From positions 1 through 52,152 of IMG/VR virus record IMGVR_UViG_3300021197_001711: a stretch of 52,152 bases of DNA; one strand, written 5' to 3'. The translations under genes and the position numbers were made by a program. The notes beneath the pieces were generated by a model. The model searched no databases and had not been told where the DNA came from. It worked only from the letters and a program-made list of their open reading frames with translations. This stretch comes from a virus (taxonomy: Duplodnaviria > Caudoviricetes). Below, one piece after another: positions 1 through 52,152 of this stretch (within the stretch, counting starts at the first letter, position 1; each line of letters starts with the position of its first letter).

Positions 1-564
1 AGCGCAGAAACGAATCACATTAGCCTTGCATATGATTCATCAGTTAATAAAGTCGTAATTGTTTACTCGGATGCTGGGAACTCTGATTATATTACATCAG
101 TTGTAGCAACTGTAAGTGGAACGAGTATCAGCTTCGGAACTCCAGCAGTAGTATCCAGCAATGTCGTCACTAACCCTATAGGCGTTGCATACAATTCCAG
201 TAGTAATAAGACTTTCGTTACATATCAAGATGGTAGCAATAGTAACTATGGAGCCTATGCACTAGGTACTGTAAGTGGCACTTCAATATCTTTTACAACT
301 TCCGCATATTGGGCCGAAGTAAACGCCACCAAAGATCAATCTGCGGTTTATGACCCAGACCAACAAAAGGTTGTAATTGCTTTTAGAGACGGTGGTAACA
401 GCAACTACGGCACAGGCATCGTAAGCACGTTATCTAGTGCAAACCCTTCATTGACCGTAGGCTCAACCTACTACGTCCAGGATGACGGAACATTATCAAC
501 AACATCCTCGTCAGTAACTGCTGGTAAGGCATTGTCAGCTACAACAATGCTGTTGAAAGGCTAA
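1..564 (+). CDS. 5'-truncated virion fibre/appendage protein with ~53-aa beta-propeller-like repeats
   Basis: Frame 1 is open from base 1 to TAA at 562-564 (not in ORF track). Repeats YDSSVNKVVIVYSD / YNSSSNKTFVTYQD / YDPDQQKVVIAFRD start at 31, 190 and 349. Confidence 0.7.
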   Translation, partial: SAETNHISLAYDSSVNKVVIVYSDAGNSDYITSVVATVSGTSISFGTPAVVSSNVVTNPIGVAYNSSSNKTFVTYQDGSNSNYGAYALGTVSGTSISFTTSAYWAEVNATKDQSAVYDPDQQKVVIAFRDGGNSNYGTGIVSTLSSANPSLTVGSTYYVQDDGTLSTTSSSVTAGKALSATTMLLKG

Positions 565-589
565 TATAAATAGACTATAATTATAAATA
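565..589 (+). promoter_or_regulatory. Two T4-type late promoters
   Basis: TATAAATA at 565-572 and 582-589, upstream of ORF 648; gp55 is encoded in the window. Confidence 0.7.
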
Positions 590-647
590 CAAACAATAAT
601 AATTGTTTCAACCACAAACTAAAACCTTATAATAAAGGACCGATTAA

Positions 648-908
648 ATGAAGACAATCGTAGATAACGCAACAAATACTTCACGGTATCTTTTTGCTGA
701 CGACAAAGCCGTAACTATGGGTGCTGACACTATTACTGTTGGCGATCCAGCTGAGTTCATCATTGGTGATCTTAACTCTAGCAATGCTACCCTAATCGAA
801 GGTGTTGTTGAGCCTGCCGATTGGTATGGCTGCAAGTACACTCACGATGGTACTGCATGGGCAGAAGTAGAAGGCTGGGTTGATCCACGTCTCGATGACG
901 AAGAATAA
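648..908 (+). CDS. Small acidic protein, probable fibre-associated/assembly protein
   Basis: SD AAAGGA, follows a fibre gene, followed by a terminator; function inferred from position. Confidence 0.6.
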   Translation: MKTIVDNATNTSRYLFADDKAVTMGADTITVGDPAEFIIGDLNSSNATLIEGVVEPADWYGCKYTHDGTAWAEVEGWVDPRLDDEE

Positions 909-933
909 GATCTAACTCGCTAGAAAGTTAACA

Positions 934-972
934 GAACTCCTGTATCGCTTGACGGTGCAGGAGTTTTTGTTT
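934..972 (+). terminator. Rho-independent terminator
   Basis: GAACTCCTGTATCG-cttga-CGGTGCAGGAGTTT stem followed by a T-rich tract. Confidence 0.8.
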
Positions 973-1004
973 ATGCGTCATCCCTACCCTGTACATTCCT
1001 CTCT

Positions 1005-1012
1005 TATAAATA
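1005..1012 (+). promoter_or_regulatory. T4-type late promoter for gp13 operon
   Basis: TATAAATA 22 nt before the gp13 ATG. Confidence 0.8.
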
Positions 1013-1034
1013 GTAAGATACACGAGGAATAATC

Positions 1035-1778
1035 ATGGCCAAACCAGCAACAAGAGATCAACTAAAAGAATGGTGTTTACGCAATCTCGGTAAGCCTGTG
1101 GTTGATATTAATGTCGATGATGAGCAGCTCGAAGACCGAATTGACGAGGCTATTGCTTACTATCGCGACTATCATTTCGATGGTACTGAGCATGTTTATT
1201 ACAGACACCAAGTTACTGCTGAAGATCAAACCAACGGCTACATCACAGTACCTGAAGTTATAATAGGTGTAACAGGTTGCTTCACAGTTGGTAGCACGTA
1301 CTCAGTAAACAATCTATTCAACGTACGATATCAAATACATCTTAACGATCTGTACAATATGTTGCAATCTTCTATTGTACCATACTCTATGGCTATGACA
1401 CATGTTAATATGTTAGAAGAGATGTTCGTTGGTAAGCAGCCTATTAGATACAATCGTCATAATGACCGTGTCTATATTGATACTAGTTGGAAAGATAAAA
1501 TATCTATCGATAGCTACGTTATATTAGATGCGTACCAGGTTATCGATCCTGATCTCAATACAGATATGTATAGTGATAGATGGCTTCTCCGCTATACAAC
1601 ACAACTCTTCAAACGTCAGTGGGGTGAAAACCTGAAAAAATTCGAAGGTATGCAAATGCCTGGGGGCCTAACATTCAATGGCCAGAAGATATGGGAAGAA
1701 TCACAGGAAGCTATCCTCAAGCTAGAAGATGAGATGATTTCTAGCTACTCACTTCCAGTTCATGACATGATAGGTTAG
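1035..1778 (+). CDS. gp13: Neck protein gp13
   Basis: N-terminal LKEWCLRNLGKPVVDINVDDEQ, C-terminal KRQWGENLKKF..MPGG; T4 gene order. Confidence 0.92.
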   Translation: MAKPATRDQLKEWCLRNLGKPVVDINVDDEQLEDRIDEAIAYYRDYHFDGTEHVYYRHQVTAEDQTNGYITVPEVIIGVTGCFTVGSTYSVNNLFNVRYQIHLNDLYNMLQSSIVPYSMAMTHVNMLEEMFVGKQPIRYNRHNDRVYIDTSWKDKISIDSYVILDAYQVIDPDLNTDMYSDRWLLRYTTQLFKRQWGENLKKFEGMQMPGGLTFNGQKIWEESQEAILKLEDEMISSYSLPVHDMIG

Positions 1779-1780
1779 CA

Positions 1781-2632
1781 ATGGCTACCAACAAATACTT
1801 CAATAACTTTGCATATGGTAGAGAGCAAGACCTTGTTGAAGATCTTACAATCGAAGCGATAAAGATCTACGGACACAACGTCAAGTACATGCCTCGTACC
1901 ACGGTTAACCTCGATCATCTATTTGGTGAGGATACCTTAAGCAAGTTTGATGAAGCTATTGATGTTGAAATGTATATCAAGAACGTCGAAGGGTTTGAAG
2001 GTGAAGGCGATCTTCTCTCTCGCTTTGGTTTAGAGATAAGAGACCAAATAACCTTTACAGTAGCGAGAAAGCGTTTTGATCAAGCGATCACGTCTCCTAA
2101 AATAATTACAGAAGTAGGTTATAACCTTATATTCGAGGATGGTAGTACTAAAGATCCATCCCGTCAATACCTAACAGGATCTGCAGATACAGATTCGTTT
2201 ATGCTAGAAGGTAACGACTACCTCAATACCATAAACAGACCACAGGAAGGCGATCTCATCTACTTTCCAATGGTCGGTAAGATATTTGAAATCAAGTTTG
2301 TCGAACACGAGCAGATATTCTATCAAACAGGACGTCTACAGACTTACGATGTTAGATGTGAGTTGTTCGAATACAGCTCAGAGCGAATCGATACTGGTAA
2401 CACAGAGATTGATCTTATTGAAGATACTTACAGTCTTGATACACTTGTACATCAGGTTACGTTGGAAGATGGTACAGGAGTTGCTCAGCTTGAAGATGGT
2501 GGTACGTTGTTGCAAGAATATACAATCGAGAGTACAGATGCATCTGCAAACAACGAGTTCTTCCAATCCAACGCAGACAATATATTAGACTTCAGTGAAA
2601 TGAATCCCTTTGGGGATATAGACAGGTATTAA
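1781..2632 (+). CDS. gp14: Neck/head completion protein gp14
   Basis: EQDLVEDLTIEAIKIYG, RPQEGDLIYFP, DFSEMNPFG motifs; synteny. Confidence 0.92.
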   Translation: MATNKYFNNFAYGREQDLVEDLTIEAIKIYGHNVKYMPRTTVNLDHLFGEDTLSKFDEAIDVEMYIKNVEGFEGEGDLLSRFGLEIRDQITFTVARKRFDQAITSPKIITEVGYNLIFEDGSTKDPSRQYLTGSADTDSFMLEGNDYLNTINRPQEGDLIYFPMVGKIFEIKFVEHEQIFYQTGRLQTYDVRCELFEYSSERIDTGNTEIDLIEDTYSLDTLVHQVTLEDGTGVAQLEDGGTLLQEYTIESTDASANNEFFQSNADNILDFSEMNPFGDIDRY

Positions 2633-2633
2633 G

Positions 2634-3434
2634 ATGTTTGGAAAGTCGTTCTATCATGGCACGTTAAGAAAATATGTTATCGTTTTTGGTAATATGTTTA
2701 ACGGCATCTATGTGCAACGATTCAATCAAAACAACGAAAGAATTCAGACTCTAAAAGTACCAATTGCTTATGGTCCCAAAGAAAAGTTTCTTGTAAGGTT
2801 AGCTCAGGATTCTAATCTGGATCAAGACGTAGCTATCTCGTTGCCAAGAATCGGTTTCGAAATGATAGGTGTCAATTATGCAGCTAATAGAAAGCTGCCG
2901 TCGACACAAAAGAACGTAAAGTTAAGTAGTACTGACAACACCAACTACACTACTCAATTCAGACCTGTGCCTTACGATATTCAGTTTCAAATGAGCTTCT
3001 TTGTTAAGAACGCTGACGATGGTACTCAAATACTTGAACAGGTACTACCATACTTTCAACCAGAATGGACCAACAACATTAAGCTGCTTCCCGAGATGGA
3101 TCTCACCTATGATGTACCGTGCGTTCTCAACGATGTGTCTGTAGAGGACACTTATGAGGGTAGCTTTGATACGAGACGAGCGTTGATATGGAATCTCAAC
3201 TTTACCATGAAAGGATACATCTTTGGTCCTGTATCAACAACTGGTCTCATTAAAAGAACAATACTTAACTTTGCTGATGATATGCCAAGGGCTGATGCTC
3301 AGGAAAGAGTAACTATTACACCAGGCCTGACAGCTGACGGTAAACCAACGTCCAACACAGCACTGTCTGTCAACATTAATGATATTGATGCAGAAGATGA
3401 TTACGGTTTTGCAAAAACTATAACCGAGCTATAA
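2634..3434 (+). CDS. gp15: Tail sheath stabiliser/terminator gp15
   Basis: FYHGTLRKYVIVFGNMFN, KVPIAYGPKEKF, QILEQVLPYFQP; synteny. Confidence 0.92.
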   Translation: MFGKSFYHGTLRKYVIVFGNMFNGIYVQRFNQNNERIQTLKVPIAYGPKEKFLVRLAQDSNLDQDVAISLPRIGFEMIGVNYAANRKLPSTQKNVKLSSTDNTNYTTQFRPVPYDIQFQMSFFVKNADDGTQILEQVLPYFQPEWTNNIKLLPEMDLTYDVPCVLNDVSVEDTYEGSFDTRRALIWNLNFTMKGYIFGPVSTTGLIKRTILNFADDMPRADAQERVTITPGLTADGKPTSNTALSVNINDIDAEDDYGFAKTITEL

Positions 3435-3435
3435 C

Positions 3436-3861
3436 ATGAGTAAATCAATAATGGAAAAGAACTTCGAAGAGATCTTTGATCTTCCAGTAGAAGAAAAAAA
3501 GTCTGAAGTAGAGGTGATTGAAGCCTCTAAGCCAGTCTCTACGGAAGATACTAATGACGTCGACGCTGACTATCAGTACGCTCGAGAAAACCTATATAAC
3601 GTAATAGATAAGGGATCAGATGCCCTATCAACACTCGTCGAGTTAGCAAATCAAAGTGAGTCACCTAGAGCTTTCGAAATAGTAGGACAACTAATTAAAA
3701 CTCTATCAGATTCAAATAAAGACCTGTTGGAGTTGCAGAGTAAAGTAAAGAAGATAAAAGACGAGGAACCGAAAGGTCCCAATAGTGTTACAAATGCGCT
3801 GTTTATCGGGAATACTGCCGAGTTACAGAAAATGATTAAGGATCGTAAGAAAGATGTATGA
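3436..3861 (+). CDS. gp16: Terminase small subunit gp16
   Basis: DYQYARENL, ESPRAFEIVGQLIK, NALFIGNTAELQKM; synteny. Confidence 0.9.
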   Translation: MSKSIMEKNFEEIFDLPVEEKKSEVEVIEASKPVSTEDTNDVDADYQYARENLYNVIDKGSDALSTLVELANQSESPRAFEIVGQLIKTLSDSNKDLLELQSKVKKIKDEEPKGPNSVTNALFIGNTAELQKMIKDRKKDV

Positions 3862-4297
3862 ATATAATGTGAAGGTTTGTAAAGTGATTGATGGTGATAC
3901 AGCTGACGTCGATATAGATCTCGGTTTTGGTATATGGCTTAGAAAAGAACGTGTTCGGATTATGGGTATTGATACACCTGAAAGTCGAACCAGGGATAAG
4001 GTTGAAAAAAAGTTCGGGCTTGCAGCTAAAAAAAGATTAAAAGAACTGCTCGGATCCAAATCAGTACTGAAAACGCAGATTGATAGATCTGGTGAAGATG
4101 CGAGAGGAAAGTTTGGCCGCATATTAGGAGACTTCTTAGTATACGATAGTATGAACGATATGTGGAGACCGGTGACGCAGGTATTGATAAATGAAGGTCA
4201 CGCCGTTCTGTATAACGGGCAGAGCAAAGATGATATTCGAGACGAGCATTTAGCTAATAGAGAAAGATTGATTGCTGAAGGAGTAGTAACGCTTTAG
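3854..4297 (+). CDS. Thermonuclease (SNase-like) protein
   Basis: KVIDGDT, RVRIMGIDTPE, GKFGRILG are staphylococcal-nuclease-family motifs. Confidence 0.8.
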   Translation: MYEYNVKVCKVIDGDTADVDIDLGFGIWLRKERVRIMGIDTPESRTRDKVEKKFGLAAKKRLKELLGSKSVLKTQIDRSGEDARGKFGRILGDFLVYDSMNDMWRPVTQVLINEGHAVLYNGQSKDDIRDEHLANRERLIAEGVVTL

Positions 4298-4323
4298 ATA
4301 TACCCTTTATGGGCTACACCATG

Positions 4324-4352
4324 ATTATAATAGTGAAACTGGAAGAGGTCAA
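4324..4352 (-). promoter_or_regulatory. Antisense sigma70-type promoter
   Basis: Minus strand reads TTGACC (4352-4347), 17 nt, TATAAT (4329-4324). Confidence 0.65.
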
Positions 4353-4357
4353 CAGAT

Positions 4358-5995
4358 ATGCCGAAAATATACCTAGGTAATCAAAACCTAAAAGCAGCCG
4401 GCGTCCAGGTTGAGTTCACCCAAGAGCAAGTACAAGAGTATATAAAGGTAGCGACAAACAGTCAGTACTTCATTAAAAACTATACTAAGATTGTAAGTGT
4501 TGATGAAGGTCTTATACCATTTGCTACTTGGGAATTCCAGGACAAGATGCTGGAGACCTTTGAAGACAATCGTTTCTCAATATGTAAGCTCCCAAGACAG
4601 GTAGGCAAAACAACAACGGTTGGTGCTTATCTACTTTGGAAGATATTGTTTACCGAAGACTACAATATAGCAATCCTTGCTAACAAAAGATCCCAAGCGA
4701 TTGAAATACTAGGTAGAATACAGTTAATGTACGAACACCTGCCTGATTGGATGCAGCAAGGTGTGTTAGAATGGAACAAAGCAAGTCTAAGACTTGAAAA
4801 CGGTTCTGAAATAATAGCATCCTCCACATCGTCTAGCGCGATTCGTGGTACGTCTCAGAACTTGATATACCTTGATGAGTTTGCGTTCGTACCAAATAAT
4901 ATACAAGAAGAGTTTTTCACATCAGTATTTCCTACCATTTCATCTGGTAAAACTTCAAAGGTAATTATTACATCTACACCGAACGGTATGAATCTATTCT
5001 ATAAGATATGGGTAGAAAGTGAGGAAGAACGTAACGATTACGAAAGAGTGGAAATACACTGGTCGGATGTACCAGGGAGAGACGAAGAGTGGCGTGAAGA
5101 GATTATACGCAACACGTCTGAAGAACAGTTTCGTCAAGAATTTGAATGTGAGTTCTTAGGTAGTACGAATACTCTAATTCATCCGACCAAGCTAAAAGCG
5201 CTTACATTTAGATCGCCTTTATATACGAAGAATAATTTTATTTGTTATGAAGAGTCGCAACGAGATCGCACATACGTAATTGTTGCTGACACATCAAGAG
5301 GGCTTGGCCAAGATTATTCTGCATTCGTAGTTTTTGATATTACAGAGTATCCATATAAAGGTGTCGGTCTGTATCGGAGCAAGGAAATATCTCCGATGCT
5401 GTATCCAAATGTTATATATGACGCAGCAAAGCAGTATAACGATGCGTTCGTATTGATAGAAATAAACGATATAGGTGAGCAGGTATCAAACATATTATTT
5501 CATGACTTTGAATACGAGAATATATTTAGAGCATCGCTTAACAGTGGATCCCAATACGTATCGTCAGGGTTTGGCGGTGGTAGATCTCAGTTAGGTGTAA
5601 GAACAACTAAGTCAGTCAAGCGTCTTGGATGTTCAACTCTAAAAGATATGATTGAGCAAGACAAGCTCATATTTGAAGATTATGACTATATTACCGAGCT
5701 TTGTAACTTTGTACAAATAAAAGAAAGTTACCAAGCTGAAGAAGGCTTTCATGATGATATTGTAATGTGTACGGTGTTGTTTTCATGGCTTGTCAGACAA
5801 GACTATTTTAAAGAACTGACTGACAGCGATCTCAGAAAGAGATTATACGAAGATAACCAGAAAATGATTGAAGACGAGATGTTACCATTTGGCTTTTTTG
5901 ATGATGGTCGTGAAGACGACAGTATAATAAGCATCGATACTGATAGATTGGGGTGGTCTCTACCGCCTTCTGAGATGATAGATGATAAATGGTAA
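4358..5995 (+). CDS. gp17: Terminase large subunit gp17
   Basis: Walker A PRQVGKTT, Walker B IYLDEFAF, ITSTPNG, nuclease ADTSRG and HDDIVM. Confidence 0.97.
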   Translation: MPKIYLGNQNLKAAGVQVEFTQEQVQEYIKVATNSQYFIKNYTKIVSVDEGLIPFATWEFQDKMLETFEDNRFSICKLPRQVGKTTTVGAYLLWKILFTEDYNIAILANKRSQAIEILGRIQLMYEHLPDWMQQGVLEWNKASLRLENGSEIIASSTSSSAIRGTSQNLIYLDEFAFVPNNIQEEFFTSVFPTISSGKTSKVIITSTPNGMNLFYKIWVESEEERNDYERVEIHWSDVPGRDEEWREEIIRNTSEEQFRQEFECEFLGSTNTLIHPTKLKALTFRSPLYTKNNFICYEESQRDRTYVIVADTSRGLGQDYSAFVVFDITEYPYKGVGLYRSKEISPMLYPNVIYDAAKQYNDAFVLIEINDIGEQVSNILFHDFEYENIFRASLNSGSQYVSSGFGGGRSQLGVRTTKSVKRLGCSTLKDMIEQDKLIFEDYDYITELCNFVQIKESYQAEEGFHDDIVMCTVLFSWLVRQDYFKELTDSDLRKRLYEDNQKMIEDEMLPFGFFDDGREDDSIISIDTDRLGWSLPPSEMIDDKW

Positions 5996-6006
5996 ATCAT
6001 TGGAAT

Positions 6007-6014
6007 TATAAATA
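6007..6014 (+). promoter_or_regulatory. T4-type late promoter for gp18
   Basis: TATAAATA, then SD AAGGAGA. Confidence 0.8.
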
Positions 6015-6051
6015 AAAAAGAATCAAACACCTTACATAAGGAGATAACACA

Positions 6052-7971
6052 ATGCCATTTCAAGTATCGCCCGGCGTAAACGTCAGTGAAGTTGATTTGA
6101 CTACTGTAGTACCTTCCGTCTCAACTACAGAAGGCGGTGTTGCAGGTCATTTTCGTTGGGGTCCTGTTGAGCAGAGAGTATTAGTTACTTCTGAAGATCA
6201 ACTAGTATCACAATTCAACAAGCCAAACACAGACACATATGAAACATTTTTTACTGCAGCTAACTTTCTTAGCTACGGTAATGCGCTTTATGTTGTGAGA
6301 ACAAATTCAACTGGCCTCAAGAACGCAACCGGCAACGCTGGTAATTCAGCTATAACACTAATTAAGAATTCCGACGACTATGTAAACAGCTACAACAGTG
6401 GCATTAGCAACGTAGGCGACTGGGTTGCAAAATATCCTGGTGCATTGGGTAACTCTCTAAAAGTATCAGTATGTCCTAGCTCTGATGCATTCAAGAATAC
6501 ACTAGGTGGCACATATACAATTACAGCCAACTCCACAGCATTAGTAACATCTGCTAACGTAGCTGGTGACTTGGTTGCTGGGGATATTTTGGAACTGGGT
6601 CCAACACTCGGTGCAAAGCAAGATATTAAAGTATCGTCTGTTGCTGCTAACGGCACAAGCGTTATACTTGCTACAGCATATACGGGTGTTGCAGTAACCG
6701 CCAACACAAGTCTTAAGCGCCGTTGGGAATACTCAAGCAACACTAGCCGAGCTCCTGGCACTACTCAGCACGCTACAAACACAGGTAGCACCAACGATGC
6801 AATGCACATTGCTGTTGTTGATGAAGATGGATTGTGGTCAGGTATCAAAGGAACTGTTCTAGAAGTATTTGAAAATGTTTCAAAAGCATCTGATGCCAAA
6901 GATACAACTGGCGCAACAAACTACTATAAAGACGTAGTAAATAACAGATCCAAGTACGTTTGGTGGGCTGCCCATAATGGTAGCAACACTAATGCTGGTT
7001 CTGCTTCCAATAGTGTAGCATACGGTACTCCATCTGTTGTTCAAACAGTATCCATGGTTAATGGAGCAGACGGTTCTGCAGCTACTGCTGGGGAAGTAAA
7101 TACAGCACTTGATAAGTTCAAGAACAGCGAAGATGTTGATCTGTCCTTCATCATGGTAGCAGGTCAAGGCCAAACAGTTGCAACTCATGCAATTAATAGC
7201 ATTGCAGAAGTTCGTAAAGACTGTTTAGTATGCCTATCACCTCCAAGCAGCACTGTAGTAAACAATGCATCATACGAAGGTAAAGAAGTAGCGGATGTTG
7301 TATCGTACCGAGATAGTTTGCCTTCTAGCACATACGCTGTAATGGACAGTGGTTGGAAATACCAATACGACAAGTACAATGACGTTTATAGGTGGATTCC
7401 TTGTAACGGCGACACAGCTGGACTGATGGTTCGAACTGATACAGTCAGAGATCCTTGGTTCTCACCAGCTGGTTTTAACCGTGGAAACATCAAGAATGTT
7501 GTTAAGATGGCTTGGAACCCAAGAAAGGCTGATCGCGATACTCTGTACAAGAGCAGCGTTAACCCAGTGGTTACATTCCCTGGACAAGGTACTGTGTTGT
7601 ACGGTGATAAGACTCTTGTTGATCAACCAGGTGCATTCGATAGAATCAATGTCCGAAGGTTGTTCATCGTATTAGAGAAGGCTATCTCAACTGCAGCTAA
7701 CTCAACGTTGTTTGAATTCAACGATGAGTTCACAAGAGCCCAGTTTAGAAATCTTGTAGAGCCATTCCTGCGTGACGTTAAAGGTCGACGCGGTGTCACA
7801 GACTTCCGAGTTGTATGTGACGAAACGAACAACACCGGTGGCGTAATTGATCGTAACGAATTCGTAGGTGACATTTACATTAAACCGAATCGTTCAATCA
7901 ACTACATTCAGCTCAACTTTGTTGCAGTTAGGACTGGTGTTGAATTCTCCGAAATTGTTGGCCAAGGCTAA
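6052..7971 (+). CDS. gp18: Tail sheath protein gp18
   Basis: SPGVNVSEVDLT, PWFSPAGFNRG, FDRINVRRLF, FEFNDEFTR. Confidence 0.97.
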   Translation: MPFQVSPGVNVSEVDLTTVVPSVSTTEGGVAGHFRWGPVEQRVLVTSEDQLVSQFNKPNTDTYETFFTAANFLSYGNALYVVRTNSTGLKNATGNAGNSAITLIKNSDDYVNSYNSGISNVGDWVAKYPGALGNSLKVSVCPSSDAFKNTLGGTYTITANSTALVTSANVAGDLVAGDILELGPTLGAKQDIKVSSVAANGTSVILATAYTGVAVTANTSLKRRWEYSSNTSRAPGTTQHATNTGSTNDAMHIAVVDEDGLWSGIKGTVLEVFENVSKASDAKDTTGATNYYKDVVNNRSKYVWWAAHNGSNTNAGSASNSVAYGTPSVVQTVSMVNGADGSAATAGEVNTALDKFKNSEDVDLSFIMVAGQGQTVATHAINSIAEVRKDCLVCLSPPSSTVVNNASYEGKEVADVVSYRDSLPSSTYAVMDSGWKYQYDKYNDVYRWIPCNGDTAGLMVRTDTVRDPWFSPAGFNRGNIKNVVKMAWNPRKADRDTLYKSSVNPVVTFPGQGTVLYGDKTLVDQPGAFDRINVRRLFIVLEKAISTAANSTLFEFNDEFTRAQFRNLVEPFLRDVKGRRGVTDFRVVCDETNNTGGVIDRNEFVGDIYIKPNRSINYIQLNFVAVRTGVEFSEIVGQG

Positions 7972-7988
7972 ACGGTTAACCATAAACA

Positions 7989-7996
7989 TATAAATA
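7989..7996 (+). promoter_or_regulatory. T4-type late promoter for gp19
   Basis: TATAAATA, then SD AAGGAGA. Confidence 0.8.
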
Positions 7997-8020
7997 GAAA
8001 TATATCTTAAGGAGAATAAC

Positions 8021-8566
8021 ATGGCTTTTAACGTAAGCGACTTTAGAGGTCAACTGGAATTTGGAGGGGCTCGTCCCTCCTTATTCGAGGTTCAGATCTT
8101 TAATCCAATTAATGCGACTGGAGATTTGAAGACGCCTTTCATGGTCAGAGCAGCTCAGCTTCCAGGAGCTACTGTAGGAACTATTCCTGTATCGTACTTC
8201 GGACGTCAAGTAAAAGTAGCTGGCAACAGAACTTTTGACGCTTGGACAACTACCATCATTAACGATGAAGATTTTATCATCCGAAATGCTATGGAAGAAT
8301 GGAATAACCAACTCAGCACTTTCGAAGGTAATGTACGAGCTACAGGTACTAGCCCATCTTCATACAAGTCTACTGCTATTGTTAAGCAGTTTGCAAAAGA
8401 TGGTTCGGTTCTACGAACTTACGAGTTCGACGGAATCTGGTGTTCTGACCTTGCTCCTATCGATCTTTCATGGGATGCTGAAGGTATACAAGAATATGCT
8501 GTTACATTCCAGTACGACTACTGGCGTGTACAAGGTGGTACCACTGGCGATGCCGGTGGCGTTTAA
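8021..8566 (+). CDS. gp19: Tail tube protein gp19
   Basis: GGARPSLFEV, GRQVKVAGNRTF, INDEDF, FQYDYW. Confidence 0.95.
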   Translation: MAFNVSDFRGQLEFGGARPSLFEVQIFNPINATGDLKTPFMVRAAQLPGATVGTIPVSYFGRQVKVAGNRTFDAWTTTIINDEDFIIRNAMEEWNNQLSTFEGNVRATGTSPSSYKSTAIVKQFAKDGSVLRTYEFDGIWCSDLAPIDLSWDAEGIQEYAVTFQYDYWRVQGGTTGDAGGV

Positions 8567-8586
8567 TTAATACTTGGAGACGCTAG

Positions 8587-8994
8587 ATGGCTAATGTATT
8601 ATATCCAAAAGCAAAGGAAGATTTCCTTGCTGGCAATTTGAATCTGTCGAGCAACACAGTTACTATTGCACTGGTGGATACGGGTGTCTATACCTTTAGC
8701 AGTGCGCATGAGGATAGAGCAGATATACCCAACAGTGCGGTAGTAGCGACAGCCAATCTCGCAAGCAAAACAATAACTAGTGGTGTATTTGATGCTGACG
8801 ATGCAAGTTTTACGTCAGTGTCTGGTGCTAACTGTGAAGCGTTGATCATCTACCACACAGATGTACAAGGTGGTAATACGACCTCAAGACTGATTGCATA
8901 TGTTGATTCTGCATCCGGTCTACCTATCCTTCCTAACGGCGGTGACATTACAGTTCGTTTCTCTGCTGGCGCTAATAAAATATTCGCACTATAA
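8587..8994 (+). CDS. Hypothetical virion structural protein
   Basis: SD GGAG; co-transcribed with gp19; beta-rich; resembles small phage tail-associated proteins (recall only). Confidence 0.65.
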   Translation: MANVLYPKAKEDFLAGNLNLSSNTVTIALVDTGVYTFSSAHEDRADIPNSAVVATANLASKTITSGVFDADDASFTSVSGANCEALIIYHTDVQGGNTTSRLIAYVDSASGLPILPNGGDITVRFSAGANKIFAL

Positions 8995-9014
8995 TTTAAA
9001 CGACTGTATGTGAT

Positions 9015-9051
9015 AGGGGGGCGCTTCATACTGCAGTGCCCCCTTCGCTTT
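9015..9051 (+). terminator. Terminator-like hairpin
   Basis: AGGGGGGCGCT...AGTGCCCCCTT stem with an interrupted T tract. Confidence 0.55.
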
Positions 9052-9066
9052 GTATCGAGGTAAAAA

Positions 9067-10704
9067 ATGCAACTATTCGGATTTGAAATAAAGAGAACTG
9101 CAGCTGAAGAAGCTGAGCAGCAAACTCTTCAAGCAATTGTGCCCAATAATCAGGAAGATGCGGTAGTTGATGTTGCGCCTGGAAGTGGTGGTTTTTATGG
9201 TTCTCATATGGATATGGAAGCCTCCGCAAAGACAGAGGCAGACCTAGTAACAAAGTATCGAGAAATGGCTTTGCAGCCAGAATGCGATCAAGCAGTTGAA
9301 GATATCATTAACGATGCAGTCATCATGGATGATAATGCTTATCCGGTTGAGCTTGTATTAGATGAATCCAACCTGCCAGCAAGAGTCAAGAAAATGGTTA
9401 GAGAAGAATTCAACAGTCTTCTTTACATGCTTGACTTCGGAAACAAAGGCTATGAGATATTCCGCAGATGGTATGTTGATGGAAGACTGTATTATCAAAT
9501 AGTTATCGATAAGAACAAGCCTCGTGAAGGTGTTAGGCAGCTTCGATATATTGATCCACGCAAGATTAGAAAAATGCGGTCTCAGAAAAAGAAGACCGAC
9601 AAAGCATCTGGCGCAGATCTTTATCCATCAAAGACTGAGTTCTATCTGTATAATCCAACAGGCTCAAATAACAATACTCAAGGTATTAAGATAGCGCCAG
9701 ATAGTATTTGCTACGTACCTTCAGGCCTGGTAGACTCAAGAAACAAAATGAATCTTGGCTACTTACACAAAGCAATCAAGCCTCTTAACCAACTTAGAAT
9801 GCTTGAAGACGCTGTTGTAATATATCGTCTATCACGTGCACCAGAACGAAGAATATTCTACATCGACGTAGGCAATCTGCCTAAGATGAAGGCTGAACAA
9901 TACCTACGTGACATGATGGTAAAGCATAAGAACAAATTAGTATACGATGCGTCCACTGGTGAAGTAAGAGACGACCGCAGGCATATGACTATGCTGGAAG
10001 ACTTCTGGTTGCCTCGTCGCGAAGGTGGACGTGGTACAGAGATTACAACATTGCCAGGTGGCCAAAACCTTGGCGAAATGGATGATGTTCTGTACTTCCA
10101 AAAGAAATTATACAAAGCGCTTAGCGTGCCTGTTAGTAGAATGGAAGCAGAAGTTAATTTCAACATCGGCCGCTCGACTGAAATCTCACGAGACGAAGTT
10201 AAGTTTCAAAAATTTGTGAACAGACTTAGAAATAAGTTTGCAGAACTATTCGACAATCTTCTCGAAATACATCTTGCACTAAAAGGCGTCATGACGCGGA
10301 GCGAGTGGAGAGAGGTCAGTAACAGTATTACATACGCTTTTGCTAACGACAATATGTTTCAAGAACTCAAACAGTCAGAGATCATGTCTGAGCGTTTGAG
10401 AGTTCTTGGCGAAGTTGATCCGCTTGTAGGTAAATACTTCTCGTTGAACTGGATTCGTAAGAATGTACTTCATATGACAGAAGACGAAATACTACAAATT
10501 CAAAAAGAGATGGAGCTTGAGCGTGACAATGAAGATGAAATGATTCCTTACGCGTCTGATCAAAACGAAGAAATAGAGCCTACCAATCCAATAGCGATTA
10601 CCGATAACACTCAAAGCAAATCCTTGTCTTCCGAAGAAAAAGGTTTAGTTGAAAGCATGACAAGATTCTACAACTCCCTCTCTAGCGAGTACGAAGAAGA
10701 TTGA
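9067..10704 (+). CDS. gp20: Portal protein gp20
   Basis: FRRWYVDGR, IYRLSRAPERRIFYIDVGNLP, EDFWLPRREGGRGTEITTLPG. Confidence 0.97.
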   Translation: MQLFGFEIKRTAAEEAEQQTLQAIVPNNQEDAVVDVAPGSGGFYGSHMDMEASAKTEADLVTKYREMALQPECDQAVEDIINDAVIMDDNAYPVELVLDESNLPARVKKMVREEFNSLLYMLDFGNKGYEIFRRWYVDGRLYYQIVIDKNKPREGVRQLRYIDPRKIRKMRSQKKKTDKASGADLYPSKTEFYLYNPTGSNNNTQGIKIAPDSICYVPSGLVDSRNKMNLGYLHKAIKPLNQLRMLEDAVVIYRLSRAPERRIFYIDVGNLPKMKAEQYLRDMMVKHKNKLVYDASTGEVRDDRRHMTMLEDFWLPRREGGRGTEITTLPGGQNLGEMDDVLYFQKKLYKALSVPVSRMEAEVNFNIGRSTEISRDEVKFQKFVNRLRNKFAELFDNLLEIHLALKGVMTRSEWREVSNSITYAFANDNMFQELKQSEIMSERLRVLGEVDPLVGKYFSLNWIRKNVLHMTEDEILQIQKEMELERDNEDEMIPYASDQNEEIEPTNPIAITDNTQSKSLSSEEKGLVESMTRFYNSLSSEYEED

Positions 10705-10708
10705 GAAA

Positions 10709-12298
10709 ATGGATCAACTGGATGAAGCCAAACTATTAGCAGCTCTTCTCGGTGTACTTAAAAAAGAAAACAGCAGAGTAAAAGACGAGCTACTAAAAGA
10801 AATATATGGAAGCCTCCAGAAGGACATCCAGGATCAAACTGGTGTCAAATATCTTGAGCTAGACGAAGTTGAAAACCCTGTACCCATCCAAGTTTTTAAA
10901 GGTGAGAAGGGTGCTGAAGGTCCGCAAGGTAAGCGGGGTCTAAAAGGTGCAAGAGGTGATGTAGGTCCTAAAGGAGAGCGAGGAGCTCTGGGCCCTCGAG
11001 GAGATGTCGGTCCTTTGGGTCCAATGGGACCCCAGGGTATTCGTGGTGTTGCAGGTGAACAGGGCCCAGCTGGTAAAGACGGTGCTGATGGTATAGATGG
11101 TAACACACCTGACATTAAGCCGCTCGAGGATAAGTTTACCAGACTCTTCAACGAATTCAAAGGTTCTGTATCCGCCCAAGTCACTCGAATGGCCTATGCA
11201 AAGAGTCCTACTTCTGGAGGCAGTTTTGCAGGTTCAGGTGAAGTAAATTTATTACGACTGGATGACGTTGACACAACCAGTCTTGCTGATGGTAAATTTT
11301 TAAGATATAATGCTACCTCTGGTAAACTTGAATTCGTAGAGGGTTCGGGTTCTGCTGATCTATCGAGTTACGATGGTCACATAATACCAGGGGCAAACAA
11401 TACATACGATCTTGGTTCAGCTCAGCGTCAATGGCGTGATCTGTATTTGAGTGGCACGTCCCTTTTTATTAATGGTGTGCCTGCGATACAGCAAGATCCT
11501 GAAACAGGTAATATCGTATTATCTGCAAATACTGTTATACAAACAGCAAACGGTGTAAACAATCCTGTAGCATCGCAACCAAACTTAGACGTCTATCTTG
11601 AAGTTGCTAACGTATCTTCAATAATGACCTCGCGACTTGAGCCTTATCTTAAAGTAGCAAACAGTACCAACTTTGCAACAACTTCAGACCTCAATAACTA
11701 TCTTCAAGTAGCAAACAACTTCAGTGGTGCATATGGTGATCTGACTGGTAGACCTAGCTTAGATGTATATGCATCCAACACCGCCTTGCAATTAAAGGCT
11801 GATGCAGCTGACCTGGGTCAATACTTACAGGTAGCAAATAACAAAACAATTGTTGCTGGTAATAATGTTTCACTTACAACTAATGCAACGTCTATTGTAA
11901 TAAACAGTACAGGAGGCGGTGGCGGAGGTGGTGGAGATCTTGATCAGTATCTACAAGTTGCCAATGCAACATCGTTATTATCTAACAAAGCTGATACAGC
12001 ATTATTAAATGACTATCTACAAGTTGCCAATACGGCTAATCTGATAACTAGCGTACAAAACCAAGGTGCTGGTCAACCACTAGTCAAGAGTAACATAAAT
12101 AATATACTGACCTTAAATACATTGAAGGCCGGTCCCAATATCACCATAGAAGAAAACAGTGATGGTGAGATAGTAATTTCAGCGACAGGAGAACTCTCCG
12201 TCTCTGATTCAATTGATTTTGGTTTTGTTAATAACGATTTCGGATCCATTGCTGATGCAGCAGAATCCGATCCTCAATTCGATTTCGGAACACTATAA
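10709..12298 (+). CDS. Collagen-like fibre protein with YLQVAN repeats
   Basis: 23 consecutive Gly-X-Y triplets, six YL(Q/E/K)VAN repeats, three C-terminal DFG motifs. Confidence 0.8.
   Translation: MDQLDEAKLLAALLGVLKKENSRVKDELLKEIYGSLQKDIQDQTGVKYLELDEVENPVPIQVFKGEKGAEGPQGKRGLKGARGDVGPKGERGALGPRGDVGPLGPMGPQGIRGVAGEQGPAGKDGADGIDGNTPDIKPLEDKFTRLFNEFKGSVSAQVTRMAYAKSPTSGGSFAGSGEVNLLRLDDVDTTSLADGKFLRYNATSGKLEFVEGSGSADLSSYDGHIIPGANNTYDLGSAQRQWRDLYLSGTSLFINGVPAIQQDPETGNIVLSANTVIQTANGVNNPVASQPNLDVYLEVANVSSIMTSRLEPYLKVANSTNFATTSDLNNYLQVANNFSGAYGDLTGRPSLDVYASNTALQLKADAADLGQYLQVANNKTIVAGNNVSLTTNATSIVINSTGGGGGGGGDLDQYLQVANATSLLSNKADTALLNDYLQVANTANLITSVQNQGAGQPLVKSNINNILTLNTLKAGPNITIEENSDGEIVISATGELSVSDSIDFGFVNNDFGSIADAAESDPQFDFGTL
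10901..11107 (+). repeat. Collagen Gly-X-Y repeat region
   Basis: GEK-GAE-GPQ...GID-GNT, 23 triplets counted from the translation. Confidence 0.9.
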
Positions 12299-12301
12299 TA
12301 A

Positions 12302-15300
12302 ATGGCTGTTGAAGTAAAACTCAGACGCGGTACCGCCAATCAGCACTCGACTTTTACGGGTGCAATTGGCGAAGTGACTGTCGACATTACTAACGATACC
12401 CTGCGCGTACATGACGGGGCATTGGTTGGTGGCCATCGTTTAGCCAAGCATAGCGATATTGGCTCTGCTGGTGCAAACACTGGTATGGAGCTTACGCTCG
12501 ATACCCCAACTGATGGAAGTTTAACAAATTCAGCAGCATATCAAAATTTTACTACAGGCACAAAAGTTACCGATGCGATCGATGTTCTCAATCAAGTTAT
12601 TGATAATGTTCGCAACAATACTTTCATCAAGTCTGTATCGTTTACAGCAAATACAACATCTCTCGGTGCTGGAGGAATGGTATTCTTTCAATTCACACCA
12701 GATGGGACTGCCAATCAATATGAGATTGATTTCGGTGATGGATCAGCTAATTCAACTCTATCCACTTCAACGATAGCTCACACGTACTCCACTAACAGTG
12801 GTTCACCGTTTACCGTATCGCTGACTGCAAGAAACACCGGTGGGTCTGGTGAAGGTAGTGAGGTTACTTTTTCGAGAAGTAACTATATAACCATTTTTAC
12901 TGCTGACCCCAATATGGCGTTTGGTATATACGGTGCATCATCAGGTGGATCTACTATATCCTTTGTTGATGATGGAACCCCAGTATACCTTAAGAACGAT
13001 TCGACTGATATCGGTAGTGCAACAGTACAGTACACGGTGGATTGGGGTGACAGCAGTGCCAACAATACAATCACTGACGACACAGCAAATGGTGGATCAG
13101 CTGGTGGTAGACTTGCTCATACGTTTACAACCAGCACAGAGCGAGAACAAACGTACACGGTAACGACAACATTAGATTCGCACTCGACAGCCAATCCAAG
13201 CGTAATACCCGATTCAGCAACTGCACAGATCAAAGTATATGATACTCATACGCCTGAGGTTGTATTAGATGCAAATACAGGTATCAATACCAGCAGTGGT
13301 GTAACGGTAACTGCAACAAACAATACTGAAAACACAATAGGTAGTTATGCTGCTTATGGAATCCAGTATCTGTGGACTTGGGGTGATGGCGACACAAATA
13401 CGGTGAACACAGGTTCAGGTAGTGCAGGTGATACTGGTGGTAATATAACACATAACTACTCATTGTCAAATTCACAACAGAATGCTGGTACCGCAGTCGA
13501 CTATGTTGGTAATCTCAGAGTAACGAGCAACCACACTTCTAGTCCGTTTATTAGTACCAACTTTGTCGTGCATGTGGAGCCCGAGCTTAGAGCTGCCATA
13601 GGCGTTGATTCAACAACAAGTGCTTTGAAAGCGTCTAATGATTCTTCCAATGTACTTTATAAAGAATTGGACCTGAGTGGTGCAAACAGAGCAATAGCAA
13701 GTGTCACTAACACTACACAACATGGCAACACATATGTTTATGCCTGGGGTGACAGTACTACAAATTCTGTTACAGAAGCGGGATCGCCAGCTGGTAGTGT
13801 TTCAGGCTCAGCCATAACGCATGACTATCAGTCTGCTTCTGTTGGTACCTATAGCATAACACTAACTGCAAATGGACAACCAGATAGATCTGGTCAAACA
13901 GCCTCCGCATCATCCTCAGTGGTATTGAAGAACATTCCTTCAGCCCCTGCTGGACTAAGTTCCAAATCTATAACGCTATCGCAATCTGCTCAGGGCACCA
14001 GTAAACTTGCTTCGGGATTTGTTGACAATACTGGTGGTCTTATTACTGCTGGCTCTAGTTTAAATACAAACACAGCAAGAAGGTATACATCTACAACTAC
14101 CATAACATCTAGTACTGTTTCTAATGTTTACGATTCAAGCACAGGAACATTATCAGCAATTTGGAATGGTTCAGCAGCAGGAGCTCAGGCTTTCAGTACA
14201 GCTACTGGTCAAACTGGTACCAATAATAACTTGCAGATCACATCAGAAGGTGATGCATACAACGAAATAGCTACTACGTATCCGCAGAACTACTATCAGG
14301 TTTTTACTGCTAATTTTACCAGAGATATTGATGGTGAGTCCGCTGGTGCAAACTATGCAAGACTTAGTCACTCAACTACTGGTGATACAAACAATGTTTT
14401 TATAGTTAAGGATACGGTAACCGCTTCTCCAACTCTTAATATAGGAAGTGCAACTCTCGCTGAGCAAACGGCCGGCTCTTATCGGTACGTGTCTGGTATA
14501 CCTTATTATAATACTGGCTCACCAAAACTCAGACTTACAGGTGCGACTGTAGATAACTTGGTTGGACAAGCATATCTCGATAGTTCAAATATTGTAAGAA
14601 TAATGAATGGAAGCAATGATGAGGGAACATCAGATTCTGTAGTATCAACACATTACAGAGGATACAGCGACATAGATGGCGACTCCACAATGCTGTCGAG
14701 TGGTGTACCAATAGCTAACACAGGTGTGGGCAACGCTTATCCATTAGGTAACATTATTGCCGATATAACATCATCATCTGTTGCAGCTGTAGAGACTATC
14801 AGATTCGATATAACGAATGTTAACGGTACGAGTAGTAATGTCGAGCCATCTACTAAGATACAGGTTCATACGGCGTCTCCTACGTTTAACGAGGCGGCCA
14901 TACCAGTGGCAGATAGTCTTGGTTCAACGTTTGATACCGATGGCGTACGTATTACCGGTTTGACCGGAGCTACTCCTTCTTTTAGTAGCTCGACTGATTA
15001 TTACGTAGATAATGCGTGGTCTGGTGCAGAAACTGTTGCCGGTACCGATGAAGCTATAGTAAGATTTAATACATTAAAACATTATAGTACTAACCTGTCT
15101 TCTGGTTACTTACCAGTAGGCCCTGATCTCAATACAGGCAGATCTGGTGCTCAGTACTTTAGATTTGCTTTTAAACGAACACTGGTAGCCAACTTTAAGA
15201 TAAGGCTTACAGGAACAGTCTCTGGACTCTTTATAGCAGCTCCTGGAACTGCAATTGATTCTGCATCAACTCTTAACGGTTGGTTAGATACATCTATACA

Positions 15301-15535
15301 GTTCGCGGGGTCAGGTGTTCCAGGTGGCAATACAGGTAATGGAGGTAATGGATCAAACGGATGCGCTTCAACAGGTTCTGATATTATAGCAGACGGACAG
15401 AGTTATTCTAATCAGGCGTTCACCATGACGCTTGGATCTGAAAACTTATCCAATGCACATAATAATCAATTGTTAATTGCTGTCAAGTTAGAAAGCGGTG
15501 ACTCTTTAACATCACTGTCGATAGAGGCTGCATAA
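12302..15535 (+). CDS. Large virion protein: Mtd_N-like N-terminus plus four PKD/Ig-like domains
   Basis: VKLRRGT..HSTFTGAIGEVTVD..LRVHDG N-terminus; PKD-like cores IDFGDG, VDWGD, WTWGDG, YAWGD; S/T/G-rich. Confidence 0.75.
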   Translation: MAVEVKLRRGTANQHSTFTGAIGEVTVDITNDTLRVHDGALVGGHRLAKHSDIGSAGANTGMELTLDTPTDGSLTNSAAYQNFTTGTKVTDAIDVLNQVIDNVRNNTFIKSVSFTANTTSLGAGGMVFFQFTPDGTANQYEIDFGDGSANSTLSTSTIAHTYSTNSGSPFTVSLTARNTGGSGEGSEVTFSRSNYITIFTADPNMAFGIYGASSGGSTISFVDDGTPVYLKNDSTDIGSATVQYTVDWGDSSANNTITDDTANGGSAGGRLAHTFTTSTEREQTYTVTTTLDSHSTANPSVIPDSATAQIKVYDTHTPEVVLDANTGINTSSGVTVTATNNTENTIGSYAAYGIQYLWTWGDGDTNTVNTGSGSAGDTGGNITHNYSLSNSQQNAGTAVDYVGNLRVTSNHTSSPFISTNFVVHVEPELRAAIGVDSTTSALKASNDSSNVLYKELDLSGANRAIASVTNTTQHGNTYVYAWGDSTTNSVTEAGSPAGSVSGSAITHDYQSASVGTYSITLTANGQPDRSGQTASASSSVVLKNIPSAPAGLSSKSITLSQSAQGTSKLASGFVDNTGGLITAGSSLNTNTARRYTSTTTITSSTVSNVYDSSTGTLSAIWNGSAAGAQAFSTATGQTGTNNNLQITSEGDAYNEIATTYPQNYYQVFTANFTRDIDGESAGANYARLSHSTTGDTNNVFIVKDTVTASPTLNIGSATLAEQTAGSYRYVSGIPYYNTGSPKLRLTGATVDNLVGQAYLDSSNIVRIMNGSNDEGTSDSVVSTHYRGYSDIDGDSTMLSSGVPIANTGVGNAYPLGNIIADITSSSVAAVETIRFDITNVNGTSSNVEPSTKIQVHTASPTFNEAAIPVADSLGSTFDTDGVRITGLTGATPSFSSSTDYYVDNAWSGAETVAGTDEAIVRFNTLKHYSTNLSSGYLPVGPDLNTGRSGAQYFRFAFKRTLVANFKIRLTGTVSGLFIAAPGTAIDSASTLNGWLDTSIQFAGSGVPGGNTGNGGNGSNGCASTGSDIIADGQSYSNQAFTMTLGSENLSNAHNNQLLIAVKLESGDSLTSLSIEAA

Positions 15536-16327
15536 ATGGCAATTTCAGACGATCAAAAACTTGACTATCTTTGGAAGAAACTTGGGTACGGTGTATCCAA
15601 GACTGACGTCAATAGTAACAAAGGTGCCATCAACGAATCTTTGCCTAGTCCTCTTTTACTGCGGGGCGACAAAGTTTGGAGAGAAGCTGCTTCGATACCT
15701 GCAGCTATGCCTGGTTCAAGTGCTGGTGTAGTTACAGTATATCCTACTTCGGCACCTGACGAAACAACAGCTGATAATACAGCTACAGCAAATAGAACAT
15801 GGAAGACGGGTCTAACAGATTGGATACCGCCTGAGATAGGAAGCTCATATCAAGTTAAAGTATACGTACACACTTCTGGTGATGCAAGCAATGCAGCGTC
15901 AAGTGGTACTCAATTGTTCGCAGCTGGTTCTGGTAACAATGATGAGTGGTTTTTTGACTACCAATCAGGTATACTTAACTTTATAGGTACAAACTTACCC
16001 AACGGTATTAATTTTAGTGGTAAAAGTATCTATATATCGGGGGCAAGATATACAGGTACATTCGGTGTAGCAGCCTCTTCAAATGTAAGTGCTATACTAA
16101 GCAATGCTACATTAACAGGCAACACAACTATATCGACGTTAATATTGAGCAACGTCCTAGGCACTCAATATGGTGGCACTGGTCTTTCATCGTTCACAGA
16201 GAACGGTGTAATGATTGCTTCCAATACGTCAACGTTGGGATTTGCAACAGGAACCTCTGGCGAAGTTCTTCAAGTAAGATCTGATGGTGTACCGACATTT
16301 GATGACCTGGATGGTGGCAATTTCTAG
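15536..16327 (+). CDS. Virion structural/fibre adaptor protein
   Basis: Abuts the upstream stop; EWFFDYQSGILNF; YGGTG fibre motif; ends LDGGNF. Confidence 0.7.
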   Translation: MAISDDQKLDYLWKKLGYGVSKTDVNSNKGAINESLPSPLLLRGDKVWREAASIPAAMPGSSAGVVTVYPTSAPDETTADNTATANRTWKTGLTDWIPPEIGSSYQVKVYVHTSGDASNAASSGTQLFAAGSGNNDEWFFDYQSGILNFIGTNLPNGINFSGKSIYISGARYTGTFGVAASSNVSAILSNATLTGNTTISTLILSNVLGTQYGGTGLSSFTENGVMIASNTSTLGFATGTSGEVLQVRSDGVPTFDDLDGGNF

Positions 16328-16560
16328 TGAATGAGAACGAAAAGATTTTAGAAATTTATATACAGCAACAACAAGAAAAAATTAATGAGCTGACACAGCA
16401 GTTATTAATGGCATCAACTCGTAATAAATATCTCGAAGAACAGCTAAATAGTGTTAGCGCTAAACTCGAAACATACGATACTATAAATAGAAAAAAAGCG
16501 AATGAAGTGAAAGGCTTCAATCTCAATCTTAGCAAGAAAAAACAACACCCTGAACGATAA
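16327..16560 (+). CDS. Small coiled-coil protein (possible fibre chaperone)
   Basis: GTG start overlapping the upstream TAG; Q/E/K heptad pattern. Confidence 0.6.
   Translation: MNENEKILEIYIQQQQEKINELTQQLLMASTRNKYLEEQLNSVSAKLETYDTINRKKANEVKGFNLNLSKKKQHPER
16482..16489 (+). promoter_or_regulatory. Internal T4-type late promoter for ORF 16601
   Basis: TATAAATA inside the 77-aa ORF, ~110 nt before the next ATG. Confidence 0.6.
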
Positions 16561-16600
16561 ACCCAACCTTTAATTCTATCCATTAACGAGGAAAATAATA

Positions 16601-18130
16601 ATGGCTTCAGTAATTAAACTCAAAAGGAGCGCAGTCTCCGGATCCGTCCCTAGCTCGCTAGCGGCCGGTGAGCTTGCAATTAATACAGCGGATAAGAAGC
16701 TGTTTTCATCAGACGGTTCTTCCGTCTTTAACGTAGCTGGTGATCTGTATAATGCAGTGACTCAAGCTAACTCTGGCACAGGCGGTGCTGACATCGTATT
16801 GACTGTAGATAATGAATCTCTGTCAAACGATGCCATTGAACTTGTTGGTGGTACAGGTATTACTGTTTCACGAAATGCAAACGGTGCAATTATTGTAACA
16901 ACAGATGGTGGCGGTAACGCTGCTGGTCTGACTGGTGCTGTTACTGTTGCATTGGCTGGTGACGTTACGGGTTCTGCTACATTCCAGAATGCTGGCGACA
17001 CTGCTACAATTACTACAACTATCGCAGATAACAGCCTTGTGTTGGGTACTGCTACTACTGGTGACTATGTTGCAAGTCTTGTAGCTGGTACAGACATGGT
17101 TATCACCAACAACTCTGGTGAAACTGCTACTCCTACTATTGCATTGAACAACGGTATTAGTGCTAATACATCTGGTAACGCTGGTACTGCTACTGCATTG
17201 CAAAATGCTCGTACAATTGGTGGTGTATCATTTGATGGTACTTCAAACATCAACCTTCCTGGTGTTAACACTGCTGGTAACCAAGATACTTCAGGTAATG
17301 CAGCAACAGCTACTAAATTGGCATCTTCTGTTAACATTGGTGGTACAGCGTTTGATGGTACTATTAATATTAACTTGGCTGGTGTTAACATTGCTGGTAC
17401 CCAGGATACGTCTGGTAATGCAGCAACAGCTACTGCACTAGCAACTGCTCGTAGTATTGGTGGCGTATCTTTTGATGGTACTGCTGATATTAACCTCCCA
17501 GGTGTTAACGCAACTGGTAACCAGAACACGACTGGTACTGCTGCTGCTTTGACAACAGCTCGTACAATCGCGCTTGCTGGTGACCAGGTTGGTTCTGCAT
17601 CGTTTGATGGTACTGGTAACATTTCCATTACAACACAAACACAAAACAATAGTGTTGATTTGGGTGCTCACACAACTGGTAACTACGTTGCTACTGTAAC
17701 TGGTACAGCTAATGAAATCGAAGTATCTGGTTCTGGTTCAGAGACTGCTGGCGTACAGATTGGCTTGCCAAGTGATGTTACGATTGGTAACGACTTGGTT
17801 GTTTCTGGCGACACTTCATTGACTGGTGGCTTGACAGTTGGCGGTAACTTAGAAGTTAACGGTACTCTGACATACATCGATTCAACTACAGTAACGATTG
17901 GCGATAACATGCTTAAGCTCGCCAATACCAACATTGCTGATACACTTGATACTGGTTTTTACGTACAGTACAACGATGGTGCCAAGAAGTTTGCCGGCCT
18001 GGTTCGTGACGCTACCGATGGTTCTTTCACGTTGTTTGAAGAGCTTTCAGCTGAACCCAATCAGCAGATCAACTTCAGTAATACAACCACAGCAACCCTC
18101 AACGCTAACATTGATGGCGGAACCTACTAA
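16601..18130 (+). CDS. Fibre protein with 40-aa repeats
   Basis: IKLKRS..GELAINT N-domain; repeats ARTIGGVSFDGT.NINLPGVN; ends IDGGTY. Confidence 0.8.
   Translation: MASVIKLKRSAVSGSVPSSLAAGELAINTADKKLFSSDGSSVFNVAGDLYNAVTQANSGTGGADIVLTVDNESLSNDAIELVGGTGITVSRNANGAIIVTTDGGGNAAGLTGAVTVALAGDVTGSATFQNAGDTATITTTIADNSLVLGTATTGDYVASLVAGTDMVITNNSGETATPTIALNNGISANTSGNAGTATALQNARTIGGVSFDGTSNINLPGVNTAGNQDTSGNAATATKLASSVNIGGTAFDGTININLAGVNIAGTQDTSGNAATATALATARSIGGVSFDGTADINLPGVNATGNQNTTGTAAALTTARTIALAGDQVGSASFDGTGNISITTQTQNNSVDLGAHTTGNYVATVTGTANEIEVSGSGSETAGVQIGLPSDVTIGNDLVVSGDTSLTGGLTVGGNLEVNGTLTYIDSTTVTIGDNMLKLANTNIADTLDTGFYVQYNDGAKKFAGLVRDATDGSFTLFEELSAEPNQQINFSNTTTATLNANIDGGTY
17171..17530 (+). repeat. 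Three degenerate 120-bp (40-aa) tandem repeats
   Basis: Units start TC(T/A)GGTAA at 17171, 17291 and 17411; a partial fourth follows. Confidence 0.85.
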
Positions 18131-18148
18131 TAGGTATCTAATGATGGT

Positions 18149-18170
18149 ACGGGGCTTCGGCCCCGTTCTT
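18149..18170 (+). terminator. UUCG hairpin terminator (weak U tract)
   Basis: ACGGGGC-TTCG-GCCCCGT then TCTT. Confidence 0.7.
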
Positions 18171-18200
18171 ACATAAACATCAAAATAGGAAGAGATAACT

Positions 18201-18839
18201 GTGGCATCAATAATTAGGTTAAAGAGAAATAACTCGGCCGGTAATGCGCCATCTTCACTAGTAGCTGGTGAAGTAGCGCTTAATACCAACGACAAACGTC
18301 TTTACTCTTCTGATGGTTCCGCTATATTTGAAGTGGGTATTAACCCTCATCAGTTATCTGTTGGTACTGGTGGGTTATCTGTTGGTAATGGTGCGTTCTC
18401 GCTACCATCTGCTGACGGTTCATCTAATCAAATATTACAAACAGACGGATCTGGTAATGTTACTTGGCAGACATTCTTTCCTGCTAGTAACACAGTAACT
18501 ATTCAGACGAGTACAGTTGTAGCAGATGTGACGACTCAAATGAGCTCGTTGACATCTGAATCTAAAGTTGTTGCAAATCCACAAGGTTTCATTTCATTAA
18601 CTTCGCAGAACAATGATACGATAAAATTACCGTATTTTGGTCCAGAACTTGATGGTGTTCCTGTATACATTGATTTACGTAACGTAGGTAACGTAACGAA
18701 TGCATATTTGCAAACAACTTTTCAAACCAAAGCACAAGCATTAACAGCTAATAATGCAGTTAATAATCTTGTTCTTGACAGAGTACAAGTAGCTAACTTG
18801 AATTCAAGTCTTGCTACATTAGACGGTGGTACTTTCTAA
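18201..18839 (+). CDS. Short fibre protein, paralogous N-domain
   Basis: GTG start; IRLKRN..GEVALNTNDKRLYSS; DGSSNQILQTDGSGN motif; ends LDGGTF. Confidence 0.75.
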   Translation: MASIIRLKRNNSAGNAPSSLVAGEVALNTNDKRLYSSDGSAIFEVGINPHQLSVGTGGLSVGNGAFSLPSADGSSNQILQTDGSGNVTWQTFFPASNTVTIQTSTVVADVTTQMSSLTSESKVVANPQGFISLTSQNNDTIKLPYFGPELDGVPVYIDLRNVGNVTNAYLQTTFQTKAQALTANNAVNNLVLDRVQVANLNSSLATLDGGTF

Positions 18840-18866
18840 AAGAAAGTAGTACAATAACTATGTGAC

Positions 18867-18891
18867 GGGGGACGTTCGCGTCCCCCTTTTT
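18867..18891 (+). terminator. Rho-independent terminator
   Basis: GGGGGACG-TTCG-CGTCCCCC-TTTTT. Confidence 0.85.
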
Positions 18892-18945
18892 GATTAACTT
18901 GTGTATATACATGAGTGATTTCTCTATATAGAGGTTAAGTATAGC

Positions 18946-19611
18946 ATGTCAATTATAACGCTTAAGCGGAGTTCCGTAGCCGGTAAAATACCGACAACAT
19001 CAAACTTATCCCAAGGGGAGCTCGCGCTTAATACTAACGATGGACGATTATATTCGTCTAATGGCACCAGTGTGTTTGAAATCGGTGCTAGTGTTCATTC
19101 CCTTTCCGTAGGTGCTGGTAATTTTTCTGTTGCCAATGGCACACTCACATTTCCTACAACAGATGGATCGGCCAATCAGTTTCTCAAGACTGACGGCAGT
19201 GGTAACCTATCGTTTGGTACCCCAAGTCCCAGTAGGCAAGCAATACATATTATAACGTCCGATACGTTACTCGATTCTTCAGACCATGACAGCGCTGTAG
19301 TAGTCAACACTACCAATAACGTCAAGATAGAACTGGACGAATCTACAAATCTCACGGTAGGAGATAAATTCACAATTCTCCCCGTTAAAACTACAACAAT
19401 CACAATAGAGCTCGAAGGATCCGACTACTTTATGGGTAGTCCATCATATTCAACGTTGCAAATAAATGTCCTGAAGGACACGCAGATCAGCAGTTATCAA
19501 AACACTACAATTGATACAGCATCAGGTGTTGAAACAATTTCAGCAGCTCTATACTCTAAAATAGAAGTGTTGTATGTTGGTGCTAGGAAGTTTGTTCTGG
19601 TCAAGCAATGA
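18946..19611 (+). CDS. Short fibre/tip protein, paralogous N-domain
   Basis: ITLKRS..GELALNTNDGRLYSS; DGSANQFLKTDGSGN; distinct C-domain without a DGG end. Confidence 0.75.
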   Translation: MSIITLKRSSVAGKIPTTSNLSQGELALNTNDGRLYSSNGTSVFEIGASVHSLSVGAGNFSVANGTLTFPTTDGSANQFLKTDGSGNLSFGTPSPSRQAIHIITSDTLLDSSDHDSAVVVNTTNNVKIELDESTNLTVGDKFTILPVKTTTITIELEGSDYFMGSPSYSTLQINVLKDTQISSYQNTTIDTASGVETISAALYSKIEVLYVGARKFVLVKQ

Positions 19612-19618
19612 TAATTAT

Positions 19619-19626
19619 TATAAATA
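19619..19626 (+). promoter_or_regulatory. T4-type late promoter for head operon
   Basis: TATAAATA. Confidence 0.8.
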
Positions 19627-19655
19627 ATACGTAATTAAATAAAGTTGAGGTTATT

Positions 19656-19862
19656 ATGTCAAACTCTTACGACAATGCTTTCGATGCTGTGATGAATAAG
19701 AACCCTGCAGAATTTCAAGATGCGGTGGGTGGTATTCTAGCTGATAAGCTGAGAGAAAGAATAGGTGTAGAGAAGGTGGCCGTTGCACAGAGCTTCCTAA
19801 ATGAGCCTGAGGCAGAGCTCGAACACGAAGAACAAGAAGAGGTTGCAGATGAAGAAGTTTAG
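19656..19862 (+). CDS. Prohead core protein, gp67-like
   Basis: Small helical protein with acidic tail upstream of gp21, as T4 gp67. Confidence 0.6.
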   Translation: MSNSYDNAFDAVMNKNPAEFQDAVGGILADKLRERIGVEKVAVAQSFLNEPEAELEHEEQEEVADEEV

Positions 19863-20175
19863 AGAACTAATCGAAGCTCCTGGGGCTCCTGCGCAGGACA
19901 ATAAAACAGAAAAAGACGACGATCAGGAAGTTAAAGGTTACAAGCCTCGTTCCAAAGGAGAAGAGGACTTTGCCGATGCTCACACTGTAGATAAAAAAGA
20001 TCATCCTGTAGCGGATGATGCTCAGTTCTCAGGCGGTGGTAAGAAAGGTAGCCCTGAAGAACATAAAGGTGGCAAGAAGCATGCTGGTGGCGAAGATGTC
20101 GTAATGCAAGGGTCGTCCAAGATTAAAGAAAGTTTTTCTTCTTTTATAAAGGAGATACAAGATGGCGACGATTAA
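19849..20175 (+). CDS. Charged low-complexity prohead core/internal protein (gp68 position)
   Basis: Start reassigned to ATG 19849 (SD GAGG), giving MKKFRELIEA. Confidence 0.6.
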   Translation: MKKFRELIEAPGAPAQDNKTEKDDDQEVKGYKPRSKGEEDFADAHTVDKKDHPVADDAQFSGGGKKGSPEEHKGGKKHAGGEDVVMQGSSKIKESFSSFIKEIQDGDD

Positions 20176-20425
20176 ACTATTGGGTACTTCAGCTGATCTT
20201 TCTACAGCCAATAACTGTGGACTTGCAACAATGGTGCGAGTTATCAATACAGGTGCAGGAGAGGTTACTGTAACAGTTGCGAATACAGTGGGCCCAGAGA
20301 ACGATGGTGGCCAAGGTGGATCCGTAGTCATTGAAGCTGGCGCTTCTGAAATAGTAATGAAGCAACCCACAGACACTGTGACAGCAACTGCAGATGTTAA
20401 AGCAACTCCGGTAGCAAGGTACTAA
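20162..20425 (+). CDS. Small beta-rich hypothetical (possible head decoration) protein
   Basis: SD AAGGAGA; lies in the head operon just before gp21. Confidence 0.6.
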   Translation: MATIKLLGTSADLSTANNCGLATMVRVINTGAGEVTVTVANTVGPENDGGQGGSVVIEAGASEIVMKQPTDTVTATADVKATPVARY

Positions 20426-20427
20426 CA

Positions 20428-21084
20428 ATGAAACTCATATGCGAAATAAACGAAAATCTAGAGTACGTAGCTGAAGAGACTGAAAGTGGTGGTAAGAGCC
20501 ATCATATCAAAGGTGTGTTCATGCAAGGTAATCTCAAGAACAGAAATGGTCGTGTTTATCCCATGGAAGTTTTAGAAAACGAGGTTAACCGTTATACTAA
20601 AGAGTATATAGACCGTAAGAGAGCTTTTGGTGAACTTGGCCATCCATCTGGTCCAACCATTAATCTAGATCGTGTGTCGCATATGATAACAGAGCTTAAG
20701 AGAGAAGGTGATAACTTTATTGGTAAGGCCAAGATCATGGATACCCCGATGGGGAATATCGTAAAGAATTTGATGGACGAAGGCGCTACCATTGGTGTAT
20801 CGTCACGTGGTATGGGATCACTAAAGCAAAACAGAAGCGGTATTGCTGAAGTGCAAAAAGACTTTATGCTGGCTACTGCAGCAGATATTGTAGCAGATCC
20901 ATCTGCTCCTGACGCTTTCGTTGAAGGTATAATGGAAGGTGTCGAGTGGCTTTATGATGATCGCGCTGGTTGGAAACAAGTACAAATGAGTGAAATGCTT
21001 AGAGACGATCTGAAAACTAAATCTGCCAAACAAATTGAAGAGAATAAAATCAAAATATTTGAGAACTTCCTCTCAAAACTATAA
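20428..21084 (+). CDS. gp21: Prohead protease gp21
   Basis: KNRNGRVYP, GELGHP, GVSSRGMGS, DIVADPSAPDA. Confidence 0.96.
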   Translation: MKLICEINENLEYVAEETESGGKSHHIKGVFMQGNLKNRNGRVYPMEVLENEVNRYTKEYIDRKRAFGELGHPSGPTINLDRVSHMITELKREGDNFIGKAKIMDTPMGNIVKNLMDEGATIGVSSRGMGSLKQNRSGIAEVQKDFMLATAADIVADPSAPDAFVEGIMEGVEWLYDDRAGWKQVQMSEMLRDDLKTKSAKQIEENKIKIFENFLSKL

Positions 21085-21087
21085 TTT

Positions 21088-21095
21088 TATAAATA
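21088..21095 (+). promoter_or_regulatory. T4-type late promoter for gp22
   Basis: TATAAATA. Confidence 0.8.
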
Positions 21096-21129
21096 ATAAA
21101 GAACAAGAATCCCATAAAGGAGAAATGTA

Positions 21130-22251
21130 ATGTCTGATAAAGAACTAGAGATGAAAGAAGTCGCCGACGAGCAGTTGGACGAGTTCAAAGCATCTTATGG
21201 TGATCCATCAGAAGTACCTGCGCCTGCTGCAAAGAAGGCTAAGGCACCTGGTAAGTCTAAAAACGTCGAAGACGATCCTAAGGATGCACCCACTGCAGTT
21301 AAACCAAAAGCTGCTGCAGTTAAAGAATCCAAACTTGGTATGATCCAAGCCATGATCGAACGAATGAATACTATGAGAAAAGAAGATCTCATCAGTTCTT
21401 TCGACAGTGTTCTGGAAGCTCTTCAGTCCAATCAACATGATGGCGAAGATGTACAAGAAGAGTCTGTCGAAGTAGTTCGAGCTGGACATAAGGTAACTTC
21501 TGACGATGTGGACATTAACGAAGATATCGCTGCTCTTTTCTCAGGTGACGAGTCTCTGTCTGAAGAGTTTAAAGAAAAAGCTACAACCGTATTTGAAGCT
21601 GCTGTAATTGGTAAGATCAATGAGCAACTAGAAAAGTATGTTGTAGAAATCGATTCTGAAATTCAAGCTGAGAAGGACAGACTGAAAGAAGAGACTGTTA
21701 GTCAGCTTGATCAATATCTTGACTATGTTGTTGAGAATTGGATGGCAGAGAATCAGTTGGCTGTCGAAGCTGGTATCAAGTCCGATATTACCGAGAGCTT
21801 CATAACTGGTCTTAAAGACCTGTTTACCGAACACTACATTGAAATCCCTGATGACAAGGTAGATGTTGTTGAAGAGCTAGCAGCACGTGCTGATGAGCTT
21901 GAGACTCGCCTCAATGGTGAGATCGAAAGAACTTCAGACATGAAGACTGAAATTAATGAGTTCAGGAAAGCTAAGCTGTTCGCTGAGGCTTCAGAATCCT
22001 TAACTGAGACACAAAAAGAAAAATTTAAGGTTTTAGCTGAGAGTGTTGATTTTGTGGACGAAAGCATCTTTACAAGCAAACTTGAGACGCTGAAAGAAAG
22101 TTACTTTTCTTCTGCAGAGGAAACCACAGCTATCGTAAGCGATTTCGATGACGCTGAGCCTCTCGAAGAAGAAGTTACAACGACAGCACGTTCAGGTGAT
22201 CCAGAGATGTCAGCTTATGTTGGCGCAATTTCAAGAACACTGAAAAAATAA
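21130..22251 (+). CDS. gp22: Prohead scaffold protein gp22
   Basis: LSEEFKEKATTVFEAAV, YLDYVVENWM, LFTEHYIEIP; synteny. Confidence 0.93.
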   Translation: MSDKELEMKEVADEQLDEFKASYGDPSEVPAPAAKKAKAPGKSKNVEDDPKDAPTAVKPKAAAVKESKLGMIQAMIERMNTMRKEDLISSFDSVLEALQSNQHDGEDVQEESVEVVRAGHKVTSDDVDINEDIAALFSGDESLSEEFKEKATTVFEAAVIGKINEQLEKYVVEIDSEIQAEKDRLKEETVSQLDQYLDYVVENWMAENQLAVEAGIKSDITESFITGLKDLFTEHYIEIPDDKVDVVEELAARADELETRLNGEIERTSDMKTEINEFRKAKLFAEASESLTETQKEKFKVLAESVDFVDESIFTSKLETLKESYFSSAEETTAIVSDFDDAEPLEEEVTTTARSGDPEMSAYVGAISRTLKK

Positions 22252-22255
22252 TACT

Positions 22256-22263
22256 TATAAATA
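22256..22263 (+). promoter_or_regulatory. T4-type late promoter for gp23
   Basis: TATAAATA, then SD AAGGAGA. Confidence 0.85.
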
Positions 22264-22294
22264 AAACTAGATCGACACCGTTAAGGAGACAACA

Positions 22295-23689
22295 ATGCAA
22301 TACGTAACAGAAGAACTAGTCGAAAAGTGGACCCCAGTTCTTGAGCACTCCGATCTTCCTGAGATCGCAGATACTCATCGTAGATCTGTAACCGCTACTC
22401 TACTAGAAAATCAACAACGCGCATCACGCGAAGCTGCACAAGGCTCGGGTGGTTACAACATGCCATCTCTCTTGGGAGAAGCTGCACCTGCTAACGCAAT
22501 GGGTGCCTCATCATCTGTAGCTGGTGATGGTAGCGTAGATATCTTCGACCCAGTTCTTATTTCGCTGGTTCGCCGTTCCATGCCTAACCTAATTGCTTAT
22601 GACATTGCTGGCGTTCAGCCAATGACTGGTCCTACTGGACTGATCTTTGCAATGCGAGCTCGTTACACTAGTCAAGCTGGTACTGAGGCTCTGTACAATG
22701 AAGCTGATACAGATTTCTCTAAGTCAGCTGCTGGTAACACTCTGTCTGGTTTTGCTCGTGATGAGTCAACTGGTGATGGCGTTACTACTGGTCAGACTGG
22801 TGCTGATCCCACAACTCGTGTTTCTGCTAATGCCTACACTGTAGCAACTGGTATGAGCACAGCACAAGCTGAAGCACTTGGAGATGCCTCCAACAATGCT
22901 TTCCAGCAAATGGCTTTCTCAATTGAAAAAGTATCTGTAACAGCTGTTTCACGTGCTCTGAAAGCTGAGTACACAATGGAACTTGCTCAAGACCTTAAAG
23001 CAGTACACGGCCTTGACGCTGAAACAGAACTTTCTAACATCCTCTCTGCTGAGATCCTTGCTGAAATCAACCGAGAAGTTGTTCGTACAATCAACTACAC
23101 TGCTACTGCTGGTGCACAAGACAATACTGCAGTCGCTGGTACTTTTAACCTGGACGTCGACTCAAACGGTCGTTGGTCAGTTGAACGCTTCAAGGGAATG
23201 ATTTTCCAAATCGAGCGTGAAGCTAACCAGATCGCTAAGGACACAAGGCGTGGTAAGGGTAATATCCTAATCTGTTCTTCTGACGTAGCTTCTGCTCTTC
23301 AGATGGCTGGTGTTCTGGATTACACTCCTGCTCTGTCTTCTAACCTGAATGTTGATGACACTGGTAACACTTTCGCAGGTGTATTGAACGGTCGTATCCG
23401 AGTATACATCGATCCTTACTTCGCAAGTGCTGCTGGTAACCAGTACATGACAATCGGCTACAAAGGCTCAAGCGCTTTTGATGCTGGTCTGTTCTACTGC
23501 CCATACGTACCTTTACAAATGGTTCGTGCGGTTGGTGAAGAGAGCTTCCAGCCTAAGATTGGTTTTAAGACTCGCTACGGCATGGTCGCAAATCCATTCG
23601 CTAAGGGCGCTACTGCTGGTAATGGTTCTATCTCTTTCGCAGATAAGAACGTATACTACAGAATGGTTGCTGTTTCAAACCTGATGTAA
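22295..23689 (+). CDS. gp23: Major capsid protein gp23
   Basis: GVQPMTGPTGLIFAMR, ELAQDLKAVHGLDAE, FQPKIGFKTRYG. Confidence 0.98.
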   Translation: MQYVTEELVEKWTPVLEHSDLPEIADTHRRSVTATLLENQQRASREAAQGSGGYNMPSLLGEAAPANAMGASSSVAGDGSVDIFDPVLISLVRRSMPNLIAYDIAGVQPMTGPTGLIFAMRARYTSQAGTEALYNEADTDFSKSAAGNTLSGFARDESTGDGVTTGQTGADPTTRVSANAYTVATGMSTAQAEALGDASNNAFQQMAFSIEKVSVTAVSRALKAEYTMELAQDLKAVHGLDAETELSNILSAEILAEINREVVRTINYTATAGAQDNTAVAGTFNLDVDSNGRWSVERFKGMIFQIEREANQIAKDTRRGKGNILICSSDVASALQMAGVLDYTPALSSNLNVDDTGNTFAGVLNGRIRVYIDPYFASAAGNQYMTIGYKGSSAFDAGLFYCPYVPLQMVRAVGEESFQPKIGFKTRYGMVANPFAKGATAGNGSISFADKNVYYRMVAVSNLM

Positions 23690-23717
23690 TAATAAGAACT
23701 GGGTAACCAGTCTTTTG

Positions 23718-23745
23718 AAAGGGTCTCTTCGGAGGCCCTTTTTTT
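23718..23745 (+). terminator. Rho-independent terminator after gp23
   Basis: AAAGGGTCTC-TTCG-GAGGCCCTTT plus T tract; small ACTGG-GTAA-CCAGT hairpin just upstream (23698-23711). Confidence 0.9.
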
Positions 23746-23763
23746 ATGCGTGATTTTTATACG

Positions 23764-23771
23764 TATAAATA
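23764..23771 (+). promoter_or_regulatory. T4-type late promoter for gp3
   Basis: TATAAATA. Confidence 0.8.
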
Positions 23772-23787
23772 GTAGAGAGGTATACTT

Positions 23788-24312
23788 ATGAGCACATTAA
23801 ACAGTCAACCAACCAATAAGAATATGCTATCCCCAACAGGATTCAGATTCGTATTGGATAGAACACCTGGTATAAATTACTTTACCTACAGTGTACCAAT
23901 CCCAACTCTCACGCTTGGTGACTACGATGTGGCTACGCCTTTTGTTACATTGCCATACCCGGGTGACAAGCTGAGATATGAACCTCTCTCACTGAGATTC
24001 AGAGTAGATGAGGATCTCAAGAACTATATGGAAATACACAACTGGCTTGTTTCCCTTGGCTATCCTGAATCGTTTGATGGAAATGCTTATCAAGGAACAA
24101 GAGGATCAGCATTCAAGAACAGCAATGTTTTCTCGGATGGGACGTTGTTAGTATTGTCTAGCAATCAGAATCCCAATTTAAGTATTAGTTTTGAGGATAT
24201 GTTTCCTATTGCTTTGACAGAATTGACATTCGATGCCTCACTTACAGATATCGAATATCTCGAAGCTACAGCAACATTTAGATACAAAGCATATAAAATT
24301 ACCGAAGTTTAG
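23788..24312 (+). CDS. gp3: Tail tube terminator/completion protein gp3
   Basis: LSPTGFRF, PGDKLRY, FRVDEDLKNYMEIHNW; usual position after gp23 in marine T4-likes. Confidence 0.85.
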   Translation: MSTLNSQPTNKNMLSPTGFRFVLDRTPGINYFTYSVPIPTLTLGDYDVATPFVTLPYPGDKLRYEPLSLRFRVDEDLKNYMEIHNWLVSLGYPESFDGNAYQGTRGSAFKNSNVFSDGTLLVLSSNQNPNLSISFEDMFPIALTELTFDASLTDIEYLEATATFRYKAYKITEV

Positions 24313-24342
24313 TTGCTGCTAACCCGCATTATATCATATAAT
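24313..24342 (+). promoter_or_regulatory. Sigma70-type promoter for uvsY-uvsW
   Basis: TTGCTG-18 nt-TATAAT. Confidence 0.5.
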
Positions 24343-24370
24343 GGTAGCACGTGATAATTTAGGTGATGAT

Positions 24371-24811
24371 ATGCTAATTGATAATATAACTGAACAATGG
24401 ATACAGGATGCTAAGATTGATGATGTGGAACTTGATACTGAGAGTCTCAAAATCCCTTCGCTTCATGCCAAGTACCTTAAACTTCTCTATCAAGAGAAAC
24501 TTAAGCTCAAAAGCTATCTTATCAAAAGAAAAACCCTTTCCCGTATCTTGGCTGAATATTACAGAGGAGACTTGAACCATCCCGAAGATCTAAAAGAGAT
24601 ACAAAGAGAGCCGTGGTCACGTACGGTTCTTAAACAAGATTTACAAGGCTATGTAGATAGCGATGATGATATGATTAAACTCCTCACTAAAATATCTTAT
24701 CAAGAGGAGGTGGTTTCGTTATTGGAAGACATTATAAAAAATATTAACAACAGAGGCTTCCAGATCAAAAACAGTATAGAATGGAGAAAGTTGACAAATT
24801 TTGGTCTGTAA
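24371..24811 (+). CDS. uvsY: Recombination mediator UvsY
   Basis: ESLKIPSLHAKY, INNRGFQIKNSIEWRK; start moved to ATG 24371 (SD AGGTG). Confidence 0.9.
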   Translation: MLIDNITEQWIQDAKIDDVELDTESLKIPSLHAKYLKLLYQEKLKLKSYLIKRKTLSRILAEYYRGDLNHPEDLKEIQREPWSRTVLKQDLQGYVDSDDDMIKLLTKISYQEEVVSLLEDIIKNINNRGFQIKNSIEWRKLTNFGL

Positions 24812-24820
24812 TGAGACTAA

Positions 24821-26293
24821 TTGACAGTAGCAACACAACTTTATAGAGAATTGGTTACATTATCCAAAGTGAATGAGACGTTTATTAAAGTAGAATGCTC
24901 CGGTGGCTTAAGACAGGAGTTGAACGAATTCTTTTCGTTTTATGCCCCGGGATATAAATTCATGCCGCTCTATAAAAATAGAATGTGGGATGGAAAGATA
25001 CGTCTCTTCAATAAAAACTCTACTATGTACAGGGGGTTACTCCCCTATATTATTTCTTTCTGCAATGATAGAGATTACGATGTTAATGTATCCGATGAGC
25101 TCGACTACACCAACGAATGTTCGCTATCGGAAGTAGAAGAGTTTGCGAGCACATTGAATCTACCATTCAAACCAAGAGATTATCAAATCGAAGCAGTAGC
25201 TCATTGCGTTAGATTCAATCGTGCAATGGTTTTGTCTCCGACTGCTTCAGGTAAGTCGTTAATAATATATCTACTTACGCAGCTATATCGGGAGCACAAA
25301 ACTCTCATAGTAGTACCTACAGTATCTCTAGTACACCAAATGGCTGGTGACTTTAAAACGTATGGCTATACAGATGAGTGTAAACTTATTACTGCTGGTG
25401 TTGATAAAGAAAACATAACAGAAAACATTGTTGTTACTACATGGCAATCGGTATACAAGATGCCAAAGAAATGGTTTGATCAATTTGGTGTTACAATTGG
25501 TGATGAAGCACATCTGTTCAAAGCAAAGTCCCTGACTGACATAATGACAAAACTTACTGATTGTAAGTATAGATTCGGTTTCACTGGTACACTTGATGGA
25601 ACAGAAACACACAAGCTCGTACTAGAAGGATTGTTCGGTCAAGTTAAGTCGTTTGTAAAAACAAAAGATTTGATAGATGCTGGCACGGTAGCGGATCTAA
25701 AAATTAAAATACTGGTACTAAAGTACTCAGAAGAAACTTGCAAAGCGAATAAGAATCTCAACTTTCAAGATGAGATGGATTTCCTTGTTAGAAACGAGAG
25801 AAGAAATAAATTTATAAACAACCTCGTACAGTCACTTAATGGTAACACACTTGTATTGTTTCAGTATGTTCAGAAGCATGGAAAGGATCTGTACGCGCAG
25901 ATACAAGATAAAGTGAGCAAAGGCAGAAGAGTGTTCTTCGTTTTCGGTGGTACTGATGCGGAGACAAGAGAAAGTATAAGATCAATTACAGAGAAAGAAG
26001 CTAATGCTATTATTATAGCATCGTACGGTACCTTTAGTACGGGTATTAACATTAGAAATCTTCACAATGTTATATTTGCATCGCCATCCAAATCAAGGAT
26101 CCGCAATCTACAATCTATAGGACGTGGATTAAGAAAATCAGATTCTAAAACGGAATGCACGTTGTATGATATTGCTGATAATTTACAACACAAAAAGAAA
26201 GTAAACTATACGCTGAGGCATCTTTACGAAAGAGTGAAGATATACAACGAAGAGCAATTCGATTATAAAATCTACAAGATAAACCTGGAGTAG
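24821..26293 (+). CDS. uvsW: SF2 helicase UvsW
   Basis: SPTASGKS, GDEAH, GFTGT, LQSIGRGLR. Confidence 0.95.
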   Translation: MTVATQLYRELVTLSKVNETFIKVECSGGLRQELNEFFSFYAPGYKFMPLYKNRMWDGKIRLFNKNSTMYRGLLPYIISFCNDRDYDVNVSDELDYTNECSLSEVEEFASTLNLPFKPRDYQIEAVAHCVRFNRAMVLSPTASGKSLIIYLLTQLYREHKTLIVVPTVSLVHQMAGDFKTYGYTDECKLITAGVDKENITENIVVTTWQSVYKMPKKWFDQFGVTIGDEAHLFKAKSLTDIMTKLTDCKYRFGFTGTLDGTETHKLVLEGLFGQVKSFVKTKDLIDAGTVADLKIKILVLKYSEETCKANKNLNFQDEMDFLVRNERRNKFINNLVQSLNGNTLVLFQYVQKHGKDLYAQIQDKVSKGRRVFFVFGGTDAETRESIRSITEKEANAIIIASYGTFSTGINIRNLHNVIFASPSKSRIRNLQSIGRGLRKSDSKTECTLYDIADNLQHKKKVNYTLRHLYERVKIYNEEQFDYKIYKINLE

Positions 26294-26296
26294 TAT

Positions 26297-26680
26297 ATGG
26301 AATCTGGTATAAGATTGTTAAAACTGATAACTGGCGAAACAGTTATGGCCGACATAGTTTTCGATGATAGCAAGAAAATTGCAGTATTGAAAGAGCCATT
26401 GATATTTTCTGTTCTGAACAAAACAGATGGTTCTGTATCGATGGTTGCGACGAAATGGCTAGAAAGTTTATTCAATACACATAAAATAAAAACATATCAC
26501 ATTGTTGCCAATGTCGCTCCTACAGAATCGATGGAAGAGCTCTACGCTGAAAGTATAGCAGAACTAACATTGGAACGTGAATATGATTTGCATGGTGATG
26601 AAGAACGTAGCAGTACCGATGAATGGGATGACTTGATAGATGGTTTGATTGATGAGGATGGTACAACCATCGTTCACTAG
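26297..26680 (+). CDS. Conserved hypothetical protein (Sm-like N-terminus)
   Basis: LLKLITGETV motif; usual position between uvsW and gp55. Confidence 0.7.
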   Translation: MESGIRLLKLITGETVMADIVFDDSKKIAVLKEPLIFSVLNKTDGSVSMVATKWLESLFNTHKIKTYHIVANVAPTESMEELYAESIAELTLEREYDLHGDEERSSTDEWDDLIDGLIDEDGTTIVH

Positions 26681-26709
26681 TTGACTTGACCCACTACTTA
26701 ATGTAAAAT
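26681..26709 (+). promoter_or_regulatory. Sigma70-type promoter for gp55 operon
   Basis: TTGACT-17 nt-TAAAAT. Confidence 0.65.
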
Positions 26710-26731
26710 GTTTATTATTTGAAGGATTATT

Positions 26732-27283
26732 ATGTCTGAAGTAAAGAAGAAAGGTAAAACACAATATGTAAATAACAAGGACTTTCTAGCAGCCCTTGTT
26801 GTATATCGTGACCAGGTTGCTGAGGCAGCTAAGAATGATGCACCCCGGCCTCAAGTACCAAACTACGTAGGAGAGTGTGTAATGAAGATTGCAACCCACC
26901 TCGCACGTAAGCCTAACTTCATCAACTATACTTTTAAAGATGAGATGATCTCGGATGGTATTGAGAACTGCTTGCAGTATATTGATAACTTTAATCCTGA
27001 TACATCAAAGAATCCTTTCGCATACTTTACGCAAATCATTTGGTTTGCCTTCCTGCGAAGAATACAAAAAGAAAAGAAACTATTATATACCAAGTACAAG
27101 CTCACCGAACAGATAAATGTGATGAACATAACTTCTGATCGTCAGGACCACGATGCCAATGCTGACTTCAATGACAGTGTAAAAATGACTGAGTGGTCTG
27201 AAGAATACATGCATAACTTCATCAAAGACTTTGAAGAAAACAAGCGTCGACAAGTTAAGAAGCGTGAGAAAAAATCGAAATGA
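26732..27283 (+). CDS. gp55: Late sigma factor gp55
   Basis: YVNNKDF, EMISDGIENC, NPFAYFTQI..AFLRRIQKEK. Confidence 0.95.
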   Translation: MSEVKKKGKTQYVNNKDFLAALVVYRDQVAEAAKNDAPRPQVPNYVGECVMKIATHLARKPNFINYTFKDEMISDGIENCLQYIDNFNPDTSKNPFAYFTQIIWFAFLRRIQKEKKLLYTKYKLTEQINVMNITSDRQDHDANADFNDSVKMTEWSEEYMHNFIKDFEENKRRQVKKREKKSK

Positions 27284-28341
27284 AACTAGCATTGATTACC
27301 GATCTTCACTTTGGTGTGAGGAACGATCACTCTGCATTTGCAGATTTTCAAGAAAAGTTCTACAATAATATATTCTTTCCATATCTCAAAGACAACGATA
27401 TTGACACCATAGTCGATCTCGGGGATACGTTCGATCGAAGAAAGTATATCAACTTCGTTTCTCTTGATCGAGCAAAGCGAATGTTTTTTGATCCCATTGA
27501 GCAGAACAAGTATAACTTACACACTCTTGTAGGTAATCACGATTCGTTTTACAAAAACACTCTCGAGATAAATTCTATGAATTTACTTGCTGAGCATTAT
27601 AAGAATATTCGAATATATGAAAAGCCAGAGGTGATAAAGTTTGATGATCTTAGTATCGTTATGCTTCCATGGATATGCGCAGACAATCAAGAGGAAGTGT
27701 TTGCTCTGTGTGAGAATACCGATGCTCAGATATTGTTTGGCCACCTAGAACTTTCTGGCTACCAAATGTATAAAGGTCAGGCTATCCATCATGGTATGGA
27801 TGATGATTGGTTGAGAAAGTTTGATGTTGTATGTACTGGTCATTATCATACCAAGTCAGTTACAGGTAACATCAACTACCTCGGCTGTCCGTATGAAATG
27901 ACGTGGTCCGACTTCAATGATACAAAAGGTTTTCATATTTTTGATACCGATACAAGAGAGTTGGAATTCATACAGAATCCGTATAGAATCTTTCATAAGA
28001 TACATTACAATGATCAAGACAAGATCATGGAACAAGTTGTCAATCAAGACTTTGATGCATATGCCAACTCTTTTATCAAAGTTATTGTAACAGAAAAAAC
28101 AAATCCGTATTGGTTTGACATGTTCATTGAAAAACTTGAGAAAGTTAATCCTATACATGTACAGGTCGTTGAGGATCATCTTAATCTCGATCTTGAGTCG
28201 GATGATGATATAATAAATGAAGCTGAAGATACACTTACAATACTTACCAAGTACATAGATGCACTGGAAGCGAGTGTAGATAAGAATAAACTTGAATCAA
28301 CAATAAAGGATCTGTATTCCGAAGCATTGTCCCTGAGTTAA
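27280..28341 (+). CDS. gp47: Recombination nuclease gp47 (Mre11/SbcD-like)
   Basis: DLHFG, LGDTFD, GNHD, GHYH metallophosphoesterase motifs. Confidence 0.95.
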   Translation: MKLALITDLHFGVRNDHSAFADFQEKFYNNIFFPYLKDNDIDTIVDLGDTFDRRKYINFVSLDRAKRMFFDPIEQNKYNLHTLVGNHDSFYKNTLEINSMNLLAEHYKNIRIYEKPEVIKFDDLSIVMLPWICADNQEEVFALCENTDAQILFGHLELSGYQMYKGQAIHHGMDDDWLRKFDVVCTGHYHTKSVTGNINYLGCPYEMTWSDFNDTKGFHIFDTDTRELEFIQNPYRIFHKIHYNDQDKIMEQVVNQDFDAYANSFIKVIVTEKTNPYWFDMFIEKLEKVNPIHVQVVEDHLNLDLESDDDIINEAEDTLTILTKYIDALEASVDKNKLESTIKDLYSEALSLS

Positions 28342-28343
28342 TT

Positions 28344-30068
28344 ATGATAAATTTTAAGTATTTGAGATGGAAAAACTTTCTGAGTACGGGTAATGCGTTC
28401 ACAGAAATAAAACTCGATAACGATAAAACAACACTCATAGTTGGTGAGAACGGTTCTGGTAAATCAACAATACTGGACGCCTTGTCGTTTGGTTTGTATG
28501 GTAAGCCGTTTCGAAAGATTAGTAAGAAGCAGTTAATCAATACGATTAACAGCAAAGAGTCAGAAGTACAAGTTGAATTTACTATTGGCAAGGCTTCGTA
28601 TAAGATAATACGTCATATCAAAAAGTATGGCTCGTCGAAGTTTGAAGTGTATAAAGATGATACGCTTCTCAATCAAGATGCAGCCGCTAAAGACTATCAA
28701 GAGATGCTTGAGAAGAATATTCTTAAGCTGAATCACAAATCTTTCAGTCAAATTGTAGTGCTCGGTAGTAGTACTTTTGTTCCTTTTATGCAATTGCCTT
28801 CTCAGCATAGAAGAGAGGTGATAGAGGACCTTCTTGACATACAAATATTCTCTACTATGAATACGTTGCTAAAGGACAGGAGTGCTGCTAATAAAAATGC
28901 TTTGTTGGAGATAGACTATAAAATTAATCTTGCTGAAGAAAAGATTGCAATGCAAGAGAAGTATATTGCTGAACTAAAAAATAACACCGACAAACGATTG
29001 AATGAAAGTAAGATAAAGATAACCAAAGCAGAAAAAGAAAAGAGGGTACATGTAGCCAAAGTCGATGAATGTCAGGAACAGGTAGAAAAACTACAAGAAA
29101 AACAACCAGATATAAATGCGATAAAGAGTAAAAAGAAAAAGCTAGAGCAGCTAGAATATAAACTACAAGACAAAATCAATAAGATAGAGCAAGAGATAGA
29201 GTTCTATCGCGATCATGACGATTGTCCAACATGCAAGCAGAATATAGATACAACATTCAAATGTAATATTGTAGATGACAGGCAAGCCACTCTTACAAAA
29301 ACTACGGATGGGTTTGTCATGCTTCAAGAGGAACGTGACAGCATAAACGAGCAACTTGAGAATGTGCAAAGTATACAAGAGCAAGTCGCAACATTGCAGG
29401 CAGAGATAACAAATAACAACTCTCAGATCAACGCACTCAATACTCTTATCGATTCCATAAACGATGATATCTCTAAGATAGATACTGAACTAACTACTGA
29501 CAACACCAACACAGATAAACTCAAAAATCTACAAAAAAGTTTAAACGATCAACATGGTGAGAAAGAGTCGTTGTATGAAAGCAAGAGTGTCCTCGACGTA
29601 GCTTCGTTGATACTAAAGGACAGTGGTATCAAGACAAGAATCATAAAGCAGTACGTTCCTATAATGAATAAACTAGTCAGCAAGTATCTTGCTGCAATGG
29701 ACTTCTTTGTTCAGTTTGAGCTTGATGAAAACTTTAATGAAACAATCAAGTCAAGATTCAGAGATGCATTTAGTTATGAGTCTTTCTCGGAAGGCGAGAA
29801 GATGCGAATCGACCTTGCGCTCCTCTTTACTTGGAGGGCTGTTGCTAAACTTAGAAACAGCGTAAGCACAAATCTTCTTATCATGGATGAAGTGTTTGAT
29901 TCCTCATTGGACAATACAGGTACCGATGAGTTTATGAGAATACTAAATGACTTGACTTCTGATGCAAATGTCTTTATAATATCTCATAAAGGTGATCAAC
30001 TGATGGACAAATTCCAGTCTACTATACGTTTTGAAAAAGTGAAGAATTTCAGTAGGATAGCGTCATAA
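28344..30068 (+). CDS. gp46: Recombination ATPase gp46 (Rad50/SbcC-like)
   Basis: GENGSGKS, zinc hook CPTC, FSEGEK, LLIMDE. Confidence 0.96.
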   Translation: MINFKYLRWKNFLSTGNAFTEIKLDNDKTTLIVGENGSGKSTILDALSFGLYGKPFRKISKKQLINTINSKESEVQVEFTIGKASYKIIRHIKKYGSSKFEVYKDDTLLNQDAAAKDYQEMLEKNILKLNHKSFSQIVVLGSSTFVPFMQLPSQHRREVIEDLLDIQIFSTMNTLLKDRSAANKNALLEIDYKINLAEEKIAMQEKYIAELKNNTDKRLNESKIKITKAEKEKRVHVAKVDECQEQVEKLQEKQPDINAIKSKKKKLEQLEYKLQDKINKIEQEIEFYRDHDDCPTCKQNIDTTFKCNIVDDRQATLTKTTDGFVMLQEERDSINEQLENVQSIQEQVATLQAEITNNNSQINALNTLIDSINDDISKIDTELTTDNTNTDKLKNLQKSLNDQHGEKESLYESKSVLDVASLILKDSGIKTRIIKQYVPIMNKLVSKYLAAMDFFVQFELDENFNETIKSRFRDAFSYESFSEGEKMRIDLALLFTWRAVAKLRNSVSTNLLIMDEVFDSSLDNTGTDEFMRILNDLTSDANVFIISHKGDQLMDKFQSTIRFEKVKNFSRIAS

Positions 30069-30598
30069 TGCCAGCATGTGTTTTAGAGAAAAGTACTAGC
30101 GAAATGTTGAGGGCTGAGAGTCCTTATTTTGATTTTGATAACCCGGTTATGGATCCATTGAAGCTCGAGCAGGATTTGAAAGACTCTATGGTCTTCCATA
30201 AAGGCATTGGTATATCAGCTTGTCAAGTAGGATTGCTGACACGTGTCTTTGCTGTTGGCGACCCTTCTAGTCCTGATGATATCATTGTAATGTTTAATCC
30301 TAACATTGTTGATACGTCTGAAGATTATGTCTTGATTGAAGAAGGCTGCCTCTCCTTTCCTGGTTTGTTTGTAAAAGTGAAACGGCCAGAATCAATACGG
30401 ATAAGATATTCAAACGCAAAAGGTAAAGTTATAACTGAATCGTATGATGGTATTCCAGCCCGAGCCATTCTTCATGAGTATGACCATTTGGATGGCGTTA
30501 CATTTCATACACGTGCCAATGCAATACACCTTGATCAAGCAAAACGACAAAAGAAAAAGCTAGATAAGAAAAGAAAGCGCAACCTTAGATTTAATTAA
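30068..30598 (+). CDS. def: Peptide deformylase
   Basis: GIGISACQ, EGCLS, HEYDHLDG. Confidence 0.93.
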   Translation: MPACVLEKSTSEMLRAESPYFDFDNPVMDPLKLEQDLKDSMVFHKGIGISACQVGLLTRVFAVGDPSSPDDIIVMFNPNIVDTSEDYVLIEEGCLSFPGLFVKVKRPESIRIRYSNAKGKVITESYDGIPARAILHEYDHLDGVTFHTRANAIHLDQAKRQKKKLDKKRKRNLRFN

Positions 30599-30612
30599 AC
30601 TGAGATACATTT

Positions 30613-31557
30613 ATGTCAAAACAATATGCATTTTCCGAAACTTTCTATTCTGTGCAGGGCGAAGGTCACTACACAGGGGTGCCATCTGTATGGCTTCGGT
30701 TCTTTCTTTGTAATCTACAATGTGATGGATTTGGTCAAGATGATCCGACCAATCCTGATACATATGAGCTACCGTATAAGGACTTCGATAAGCTAGACGT
30801 GAACGATATTACTGAGCTACCTGTTTGGGAGAAGGGTTGTGATAGTTCGTATTCGTGGTCTAAGAAGTTCAAACATCTTCAACAAAAGCAAACAGCAGAG
30901 GAAATTGTTGAGACGTTAAGGCAAGAAATGATTAACGAGTTCAATCCAAACGGAAACTATCAACATCCTATGTCAGGTAGATCGGCACATTTAGTACTCA
31001 CAGGTGGTGAGTCATTGATGAAGCATGCCCAACAGGCAGCCGTGGATCTGATCAACGTATATCATGCAAAGCAGACGCATGAAAGACCATGGAACATAAC
31101 ATGGGAAACGAATGGCACTCAAGCGCTTACAGAAGATTTTACAAGGGTATTTGGGAACAGAGGTCTATATTCTGGTGAACTATTCTTCTCATGTAGTCCT
31201 AAACTATTTACAGTATCTGGTGAGAAACCCAAGAAAGCTATACGACCTGATGTAGTTGCTGAGTATGAAAATCTTGGTAAATCAGTACGGCAAAGAACAC
31301 AAAGAGATCAAGCTCCTATAGGTCAGCTTAAATTTGTAATGGGTCCTAAGAAAGAGCAGTGGGAAGAACTCGATGAAGTCATACATCAGTTTAGACAAGC
31401 TGGAGTTAACTGGCCAGTATGGATAATGCCTGTCGGGGCTACTGTAGAAGGACAAAAAATGATCGACGGTGATGTTGCCAACATAGCCCAGGATAGGGGA
31501 TACTGTGTATCAGCTCGAGTTCATACTTATATGTGGGGCAACGTGATAGGAGTTTAA
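30613..31557 (+). CDS. queE: 7-carboxy-7-deazaguanine synthase (radical SAM)
   Basis: FYSVQGEG, LRF, CNLQC...CDS, LTGGE, ETNGT, SPK, RVH; next to queD/folE. Confidence 0.9.
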   Translation: MSKQYAFSETFYSVQGEGHYTGVPSVWLRFFLCNLQCDGFGQDDPTNPDTYELPYKDFDKLDVNDITELPVWEKGCDSSYSWSKKFKHLQQKQTAEEIVETLRQEMINEFNPNGNYQHPMSGRSAHLVLTGGESLMKHAQQAAVDLINVYHAKQTHERPWNITWETNGTQALTEDFTRVFGNRGLYSGELFFSCSPKLFTVSGEKPKKAIRPDVVAEYENLGKSVRQRTQRDQAPIGQLKFVMGPKKEQWEELDEVIHQFRQAGVNWPVWIMPVGATVEGQKMIDGDVANIAQDRGYCVSARVHTYMWGNVIGV

Positions 31558-31558
31558 C

Positions 31559-32125
31559 ATGAAACTAAGATGTACAAAATCATATTTTAATTTACCCGTT
31601 GCTCATATGCAATGGTTTGATACAGACGAATCTGGCGAAGCGTGCACAGGTCCTTGTTCAAAGTGGCATGGATACGATCGATCGGTTCATTTTGAGTTTG
31701 CTGGTGAAGCAGACGAACATGGTTGGATTGTAGGTTTCGGTGACCTCAAACCAATTAAACAATTCTTGGAATTCTATTTCGACCATACAGCTCTTATATC
31801 AGCTGATGATCCTCGGATAGAAAAAGCAGTGGAAGCTCGTGAAAACGGTCTTGTTGATCTGAGGATATTGCCTTATGGTGTGTCTATGGAGATGAGCTCC
31901 ATATTCATATGGGAACAGGTAAATCCTTTTATCTATTCTGTCACTGATGGTAGAGCTTATATTTCAAGAATAGAATGCAGAGAGCATGAAAAGAATTCTG
32001 CGTTTATAGAAATAGAAGAAAAGATAGCACGTAAGCAAGGTAAGCAATCAGAAAAATATCTTGTCCAGATATCCGACTGGCGTAATTTTATCAAGCCTGG
32101 GGACATACTCAAAAGGTATAGCTAG
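31559..32125 (+). CDS. queD: 6-carboxytetrahydropterin synthase
   Basis: AHMQW, CSKWHGY (variant of CxxxHGH), FDHT, EHEKNSA. Confidence 0.85.
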   Translation: MKLRCTKSYFNLPVAHMQWFDTDESGEACTGPCSKWHGYDRSVHFEFAGEADEHGWIVGFGDLKPIKQFLEFYFDHTALISADDPRIEKAVEARENGLVDLRILPYGVSMEMSSIFIWEQVNPFIYSVTDGRAYISRIECREHEKNSAFIEIEEKIARKQGKQSEKYLVQISDWRNFIKPGDILKRYS

Positions 32126-32215
32126 CAGTCCCTAAATTATTGTTTTTATATATACTCGTGTTCGTAGGAGATCCCTACGTTCACTTTCGTAACTATATCC
32201 CAAAAGGAGAAAAAA

Positions 32216-32320
32216 ATGTCCACTAAAAGTGAGACTATGTACGCGCTCGCCCAAACTTTAGTAATTACTTGTGTTATTACACTTATGCCCGCAGCTGTTA
32301 TATATTTGTCGTTGGTATAA
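32216..32320 (+). CDS. 34-aa predicted membrane peptide (below ORF-track cut-off)
   Basis: SD AAAAGGAG; MSTKSETMYALAQTLVITCVITLMPAAVIYLSLV. Confidence 0.6.
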   Translation: MSTKSETMYALAQTLVITCVITLMPAAVIYLSLV

Positions 32321-32448
32321 TGATCAAGCACGCTCTATTTTACATGTTGTTTTGTATGCACCTCTACGTTGAAAATGGGGAGTTTCCTAGAACCTTTCTC
32401 AAAACCAATGTGGAGGTGATTCAACCTAAAACAAGGTTGACTAATTGA
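32320..32448 (+). CDS. 42-aa peptide with hydrophobic N-terminus
   Basis: TAATG overlap with the previous ORF; MIKHALFYMLFCMHLYVENGEFPRTFLKTNVEVIQPKTRLTN. Confidence 0.4.
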   Translation: MIKHALFYMLFCMHLYVENGEFPRTFLKTNVEVIQPKTRLTN

Positions 32449-32500
32449 AGTATATCTTATATAATAGTTGTAATGTTTAACAATGTAGTGAATATAAATA
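32437..32500 (+). promoter_or_regulatory. Tandem sigma70 and late promoters for folE operon
   Basis: TTGACT (32437)-17 nt-TATAAT (32460); TATAAATA at 32493. Confidence 0.75.
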
Positions 32501-32502
32501 TT

Positions 32503-32614
32503 AGAGCAACAAGGTGTTCCGGAGGTTGCGCTTGCAATGAGCTTTTCTCCGGCCCAGGCCTGACCGTCCTCGCCTCTCTACGGTCGTTAAACTCAACCCG
32601 AGATGGAGAATACA
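32503..32614 (+). ncRNA. Candidate structured cis-regulatory 5' leader of folE
   Basis: GC-rich island with stems CCGGAG/CTCCGG, GCAAC/GTTGC, GACCGT/ACGGTC and two anti-SD segments. Confidence 0.5.
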
Positions 32615-33286
32615 ATGTCGAAAATTAATCCGGAACTAGGCCGTGAGGTAAACAAGTACCTCGATACTTTAGGTATCAATACTCCCATAACTCCTTTAGT
32701 AAAAGAAGATCGTGAAGAAAAGCTGCGTAAAGTGGCTGAGCTCACACAGGAGATGTTAGAAGTACTTGGTCTTGATTTAACTGACGATTCATTAGAAGAA
32801 ACACCAATGCGTGTTGCCAAGATGTATGTTGACGAAATCTTTTCTGGTCTTCGTTATGATACCTTTCCAAAGTGTACTACTGTTGAGAACAAGTTTTGCC
32901 ATGGTGAAGAATTTGTTCTCGAGAAGAACATTACGATGTATTCTGATTGTGAACACCACCTTAGACCTATCATTGGTAAGGCACACGTTGCATACATTCC
33001 AGGAGAAAAGGTCCTTGGTCTATCTAAGCTCAATCGTATCACACAATACTTTGCACAACGTCCTCAAGTGCAGGAACGTCTTACTCAGCAAATTGCTCAT
33101 GCAATAGCGTATATTACTGAATCTGATAATGTCATGGTTGTTATAGACGCTGGTCACACTTGTGTCTCACAGCGTGGTATTAAAGACACAAACAGTACTA
33201 CAGTTACAGCTTGTTGCCTTGGTAAATTTGGAGCGAAAGATAGTGAGCTCCGTAAAGAAGTGATGAATAATATCAACCGCGGTTGA
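32615..33286 (+). CDS. folE: GTP cyclohydrolase I
   Basis: ETPMRVAKMY, CEHH, GLSKLNRI, RPQVQERLT, HTCVSQRG; start set at ATG 32615 behind SD GGAGAA. Confidence 0.95.
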   Translation: MSKINPELGREVNKYLDTLGINTPITPLVKEDREEKLRKVAELTQEMLEVLGLDLTDDSLEETPMRVAKMYVDEIFSGLRYDTFPKCTTVENKFCHGEEFVLEKNITMYSDCEHHLRPIIGKAHVAYIPGEKVLGLSKLNRITQYFAQRPQVQERLTQQIAHAIAYITESDNVMVVIDAGHTCVSQRGIKDTNSTTVTACCLGKFGAKDSELRKEVMNNINRG

Positions 33287-33304
33287 TAATTAAGGACCAT
33301 TGTT

Positions 33305-33640
33305 ATGAAGAAAAGTATATGGGTAACCTTCCAGAAGGAAGGGATACACTGCTATCCTAATGCTCCAGCTGGAGTTGAATTTCTTAAACATCCTCATCGC
33401 CATATATTTCACTTTCGAGTAGAGATCGAAGTATTTCACGATGACAGGGATATTGAATTCATCTTGTTTAAACGAGAGCTGGAAGCATTGTATAGTGAAG
33501 GCGTTCTCGAGCTTGACTATAAGTCATGTGAAATGATTGCCGATGAGCTTGCAGAATTCATTCTCGAGACCTACACGGGTAGAGAACTGATAATAACAGT
33601 TAGTGAAGATAACGAAAATGGTGCCACCTGTAGGTACTAA
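33305..33640 (+). CDS. dpdL: QueD paralogue, predicted CDG decarboxylase DpdL
   Basis: T-fold-like, LKHPHRHIF matches the LxxxHRHxF signature I recall for DpdL; SCEMIA and VSEDNENG; in a deazaguanine cluster that already has a true queD. Confidence 0.7.
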   Translation: MKKSIWVTFQKEGIHCYPNAPAGVEFLKHPHRHIFHFRVEIEVFHDDRDIEFILFKRELEALYSEGVLELDYKSCEMIADELAEFILETYTGRELIITVSEDNENGATCRY

Positions 33641-33657
33641 ACAGTGAGATTTTTATT

Positions 33658-34491
33658 ATGTCTATCGACTTTTGTCATATATGTCCGACCCCGCACCTTG
33701 AAGAATTTGTTAAAGGTAGAAACTTTCACCTTGCTTTAGCACATCTAATAGAAATAGATGACACTTATACATCGTTCTACCAAAACGAAATTGATTCTAC
33801 TATCATACTTGACAACTCTGCTTTTGAAATGTATAAGCAGGGTCGGCCTATGTACCCTCCAGAAAAACTTATTGAAATGGGTAAGCGTATTCACGCTGAC
33901 TATATTGTCATGCCCGACTATCCTAATCAGAAAGGTCAAGTTACTATCGATGCTGCGATAGAGATAGCACCTGCTCTACGTGCCGAAGGATTTAAAACAT
34001 TCTTTGTACCGCAATCTGAAATAGGTGACAAGGAAGACTTTATTGATGCATTTAAATGGGCTGCATCCAGCGAGCATGTTGATTATATTGGCGTATCAAT
34101 ACTGGGTGTACCAAATGCATATGGCGTTGAAAAGGATAACAACCTTCAACGTTTTCTGAGTCGCTGGAAGATGATGGAAGAACTCTGGGATCGAGGATTG
34201 CTTCATGCAGCTCTTGATAACGGTAAGAAAATACATTTCCTAGGTATGGTTGATGGTCCAAATGAGATTGAGTTGGTATCAGAATACGCAAAGTATATTG
34301 ACACGTGGGATAGCTCTGCTGCTGTGTGGGCTGGCCTTAATGATATACCGTTTGATGACTCTCCGTCAGGTCTCATAGATGGAAAGTTCGAAGAGGAAGT
34401 TGATTTTGACCTCGAAACGGATGATAATGATCTATTGAATACAGCTATGTTCAATATTGATTATATTGATAAACTTTGTGAGGAAGTCTAA
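33658..34491 (+). CDS. dpdA: TGT-like guanine transglycosylase, DpdA3-like
   Basis: TIM-barrel TGT-type motifs IILDNSAFE, IVMPD, FFVPQ, IHFLG, TWDSS; cluster context. The subfamily call is inference. Confidence 0.7.
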   Translation: MSIDFCHICPTPHLEEFVKGRNFHLALAHLIEIDDTYTSFYQNEIDSTIILDNSAFEMYKQGRPMYPPEKLIEMGKRIHADYIVMPDYPNQKGQVTIDAAIEIAPALRAEGFKTFFVPQSEIGDKEDFIDAFKWAASSEHVDYIGVSILGVPNAYGVEKDNNLQRFLSRWKMMEELWDRGLLHAALDNGKKIHFLGMVDGPNEIELVSEYAKYIDTWDSSAAVWAGLNDIPFDDSPSGLIDGKFEEEVDFDLETDDNDLLNTAMFNIDYIDKLCEEV

Positions 34492-34826
34492 TGGGAACCA
34501 AGTACAGGTTTGGTGAAGACCAGATTGTCAAGGAGGCTTTGGATTATATCGAGTCTACTTATGCAGGACACTATGTTGGTCACGCAGCTGGTGAGAAGGA
34601 TGAGGATATTCAAACTATCGATGTGTGGCGTACACTTGGTATTGAAGCTGAGTCGTGTCAAAGTAATATTCTAAAGTATATTATGCGTTATGGTAAGAAG
34701 GACGGTTTCAATAAGAAGGATCTATTGAAAGTGATACACTATACTGTCTTGCTATGGCACTTTACGCAAAACAACAAATCAAAAACAGACGAAGAAAAAA
34801 ATGATGAAGCATATATTGGGTATTAA
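34491..34826 (+). CDS. DUF3310 / T7 gp1.7-like putative nucleotide kinase
   Basis: HY, NILKYIMRYGKKDG, DLLKVIHY. Confidence 0.75.
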   Translation: MGTKYRFGEDQIVKEALDYIESTYAGHYVGHAAGEKDEDIQTIDVWRTLGIEAESCQSNILKYIMRYGKKDGFNKKDLLKVIHYTVLLWHFTQNNKSKTDEEKNDEAYIGY

Positions 34827-35304
34827 TTCTAAGTCTTCGCTTAGTAATGTGAGAGAAGGCGACAGCCAACCTAACGCTGTTGATCTTCGCGTTGATAAAA
34901 TATTCAACATGGGTACAGGTGTATTTGAGATATCGGATGATCATAAGACTCATCGTCAAGGCTCAACACCAGTAGATCTTGACTCAGAAGGTTACTATAA
35001 CCTTGAAGCAGGGGACTACGAAGTCATAATGGAGAATATTATTTCCGTTGGCGAGAATGAAGCTGGATGGGTAATAACTCGATCTACGCTTAACCGTAAT
35101 GGCCTCTTTCTTACCTCAGGACTTTATGACTCTGGATACAACGGTGTGATGGCTGGCGTGCTACATTGCAACGGTCCAGCTAGAATTCAAAAAGGTACAC
35201 GTATAGGTCAATACTTGAGTTTCGAAGCTGAATCATTGAGCTCGTATGATGGTGATTACGGTATTGGTAAACAACATGATGAAAAATATAAAGGTGAAAA
35301 GTAA
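34801..35304 (+). CDS. Trimeric dUTPase/dCTP-deaminase-fold protein
   Basis: QPNAVDLR, RSTLNRNG, YDSGYNG, RIGQ, YDGDYG. Confidence 0.8.
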   Translation: MMKHILGINSKSSLSNVREGDSQPNAVDLRVDKIFNMGTGVFEISDDHKTHRQGSTPVDLDSEGYYNLEAGDYEVIMENIISVGENEAGWVITRSTLNRNGLFLTSGLYDSGYNGVMAGVLHCNGPARIQKGTRIGQYLSFEAESLSSYDGDYGIGKQHDEKYKGEK

Positions 35305-36179
35305 TGAGCAATCCAGTTGAGATTAAGATCGATTCTGAAGAATTAAGAAAGCGAAAGATAATGGTAGCTACTCCTATGTACGGAGGACAGTGTGCTGGCA
35401 TCTATACTAAGTCGTCGACTGATCTAGCGCAACTCTGTGCTGGTTATGGTGTCGATTGTAAGTTTTACTACCTGTTTAACGAGTCTCTGATTACACGAGC
35501 TCGTAACTATCTTGTCGATGAGTTCATGCGTTCTGACTGTACGCACCTCATGTTTATTGATAGTGATATTGGTTTTGATCCTACTGACGTTCTTGCTCTT
35601 GCTGCAATTGCTGAGCCTGGTACAGATAAGGATATCGTATGTGGTGCCTATCCTAAGAAAGCTATTGCATGGGAGAAGATTAAGCGGGCTGTGGATAAAG
35701 GCTTTGCTGATCAAGATCCTGCTGTGCTCGAAAGATACGTTGGCGACTATGTATTTAATCCTGCTGATGGCTCAGGTCAAATGAAGCTCAACGAGCCTGC
35801 TGAAGTATTAGAAGGTGGTACAGGATTTATGATGATCCAACGTAGCGCTTTTGAGAAGTACGCTGAAGCCTATCCTGAGTTCATGTATCTTCCTGATCAT
35901 GTACGTACCGAATCGTTTGATGGTACACGTGAGATCATGGCATACTTCGATTGTGTCATCGATCCTGAAAGCAAGCGCTATCTTTCTGAAGACTATATGT
36001 TCTGTCAGTGGGCTCGTAAGGCTGGTATCAAAGTATGGCTGTGTCCTTGGATGAAATTAACACATATGGGTTCTTATATGTTTGGCGGTAGTCTTATGGA
36101 TCTTGCACAAGTTGGTGCTAGTGCAACGGTTGGCCAAGACTTCTCGAGAAAACCTAAGAAAGGTAAGCATCGTAAGTAA
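35304..36179 (+). CDS. GT-A-fold glycosyltransferase-like protein
   Basis: MVATPMYGG, ESLITRARN, DxD motif FIDSDI, GTGFM, LSEDY, H.G. Confidence 0.7.
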   Translation: MSNPVEIKIDSEELRKRKIMVATPMYGGQCAGIYTKSSTDLAQLCAGYGVDCKFYYLFNESLITRARNYLVDEFMRSDCTHLMFIDSDIGFDPTDVLALAAIAEPGTDKDIVCGAYPKKAIAWEKIKRAVDKGFADQDPAVLERYVGDYVFNPADGSGQMKLNEPAEVLEGGTGFMMIQRSAFEKYAEAYPEFMYLPDHVRTESFDGTREIMAYFDCVIDPESKRYLSEDYMFCQWARKAGIKVWLCPWMKLTHMGSYMFGGSLMDLAQVGASATVGQDFSRKPKKGKHRK

Positions 36180-36193
36180 GGATATATTATATT

Positions 36194-36865
36194 ATGAAAC
36201 TGACACAGAAAACACATACAATGCTCAAGAACTATGCGACTATCAATCAGTCTCTGTTCGTAAGTAAGGGCAATGTAATAAAGACCATCTCTGAGATGAA
36301 GTCTGTAATGGCTGAGGTCGAAGTCCAGGAAATGTTTCCTCGTGACTTCGGCATCTATGATCTCAATCAATTTCTGGGTGTTGTAAGTTTGTTTGAAGAA
36401 CCGGATCTTGACTTTGACACAACTTTCGTTCGTATCAAAGGAGCAGAGAATGCAAGTAGTGATTACTTCTACGCAGACAAAGCTACCATACGAACCTTAC
36501 CTCCTGAAAATTCCTTTGAGTTGCCTGACGTTGTCGAGACCTTCACTATTACCGATAAGGTAATCAAAGGGGTGATGCAAGCTGCTAACGTACTTCAACT
36601 ACCTCAGATAGGTATTATTGGTGACGGTAGTGATATTGTTATCAAAGCATTGAATAGTGCGAACAACACAAGCAATTCGTTTCAATTCAATCTTGGTAAG
36701 ACAAGCAAAAACTTTAAGATGTATTTCAAGACTGATAATCTTAAGATGATGATGGGTACATACGATGTCTCTATCAGCAGTAAAAAGATCACGCAGTTCA
36801 AAATGAGTGAAGGTAATCTCACATATACTATTGTTAATGAAGCGTCTTCAGTTTATGAAGGCTAG
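36194..36865 (+). CDS. gp45: Sliding clamp gp45
   Basis: MLKNYATINQS, FGIYDLNQFL; synteny. Confidence 0.92.
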   Translation: MKLTQKTHTMLKNYATINQSLFVSKGNVIKTISEMKSVMAEVEVQEMFPRDFGIYDLNQFLGVVSLFEEPDLDFDTTFVRIKGAENASSDYFYADKATIRTLPPENSFELPDVVETFTITDKVIKGVMQAANVLQLPQIGIIGDGSDIVIKALNSANNTSNSFQFNLGKTSKNFKMYFKTDNLKMMMGTYDVSISSKKITQFKMSEGNLTYTIVNEASSVYEG

Positions 36866-36880
36866 AGTGAGTACTATATT

Positions 36881-37816
36881 ATGGAAGAGTTTCTATGGGT
36901 GGAGAAGTACCGCCCTGGTAAAATTAGTGACTGTGTCCTACCCGACGAGCTGAAAAGCACTTTTCAAGAGTTTGTAGATCAAGGTTCAATACCCAATCTA
37001 CTATTGTCGGGAGGACCAGGTGTAGGTAAAACTACTGTTGCAAGAGCAATGTTGGAGCAGCTCAACGCAGATTATGTTGTTATAAACGGTAGTATGAATG
37101 GAAACATTGATACACTAAGAAATGAGATAATGCAGTTTGCTTCTACGGTATCGTTTACCGGTGGCAGGAAGTATGTAATACTCGATGAGGCAGACTATCT
37201 CAATCCCAATAGTACGCAACCAGCCTTGCGTAACTTCATGGAAGAGTTCTCCAAGAACTGTGGATTCATCCTCACCTGCAACTTCAAGAATCGTATTATT
37301 GAGCCGCTACATTCTCGATGCAGTGTTATTGAGTTCAACATTCAGAAGAATGAAAAGCCTGCAATTGCCAAGTCTTTCTACAAAAGAATATGCACGGTAC
37401 TTGAGCAGGAACGTGTAACATTCGACAACAAGGTCGTGTGTGAGCTGATAGCTCGATACTTTCCTGACTGGCGTCGAGTGATAAACGAACTGCAGAGATA
37501 CAGCGTCACTGGTAGTATAGACAGCGGTATATTGGCAGATACTGGTGACAATAGTGTAAAGGAGCTGGTTGGTCATCTGAAAGGAAAGAGTTTTACAGAT
37601 ATGAGAAAGTGGGTAGCACAGAATAATGATGCCGACACTTCATCACTCTTTCGGAAGCTATACGACAGTGCAAGTACATACCTGAAACCTCAATCGATCC
37701 CTCAACTTATATTGTTGTTATCTGATTATCAACATAAAGCTGCATTCGTTGCGGACCATGAAATAAATCTCGTAGCATGTCTTACAGAGATAATGGCAGA
37801 TTGTGAGTTCGAATAA
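36881..37816 (+). CDS. gp44: Clamp loader large subunit gp44
   Basis: LWVEKYRP, GPGVGKTT, ILDEAD, LHSRC. Confidence 0.96.
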   Translation: MEEFLWVEKYRPGKISDCVLPDELKSTFQEFVDQGSIPNLLLSGGPGVGKTTVARAMLEQLNADYVVINGSMNGNIDTLRNEIMQFASTVSFTGGRKYVILDEADYLNPNSTQPALRNFMEEFSKNCGFILTCNFKNRIIEPLHSRCSVIEFNIQKNEKPAIAKSFYKRICTVLEQERVTFDNKVVCELIARYFPDWRRVINELQRYSVTGSIDSGILADTGDNSVKELVGHLKGKSFTDMRKWVAQNNDADTSSLFRKLYDSASTYLKPQSIPQLILLLSDYQHKAAFVADHEINLVACLTEIMADCEFE

Positions 37817-38211
37817 TGAAACCATTTGACTATCTCAATTCAATAAACTACAGTAAAGAGGACTTAATAACCGAATCAGATAACGCCGAACTAGCAGAAA
37901 AATTGTATCCCCCTTTCATGGTAAACAGAGGCCTGTCGTATTTTACAGACACAATCCTATTTGCGAATGAAATGAATATACGCCACCAGTGTGACAATAA
38001 GCTCCAATTTGATTTTTTCCTAAATACTATACGCAAGCGCAAGCGCTTTAGCAAGTGGTTTAAGAAAGATCAGGATCAAAACATAGATTTGATAATGAGC
38101 CATTATAATTATAGCTACGAAAAAGCATGTCAAGTAGTTTCGTTATTCAATGAGCATCAATTACAAATATTAAGAGACAAGAGCTTTGAAGGTGGAATAA
38201 ATGGCCGTTAA
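37816..38211 (+). CDS. gp62: Clamp loader small subunit gp62
   Basis: YPPFMVNRGLS, ANEMN, RKRKRFSKW. Confidence 0.92.
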   Translation: MKPFDYLNSINYSKEDLITESDNAELAEKLYPPFMVNRGLSYFTDTILFANEMNIRHQCDNKLQFDFFLNTIRKRKRFSKWFKKDQDQNIDLIMSHYNYSYEKACQVVSLFNEHQLQILRDKSFEGGINGR

Positions 38212-38599
38212 TCTAGATTCGATAATTGAAGTTGTAATTAAAGAAGATGATGATTTTCTGAAAGTACGTGAAACCCTTACACGTATTGGTATTGCTTCGC
38301 GAAAGGATATGACACTCTATCAATCATGTCATATCCTGCACAAGCAAGGCAGATACTACATCGTTCACTTCAAAGAACTTTTTGCCCTTGATGGTAAACC
38401 AACCAACTTCGATGAAGGCGACATCTCAAGAAGGAATACGATTGCTAATCTTCTTGCAGAATGGGGCCTTGTCGATCTTGTAAAACCAGAACAGTCTCAA
38501 GAACCTGTTGCCCCTTTGAGCCAAATTAAGGTACTATCTTATGGTGACAAGAATAAGTGGCAACTTGTTGCTAAATATAATATCGGCCGAAAGATCTAG
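38201..38599 (+). CDS. regA: Translational repressor RegA
   Basis: FLKVRETLTRIGIAS, LYQSCHILHKQGRYYIVHFKELF. Confidence 0.96.
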   Translation: MAVNLDSIIEVVIKEDDDFLKVRETLTRIGIASRKDMTLYQSCHILHKQGRYYIVHFKELFALDGKPTNFDEGDISRRNTIANLLAEWGLVDLVKPEQSQEPVAPLSQIKVLSYGDKNKWQLVAKYNIGRKI

Positions 38600-38603
38600 T
38601 TGA

Positions 38604-38676
38604 TATAAATAGTGTAAGAGATGCGGAATGGTCCGGTCTCTTTTAAATAAACCTTGCTTAATAGTAGGAGGTCTTT
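38604..38676 (+). promoter_or_regulatory. Late promoter plus ROSE-like thermometer 5' UTR of hsp20
   Basis: TATAAATA 38604; hairpin 38616-38642; ACCTT(G)CT 38651-38658 pairs with SD AGGAGGT 38666-38672. Confidence 0.65.
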
Positions 38677-39126
38677 ATGACTACTAATATACTCTTCCCG
38701 CGCGCCTCGTTTGTAGGTTTCGAAAATCTTTTCAAACAACTTGAACGAGCAACGGAACATCAAGTCCCTCAGTACCCACCTTGCAATATCGTAAAATACG
38801 ATGATAACAGTATCAGCATTGAACTTGCTGTGGCAGGTTTCAATATGCAAGATCTGGATATTGAATGCGATAAAAGTGTCCTTACTATCAAAGGACTGAA
38901 ATTGAACGCAGCTTCTGAAACCCACCGTCAGTATGTTCATCAAGGTATTTCCCAGAAAAAATTTGTTCGCAAGTTCACGCTAGCGGAACATATTGAAGTC
39001 ACTGGTGCTACGCTGGTTAGCGGGATACTATCAGTTCAGTTGGAGCACATTGTGCCTGATGAACTCAAACCACGAAAGATAAAGATTCATCAAACACATG
39101 ATCTTTTAACTGAAGAAGCTAGTTGA
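38677..39126 (+). CDS. hsp20: Small heat shock protein Hsp20 (IbpA-like)
   Basis: YPPCNI, IELAVAGF, HQGISQKKFVRKF, GILSV, KPRKIKI. Confidence 0.92.
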   Translation: MTTNILFPRASFVGFENLFKQLERATEHQVPQYPPCNIVKYDDNSISIELAVAGFNMQDLDIECDKSVLTIKGLKLNAASETHRQYVHQGISQKKFVRKFTLAEHIEVTGATLVSGILSVQLEHIVPDELKPRKIKIHQTHDLLTEEAS

Positions 39127-39151
39127 TTTTATCAATCGTTTGTCTGATAAT

Positions 39152-39178
39152 AAGAGAGTCCTTCGGGGCTCTCTTTTT
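39152..39178 (+). terminator. Rho-independent terminator after hsp20
   Basis: AAGAGAGTCC-TTCG-GGGCTCTCTT-TTT. Confidence 0.85.
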
Positions 39179-39194
39179 ATATTTGGAGTAAATT

Positions 39195-39488
39195 ATGACC
39201 GATGTGAAACTTATTCGACTATCTTCTGGTGAAGATGTCGTAGCAACAATCTTGGAACGTGAAGATGGCAGCATAACAATTAAAGATGCAATCGTTGCAA
39301 TTCCAACAGGCCAAGGCCAACTTGGCTTCGCTCCTTGGTCACCTATCATTAGCAAAAGCGAACCTTCGATAAAAGTATCGGAAAACTTTGTTGTATATGT
39401 TGCGGAAGCAGATGATAGTGTGATTGAACAATACAATACCATGTTCGGTAATGTTATTACTCCCAAGAAGCAGTCAATTATAATCTAA
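39195..39488 (+). CDS. Conserved hypothetical protein (Sm-like)
   Basis: VKLIRLSSGEDVV, FAPW, QYNTMFG; usual position between hsp20 and gp43. Confidence 0.75.
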   Translation: MTDVKLIRLSSGEDVVATILEREDGSITIKDAIVAIPTGQGQLGFAPWSPIISKSEPSIKVSENFVVYVAEADDSVIEQYNTMFGNVITPKKQSIII

Positions 39489-42031
39489 TGTCAACATTCT
39501 ATACAAGTGTAGATGCTATCGGTAACGATATACTGTTTTGTGGTTATAAGGACGGTGAGCGTATACGTAAAAGAATAAAGTATACGCCTACGATGTATCT
39601 TCCGTCTGATAAAAAGACAGAGTTCAAAACGCTAGATGGCAAGTATGTCGAGCCATTCAATCCTGGCTCTATTAGAGATACTAAAGAGTTTCTTAACAAC
39701 TACAAAGACGTTGAGAACTTTAAGGTATATGGTACACGAAACTTTGTACATCAATTTATATCTGATGGATTTTACAAACACGGTGTCGACTTTGATCGCG
39801 ATCTAGTCAATGTCACTTCACTTGATATAGAAGTTCAATCCGACGAAGGCTTTCCCAAGCCTGAAGAAGCCAACCATCCTGTCACTGCCATCACTGTTAA
39901 GAATAATATTGACAATCAATATTATGTGTTTGGTAATGGTGGATGGAATGCTTCTGAATCTATCCTTCCTGAGGACATTGTTAGTAATGTCGTTTACAAG
40001 GATTGTAAAAGCGAAGCGAACTTGTTAAAGGAGTTCCTCGACCACTGGCAAGCTAACTATCCTGATGTTGTTACGGGATGGAACTCGAGAATGTTTGATA
40101 CCGTCTATCTTGTTAACAGGATACGAAAGGTGTTGGGTAATGTATCGACCAAGCGGTTGTCGCCTTGGGGTCTTGTTGTAGAACGTCAGATTCCTCTATC
40201 GGGTGGTCTCGAAGTTCAAGTCTTTGAGCTGAGAGGTATTCAGCAACTAGACTTTCTCGATTGCTTCAAGAAGTTTGGTTACACGTACGGTACGCAAGAA
40301 AACTATAGATTGAATACTATAGCTCATGTCGTTCTTGGAGAGAATAAACTCGACTACTCAGAGTATGGAACTCTCCACGATCTCTATAGACAAAACTATC
40401 AACTGTATATTGACTACAATATCAAGGACGTTGACATTGTCGATCGATTAGAGGATAAGACTGGACTGATTACACTTGCGATGACTATTGCTTATAAAGC
40501 ATTTGTCAACATGACCGATTCGTTTGGTTCTGTTGGTGTCTGGGATGCACTTCTCTTCAACGAATTGCGTAGGAGAGGTATTGTTGTACCACCTAAGAGT
40601 GACAATAAGAAAGAGAGGCAGATACAGGGCGCATTCGTAAAAGATCCCTATAATGGTATGCATGACTGGGTAATGTCGTTTGACCTCAACTCTCTCTATC
40701 CGCATATTATTATGCAATACAATATGTCACCTGAAACTGTTATCAACGATAGGCACGATGACATTAGAGTCGACACTCTCCTCGATGAAGTTGATATCGA
40801 TATACCTGCTGACTACTCTATGTCTGCAACTGGTCAATACTTTGATAAAACTAAGAAAGGTATTGTACCTGAGATCATTGACGGTCTATACAAGGAACGC
40901 TCTGAGATAAAGAAACAGATGCTCGATGCAGAGCAGAAGTCACAGAAAGACAAAAGCTATGAGATAGAGAAACAAATCGTTACATTCAACAATCAGCAGA
41001 TGGCGATTAAGATTCTAATGAACTCTCTTTATGGTGCTCTATCTAATGAATACTTTCGCTACTACGATATGAGGGTTGCCGAATCAATTACTGTCACTGG
41101 CCAGCTGACTATTCTCTGGGCCCAGAAAACCATCAATCAATATCTCAATAAACTACTCAAGACAGATAATGACGACTATGTTATTGCTATCGATACTGAC
41201 TCACTATACATTCGTGTAGGTGATCTTGTGAAAGGAGCTCTGAAGGGTGACACATCTATAGAGAAAGGTGTGAAGTTCTTAGACAAGGCTGCTACTGAAA
41301 AGTTCGAACCTTTACTTGCTAAAGCATATGACAGGCTATGTAAGTATGTAAATGGTTACGAACAGAAGATGGTAATGAAGCGAGAGGTTATCGCTGACAA
41401 AGGTATATGGACTGGCAAGAAGCACTATGCTTTGAATGTCCACAACTCTGAGGGTGTTCAGTATGCTGAACCAAAACTCAAAGTGATGGGTATTGAGGTC
41501 GTTCGATCTTCGACACCTATGCCTTGCCGAGATATGTTAAAGCAATCTATTGGTGTGATTATGAACACCGATGAATCCACAACACAAGACTTTATTCGTG
41601 AATGTCGAGAAAAGTTCTTTAATCTTCCTCCAGAGGACATAGCATTTCCTCGTAGTGTTTCGAACATAGAGAAATGGGTGAACAGGGACGGTCCACAGTC
41701 TGCCATATACAGCAAGGGTTGTCCTATACACGTGCGAGGAGCATTGCTGTACAATTACCACATAAATAATGATGAAGTTCTAAAGAAAAAGTATCAACCA
41801 ATATTTACTGGAGAGAAGATAAAGTTCGTATATCTGTCCGTACCTAATACAATACACGAAAATGTTTTTGCCTTTCAGACTGTGATACCTGATGAACTCA
41901 ATATTAAGAAATATGTAGACTACGATCTACAATTCCAGAAAGCTTATCTCGAACCATTGAAATCTATTCTTGATGCAATAGGTTGGCAAGCAGAGAAGCA
42001 AGTAACACTCGAGGACTTTTTTAATGTCTAA
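39488..42031 (+). CDS. gp43: Family B DNA polymerase gp43
   Basis: Exo LDIEV, SFDLNSLYP, KILMNSLYG, IDTDS, clamp-binding tail TLEDFF. Confidence 0.98.
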   Translation: MSTFYTSVDAIGNDILFCGYKDGERIRKRIKYTPTMYLPSDKKTEFKTLDGKYVEPFNPGSIRDTKEFLNNYKDVENFKVYGTRNFVHQFISDGFYKHGVDFDRDLVNVTSLDIEVQSDEGFPKPEEANHPVTAITVKNNIDNQYYVFGNGGWNASESILPEDIVSNVVYKDCKSEANLLKEFLDHWQANYPDVVTGWNSRMFDTVYLVNRIRKVLGNVSTKRLSPWGLVVERQIPLSGGLEVQVFELRGIQQLDFLDCFKKFGYTYGTQENYRLNTIAHVVLGENKLDYSEYGTLHDLYRQNYQLYIDYNIKDVDIVDRLEDKTGLITLAMTIAYKAFVNMTDSFGSVGVWDALLFNELRRRGIVVPPKSDNKKERQIQGAFVKDPYNGMHDWVMSFDLNSLYPHIIMQYNMSPETVINDRHDDIRVDTLLDEVDIDIPADYSMSATGQYFDKTKKGIVPEIIDGLYKERSEIKKQMLDAEQKSQKDKSYEIEKQIVTFNNQQMAIKILMNSLYGALSNEYFRYYDMRVAESITVTGQLTILWAQKTINQYLNKLLKTDNDDYVIAIDTDSLYIRVGDLVKGALKGDTSIEKGVKFLDKAATEKFEPLLAKAYDRLCKYVNGYEQKMVMKREVIADKGIWTGKKHYALNVHNSEGVQYAEPKLKVMGIEVVRSSTPMPCRDMLKQSIGVIMNTDESTTQDFIRECREKFFNLPPEDIAFPRSVSNIEKWVNRDGPQSAIYSKGCPIHVRGALLYNYHINNDEVLKKKYQPIFTGEKIKFVYLSVPNTIHENVFAFQTVIPDELNIKKYVDYDLQFQKAYLEPLKSILDAIGWQAEKQVTLEDFFNV

Positions 42032-42434
42032 CATACCACAGGAATATCTTTCCGGTTTTGACTTTGGTTTCAATGCAGTTGAGGAAATGCCTCAGAGTGA
42101 GGTCGAAGCAGATACAACTCCTTCAACTGAAGATGTTGAAGGTATAAATGATAACATCAATAGGATTGAGAACAAGCTCGACGATGTTGCAAAAGCAATC
42201 AATATATTGACCACACGAATGACTGATCTTGATGATGAGTTTGACGTGGTTAAAGCAAACACAGAGCAGGAAGTGAAAGATAAGTTGACACAAGTAGAGA
42301 AACTTGTCATGCCACTACTTGTCAATTTATTGAAGACATCCGACAAGGAATATATTTACTGGCCAGATCGTTCAGAGAAAATAAATGATATGATTAATAA
42401 ACTACTTTCATACACAAGAGGAGATGCACAATGA
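42024..42434 (+). CDS. Hypothetical coiled-coil protein
   Basis: FDFGF N-terminus, LVMPLLVNL..EYIYWP.R C-terminus; overlaps the gp43 stop. Confidence 0.7.
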   Translation: MSNIPQEYLSGFDFGFNAVEEMPQSEVEADTTPSTEDVEGINDNINRIENKLDDVAKAINILTTRMTDLDDEFDVVKANTEQEVKDKLTQVEKLVMPLLVNLLKTSDKEYIYWPDRSEKINDMINKLLSYTRGDAQ

Positions 42435-42589
42435 GTTGGTTAAAAGATAGATCAAAAGAAAGAACTACATGGGACGGTGTTTGCTTAATGGGCGTTGGTC
42501 TAGTGATACTGTTCGTTACACCACTTGTTAAGTTTGCAGCTGGATTCGCTATCGCATATGGTGCATGCACTGCTTTAAAGTCTGATTAA
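42431..42589 (+). CDS. 52-aa two-helix membrane protein (below ORF-track cut-off)
   Basis: SD GAGGAG; MSWLKDRSKERTTWDGVCLMGVGLVILFVTPLVKFAAGFAIAYGACTALKSD; overlaps both neighbours. Confidence 0.65.
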   Translation: MSWLKDRSKERTTWDGVCLMGVGLVILFVTPLVKFAAGFAIAYGACTALKSD

Positions 42590-43575
42590 TGGCTTATCTA
42601 GTTTTGTTAGTGGCCCTTGCTATATCGGGTGTAGCTGCCTGGTATAGTATAGCGGGTCTCGCTGCGATCTTTGCAGCTGCTAAGATACCCGTAATCATTA
42701 TGGGTAGCAGTCTCGAGATAGGTAAGTTAGTTACAGCATCGTGGCTATATCAAAATTGGAACAGAGCTCCACTTTTATTAAAGTCTTATCTGACAGTAGC
42801 TGTTGTTGTTTTGATGTTTATTACATCGATGGGTATCTTCGGCTTTCTGTCGAAAGCTCACGTCGATCAGACGATAGTTTCGGGGGATAATAGTCTTCTT
42901 ATAGAGCAACTCGATCAACGCGTAGAGCGCGAGAGAACAAGGCTGACAGACGCTGAGTTAGTTATCAGTCAACTTGATCAAGCTGTGCAAACATTGATTG
43001 ACTATGACCGCATTAGAGGGGATGATGGGGCCATAGCTGTGAGGGAAGGACAAAAAGATGAACGAGATAATCTCAATACAATTATTGATAACGCTTACAA
43101 TAATATTGGAGAGCTGCAATCGGATAGATTGGTTCTATCTCAGGAACAGCTATCCTTGGAAGCCGAAGTTGGTCCTATCAAGTATATTGCAGAGCTTATA
43201 TACGGTGGCTCGCCTGATGCTGACGTTCTTGGAAGCGCTGTTCGTATGGTTATTCTCACTATTATTTTTGTTTTTGACCCTCTTGCTGTCCTTCTTCTTA
43301 TTGCTGCCAACATGTCTATCAATGATAGAAGAGCAAAGGTTACGACGAGGAAAGTAGCCTCGGTAAGTGATACCAACGAGTGGACTGAACAAGATGTTCT
43401 TGTCGACGAAGATATTGATGAGGATATAGATTTAGAAAATGCTGGGATCGCTGAGATAAGAAGGCTCTTGGCAAAGTACAGAGAAAACAATAAAGGTGAC
43501 AGACCAGGAACATTTATACATGCAAAAATAAAGAAGTTGGAAAGGATAGAGAAAGAGCTTGAATCTAAATTGTAA
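42589..43575 (+). CDS. Membrane protein with N-terminal TM helices, coiled coil and C-terminal TM
   Basis: Hydrophobic segments; ITSMGIFGFLSKAH, EVGPIKYIA, IFVFDPLAV. Confidence 0.75.
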   Translation: MAYLVLLVALAISGVAAWYSIAGLAAIFAAAKIPVIIMGSSLEIGKLVTASWLYQNWNRAPLLLKSYLTVAVVVLMFITSMGIFGFLSKAHVDQTIVSGDNSLLIEQLDQRVERERTRLTDAELVISQLDQAVQTLIDYDRIRGDDGAIAVREGQKDERDNLNTIIDNAYNNIGELQSDRLVLSQEQLSLEAEVGPIKYIAELIYGGSPDADVLGSAVRMVILTIIFVFDPLAVLLLIAANMSINDRRAKVTTRKVASVSDTNEWTEQDVLVDEDIDEDIDLENAGIAEIRRLLAKYRENNKGDRPGTFIHAKIKKLERIEKELESKL

Positions 43576-43596
43576 TTGATATATAGTGGTATTATA

Positions 43597-44028
43597 ATGA
43601 AAGCATATGATATGTGGTACAGTGAGTTTGATGAGCATTGCGAGACTCTTTACAAACAACTAGTAGAGAATGACGTTGTCCCTGATTTGATAGTAGGTAT
43701 AGCACGGGGTGGACTTGTTCCTGCCGTGCGCCTCTCTCATGCCTTCAATATTCCCCTCGAATGTGTGAAGTGGCAAACTCGTGATGGATCAACTAAAGAA
43801 GATAACAAAGTAGTAACCGAAGCTATCGCGGACAACAAGACTGTGGTCTTTGTTGACGATATCAATGATACTGGTACTACATTTGAGCAGATTAAAGAAC
43901 ACTACAAGGGTGGCATATATATCTGCATTCTTGAAAAGAAGCAAAGCAAGTTTGCTTGTGATTATAATGGCGGTCTGACAGATACAGAGCGCTGGATCAA
44001 TTTCCCTTGGGAGGGTACTGATGAGTGA
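43597..44028 (+). CDS. Type I phosphoribosyltransferase (xanthine-guanine PRT-like)
   Basis: GIARGGLVPA, PRPP loop VFVDDINDTGTT, WINFPWE. Start uncertain (43576, 43597 or 43612). Confidence 0.85.
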   Translation: MKAYDMWYSEFDEHCETLYKQLVENDVVPDLIVGIARGGLVPAVRLSHAFNIPLECVKWQTRDGSTKEDNKVVTEAIADNKTVVFVDDINDTGTTFEQIKEHYKGGIYICILEKKQSKFACDYNGGLTDTERWINFPWEGTDE

Positions 44029-45070
44029 TTTCTTTCGTAATATAGTAAGTGATCTAAATGATGAAAATACTACAATGGCCGTTGACGGTCTCAACAGTTC
44101 TGAGTTTTCTGGAACGATCGACTCAGGCTCTTATATTCTCAATGCGGCTCTTTCGGGAAGCATTTATGGGGGCATTCCAAACAATAAGATCACTGCCTTT
44201 GCTGGTGAGTCAGCTACTGGTAAGACCTTCTTCGCCATGGGAGTGGTTAAGCGCTTTCTTGACGACCATCCTAATGCTGCAGTTTTCTATTTTGATACTG
44301 AGGCTGCTGTTACTAAAAGCATGATGGAAACAAGAGGCATTGACGTCAAGCGTGTCATTATCTCAGAGCCCGAGACTATTCAGAAGTTTCGGCATACTGC
44401 ATTGCAAATCATTGATAACTACTCCAAGACACCAGAAGACAAACGTCCTCCTATGATGATGGTTCTTGACTCCCTTGGTCAATTGTCAACTACTAAGGAA
44501 GTCGAGGATACAGCTTCAGGTGCCGAGACAAGAGACATGACTAAGGCTGCTACTCTTAAAGCTACCTTTCGTGTACTCAATCTTAAACTTGCCAAGATTA
44601 ATGTTCCACTCCTGATTACTAACCACGTCTATGAAGTTGTTGGTTCGTATATCCCTATGAAAGAAATGTCCGGTGGGTCTGGTCTGAAGTATACCGCTTC
44701 CCAGATTGTATTCCTTGGAAAGAAGAAAGAGAAAGATGGGACAGAGATTGTTGGTAACATTATCAAGTGCACCATGACCAAGTCTCGTTTCACTAAAGAG
44801 AATAAGAAGGTTGAGGTATTACTTACTTACGACAAGGGTCTCGATCGCTATTATGGTCTGCTAGGTCTAGCTGAGAAGCACGGTATATTCAAAAAAGTAT
44901 CCACTCGTTTCGAACTACCAGATGGAACGAAAGTGTTTGGTAAGTCGATCAATAATGATCCAGAGAAATATTTTACGCCTGAGATTCTTGATCAACTCGA
45001 AGTAGCAGCACAGAAAGAATTTATGTATGGCGCCAATGAAGAGCCAGTGGTGGAAGAGGAAGAAGTATGA
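44021..45070 (+). CDS. uvsX: RecA-like recombinase UvsX
   Basis: AGESATGKT, FDTE, VLDSLG, MSGGSG. Confidence 0.95.
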   Translation: MSDFFRNIVSDLNDENTTMAVDGLNSSEFSGTIDSGSYILNAALSGSIYGGIPNNKITAFAGESATGKTFFAMGVVKRFLDDHPNAAVFYFDTEAAVTKSMMETRGIDVKRVIISEPETIQKFRHTALQIIDNYSKTPEDKRPPMMMVLDSLGQLSTTKEVEDTASGAETRDMTKAATLKATFRVLNLKLAKINVPLLITNHVYEVVGSYIPMKEMSGGSGLKYTASQIVFLGKKKEKDGTEIVGNIIKCTMTKSRFTKENKKVEVLLTYDKGLDRYYGLLGLAEKHGIFKKVSTRFELPDGTKVFGKSINNDPEKYFTPEILDQLEVAAQKEFMYGANEEPVVEEEEV

Positions 45071-45492
45071 CGAAGATATTGATAATGGGTCTGCCTGGTT
45101 CAGGCAAGACATGGCTTGCAGAACGATTGACGAAGCATCTTGACAACTGTGCTTGGTATAACGCAGATGTGATACGAGGTGCAGCTAATGATTGGGACTT
45201 TAGTCCAGAAGGTAGATTACGCCAAGCTAATCGAATGAAGACTTTTGCTGACTTTGAAGTATCCAATGGTAGATCTGTAATGTGTGACTTTGTTGCCCCA
45301 GTGCCTGCTGCAAGAGACCAGTTCGATGCAGACAAAGTGATCTGGGTCGACACTATAAAAGAAGGACGGTTCGAAGATACTAATAAAATGTTTGAAGCAC
45401 CGGCCGAAGTTGACATGCATATAGAGACGCATATGTCTGATGAAGAAATTGAAACGCTAGCACATCATATGATGGAGGATTGGAATGTTTGA
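45067..45492 (+). CDS. P-loop kinase, adenylylsulfate-kinase-like
   Basis: GLPGSGKT, NADVIR, WDFSPEGR, FEAP. Confidence 0.75.
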   Translation: MTKILIMGLPGSGKTWLAERLTKHLDNCAWYNADVIRGAANDWDFSPEGRLRQANRMKTFADFEVSNGRSVMCDFVAPVPAARDQFDADKVIWVDTIKEGRFEDTNKMFEAPAEVDMHIETHMSDEEIETLAHHMMEDWNV

Positions 45493-45895
45493 TTGGAATA
45501 AGCCCACAACACAAATGCTTGGACGATGGCAGCCTTGGCATGATGGACATACAGCACTGTTTAAGAAAGCGTTATTAGAAACAGGTCAAGTATGCATTCA
45601 GATACGAGACGTTGGTGGAATTGTTGGTACTGATGCTGGTGGGGGTCGTACAGACAACCAGAATGACAATCCTTTTGACTACGACACCGTTGTAGAAAAT
45701 ATCAAAGCTGGACTTGCTGAAGCTGGGTTTACTTATGACGAAGAGTATGTTATAATGCTTGTACCTAATATAGTTGACATCAGCTATGGTCGAGGAGTTG
45801 GATATACATTTACTCAACATGACTTAGGTGCCGACATACATGAGATTAGTGCCACGAAGATTAGAGAACAATTGAGATCTGATGGAAAAATATAA
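45485..45895 (+). CDS. HxGH nucleotidyltransferase (cytidyltransferase-like)
   Basis: GRWQPWHDGH, NPF, ISATKIR. Confidence 0.8.
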   Translation: MFDWNKPTTQMLGRWQPWHDGHTALFKKALLETGQVCIQIRDVGGIVGTDAGGGRTDNQNDNPFDYDTVVENIKAGLAEAGFTYDEEYVIMLVPNIVDISYGRGVGYTFTQHDLGADIHEISATKIREQLRSDGKI

Positions 45896-46236
45896 TGGAA
45901 GAGATGACAGACAAGTACGAAGTTATATTCAGAGAGGGCCAGGAAGAGAATGCTCTCATTCGAGTCCTTGAAGGTAAATTTGCTAACTTCGTTTATGAGT
46001 ATGGTCAAGTCAGTGTGAATGAAAGGACTGACGGTGATCTGAAAGTATCATTCACTTACGAGCTTAAGGAAGCACCCCAGAGTTTTGAGCCTAAAGATGA
46101 ACCAGCAGAGAAGAAAGAGTTTGAAGAAATGGCTGGAAATATATTATATGATATCGTCGTTAATACCGACCAAGTGAAAGAAAGGGTAAAGAAAACTAAT
46201 GGAATCGACAATACTAGCCAACCTGACGAAGGATGA
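45895..46236 (+). CDS. Hypothetical protein at the T4 gp40 position
   Basis: Lies between uvsX and gp41 and overlaps the gp41 start; gp40 identity is positional only. Confidence 0.55.
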   Translation: MEEMTDKYEVIFREGQEENALIRVLEGKFANFVYEYGQVSVNERTDGDLKVSFTYELKEAPQSFEPKDEPAEKKEFEEMAGNILYDIVVNTDQVKERVKKTNGIDNTSQPDEG

Positions 46237-47587
46237 GGAATACGCTCGTAAAGTAATCCCCTATATCAAGCCAGAGTATTTCAAGAATGCATCCGAACGT
46301 ATAATCTTAAATAAGATCCATGACTATGTAAACGAGTACAAGAGTGTACCGAATCGCAATACCCTCCTCATCGAAGTTGGTAACGATCAGAGCATTGTAG
46401 AGTCGGACTACAATGCGACTGTTCAAATGATTGAGTCGTTCCAGAGCGAGGACGTGTCCCACGACCGGGAATGGCTAATAGATAAGACCGAAGAGTTCTG
46501 CCAGCAGAAAGCTGTGTACAATGCCATCATGGAGAGTATACAGATTATCGATGGCAACAGCAAGACGAAGACGAAAGATAGTCTCCCTTCTATTCTCTCC
46601 GATGCACTCGCTGTGAGTTTCGACAACACTGTAGGCCATGACTTCTTAGATGATTACGAAGAGCGTTATGACTTCATGCACAGAGTCGAAGAGCGTATCC
46701 CTTTTGATCTTCAATATCTAAACAACATCACTAAAGGTGGTGTTCCTCGTAAGACACTCAACATTATCTTAGCTGGTACTGGCGTAGGTAAGTCACTCGC
46801 GATGTGTCACTTCGCTGCTAACAATCTTATGGATGGCAAGAACGTACTCTACATCACCATGGAGATGGCAGAAGAGAAGATTGCTGAACGCATTGATGCA
46901 AACTTAATGAATGTACCTCTCGATCAATTGATACAGCTTCCTAAGGATACGTATGATAAAAAGATCGATAAGCTGCGACAGCAAACACCTGGCAAGCTAA
47001 TTGTGAAGGAGTATCCTACTGCTGGTGCTCACGCTGGTCACTTTAGACATCTGATCAATGAGCTCAAGATCAAGAAAGGATTTACTCCTGATATAATCTA
47101 CGTCGACTATTTGAACATATGTGCCTCATCACGCATGAAAGGATTGGGCAGCTCGATTAACACATACAGTTTGATCAAATCTATAGCTGAAGAGCTTCGA
47201 GGTCTTGCTGTTGAGAAAGATGTACCTATCTTTAGTGCTACCCAGACAACGCGTTCCGGTTTCTCTAATTCAGATGTTGAGCTGACAGATACGTCCGAAT
47301 CGTTTGGCCTACCTGCAACAGCTGACTTCATGTTTGCGATCATCAGTACAGAAGAACTTCAGAAGCTCGATCAGATTATGGTGAAGCAGCTGAAGAATCG
47401 ATACAATGATCCTACAACAAACAAGAGATTTGTCATTGGGGTTGATCGGTCACGTATGAGATTGTATGATGTAGAACAATCAGCTCAAGATAACATCATG
47501 CAGGAACCTGAACATGACGATACAATTCCGGTATTTGATCGTGGAAAGAATGACAGATCACCAAGAGATTTCAGTAATTTATTTTAA
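46199..47587 (+). CDS. gp41: Replicative helicase gp41
   Basis: AGTGVGKS, ITMEMAE, VDYLN, SATQTTR, SESFGLPATAD, QLKNRY. Confidence 0.97.
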   Translation: MESTILANLTKDEEYARKVIPYIKPEYFKNASERIILNKIHDYVNEYKSVPNRNTLLIEVGNDQSIVESDYNATVQMIESFQSEDVSHDREWLIDKTEEFCQQKAVYNAIMESIQIIDGNSKTKTKDSLPSILSDALAVSFDNTVGHDFLDDYEERYDFMHRVEERIPFDLQYLNNITKGGVPRKTLNIILAGTGVGKSLAMCHFAANNLMDGKNVLYITMEMAEEKIAERIDANLMNVPLDQLIQLPKDTYDKKIDKLRQQTPGKLIVKEYPTAGAHAGHFRHLINELKIKKGFTPDIIYVDYLNICASSRMKGLGSSINTYSLIKSIAEELRGLAVEKDVPIFSATQTTRSGFSNSDVELTDTSESFGLPATADFMFAIISTEELQKLDQIMVKQLKNRYNDPTTNKRFVIGVDRSRMRLYDVEQSAQDNIMQEPEHDDTIPVFDRGKNDRSPRDFSNLF

Positions 47588-47624
47588 CTGATTGATATCC
47601 TTACATATTTTTCTTCTTAGATAT

Positions 47625-47659
47625 CAGCGGGTTACAATTTTTTTGTAACTCGTTGTTTT
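47625..47659. terminator. Inverted repeat / terminator-like hairpin after gp41
   Basis: CAGCGGGTTACAA-T5-TTGTAACTCGTTG (13 bp with two G-U), then TTTT. Confidence 0.55.
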
Positions 47660-47675
47660 GCGTGGGGTTAAAAAG

Positions 47676-47703
47676 TTGACCTTATGACTCAATCAGCTAT
47701 AAT
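47676..47703 (+). promoter_or_regulatory. Sigma70-type early promoter
   Basis: A-tract, TTGACC-16 nt-TATAAT, then SD GAGGAG. Confidence 0.75.
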
Positions 47704-47730
47704 GGGGTTATATCAATTGAGGAGATAGTT

Positions 47731-47883
47731 ATGTTTGGATATAAGATTCATTTGTATGATACTGATATGTTTATTGAAAAGGCATTTATGTCACTCGAGA
47801 AAGCTAAAGAGGTTGGACAAAAGTTAGGCATTGGTTATTCAATATACAAGGGCAGGGCTCGAGTGTATTCAAGATATTTGTAA
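47731..47883 (+). CDS. 50-aa early hypothetical protein (below ORF-track cut-off)
   Basis: SD GAGGAG; MFGYKIHLYDTDMFIEKAFMSLEKAKEVGQKLGIGYSIYKGRARVYSRYL. Confidence 0.7.
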   Translation: MFGYKIHLYDTDMFIEKAFMSLEKAKEVGQKLGIGYSIYKGRARVYSRYL

Positions 47884-47887
47884 GGAG

Positions 47888-48100
47888 ATGAGAATGGAAG
47901 ATAATATAGCGTATTGTGATTACATTGCTTATGTAATTCGTCAGGGTCTTTTGAAGCCTGATCCAGAAGAAATGATTGGATTGATCGGTCAGATTCAATG
48001 GGATCTCAATGAACTTGGTGCGTTCATGTCAACTAAAAAGACCTTGGAGGTTACAGACATGAATGGTAAAGAGTATGTTGTTACAGTAGAGGAAAAGTAA
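47888..48100 (+). CDS. Small early hypothetical protein
   Basis: SD AAGGAG supports a start at 47888 or 47894 rather than 47831. Confidence 0.65.
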   Translation: MRMEDNIAYCDYIAYVIRQGLLKPDPEEMIGLIGQIQWDLNELGAFMSTKKTLEVTDMNGKEYVVTVEEK

Positions 48101-48348
48101 TGATTAAAGTAATAGTTGCAAAAGGTAAGACCCCCATCAAGATACTCGAGTTTAACGAGCGTAAGGATGAGGATGCATTTAAGAAAGCATTTATTGAACT
48201 TGATCGAGCTGCCTGGAAGTTTGAATCTGGCCAGACTATCGGTTTGTTTCAACATAACAAACTACTTCGTTACTTCAATGACGAAGAGAAGGGCTGGGTT
48301 CATATGAACAACAATGGTATCTACGAAGGCTTGGGAGGTAAGCGGTGA
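48100..48348 (+). CDS. Small early hypothetical protein
   Basis: TAATG coupling, SD GAGG. Confidence 0.65.
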   Translation: MIKVIVAKGKTPIKILEFNERKDEDAFKKAFIELDRAAWKFESGQTIGLFQHNKLLRYFNDEEKGWVHMNNNGIYEGLGGKR

Positions 48349-48506
48349 AAAATTCTCCAGTAGTTGAAGGATTGATTGACGAGTTTTATGATGATGTTGA
48401 CTTATGTCGTGACTGGCTTTATGGACGAGGTGTTGTTACATCTGGTTTAGATTACGATGAGTTATGCGACCTGTTTGTCAAGTATAGTTTACAGGAGATG
48501 CTATGA
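48345..48506 (+). CDS. 53-aa acidic hypothetical protein (below ORF-track cut-off)
   Basis: GTG start, SD GGAGG, overlaps both neighbours; MKNSPVVEGLIDEFYDDVDLCRDWLYG... Confidence 0.6.
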   Translation: MKNSPVVEGLIDEFYDDVDLCRDWLYGRGVVTSGLDYDELCDLFVKYSLQEML

Positions 48507-48832
48507 TAGCAGTGCAAGAGACAACTAAATGGGATTTGGACTTTCAACCAAATTTCATTTATCTCTTGGACGGTGATAAGGCTCATGCCTATATAAATGG
48601 TAGTGGAGAACAAATCTACTTCAAGAAGCCATTAAAATTCAGCAAAGCCTATCGCAAGTTCAAGAAACTCAAAGTCAATCCATTTGACGTAGAGATTGAT
48701 TCGACACTCATCGAAGTGAAAGGATCGAAAGGACAAATATATTATGTGGATCCTGAAAAGCGTACATGTACTTGTACAGGATTTTCATTCAGAGGTAAGT
48801 GTAAACATATTGCGGAGGCATTAGGTGAGTAA
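48503..48832 (+). CDS. SWIM zinc-finger protein
   Basis: VKGSKG..YYV...CTCTGFSFRGKCKHI (CxC-x-CxH). Confidence 0.8.
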   Translation: MIAVQETTKWDLDFQPNFIYLLDGDKAHAYINGSGEQIYFKKPLKFSKAYRKFKKLKVNPFDVEIDSTLIEVKGSKGQIYYVDPEKRTCTCTGFSFRGKCKHIAEALGE

Positions 48833-49040
48833 TCAAAGACCAGGAAAGTTTAAGCCAGCTTCAATGCAAGGTGGCGATAATATGACAACTGTCAACTTTT
48901 TCAAGTATGCAAAAGAGATGCTTGAAGAGATTGGCCAGAATGATGCATCGTTCTATTTTGAGCAAGTAGAAGAACATCTCCGATCAGGCAAGAGCTTGGC
49001 ATCAGACAAGAATACAATAGCAAGGATCTTAGGCTTATGA
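48825..49040 (+). CDS. Hypothetical protein
   Basis: GTG start with SD GGAGG; overlaps both neighbours. Confidence 0.6.
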   Translation: MSNQRPGKFKPASMQGGDNMTTVNFFKYAKEMLEEIGQNDASFYFEQVEEHLRSGKSLASDKNTIARILGL

Positions 49041-50215
49041 GCGAATACGTACTAGCAAAAACTCTACCATCCCCACCTGACCTCAGAGACATACCTTATG
49101 TGTCTCCGTTTACAGAGAGCGAACTACCTACCTCAGTAGACATGAGAGGCGATGTATTTGAAATAGAAGATCAAGGTCCTATTGGAAGCTGTGTGGCAAA
49201 TGGAGTTGCTAGTTCGTGCGAGTTAATCGCAAATAGAAATAACAAGCCGATTGATCTCAGTCGTATGTTTCTCTACAATGCCACTAAGGCTTACGAAGGC
49301 AGGCTTGGAGAGGAAGGTCTATATACCAGAAATGCTTATCACATAGCATACAAGTATGGGATGCCCACCGAAGAGTATTATCCTTACGACCTTAGTAAGG
49401 ACAACATCGATCCTCCAACAGAGGCCTATCAGCTCGCCTCAGAGAATAGGATTAATCGATACGAAACCGTTACTCCAGGTCGCGTTAGACTCTATAGAAG
49501 TCAAGATGAGATTGACTTTATTAAATTCAATATAAAAGCAGCTCTACATGAAGGCTTGCCAGTTGGTATAGCTGTCAACATTATGACAGAGATTCTCGGT
49601 TTAACAGGACCTTGGCAACTACACAGCTATCCTTCGTATGGGGATTTTACCAATGGAAGAGATCTGGGTGGCCATTACATGCTTATAGTTGGATATGATG
49701 ACGACTGTGGTAAGTTTCTTGTTCAGAACAGCTGGGGTACAGATTATGGTGACAATGGTTACTGCGGTCTACCTTACGCAATTGTAGGTCATCCTTTCTT
49801 CGAAGGTTGGGTAGCAAGAAGTTTCAAAGATATGATCATACCAGAAGAGAAGGGTATAAAGCTCGAGCAACAAAGTAGGTATAGTCTGACAGCAAGGATT
49901 GTACCAGAAGAGGAAGAGATAGGTACTACGGTTAAGATATGGGTTGGTGCTGTTGATGGTGAAGGTAAAACCTATATCAAACAACCAGTAGAAAGTATTG
50001 ATAACGGTATACCTGGCTACTCGATGCCAGACGAATGGCTTCCGATCGAGCAGAGTGGACTTGTGCCGGCCTGTGACAACTACGTGCTCGACGAAGACAA
50101 CTACATCAACGTGATAAGATTCTTTGATCTGTCTGTAGTGAATGATGTGAGAGTGTACGTTGGGTATGGCGTCGACGAGCAGTCGATGAAGCTGAATAAA
50201 ATAGTTACATTATAA
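49037..50215 (+). CDS. Papain-like (C1A) cysteine peptidase with extra C-terminal domain
   Basis: LPTSVDMR, DQGPIGSC, GGHYMLIVGY, QNSWG. Confidence 0.9.
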   Translation: MSEYVLAKTLPSPPDLRDIPYVSPFTESELPTSVDMRGDVFEIEDQGPIGSCVANGVASSCELIANRNNKPIDLSRMFLYNATKAYEGRLGEEGLYTRNAYHIAYKYGMPTEEYYPYDLSKDNIDPPTEAYQLASENRINRYETVTPGRVRLYRSQDEIDFIKFNIKAALHEGLPVGIAVNIMTEILGLTGPWQLHSYPSYGDFTNGRDLGGHYMLIVGYDDDCGKFLVQNSWGTDYGDNGYCGLPYAIVGHPFFEGWVARSFKDMIIPEEKGIKLEQQSRYSLTARIVPEEEEIGTTVKIWVGAVDGEGKTYIKQPVESIDNGIPGYSMPDEWLPIEQSGLVPACDNYVLDEDNYINVIRFFDLSVVNDVRVYVGYGVDEQSMKLNKIVTL

Positions 50216-50218
50216 ATA
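50211..50218 (+). promoter_or_regulatory. T4-type late promoter
   Basis: TATAAATA overlapping the peptidase stop. Confidence 0.7.
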
Positions 50219-50249
50219 TAGGACACTCTATCGATCACGGAAACATCAA

Positions 50250-51194
50250 ATGGCCAAAGTCTATACAGGTTTATCAGCATCCAATCTGAGAGACAGGCCA
50301 GCACGTGCCCAAACGATGCTTGATAAAATAGAAAAAAATGAAGATTTCTATTTGACAGATGGATCTACAGTTAAGATAGATGCAGACAGCAGTGTTGAGT
50401 TTGTTCTAAGTTTGCATGAGCTGCTGAGAACTGGTAATCAGAGAAGATTGTCTGCTGCATCATTCAGAACCACAAGAGGTGTTCCTTTAAAAGTCACTGC
50501 TCTTGGTAAGTCTGGTGAATTTGGTGGCAAAGGGGCAGGTGGTGGAACTGTTGCTGAAGACCGAGCGCTAAGTGATGTGAGAAGTAAATTGATGGCCATC
50601 TTAGAAAAAGAGAAGAAGCCATTTATAAAAGTTAAAGTAGGGAAAGAAATTATTGAAGCAGCCGATATTATTTCCACACCTGGTACACCGAAATCCGACT
50701 TTCATTTTGTTGACGCATCGGGTCAGGAGGTGGCTTGGATATCTCACAAGGACGGTACTACTGCCAAAGCCTATCAACAGTACGGTGGGCTGACAGAATT
50801 GGACAAACTGTTTCCTGGACATCCTGAAATTAGAAAGTTCATTGAAGATACAAAGGCACTTACAAAAGGTCAATTTCAAACAGGTCAATCTTTTATGAGG
50901 CCGTTGAAAGATGATAAGATAAAAAAAGGTGCTGTCTATGGAATTGACTACATGAAGGCAACCGGCCGACAACATGTCAATATGCTTTGTCAAGGAATAA
51001 TGAATCTACAAAAGTCGGGTCAATATTATATCTTAAAATCTTCACACGATATGTCTTCTGGTACACTTCCCACTGCAGACTACAGATGCATGTTGTTTGT
51101 CAGAAAAGGCGACAGAAGTAACTTCGGTGTTGGTAGTGCCAGATATATGGTAGCTCCATATGCATTGAGAAGAGGAACAACTAAAGACATATGA
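50250..51194 (+). CDS. Basic protein, putative PD-(D/E)xK-like nuclease
   Basis: E...PKSDF-x-WISHK-x-YQQYGG pattern resembles restriction-endonuclease-fold cores; K/R-rich. Confidence 0.5.
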   Translation: MAKVYTGLSASNLRDRPARAQTMLDKIEKNEDFYLTDGSTVKIDADSSVEFVLSLHELLRTGNQRRLSAASFRTTRGVPLKVTALGKSGEFGGKGAGGGTVAEDRALSDVRSKLMAILEKEKKPFIKVKVGKEIIEAADIISTPGTPKSDFHFVDASGQEVAWISHKDGTTAKAYQQYGGLTELDKLFPGHPEIRKFIEDTKALTKGQFQTGQSFMRPLKDDKIKKGAVYGIDYMKATGRQHVNMLCQGIMNLQKSGQYYILKSSHDMSSGTLPTADYRCMLFVRKGDRSNFGVGSARYMVAPYALRRGTTKDI

Positions 51195-52152
51195 AATTTT
51201 CATCCTTCTTAACAGAACAAAAGAATGCTCACATGGAGCACCTAGAAGACATGATCTTCAACGATGGTGTCGATGGTGCGCGTCTTGCTATAAATTCATT
51301 GCGCTCGCTAAGAGATATGCTAGCCGGTGCAAGTGAAAAAGCTGTAAACGTGACGGTAAAATGGGATGGTGCTCCAGCAATCTTTGCTGGCGTTGATCCT
51401 TCTGATGGTAAATTCTTTGTAGCTAAAAAAGGTGTGTTCAATGTCAACCCGCAACTATTTAAAACAGAAGATGATATCAATAGAAGTCTTTCTGGTGACC
51501 TCGCTAACAAATTTAAGATTGCATTACGGGAGTTCTCAAAACTCGGTATTACTAAAGGAATGTATCAGGGAGATCTTATGTTTAGCCGGGGTGATGTTAA
51601 GGTCATCACTATCCGTGGTAGCAAATATTATACTTTTCAACCTAATACTATTGTATATGCTGTACCAGTCGATAGTGCGCTTGGTAGAGAAATCAAGAAC
51701 AGCAAGATCGGAGTTGTCTGGCATACAACATATACTGGATCCAGTCTCCAAAGAATGAAGGCATCGTTTGGCAAAGGTATTGCTAAGAAGATGAAGCCTT
51801 CACGATCTGTTTGGATGGACGATGCAACATACCGAGATGTATCTGGTAATGCAACATTCACAAAAGAAGAGACAGCAGAAGTCACCGAGCTACTATCCAA
51901 AGCTGGTAAGGTCTTTAGAACTATATCTGGTGAAGCTCTAAACGCTATTCGCGATGACGAGGAGTTGAAGCAAAAGATAAAAACATACAATAATACTTTT
52001 GTCAGAGCAGGTGAGCCATTCCCTAAACCTAAAGAGCATGTGAAAGGTTTGTATACGTATATAACGGATTGGTATCAGAAAGAAATAGACAAGAAGAAGA
52101 CGGAAAAAACAAAACAGGTTTGGACAGCAAAGCGTGATGTTGTACTCAAAAA
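51191..52152 (+). CDS. 3'-truncated conserved phage protein (DUF6267-like) with KxDG motif
   Basis: Open from ATG 51191 to the window end (not in ORF track): MKFSSFLTEQKNAHMEHLED...TVKWDGAPAIFAG...YQGDLMF...FQPNTIVY. Confidence 0.75.
   Translation, partial: MKFSSFLTEQKNAHMEHLEDMIFNDGVDGARLAINSLRSLRDMLAGASEKAVNVTVKWDGAPAIFAGVDPSDGKFFVAKKGVFNVNPQLFKTEDDINRSLSGDLANKFKIALREFSKLGITKGMYQGDLMFSRGDVKVITIRGSKYYTFQPNTIVYAVPVDSALGREIKNSKIGVVWHTTYTGSSLQRMKASFGKGIAKKMKPSRSVWMDDATYRDVSGNATFTKEETAEVTELLSKAGKVFRTISGEALNAIRDDEELKQKIKTYNNTFVRAGEPFPKPKEHVKGLYTYITDWYQKEIDKKKTEKTKQVWTAKRDVVLK

Follow-up and report, generated by a model that had tools for sequence, protein, structure and literature searches.

The fibre genes considered here, sited between portal and prohead protease, belong to a marine T4-like myovirus known from a 52-kb fragment (the window, that is, the whole stretch of 52,152 nucleotides analysed). 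Four of their products (529, 263, 509 and 212 aa) end in a short motif, hydrophobic-D-[G/F]-G-x-hydrophobic, here called the plug (strict form [LIFV]D[GF]G.[FYLIVW]), and four (1077, 509, 212 and 221 aa) begin with a domain resembling Mtd_N or the gp37 N-terminus, here called the socket. The seven ORFs, and every end sequence cited in the initial annotation, lie where it had placed them.

10709..12298, + strand: 529-aa putative proximal fibre protein, ending ...IDFGFVNNDFGSIADAAESDPQFDFGTL
12302..15535, + strand: 1077-aa protein, starting MAVEVKLRRGT..GEVTVD and ending ...LIAVKLESGDSLTSLSIEAA
15536..16327, + strand: 263-aa connector, ending LDGGNF
16327..16560, + strand: 77-aa predicted coiled-coil protein, whose profile matches are weak and of coiled-coil type only
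16482..16489, + strand: late-promoter-like motif TATAAATA, 112 nt 5' of the 509-aa gene
16601..18130, + strand: 509-aa segment, starting MASVIKLKRS..GELAINT and ending IDGGTY
18201..18839, + strand: 212-aa segment with a GTG start, starting MASIIRLKRN..GEVALNT and ending LDGGTF
18867..18886, + strand: terminator-like G+C-rich hairpin followed by a T-run, a consensus match only
18946..19611, + strand: 221-aa end piece, starting MSIITLKRS..GELALNT and ending FVLVKQ

Architecture of the fibre block

The 529-aa protein carries a helical segment at its N-terminus, a collagen triple-helix repeat (PF01391, residues 64-116, 38.7 bits against a cut-off of 27.2) and YLQVAN-type repeats; its C-terminal tail, residues about 499-529 (nt 12203-12295), holds three D-F-G motifs. 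This triple D-[FY]-G tail is kept in relatives (L001, L002, L005, L006, L014) and, judging from its sequence and its adjacency, is the predicted plug for an RRG-type socket. Such a socket opens the 1077-aa protein (residues 5-40, nt 12314-12421), which continues through a repeat-rich middle into a conserved C-terminal domain (phrog_8578, residues 539-1075). The 263-aa connector has an N-domain (phrog_9417, residues 1-186) and ends in the plug DDLDGGNF (residues 256-263, nt 16301-16324).

Besides its T4-fibre-like repeats, the 509-aa segment has a socket of GELAIN type at residues 1-50 and the plug IDGGTY at residues 504-509 (nt 18110-18127). The 212-aa segment pairs a socket of GEVALN type with the plug LDGGTF at residues 207-212 (nt 18819-18836). 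The 221-aa end piece lacks a plug, and its socket is of GELALN type; the type of its N-domain, K[IL]KR[ST]S..G[KR].PTTSN...GELALN..DGRLYSSNGT, recurs in relatives as the final chain member.

The position of the 77-aa ORF, after the plug-only protein and ahead of the first socket-plus-plug protein, is kept in most related loci, and its product may be an assembly factor. A small coiled-coil ORF is likewise present in P-HM1 (094) and S-B43 (AYR01720). The motif TATAAATA, which we take to be the T4 late-promoter consensus, has 13 matches, every one on the + strand, against 3.6 expected, and the copy at 16482..16489 is the sole one within the fibre block. The terminator-like hairpin (8 pairs, 7 of them G-C) separates the 212-aa and 221-aa genes.

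Terminal motifs and socket families

In a regex scan of all six-frame ORFs 60 aa or longer, 170 in number, the terminal motif was restricted to the four plug proteins and the N-terminal motif to the four socket proteins. With the residue frequencies of the window itself, the strict motif is expected at a terminus by chance with a frequency of 4.3e-5, and the probability that at least 4 of the 61 plus-strand genes would end in it is 1.9e-12. Anywhere within these 61 genes, the motif occurs five times against 0.70 expected, always inside the four plug proteins, while none of 479 minus-strand ORFs of related loci ends in it. The terminal peptides and N-terminal domains to which the initial annotation had drawn attention are thus real.

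Against Pfam PF18454 (Mtd_N), the 1077-aa protein scores 45.2 bits at residues 5-40, above the gathering cut-off of 26.3, which is not reached by the 212-aa (18.6 bits) or 221-aa (13.7 bits) protein; the 509-aa protein gives no match at E <= 0.1. A six-frame scan returned 49.6 bits for the 1077-aa protein and 19.8, 15.5 and 13.4 bits for the 212-, 221- and 509-aa proteins, respectively, and at E <= 10 the genome-wide scan picked out the same four N-termini and no others. By sequence, the N-domains of the 509-, 212- and 221-aa proteins resemble the Mtd_N family but fall below its threshold and so are not members. Profile-profile alignment of GELALN-type with RRG-type sockets (hhalign, A2 vs A5) gave E = 4.3e-4 and a probability of 34% over residues 1-40 with 1-38, and homology between these two types appears only moderately supported.

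The sockets are homologous to the N-termini of T4 gp37 and of Bordetella phage BPP-1 Mtd: a mixed profile built from N-domains of the window and of marine loci (A1) matches gp37 1-53 at 48.8 bits and Mtd 1-53 at 48.3 bits, and in a scan of the T4 genome it finds gp37 as the sole match (52.8 bits). The 212- and 221-aa proteins match, at their N-termini, PHROG families labelled 'long tail fiber protein distal subunit', tblastn with residues 1-55 of the 221-aa protein retrieves gp37-like genes of Klebsiella, Acinetobacter, Enterobacter and Yersinia phages, and the socket is present in 310 phage records, including 75 from Synechococcus and 10 from Prochlorococcus. None of the four plug proteins matches PF03903 (Phage_T4_gp36) at E <= 0.1, whereas T4 gp36 itself scores 178 bits; their recognizable common ground with the gp36 family is the terminal motif only, and 118 of the 120 gp36 homologues listed end in D[FY]G.[YF].

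Adjacency, pairing and the predicted joint

Adjacency was counted in 157 related viral loci with 1881 genes; these loci are akin to one another, and the counts are therefore not independent events. Of the 137 strict-plug genes that have a downstream gene, 122 are followed by a socket gene within one or two genes; the corresponding figure for non-plug genes is 172 of 1457. A strict plug lies one or two genes upstream of 115/199 socket genes and of 54/1395 non-socket genes. With a wider motif, plug is followed by socket in 175/203 cases versus 109/1108, and a plug lies upstream in most members of 56 of the 64 clusters of socket-protein bodies. Both in the window chain and in the related loci, the genes adjoin one another in assembly order.

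The clustering of fibre genes is real, and motif and N-domain could be neighbours merely for that reason, the motif being, for instance, a tag for folding or for a chaperone, or the last stretch of a fold complete in itself, and the N-domain a generic anchor to the baseplate. Such independence would suit the 143 of 150 top socket representatives without a plug of their own (7/150 carry one by the strict motif, 16/150 by a relaxed one), as well as the plug proteins without a nearby N-terminal socket (CcrSC gp132, L114, L130, L139, L150); with so few sockets bearing a plug, most must bind some other partner or terminate a fibre of two parts. We nevertheless consider independence very improbable, since the enrichment is specific to the gene directly following the plug, the types of plug and socket vary together, gp36 and gp37 of T4 are known to be physically joined (PMC3004832), and a complex model brings plug and socket into direct contact.

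The covariation is seen among 159 distinct marine plug/socket pairs, 84 of which combine D-G-G with a GELALN-type socket, 17 D-[FYL]-G with an RRG-type socket, and none D-[FYL]-G with a GELALN-type socket. T4-type phages pair a D-[FY]-G tail with a GELAIN-type socket, and a cyanophage-like group pairs a D-G-G tail with a socket of FKRG type scoring above the Pfam Mtd_N cut-off. The two-pairing rule suggested initially is therefore largely supported at the level of sequence, as one that seems to hold inside marine loci and not universally.

The 263-509 joint was modelled with three copies of residues 1-75 of the 509-aa protein and three of residues 179-263 of the 263-aa protein, using custom alignments. 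The complex scored 0.86, and three controls gave 0.00-0.01; among 80 solved complexes 58 attain this mark, as do 2 of 110 mismatched pairs, a calibration that is only rough here given the custom alignments and the 3+3 composition. Runs agree on at least 87% of contacts, with a partner pLDDT of at least 91. By the model's own confidence, residues 241-249, 254 and 256-263 of the 263-aa protein are predicted to contact residues 1-11, 15-18 and 26 of the 509-aa protein, the tail resting along the first beta-strand of the N-domain (residues 3-9). A search of the PDB by sequence found the socket only as free Mtd (1yu0 and others) and no relatives of the 263-aa protein, so that, by sequence, the model would not be recalling a solved plug-socket complex. 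Together, the adjacency statistics, the T4 gp36-gp37 and BPP-1 Bbp9-Mtd pairs and the complex model support the docking of the terminal peptide on the N-domain of the next gene product, as the initial annotation had envisaged.

Upstream of the D-G-G chain, the 263-type N-domain stands directly 3' of a protein with a 1077-type C-terminal domain in all 61 loci that have an upstream gene (51 by strict regex and 10 variants by eye), and these two domains probably form a second conserved joint. The 263-aa protein had been cast as a free initiator; it does carry a plug only, but that description is incomplete, given this constant upstream neighbour.

A probable segmented fibre and its known counterparts

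We think it likely that the block encodes a segmented virion fibre, in which homotrimers would be joined end to end in gene order through tail/N-domain joints. One half of each joint would be the extreme C-terminal tail, hydrophobic-D-[G/F/Y/L]-G-x-hydrophobic, and the other the approximately 50-residue N-terminal domain of the next protein, from the family to which the N-domain of BPP-1 Mtd and the N-terminus of T4 gp37 belong. The likeliest order would run from 529 to 1077, with the D-F-G tail entering the RRG-type domain, then probably through the second joint to 263, and on to 509, 212 and 221, with D-G-G tails entering GELALN-type domains, so that the fibre would work as the T4 gp36-gp37 junction does, three or four times in series. 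Its trimeric state, polarity and point of attachment to the virion are what we infer.

The motifs by themselves would also allow a fibre of indefinite length, since the 509- and 212-aa proteins each bear a D-G-G plug and a GELALN-type socket and could dock on themselves as self-polymerising extenders, with the triple D-F-G tail as a branch point mounting several 1077-aa trimers. The conservation of that triple motif would fit branching, as would cryo-EM data suggesting two Mtd trimers per BPP-1 fibre (PMC2408619), and two of ten complete chains (L008, L015) have sockets exceeding plugs by one, which would fit branching or alternative tips. In the other 8/10 chains the numbers of plugs and sockets are equal, gene order is conserved across chains, and relatives use one to three separate socket-plus-plug genes for extra segments instead of reusing one. 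Moreover, none of 34 socket-plus-plug proteins shares its terminal 6-mer with its upstream plug, and plugs differ by position, IDGGT[YF] preceding end pieces in 21/40 cases and LDGG[DSNE]F closing the plug-only proteins that precede socket-plus-plug proteins in 11/19, a pattern that points to position-specific pairing. Self-polymerisation, as first proposed, is thus not supported, and we rate the extender and branch arrangement as quite unlikely.

The same joints could also be built in the reverse direction, with the socket-only 221-aa protein at the virion base and the 263/529 side at the tip. The socket-only member of P-HM1, 2425 aa long, carries its depositors' label gp7 baseplate wedge initiator, the PHROG families that it belongs to bear the label baseplate wedge subunit, and many chains are headed by small plug-only proteins of 61-99 aa. 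These labels are annotations only, however, and Pfam shows only a Laminin_G_3 domain in the 2425-aa protein. In T4 it is the plug protein, gp36, that lies proximally and gp37 distally (PMC3004832), and the BPP-1 socket protein Mtd sits at the fibre end (PMC2408619, PMC3567102); we hold the reversed polarity to be unlikely.

The segmented-fibre reading finds its closest counterpart in T4, where the binding of trimeric gp36 to the gp37 N-terminal region is an established joint (PMC3004832) and the distal rod is described as (gp36)3-(gp37)3 (2026 preprint). As in the window, the genes adjoin in assembly order. T4 gp36 ends ...QDFGYY and gp37 starts ..IQFKRSK..GELAINLKD; the accessible passages on this joint contain no statement that the last residues of gp36 make the interface. 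T4 has one joint and one socket per genome, against four sockets and four plug-bearing tails in succession in the window. The T4 combination of a D-F-G tail with a GELAIN-type socket is missing from the 159 marine pairs, and the 263-aa protein, with no PF03903 match, is no gp36 homologue. The initial annotation had known of no description of the system; the joint itself is textbook for T4 (PMC3004832), while our literature search found no paper stating the shared plug/socket rule at the level of sequence motifs.

BPP-1 has a single socket in its whole genome, that of Mtd, and the upstream gene bbp9, which no paper found in our search mentions, ends ...GLADLGGIA, a D-L-G tail resembling those that precede RRG-type sockets in three related loci (L054, L023, L036). 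The 1077-aa protein passes Pfam Mtd_N, and Mtd 1-53 matches the A1 profile of the window and marine N-domains. Unlike the virus of the window, BPP-1, a podovirus, has one joint only; its receptor binder Mtd is of the C-type-lectin kind and owes its diversification to a retroelement.

A plug-socket pair, adjacent or one small gene apart, occurs in six of eight cultured phages: T4, Klebsiella VAC66, Acinetobacter 133, BPP-1, P-HM1 and S-B43. The canonical pair is absent from S-PRM1, where the gene 5' of the socket ends ...KAKVDDLSK, and from CcrSC, where gp132 ends IDGGTF and the sole socket lies within gp134, 224 residues short of its end. P-HM1 (genes 092-095) and S-B43 repeat the logic of the window, with a small plug-only protein, a socket-plus-plug protein, a small coiled-coil ORF and a socket-only protein in succession; their records annotate these genes as hypothetical, YadA-domain or gp7 and propose no joint. 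These cyanophage clusters differ from the window in their genome sites and in their giant end member (2425 aa).

Branched receptor-binding complexes with dedicated adaptor domains, such as the CBA120 tailspikes and G7C gp63.1/gp66, share with the window the concept of modular, gene-encoded docking of trimer on trimer, and their docking domains probably differ from those of the window. We read the system of the window as the T4 gp36-gp37 joint extended to several segments, and as no new kind of system.

The fibre block and its terminal motifs

The window comprises the entire virus record, a linear viral contig of 52,152 bases with an estimated completeness of 28%, whose source, to judge from gene order and translations, is a T4-like myovirus: sheath, tube and portal genes are followed by the fibre block and then by those for the prohead protease, scaffold and major capsid protein. 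The capsid protein shares at most 67% identity with those of cultured phages, its top matches coming from a Stenotrophomonas phage, cyanophages, and Methylophilales and Pelagibacter myophages, and Megablast found no near-identical DNA to the fibre block among 50,697 phage records.

The ORFs and termini quoted in the initial annotation are all present as written. Of the 170 ORFs of 60 aa or more in the six frames, exactly four end in the C-terminal plug motif (h-D-[G/F]-G-x-h), namely those of the 529-, 263-, 509- and 212-aa proteins, and the N-terminal motif of the socket, a domain of about 50 residues resembling Mtd_N and the gp37 N-terminus, is likewise found in exactly four (1077, 509, 212 and 221 aa). 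Given the window's own residue frequencies, the probability of at least four such C-termini among its 61 plus-strand genes is 1.9e-12; anywhere in these genes, the motif occurs five times against 0.70 expected, all five within the four plug proteins. It is absent from the ends of all 479 minus-strand ORFs of related loci. Pfam Mtd_N exceeds its cut-off in the 1077-aa protein only (45.2 bits), the 212- and 221-aa proteins being sub-threshold and the 509-aa protein having no reported match. Pfam also places a collagen repeat in the 529-aa protein, and PHROGs groups the 212- and 221-aa N-termini with those of families named long tail fiber protein distal subunit. A search of viral contigs with the 212-aa protein as query found no relatives.

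Expression signals and antisense ORFs of the block include:

16482-16489, plus strand: copy of TATAAATA, inside the end of the 77-aa ORF and upstream of the 509-aa gene
18867-18886: strong terminator-like hairpin with a T-run, between the 212- and 221-aa genes
17065-17649, minus strand: 194-aa ORF, the longest antisense ORF in the block, within the repeats of the 509-aa gene

TATAAATA, which we take to be a late-promoter-like motif, has 13 copies in the window, all on the plus strand, against 3.6 expected, and the block may be divided into transcription units that set subunit ratios. On its minus strand, the block carries short ORFs only, the 194-aa one being most likely a by-product of the 509-aa gene repeats, and nothing speaks in favour of these ORFs as genes.

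Plug-then-socket order in related loci and cultured phages

Relatives of the 263-aa protein in viral contigs number 364 and yielded a first set of 80 loci. Close relatives (L001-L016, L043 and L076) keep the chain order: a protein with a D-[FY]-G tail, an RRG-socket protein of 866-1086 aa, a 26x-aa protein with a D-G-G plug, a small coiled-coil ORF, one to three proteins bearing both socket and plug, and at least one socket-only protein. Apparent exceptions among these relatives are motif variants (IEGGSF, IDGATY, LDGGTFS, VDGGSYS, and DYG for DFG). Plugs and sockets are equal in number in eight of ten complete chains.

Table. D-G-G-type plugs / GELALN-type sockets, counted by eye in ten complete chains
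Window: 3/3
L001: 3/3
L002: 3/3
L004: 2/2
L005: 3/3
L008: 3/4
L012: 4/4
L015: 3/4
L043: 2/2
L076: 2/2

With ten GELALN-type N-domains as seeds, a further scan gave 570 relatives and 77 more loci of varied architectures, in which the plug-then-socket grammar is also present. Across the 157 loci (1881 non-overlapping ORFs), a socket lies within the next one or two genes for 122 of 137 strict plug genes against 172 of 1457 other genes, and a strict plug lies one or two genes upstream of 115 of 199 socket genes against 54 of 1395 others (175 of 203 against 109 of 1108 with the wider motif), counts that are not independent events because the loci are kin to one another. When socket-protein bodies (residue 61 to the end) were clustered at 40% identity across 80% of length, 56 of 64 clusters had a plug upstream in the majority of members; a looser clustering, misled by fibre repeats common to the bodies, merged 166 of 190 into one cluster and could not serve for lineage counts. 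The co-occurrence and adjacency anticipated for plug and socket genes are present in these loci.

Other tails were seen in the same material. In three loci (L009 3240-3653, L015 3826-5727 and L008 4100-5446), a D-G-G-x-F motif lies within the protein, with 18-19 further residues (..RDGGSFDTDALEANVSFLLSTTGD) after it, which looks like another joining mode, or a split or fusion; the next gene of L015 (495 aa) has no socket, and L008 has a 448-aa socket-only protein there. L047 (13227-17977) has three paralogues of 498, 615 and 457 aa whose common ending is ..DFGDL...SDSHGGLGGF, and downstream of them lies no socket gene. Two or three genes before the chain, L027 (4173-5165), L032 (4273-5274) and L064 (4776-5771) encode a structural protein of about 330 aa with a plug-like tail (..GDDFGF.G..F); it may be a neck or baseplate protein and could be the anchor site of a chain.

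Six of the eight cultured phages examined have a plug/socket pair. In T4, gp36 ends ...VIKDSVQDFGYY and the adjoining downstream gp37 starts MATLKQIQFKRSK..GELAINLKD, the distal rod being (gp36)3-(gp37)3 according to a 2026 cryo-EM preprint (10.64898/2026.03.06.709160). The end D[FY]G.[YF] is present in 118 of the 120 gp36 homologues listed (316 found), and of the remaining two, one is short by a residue and one is partial. Our profile of window and marine N-domains matched residues 1-53 of both gp37 (48.8 bits) and BPP-1 Mtd (48.3 bits), each the sole match in a scan of its whole genome; the socket-to-gp37 link rests on this profile, since the N-terminus of T4 gp37 escaped Pfam Mtd_N at E <= 0.1. 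Directly upstream of mtd in BPP-1, bbp9 (a putative tail fibre) ends ...GLADLGGIA. The pair also occurs in Klebsiella phage VAC66 (plug IIDFGSY, socket QFLRS..GELAINM) and in Acinetobacter phage 133 (plug VLDYGEF, socket KFLRS..GELAINL), and two cyanobacterial phages have longer chains. Prochlorococcus phage P-HM1 has a 73-aa protein ending ..VNGGSF, a 559-aa protein with a socket and IDGGTF, a 68-aa coil and a 2425-aa socket-only protein; in Synechococcus phage S-B43, a 79-aa protein ending ..YDGGSF precedes a 589-aa protein with a socket and IDGGTF, a 78-aa coil and a 315-aa socket-only protein. Off the pattern are S-PRM1, whose fibre gene upstream of the socket ends ..KAKVDDLSK, and Caulobacter phage CcrSC, in which gp132 ends IDGGTF and the sole socket is internal in gp134. 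The latter, of GELALN type (IRYRRSQ..REIALNEFDG; L163 1501-1614), lies inside a 2777-codon open frame, 224 residues before its end, and is the counterpart of the internal phrog_11583 match obtained with the 212-aa protein.

The joint between the 263- and 509-aa proteins was modelled with three copies of residues 179-263 of the former and three of residues 1-75 of the latter, using separate alignments of 12-13 relatives each. The complex scored 0.86 (runs 0.86, 0.86 and 0.85) against 0.01 for the best of three controls. That mark was attained by 58 of the 80 solved complexes used as reference and by 2 of the 110 mismatched pairs, rates that are only approximate here because custom alignments and several copies of each chain were used. 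Agreement between the runs was 87% of contacts or more, with a partner pLDDT of at least 91. The predicted interface comprises residues 256-263 (DDLDGGNF), 241-249 and 254 of the 263-aa protein and, in the 509-aa protein, residues 1-11, 15-18 and 26. The lowest-error contacts pair residues 257-262 with 3-9, and the tail looks like a strand packed along strand one of the N-domain. For the 263-aa protein by itself, an AlphaFold2 model from a 12-row alignment was unusable (mean pLDDT 35.2). By sequence, the PDB contains the socket solely as free Mtd (6 distinct sequences, E <= 1) and no relative of the 263-aa protein, so that the score is unlikely to stem from a solved homologous complex. The model supports binding of the two proteins and, for this one cognate pair, places the terminal residues on the N-domain, as had been hypothesised. 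The docking of a plug into the next gene's socket is well supported by the comparative data together with this one model.

Pairing types, a probable second joint and chain order

Two plug-socket pairings had been proposed, D-F-G with RRG sockets and D-G-G with the other type.

Table. Plug-tail/socket combinations among 159 distinct pairs from marine loci
D-G-G tail, GELALN socket: 84
D-G-G tail, RRG-class socket (FKRG group): 2
D-G-G tail, unclassified socket: 11
D-[FYL]-G tail, terminal, RRG socket: 13
D-[FYL]-G tail, near-terminal, RRG socket: 4
D-[FYL]-G tail, GELALN socket: 0
D-A-G tail, three socket types, one each: 3
Regex-negative tail, GELALN / RRG / other socket: 42 (20 / 3 / 19)

Both pairings largely hold in the marine loci (84 D-G-G/GELALN and 17 D-[FYL]-G/RRG pairs, with no D-[FYL]-G/GELALN pair), and in many of the 42 regex-negative tails a variant of the motif can be seen (LDGGEDGF, YDGGGA, INGGNF and DDWGSVA, for example). 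Several architectures share the D-[FYL]-G/RRG pairing (the window clade, L084/L088, L095/L106/L116, L054, L023/L036 and BPP-1). As a universal rule, however, a strict two-letter code is ruled out by T4-type phages, in which a D-[FY]-G tail goes with a GELAIN-type socket, and by the FKRG group, which has D-G-G plugs and scores 38.6 bits, above the cut-off, with Pfam Mtd_N.

Two further elements of the chain lie at:

Window 15400-16100: probable second joint, the end of the 1077-aa gene and the start of the 263-aa gene; also in L001-L080 and, in CcrSC, L160 7112-11889
Window 16327-16560: small coiled-coil ORF; also L164 (P-HM1) 8844-9050, L168 (S-B43) 2200-2436 and L026 9224-9547

In all 61 loci with an upstream gene (51 by strict regex, 10 variants by eye), the 263-like N-domain (MAIS..QK.DYLWKK.GYG) is preceded by a gene whose product ends in a 1077-type C-domain (..NATGNV.LVRI.L.SG.S.TALS..), and a one-base stop/start overlap marks this border in 34 of the 51 strict-regex loci. 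CcrSC has the joint chained twice, gp130 ending in the C-domain, gp131 starting with the N-domain and ending in the C-domain, and gp132 starting with the N-domain and ending IDGGTF. We infer that the 1077- and 263-aa proteins would be joined to each other, a link by which all six proteins could make up one fibre. The 263-aa protein, cast initially as the initiator, does carry a plug and no socket, but it is no free chain start, given the C-domain protein upstream in 61/61 loci. Most chains have the small coiled-coil ORF (68-147 aa) after a plug protein and before the socket protein that follows, and it might encode an assembly chaperone; that of S-B43 ends ..GDGGTFE and is plug-like itself.

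None of 34 distinct proteins bearing both socket and plug has a terminal 6-mer equal to that of the upstream plug. The plug preceding a socket-only protein is IDGGT[YF] in 21 of 40 cases, and that of a plug-only protein preceding a socket-and-plug protein is LDGG[DSNE]F in 11 of 19. Together with the matched counts in 8/10 chains and the conserved order, these data leave the suggestion that the 509- and 212-aa proteins are self-polymerising extenders unsupported and, at the level of sequence, favour a defined hetero-oligomer with position-specific pairing, as in T4, with which cross-reaction would be compatible. For a possible branch point at the triple D-F-G tail of the 529-aa protein, the sole outside hint comes from PMC2408619, according to which each BPP-1 fibre may bear two Mtd trimers.

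Breadth and comparison with known fibre joints

At E <= 0.001 the N-domain profile matches 25,619 cluster representatives, a number that falls to 3,050 at E <= 1e-10. In 149 of the best 150 the matched region begins with residue 1 or 2, and a plug is present on 7 (strict) or 16 (relaxed) of the 150, so that socket-and-plug segments would be a minority and most sockets fibre-ending. Eight internal sockets, considered as possible plug-socket fusions, occur in six proteins of this set, with an I-D-G-like or GGTL-like stretch just upstream in two or three.

A joint reading, which we put forward tentatively and regard as rather doubtful as a whole, is that tailed phages share a sequence-readable connector grammar, with at least two orthogonal pairs (D-[FYL]-G/RRG and D-G-G/GELALN), further position-specific residues that fix partners, a second, domain-level joint (..NATGNVVLVRIAL.SG.S.TALS.. 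C-domain with MAIS..QK.DYLWKK N-domain, twice chained in CcrSC) and a triple D-F-G tail that mounts more than one distal trimer. Were this shared grammar true, fibre order, length and perhaps branching would be readable from the genome and re-wirable. If the rule holds, the partners and order of fibre proteins could be deduced from sequence alone throughout a very large N-domain family (25,619 representatives), mainly from uncultured phages and annotated as hypothetical, and the annotation of several small proteins would change from "hypothetical" or "YadA-domain" to fibre connector. It would also offer a defined seam for swapping receptor-binding segments among laboratory phages, as well as a residue-level account of the attachment of gp37 to T4 gp36 and of Mtd to its fibre, both only presumed in the literature examined.

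In the literature found, supplements and subscription journals lying outside the search, the C-terminal motif and N-domain are stated neither as a general connector nor as common to T4 and BPP-1. The rule may be in print elsewhere, and the interface may already be visible in the supplements of the T4 preprint (10.64898/2026.03.06.709160) and of a fibre atlas (10.1101/2024.10.28.620165). The earlier claim of novelty would keep its force for the shared motif-level rule and loses it for the T4 gp36-gp37 joint itself, which was already known. By sequence, the sockets of the window group with the N-termini of gp37 and Mtd. The joint is alike in function to that of gp36 with gp37 but is repeated in the window, where the plug-bearing proteins are not homologues of gp36.

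Follow-up and report, generated by a model that had tools for sequence, protein, structure and literature searches.

The window, by which is meant the whole stretch of viral DNA that was analysed (52,152 nt), carries on one strand a group of biosynthetic genes, within which the leader considered here lies directly ahead of folE:

30613–31557, + strand: queE-like gene, upstream of the leader
31559–32125, + strand: queD-like gene, upstream of the leader
32615–33286, + strand: folE (GTP cyclohydrolase I; PF01227, E 2.8e-60)
33305–33640, + strand: DpdL-like QueD paralogue, a proposed CDG decarboxylase, with phage homologues and a visible LxxxHRH motif
33658–34491, + strand: DpdA-like guanine transglycosylase, by predicted fold (pLDDT 94.2)

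The start of folE was placed at ATG 32615 and not at 32603, since its homologues begin with MSK(N)NPELGR and most relatives lack an ATG at 32603. Homologues of the DpdL-like gene were found in Cellulophaga phages phiST, phi13:1 and phi19:2 and in Acidovorax phage ACP17, and the same four phages are named for DpdL in a published account (PMC10516641). The transglycosylase-fold gene gave no match in the Pfam search; the best PDB matches of its structural model were archaeosine and bacterial tRNA-guanine transglycosylases, with E about 5e-8 and TM 0.5–0.6. The gene set around the leader is that of the 7-deazaguanine DNA pathway, in which G is replaced in phage DNA, and the pathway context assumed by the first-pass annotation of this DNA holds, with the queE-like, queD-like, folE, DpdL-like and transglycosylase-fold genes all present.

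Two candidate promoters precede the leader:

32437–32465, + strand: sigma-70-like TTGACT-17-TATAAT, a candidate early promoter (11/12 consensus positions)
32493–32500, + strand: T4-type late promoter box TATAAATA, ending 5 nt ahead of P1

The early candidate should be read as a consensus match only, as there were three sigma-70-like matches in the region against 3.9 in shuffles. The late box, whose consensus is that of T4, occurs 13 times in the window, always on the + strand, against 3.58 copies expected, and none of 100 shuffles reached 13. Additionally, 26 of the 39 distinct leaders described below have ATAAATA within the 40 nt preceding P1, mostly at a distance of 5–11 nt. RNA-library contigs from three seawater runs cover the leader through folE with 0 differences, DNA carry-over being possible, and contigs of this kind cannot show starts, strand or level. 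One contig (X18) begins at 32482, upstream of the late start, which may reflect either carried-over DNA or transcription continuing from the early promoter. In the temporal control known from T4, a late promoter located within a hairpin frees the ribosome-binding site on late transcripts; this arrangement was rejected here, as the late box sits upstream of the entire structure.

The region immediately before folE had been described in the first-pass annotation as a GC-rich island with several complementary segments, and this description was borne out. Within the island (32495–32621), 80-nt windows reached a GC content of 0.612 against a mean of 0.406 (sd 0.055) over the whole stretch, which placed it second among the 18 islands with GC of at least 0.55. 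Direct reading of the sequence located every stem that had been named: GCAAC (32506–10) with GTTGC (32525–29), CCGGAG (32519–24) with CTCCGG (32547–52), and GACCGT (32562–67) with ACGGTC (32580–85), the last enclosing the 12-nt loop CCTCGCCTCTCT (32568–79). GGAGA (32605–09), TTCTCC (32545–50) and the ATG at 32615 were likewise where they had been reported. The CCGGAG/CTCCGG stem crosses the GCAAC/GTTGC stem, and the topology is therefore that of an H-type pseudoknot. With the additions resulting from the comparison of relatives, the elements of the leader are as follows:

32506–32510, + strand: P1 5′ strand GCAAC, pairs with 32525–29
32511–32518, + strand: J1/2 AAGGUGUU, a conserved unpaired loop crossing P2
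32519–32524, + strand: P2 5′ strand CCGGAG, pairs with 32547–52; also predicted by RNAalifold
32525–32529, + strand: P1 3′ strand GUUGC, abutting the P2 5′ strand directly (0 nt between)
32530–32542, + strand: P3 hairpin GCUU-GCAAU-GAGC, a variable insert within the third loop of the pseudoknot
32543–32546, + strand: conserved U run ahead of the P2 3′ strand
32547–32552, + strand: P2 3′ strand CUCCGG, from RNAalifold and pair counts
32554–32558, + strand: PK-B 5′ strand CCAGG, with probable pairing to the first five P4 loop bases (CCUCG)
32562–32567, + strand: P4 5′ strand GACCGU, pairs with ACGGUC at 32580–85
32568–32579, + strand: P4 loop CCUCGCCUCUCU, with 32568–72 as the PK-B partner and 32573–78 as the anti-SD
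32580–32585, + strand: P4 3′ strand ACGGUC, from RNAalifold and pair counts
32586–32592, + strand: conserved tail GUUAAAC, with A32589 and A32590 invariant (39/39)
32594–32600, + strand: tail CAACCCG, possible 3′ partner of 32520–22 and 32525–28 in a candidate alternative helix
32600–32606, + strand: GAGAUGG, pairs with the anti-SD 32573–78 with U32604 bulged, and overlaps the first two SD bases
32605–32608, + strand: Shine-Dalgarno (SD) sequence GGAG, 6 nt ahead of the start codon

The folding energy of the single sequence was no more favourable than that of shuffles (MFE −32.1 against −31.57 ± 3.62, z −0.15), and 86 of 200 shuffled leaders folded at least as well as the native one. That the structure is more than chance follows from the comparison of relatives, which supports the individual pairs, and not from the energy of one sequence. 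A total of 39 distinct homologous leaders was collected, all from uncultured marine T4-like phages and each immediately ahead of folE; more distant copies precede the gene in Aeromonas phage Ahp1_CNU-2021 and Vibrio phage D479. Over all helices of the 39 leaders, 93.6% of 993 cells were paired, compared with 78.7% after shuffling and 32–52% in slid registers, and 155 cells carried double changes against 46.7 in shuffles, a value reached in none of 500. As only P2 and P4 were used to fit the alignment, the counts for P1, PK-B and the loop–SD helix are free of model bias. P2 and P4 also came back independently from RNAalifold, run on 28 leaders in a plain MAFFT alignment, and 9 of the 11 pairs bore double changes. 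The occurrence of G·U pairs in several helices indicates that the + strand RNA is the functional strand. The conservation and covariation among related phage folE leaders that the first-pass annotation had asked for were thus found, and the pattern of paired changes shows the P1/P2, P4 and predicted loop–SD pairings to be under selection. Judged by this comparison, the region before folE is a real, evolutionarily conserved folded RNA, predicted to tie up the ribosome-binding site.

In the 5′ domain, P1 was paired in 97.9% of cells, with double changes in two of its five pairs (G-C to A-U and C-G to G-C), and P2 in 96.6%, with double changes in all six. The J1/2 loop is strongly conserved among the 39 distinct leaders (A32512 in 36, G32514 in 37, U32515 and U32518 in all 39), as are U32543 to U32545 of the U run (36–37 of 39). 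P3 is the variable part: its region folds into a hairpin of at least 3 bp in 31 of the 39, with GCAAU as the loop in 18 leaders and a GNRA loop in four, and it is missing or unfoldable in eight, such as L013 and L018. The canonical P1/P2 pseudoknot is itself absent from leaders L013 and L039 and from Vibrio phage D479, a plain hairpin taking its place in L013 and D479, so not every member has the presumed “aptamer” domain; the 3′ domain is kept in all three.

The 3′ domain is built on P4, which was paired in 99.1% of cells, with double changes in four of six pairs, one of these pairs occurring as four pair types, and with CCU (32568–70) of its loop invariant in 39/39. Pairing of part of this loop with the SD region, which had been proposed earlier in the register TCTCT/GGAGA, is supported by covariation, but in another register, namely 32573–78 with 32600–06 (GAGA-U-GG). 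The resulting helix is present in every family member and was paired in 97.3% of cells against 86.4% in shuffles, with 23 double-change cells against 6.4 (0/500 shuffles), and cognate loop–SD duplexes had a mean energy of −7.88 kcal/mol compared with −6.20 ± 0.23 kcal/mol for permuted ones (0/2000). For PK-B, the columns were paired in 76.2% of cells against 68.9% in shuffles, which none of 500 shuffles reached; its closing pair is C-G in 18 leaders and G-C in 11, and its inner position, 32555/32571, is mostly C·C (22), with A-U in eight and G-C in four. Permutation of PK-B duplex energies gave no significant result, 1371 of 2000 permutations being as good, and the pairing of CCAGG with CCUCG is kept on column covariation alone as what is probably a third pseudoknot.

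Two further pairings were considered as alternatives to this fold. The competition of TTCTCC, from the U run and P2 3′ strand, for GGAGAA, another proposal of the first-pass annotation, failed the comparison with permuted partners (cognate −5.0 against −4.75 ± 0.19 kcal/mol, 185/2000 as good) and was rejected as not cognate-specific, being about at the level of a negative control (J against SD, 42/2000). Of the wider reading of that annotation, a conserved, covarying folE leader containing an H-type pseudoknot and a hairpin loop paired with the ribosome-binding region is supported, and this competition is not. The second alternative is a candidate helix between the tail CAACCCG and the P2 5′ and P1 3′ strands, mutually exclusive with P1 and P2. 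It was paired in 88.4% of cells in register against 19–44% when slid and 84.9% when shuffled (0/500), and its triplets were CAG/CUG in 13 leaders, CGG/CCG in seven and CGA/UCG in one, with an uncompensated CAG/CCG in four. Four of its seven pairs use nearly invariant bases, and such a helix excluding P1 and P2 is put forward here with weaker support.

The distribution of the leader is narrow. All 41 model matches in the 599,674 nt scanned sit at folE starts, all 16 pattern matches in the viral collection lie upstream of folE, and each of 17 metagenome matches is followed by a folE start; in the sequence scanned, the leader is associated with folE and with no other gene. One copy is present in each of four viral contigs, one of which is a complete 138-kb genome, and one in D479. 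The leader was found with one FolE clade (66–95% identity to the FolE of the window) and in two to three distant cultured phages. Among 41 close folE loci whose neighbouring genes are the same, eight are without it, from which it follows that the leader is dispensable, and these leaderless relatives carry an ordinary SD. In a blastn search against 50,697 phage records, the leader gave chance-level fragments only (E of at least 1), and an exact 20-mer of the window had no match in the viral contigs. In cellular genomes at least 120 pattern matches were obtained, with one true leader among the matches listed after the P2-complement filter; it lies on a phage-like contig of 1,495 nt that had been binned into a MAG. 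The 183 matches failing the filter and the other matches passing it were judged by eye and filter, not by the model.

Taken together, the element appears to be a cis-acting structured 5′ leader of the folE mRNA, about 110 nt in length and composed of two domains. The late transcript would begin essentially at its 5′ end. The 5′ domain forms the H-type pseudoknot P1/P2 with conserved loops (AAGGUNUU and the U run) and the variable P3, and in the 3′ domain, the hairpin P4, the first five bases of the pyrimidine-rich loop probably pair with CCAGG, whereas the next six or seven pair with the purine tract in which the SD begins. The loop–SD knot would lower 30S binding and hence the translation of folE, whose product carries out the first, GTP-consuming step of the 7-deazaguanine DNA pathway. 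Its stability would depend on the folding of the upstream pseudoknot domain, and the candidate alternative helix, joining the P2 5′ and P1 3′ strands with the pre-SD tail, would act as the switch.

The leader may thus be described as a new translational cis-regulator and is probably a riboswitch; the more exact reading, that of a new riboswitch class acting as a translational OFF switch, is in our judgement about as likely as not. The riboswitch-like traits are the near-invariant unpaired bases, the SD-sequestering pseudoknot and the register-specific helix that excludes P1 and P2. The ligand would most plausibly be a guanine-like product of the pathway (7-deazaguanine or CDG), with guanine, GTP or a pterin as possible ligands. 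With 7-deazaguanine or CDG as the ligand, the multi-pseudoknot RNA would throttle GTP cyclohydrolase I while genomic guanine is replaced, and ligand sensing would be coupled to SD capture by the hairpin loop. We know of no natural riboswitch for 7-deazaguanine or 7-carboxy-7-deazaguanine, and a phage-only class for either compound in marine T4-like, Aeromonas and Vibrio phages is offered tentatively, as a rather doubtful proposal.

A family so narrow, with one clade and one gene, fits an autoregulatory protein-binding leader as well. The SD-sequestering knot would in this case be stabilised by FolE itself (autoregulation) or by a phage repressor, in parallel to the T4 gene 32 leader pseudoknot and the ribosomal-protein leaders. 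Such an operator would agree with the single gene, the single copy per genome and the single FolE clade, and with the observation that the leader travels with folE while the upstream gene varies; moreover, the conserved unpaired bases could equally be protein contacts. However, close FolE relatives (80–86% identity) function without the leader, no candidate repressor gene within the ±3 kb examined co-varies with its presence, and the two domains with the candidate alternative helix are more elaborate than typical operators. GTP cyclohydrolase I has, to our knowledge, no known RNA-binding activity. We consider a protein-binding translational operator unlikely, if the strongest of the competing explanations.

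Five covarying helices, invariant loop bases and a conserved alternative pairing would be unnecessary for mere damping or protection, and this weighs against a ligand-free constitutive fold that sets the level of folE translation and/or guards the late mRNA against decay at its 5′ end, as does the use of an ordinary SD by the leaderless relatives. The beginning of the structure a few nucleotides after the predicted late transcript start, the loop–SD pairing in every member and the retention of the 3′ domain in the plain-hairpin members (L013 and D479) speak for such a fold, and it is regarded here as distinctly unlikely. Another kind of RNA (self-cleaving ribozyme, small RNA gene or coding region) is highly improbable: the topology is superficially like that of HDV-like ribozymes, which fold as a nested double pseudoknot with P3/L3 between the P2 5′ and P1 3′ strands, but here 0 nt lie between these strands and there is no P3/L3 equivalent, ribozyme and sRNA families gave no match at E up to 10, a conserved reading frame, and with it a leader peptide or coding region, is ruled out by the indels of single bases and the compensatory changes that relatives show, and the element always adjoins the start codon.

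If the leader is metabolite-sensing, as would follow from the preferred riboswitch reading, it would represent a new riboswitch class, among the few known to control a phage's own genes, and the first regulatory element described for the pathway replacing G with 7-deazaguanine in DNA, an anti-restriction strategy. Phages would then meter the GTP drain of genome hypermodification through translation, and the leader would be a compact natural 7-deazapurine sensor. If it is protein-binding, it would be a new autoregulatory operator of T4-like phages. Either way, the family is defined well enough for an Rfam entry (39 distinct sequences and a covariance model), and its cultured representatives, Aeromonas phage Ahp1_CNU-2021 and Vibrio phage D479, allow direct experiments.

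Among known RNAs, no description of the folE-leader element was found in the literature searched. The first-pass annotation had been unable to match the leader to known riboswitch consensuses, and the Rfam search agreed in returning no family: at gathering scores there was no match in the window and 20 loci gave one tRNA only, and with E allowed up to 10 the 701 nt around the element and the leader L019 gave nothing but weak, unrelated matches. The preQ1-I riboswitch (RF00522) gave no match to the leader at E up to 10; the 3′ domain resembles it in consisting of a hairpin, a UUAAAC tail and a 3′ pairing to the loop, but preQ1-I is roughly 34 nt long and this domain is 48 nt, with a second helix of 6–7 bp. 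The likeness to preQ1-II (RF01054) lies in a hairpin with a 12-nt loop, rich in pyrimidines, that pairs through its 3′ half with the SD, the SD being within a pseudoknot. The sole match to that model, with 18.2 bits (gathering 47) and E 3.3, falls at 32146–32218, outside the element, and the folE leader differs in having no hairpin between its P4 stem and the SD and in carrying a further pseudoknot domain on the 5′ side and a pairing of the loop with upstream bases. The leader pseudoknot of T4 gene 32 serves as the nucleation site for the gene's own single-strand-binding protein; it shares with the folE leader a 5′ H-type pseudoknot and translational control in a T4-type phage mRNA, but its SD is not sequestered through a loop–SD helix.

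THF-II (“folE motif”) is a bacterial cis-regulatory RNA that lies upstream of folE and controls translation (PMC6800512, PMC9881143), and it corresponds to the present leader in position and in translational cis-regulation. Its architecture is described as simple and its hosts are bacteria, whereas the folE leader has crossing helices, occurs in phages and lacks an Rfam match. The preQ1-III riboswitch (RF02680), to whose model the folE leader gave no match at the gathering score, nor when E was allowed up to 10, is described as an RNA of roughly 100 nt that contains two pseudoknots, has five pairing regions, binds preQ1 and regulates queT (PMC11625349). Its anti-SD hairpin lies inside the pseudoknot and its gene is queT of Ruminococcaceae, in contrast to the hairpin located 3′ of the pseudoknot and to folE of marine T4-like phages in the present case. 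PreQ1-III resembles the folE leader in using an H-type pseudoknot with an inserted hairpin as the sensing domain, in supplying from a separate hairpin loop the anti-SD for a 3′ SD (P5), and in recognising a ligand of the 7-deazaguanine family, from a related pathway (PMC11625349).

The pairing elements that the first-pass annotation had proposed for the leader of folE were located by direct sequence inspection exactly where it had placed them, together with the Shine-Dalgarno (SD) sequence and the start codon. The presence of G·U pairs in several helices identifies the plus strand as the RNA strand.

Features of the folE leader and its 5' flank (cells paired and pairs with double changes are given for the helices)
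32437-65: sigma-70-like promoter, consensus match
32493-32500, plus strand: late-promoter box TATAAATA, 5 nt before P1
32506-10 (GCAAC) with 32525-29 (GTTGC): helix P1; 97.9% of cells paired, double changes in 2/5 pairs
32519-24 (CCGGAG) with 32547-52 (CTCCGG): helix P2, crossing P1 in an H-type topology; 96.6%, 6/6 pairs
32562-67 (GACCGT) with 32580-85 (ACGGTC): hairpin P4 with the 12-nt loop CCTCGCCTCTCT; 99.1%, 4/6 pairs
32605-09: SD sequence GGAGA
32615: folE start codon ATG

The GC-rich island noted earlier was also real: over 80 nt its GC fraction peaks at 0.612, against an average of 0.406 (sd 0.055) for the window, and it ranks second among the window's 18 islands of at least 0.55 GC; the strongest lies at 10901-11109 (0.625), and 16 further sites reach the same threshold. 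The single-sequence fold was no better than that of shuffled sequences (-32.1 vs -31.57 ± 3.62 kcal/mol, z -0.15). Covariation supported the proposed structure: RNAalifold, run on 28 leaders aligned simply with MAFFT, recovered P2 and P4 without being given them, with double changes in 9/11 pairs. In the model-based alignment (45 hits, 39 distinct), a joint count over P1, P2, P4, four pairs between the P4 loop and the SD region, and PK-B (32554-58 with the first five bases of the P4 loop, 32568-72) gave standard pairs in 93.6% of 993 cells compared to 78.7 ± 0.7% after shuffling, and 155 double-change cells compared to 46.7, a value reached in 0/500 shuffles; slid registers were only 32-52% paired. 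Because the model held P2 and P4 only, the other helices were not favoured by the alignment.

PK-B was less well supported than the loop-SD pairing (76.2% paired vs 68.9% shuffled). At its closing position C-G (18) and G-C (11) replace each other, its inner position is occupied by C·C (22), A-U (8), G-C (4) or G·G (4), and its duplex energies were not significant in the permutation test. The inserted hairpin P3 is variable: it can fold in 31/39 leaders, 18 of which carry a GCAAU loop and 4 a GNRA loop, and it is missing from some members. Conserved unpaired bases include A32512, G32514, U32515, U32518, a U run, A32589/A32590 within GUUAAAC and the CCU at the start of the P4 loop. The leader is a conserved multi-pseudoknot RNA.

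The P4 loop pairs with the ribosome-binding region. This helix alone was 97.3% paired against 86.4%, with 23 double-change cells against 6.4, and cognate loop/SD duplexes averaged -7.88 kcal/mol compared to -6.20 ± 0.23 kcal/mol with permuted partners (0/2000); co-changes include CCUCUU/AAGAGG, CCUUUUC/GAAAAGG, UUCCUUC/GAAGGAA and CUCUUC/GAAGAG. The loop-SD pairing proposed in the first-pass annotation was correct in kind, but not in its register (TCTCT/GGAGA): the supported one is 32573-78 with 32600-06, with U32604 bulged, overlapping the first two bases of the SD GGAG. The competing TTCTCC/GGAGAA pairing suggested there is present in the window, but showed no cognate specificity across the family in the duplex-energy permutation.

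A different alternative helix was indicated by a mutual-information screen, in which 32520-22 and 32525-28, from the P2 5' and P1 3' strands, pair with the tail 32594-32600 immediately 5' of the SD. This register was paired in 88.4% of 267 cells (slid 19-44%; shuffled 84.9%, 0/500), with double changes in two pairs. The triplets were CAG/CUG (13), CGG/CCG (7), CGA/UCG (1) and wobble variants, and four sequences (L261, L017, L035 and L037) carry an uncompensated A·C. The four GUUG/YAAY pairs rest on nearly invariant bases, and this complementarity could be due to chance. As formation of the helix excludes P1 and P2, it resembles an expression platform; as a putative switch element it is suggestive only.

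The T4 late-promoter consensus TATAAATA is present at 13 places in the window, only on the plus strand, against 3.58 expected, consistent with T4-type late promoters and with transcription of the fragment in one direction. In 26/39 distinct leaders, ATAAATA is found within the 40 nt preceding P1, mostly 5-11 nt from it, so that late mRNA probably starts at the element. Short contigs assembled from three seawater RNA libraries extend from the leader into folE with 0 differences (32535-32686, 32519-32683 and 32482-32632); these are RNA-library assemblies only, which do not prove transcription and in which RNA ends are not readable. Further upstream, 32146-32218 gave weak Rfam matches (freshwater-2, 19.8 bits; preQ1-II, 18.2 bits), both far below gathering score, on the hairpin CGUAGGAGAUCCCUACG, also flagged as terminator-like by a scan, and a strong SD preceding a 34-aa ORF (32216-32320). 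This is probably an ordinary terminator and ribosome-binding site.

The window, a 52-kb IMG/VR viral fragment with a completeness estimate of 28%, carries T4-type genes (gp46-like, gp45-like, peptide deformylase), and queE-like and queD-like genes precede the leader. Downstream of folE, neither 33305-33640 nor 33658-34491 has a functional annotation in Pfam or PHROGs. The former encodes a QueD paralogue of 111 aa that contains the motif LxxxHRH and has homologues in Cellulophaga phages phiST, phi13:1 and phi19:2 and Acidovorax phage ACP17. In these four phages 7-deazaguanine is described as replacing G in DNA and DpdL, a proposed CDG decarboxylase, was defined (PMC10516641); by homology, the 111-aa product looks like DpdL. 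The latter encodes a 277-aa protein without a Pfam hit, which looks like a DpdA-type transglycosylase because its confident predicted model (pLDDT 94.2) is closest to tRNA-guanine transglycosylases (E about 5e-8). Neither QueC nor a Pfam TGT match was found within the fragment, and from this gene content the DNA of this group of marine T4-like phages is predicted to contain 7-deazaguanine (dDG). The leader thus precedes the gene for the entry enzyme, and probably the operon, of a pathway that modifies DNA with 7-deazaguanine.

The loop-SD pairing would lower translation initiation and would itself be tuned by how the 5' pseudoknot domain is folded or by the alternative helix. A metabolite-sensing OFF switch is favoured by unpaired bases that do not vary, a pseudoknot that captures the SD, the candidate for an alternative pairing and the logic of the pathway, and we hold this reading with about even confidence.

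The distribution of the leader bears on the rival readings. A FolE search of viral sequences gave 80 loci, 42 with 66-95% and 38 with 37-57% FolE identity. A homologue was found in 33 of the 41 close loci having upstream sequence, being missing from L010, L015, L020, L023, L024, L027, L033 and L042, and in 0/38 distant loci at E up to 1 in the covariance-model search; the folE neighbourhood contains the same gene set with and without the leader. R1, a covariance model built from P2 and P4 only, gave 41 hits in 599,674 nt, one per locus and all ending at the folE start. When the P1-P2 region was searched for with a degenerate pattern, the viral collection yielded 16 hits, 14 on contigs of the existing folE set and two, mutually identical, before a more divergent folE. 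At least 17 true leaders, each followed by a folE start, were among the metagenome matches listed (at least 118), and one was among the genome matches listed (at least 120), on a 1,495-nt phage-like MAG-binned contig. This contig (L109, CALBDR010000119.1, 'Candidatus Melainabacteria' MAG), with a leader nearly identical to that of locus L011, is probably a mis-binned phage fragment. Whole-record scans gave a single copy per record in four viral contigs, one being a 138-kb genome that is complete and has terminal repeats, and exactly one in Vibrio phage D479. Additionally, one related contig carries a tRNA gene (L025:6194-6267, 65.8 bits) about 2.5 kb 3' of folE. The element is tied to folE alone, and this narrow, single-gene distribution would fit a protein operator, a possible but tentative explanation.

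Judged by model matches, the family extends to cultured phages: a two-domain leader precedes folE in Aeromonas phage Ahp1_CNU-2021 (Straboviridae; R1 E 1.9e-6; E 5.6e-5 with R2, the 3'-domain model), and in Vibrio phage D479 the 3' domain is retained, preceded by two plain hairpins (R1 E 1.1e-4, R2 E 2.5e-7). Members without the 5' pseudoknot would fit a constitutive structure, which we consider doubtful and rank below the operator. That the leader is another type of RNA is unlikely.

Other structured leaders also precede phage folE. In another phage group (L071, L074, L076-L080; e.g., L074:2810-2862), a different leader between queC and folE has an outer stem GAGGUG/UACCUC around a hairpin, a loop CUUUCC complementary to the SD AAAGGAAA and then an A-rich tail; Rfam gave it no match, either at gathering score or up to E 10, and it matched the 3'-domain model weakly (E 0.2-0.9). 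In Vibrio phage Bakedbeans (L338:2255-2330), the 130-nt gap 5' of folE contains a hairpin GAUGUCC/GGACAUC with a pyrimidine loop opening with CCUU, followed by a UAAAC tail preceding the SD, and resembling the 3' domain of the leader; neither R1 nor R2 matched the gap up to E 1 (R2 likewise to E 10, with filters off).

Rfam 15 gave no match at gathering score, nor any inside the element up to E 10, and the leader failed to match the preQ1-III, preQ1-II, preQ1-I and THF-II models. Full-text literature searches, preprints included, found no paper describing it, and 'preQ1 riboswitch' had 0 mentions in the papers retrieved for phage 7-deazaguanine terms. Among known systems the preQ1-III riboswitch is closest in architecture; PMC11625349 describes it as about 100 nt long, folding into five helices with two pseudoknots and carrying its anti-SD in the loop of a hairpin. 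At the same time, the 3' domain of the leader resembles the preQ1-II and preQ1-I topology. The leader differs from preQ1-III in the placement of the anti-SD hairpin and in the associated gene, and we classify it as a new family within the SD-sequestering structured leaders and as a riboswitch candidate.
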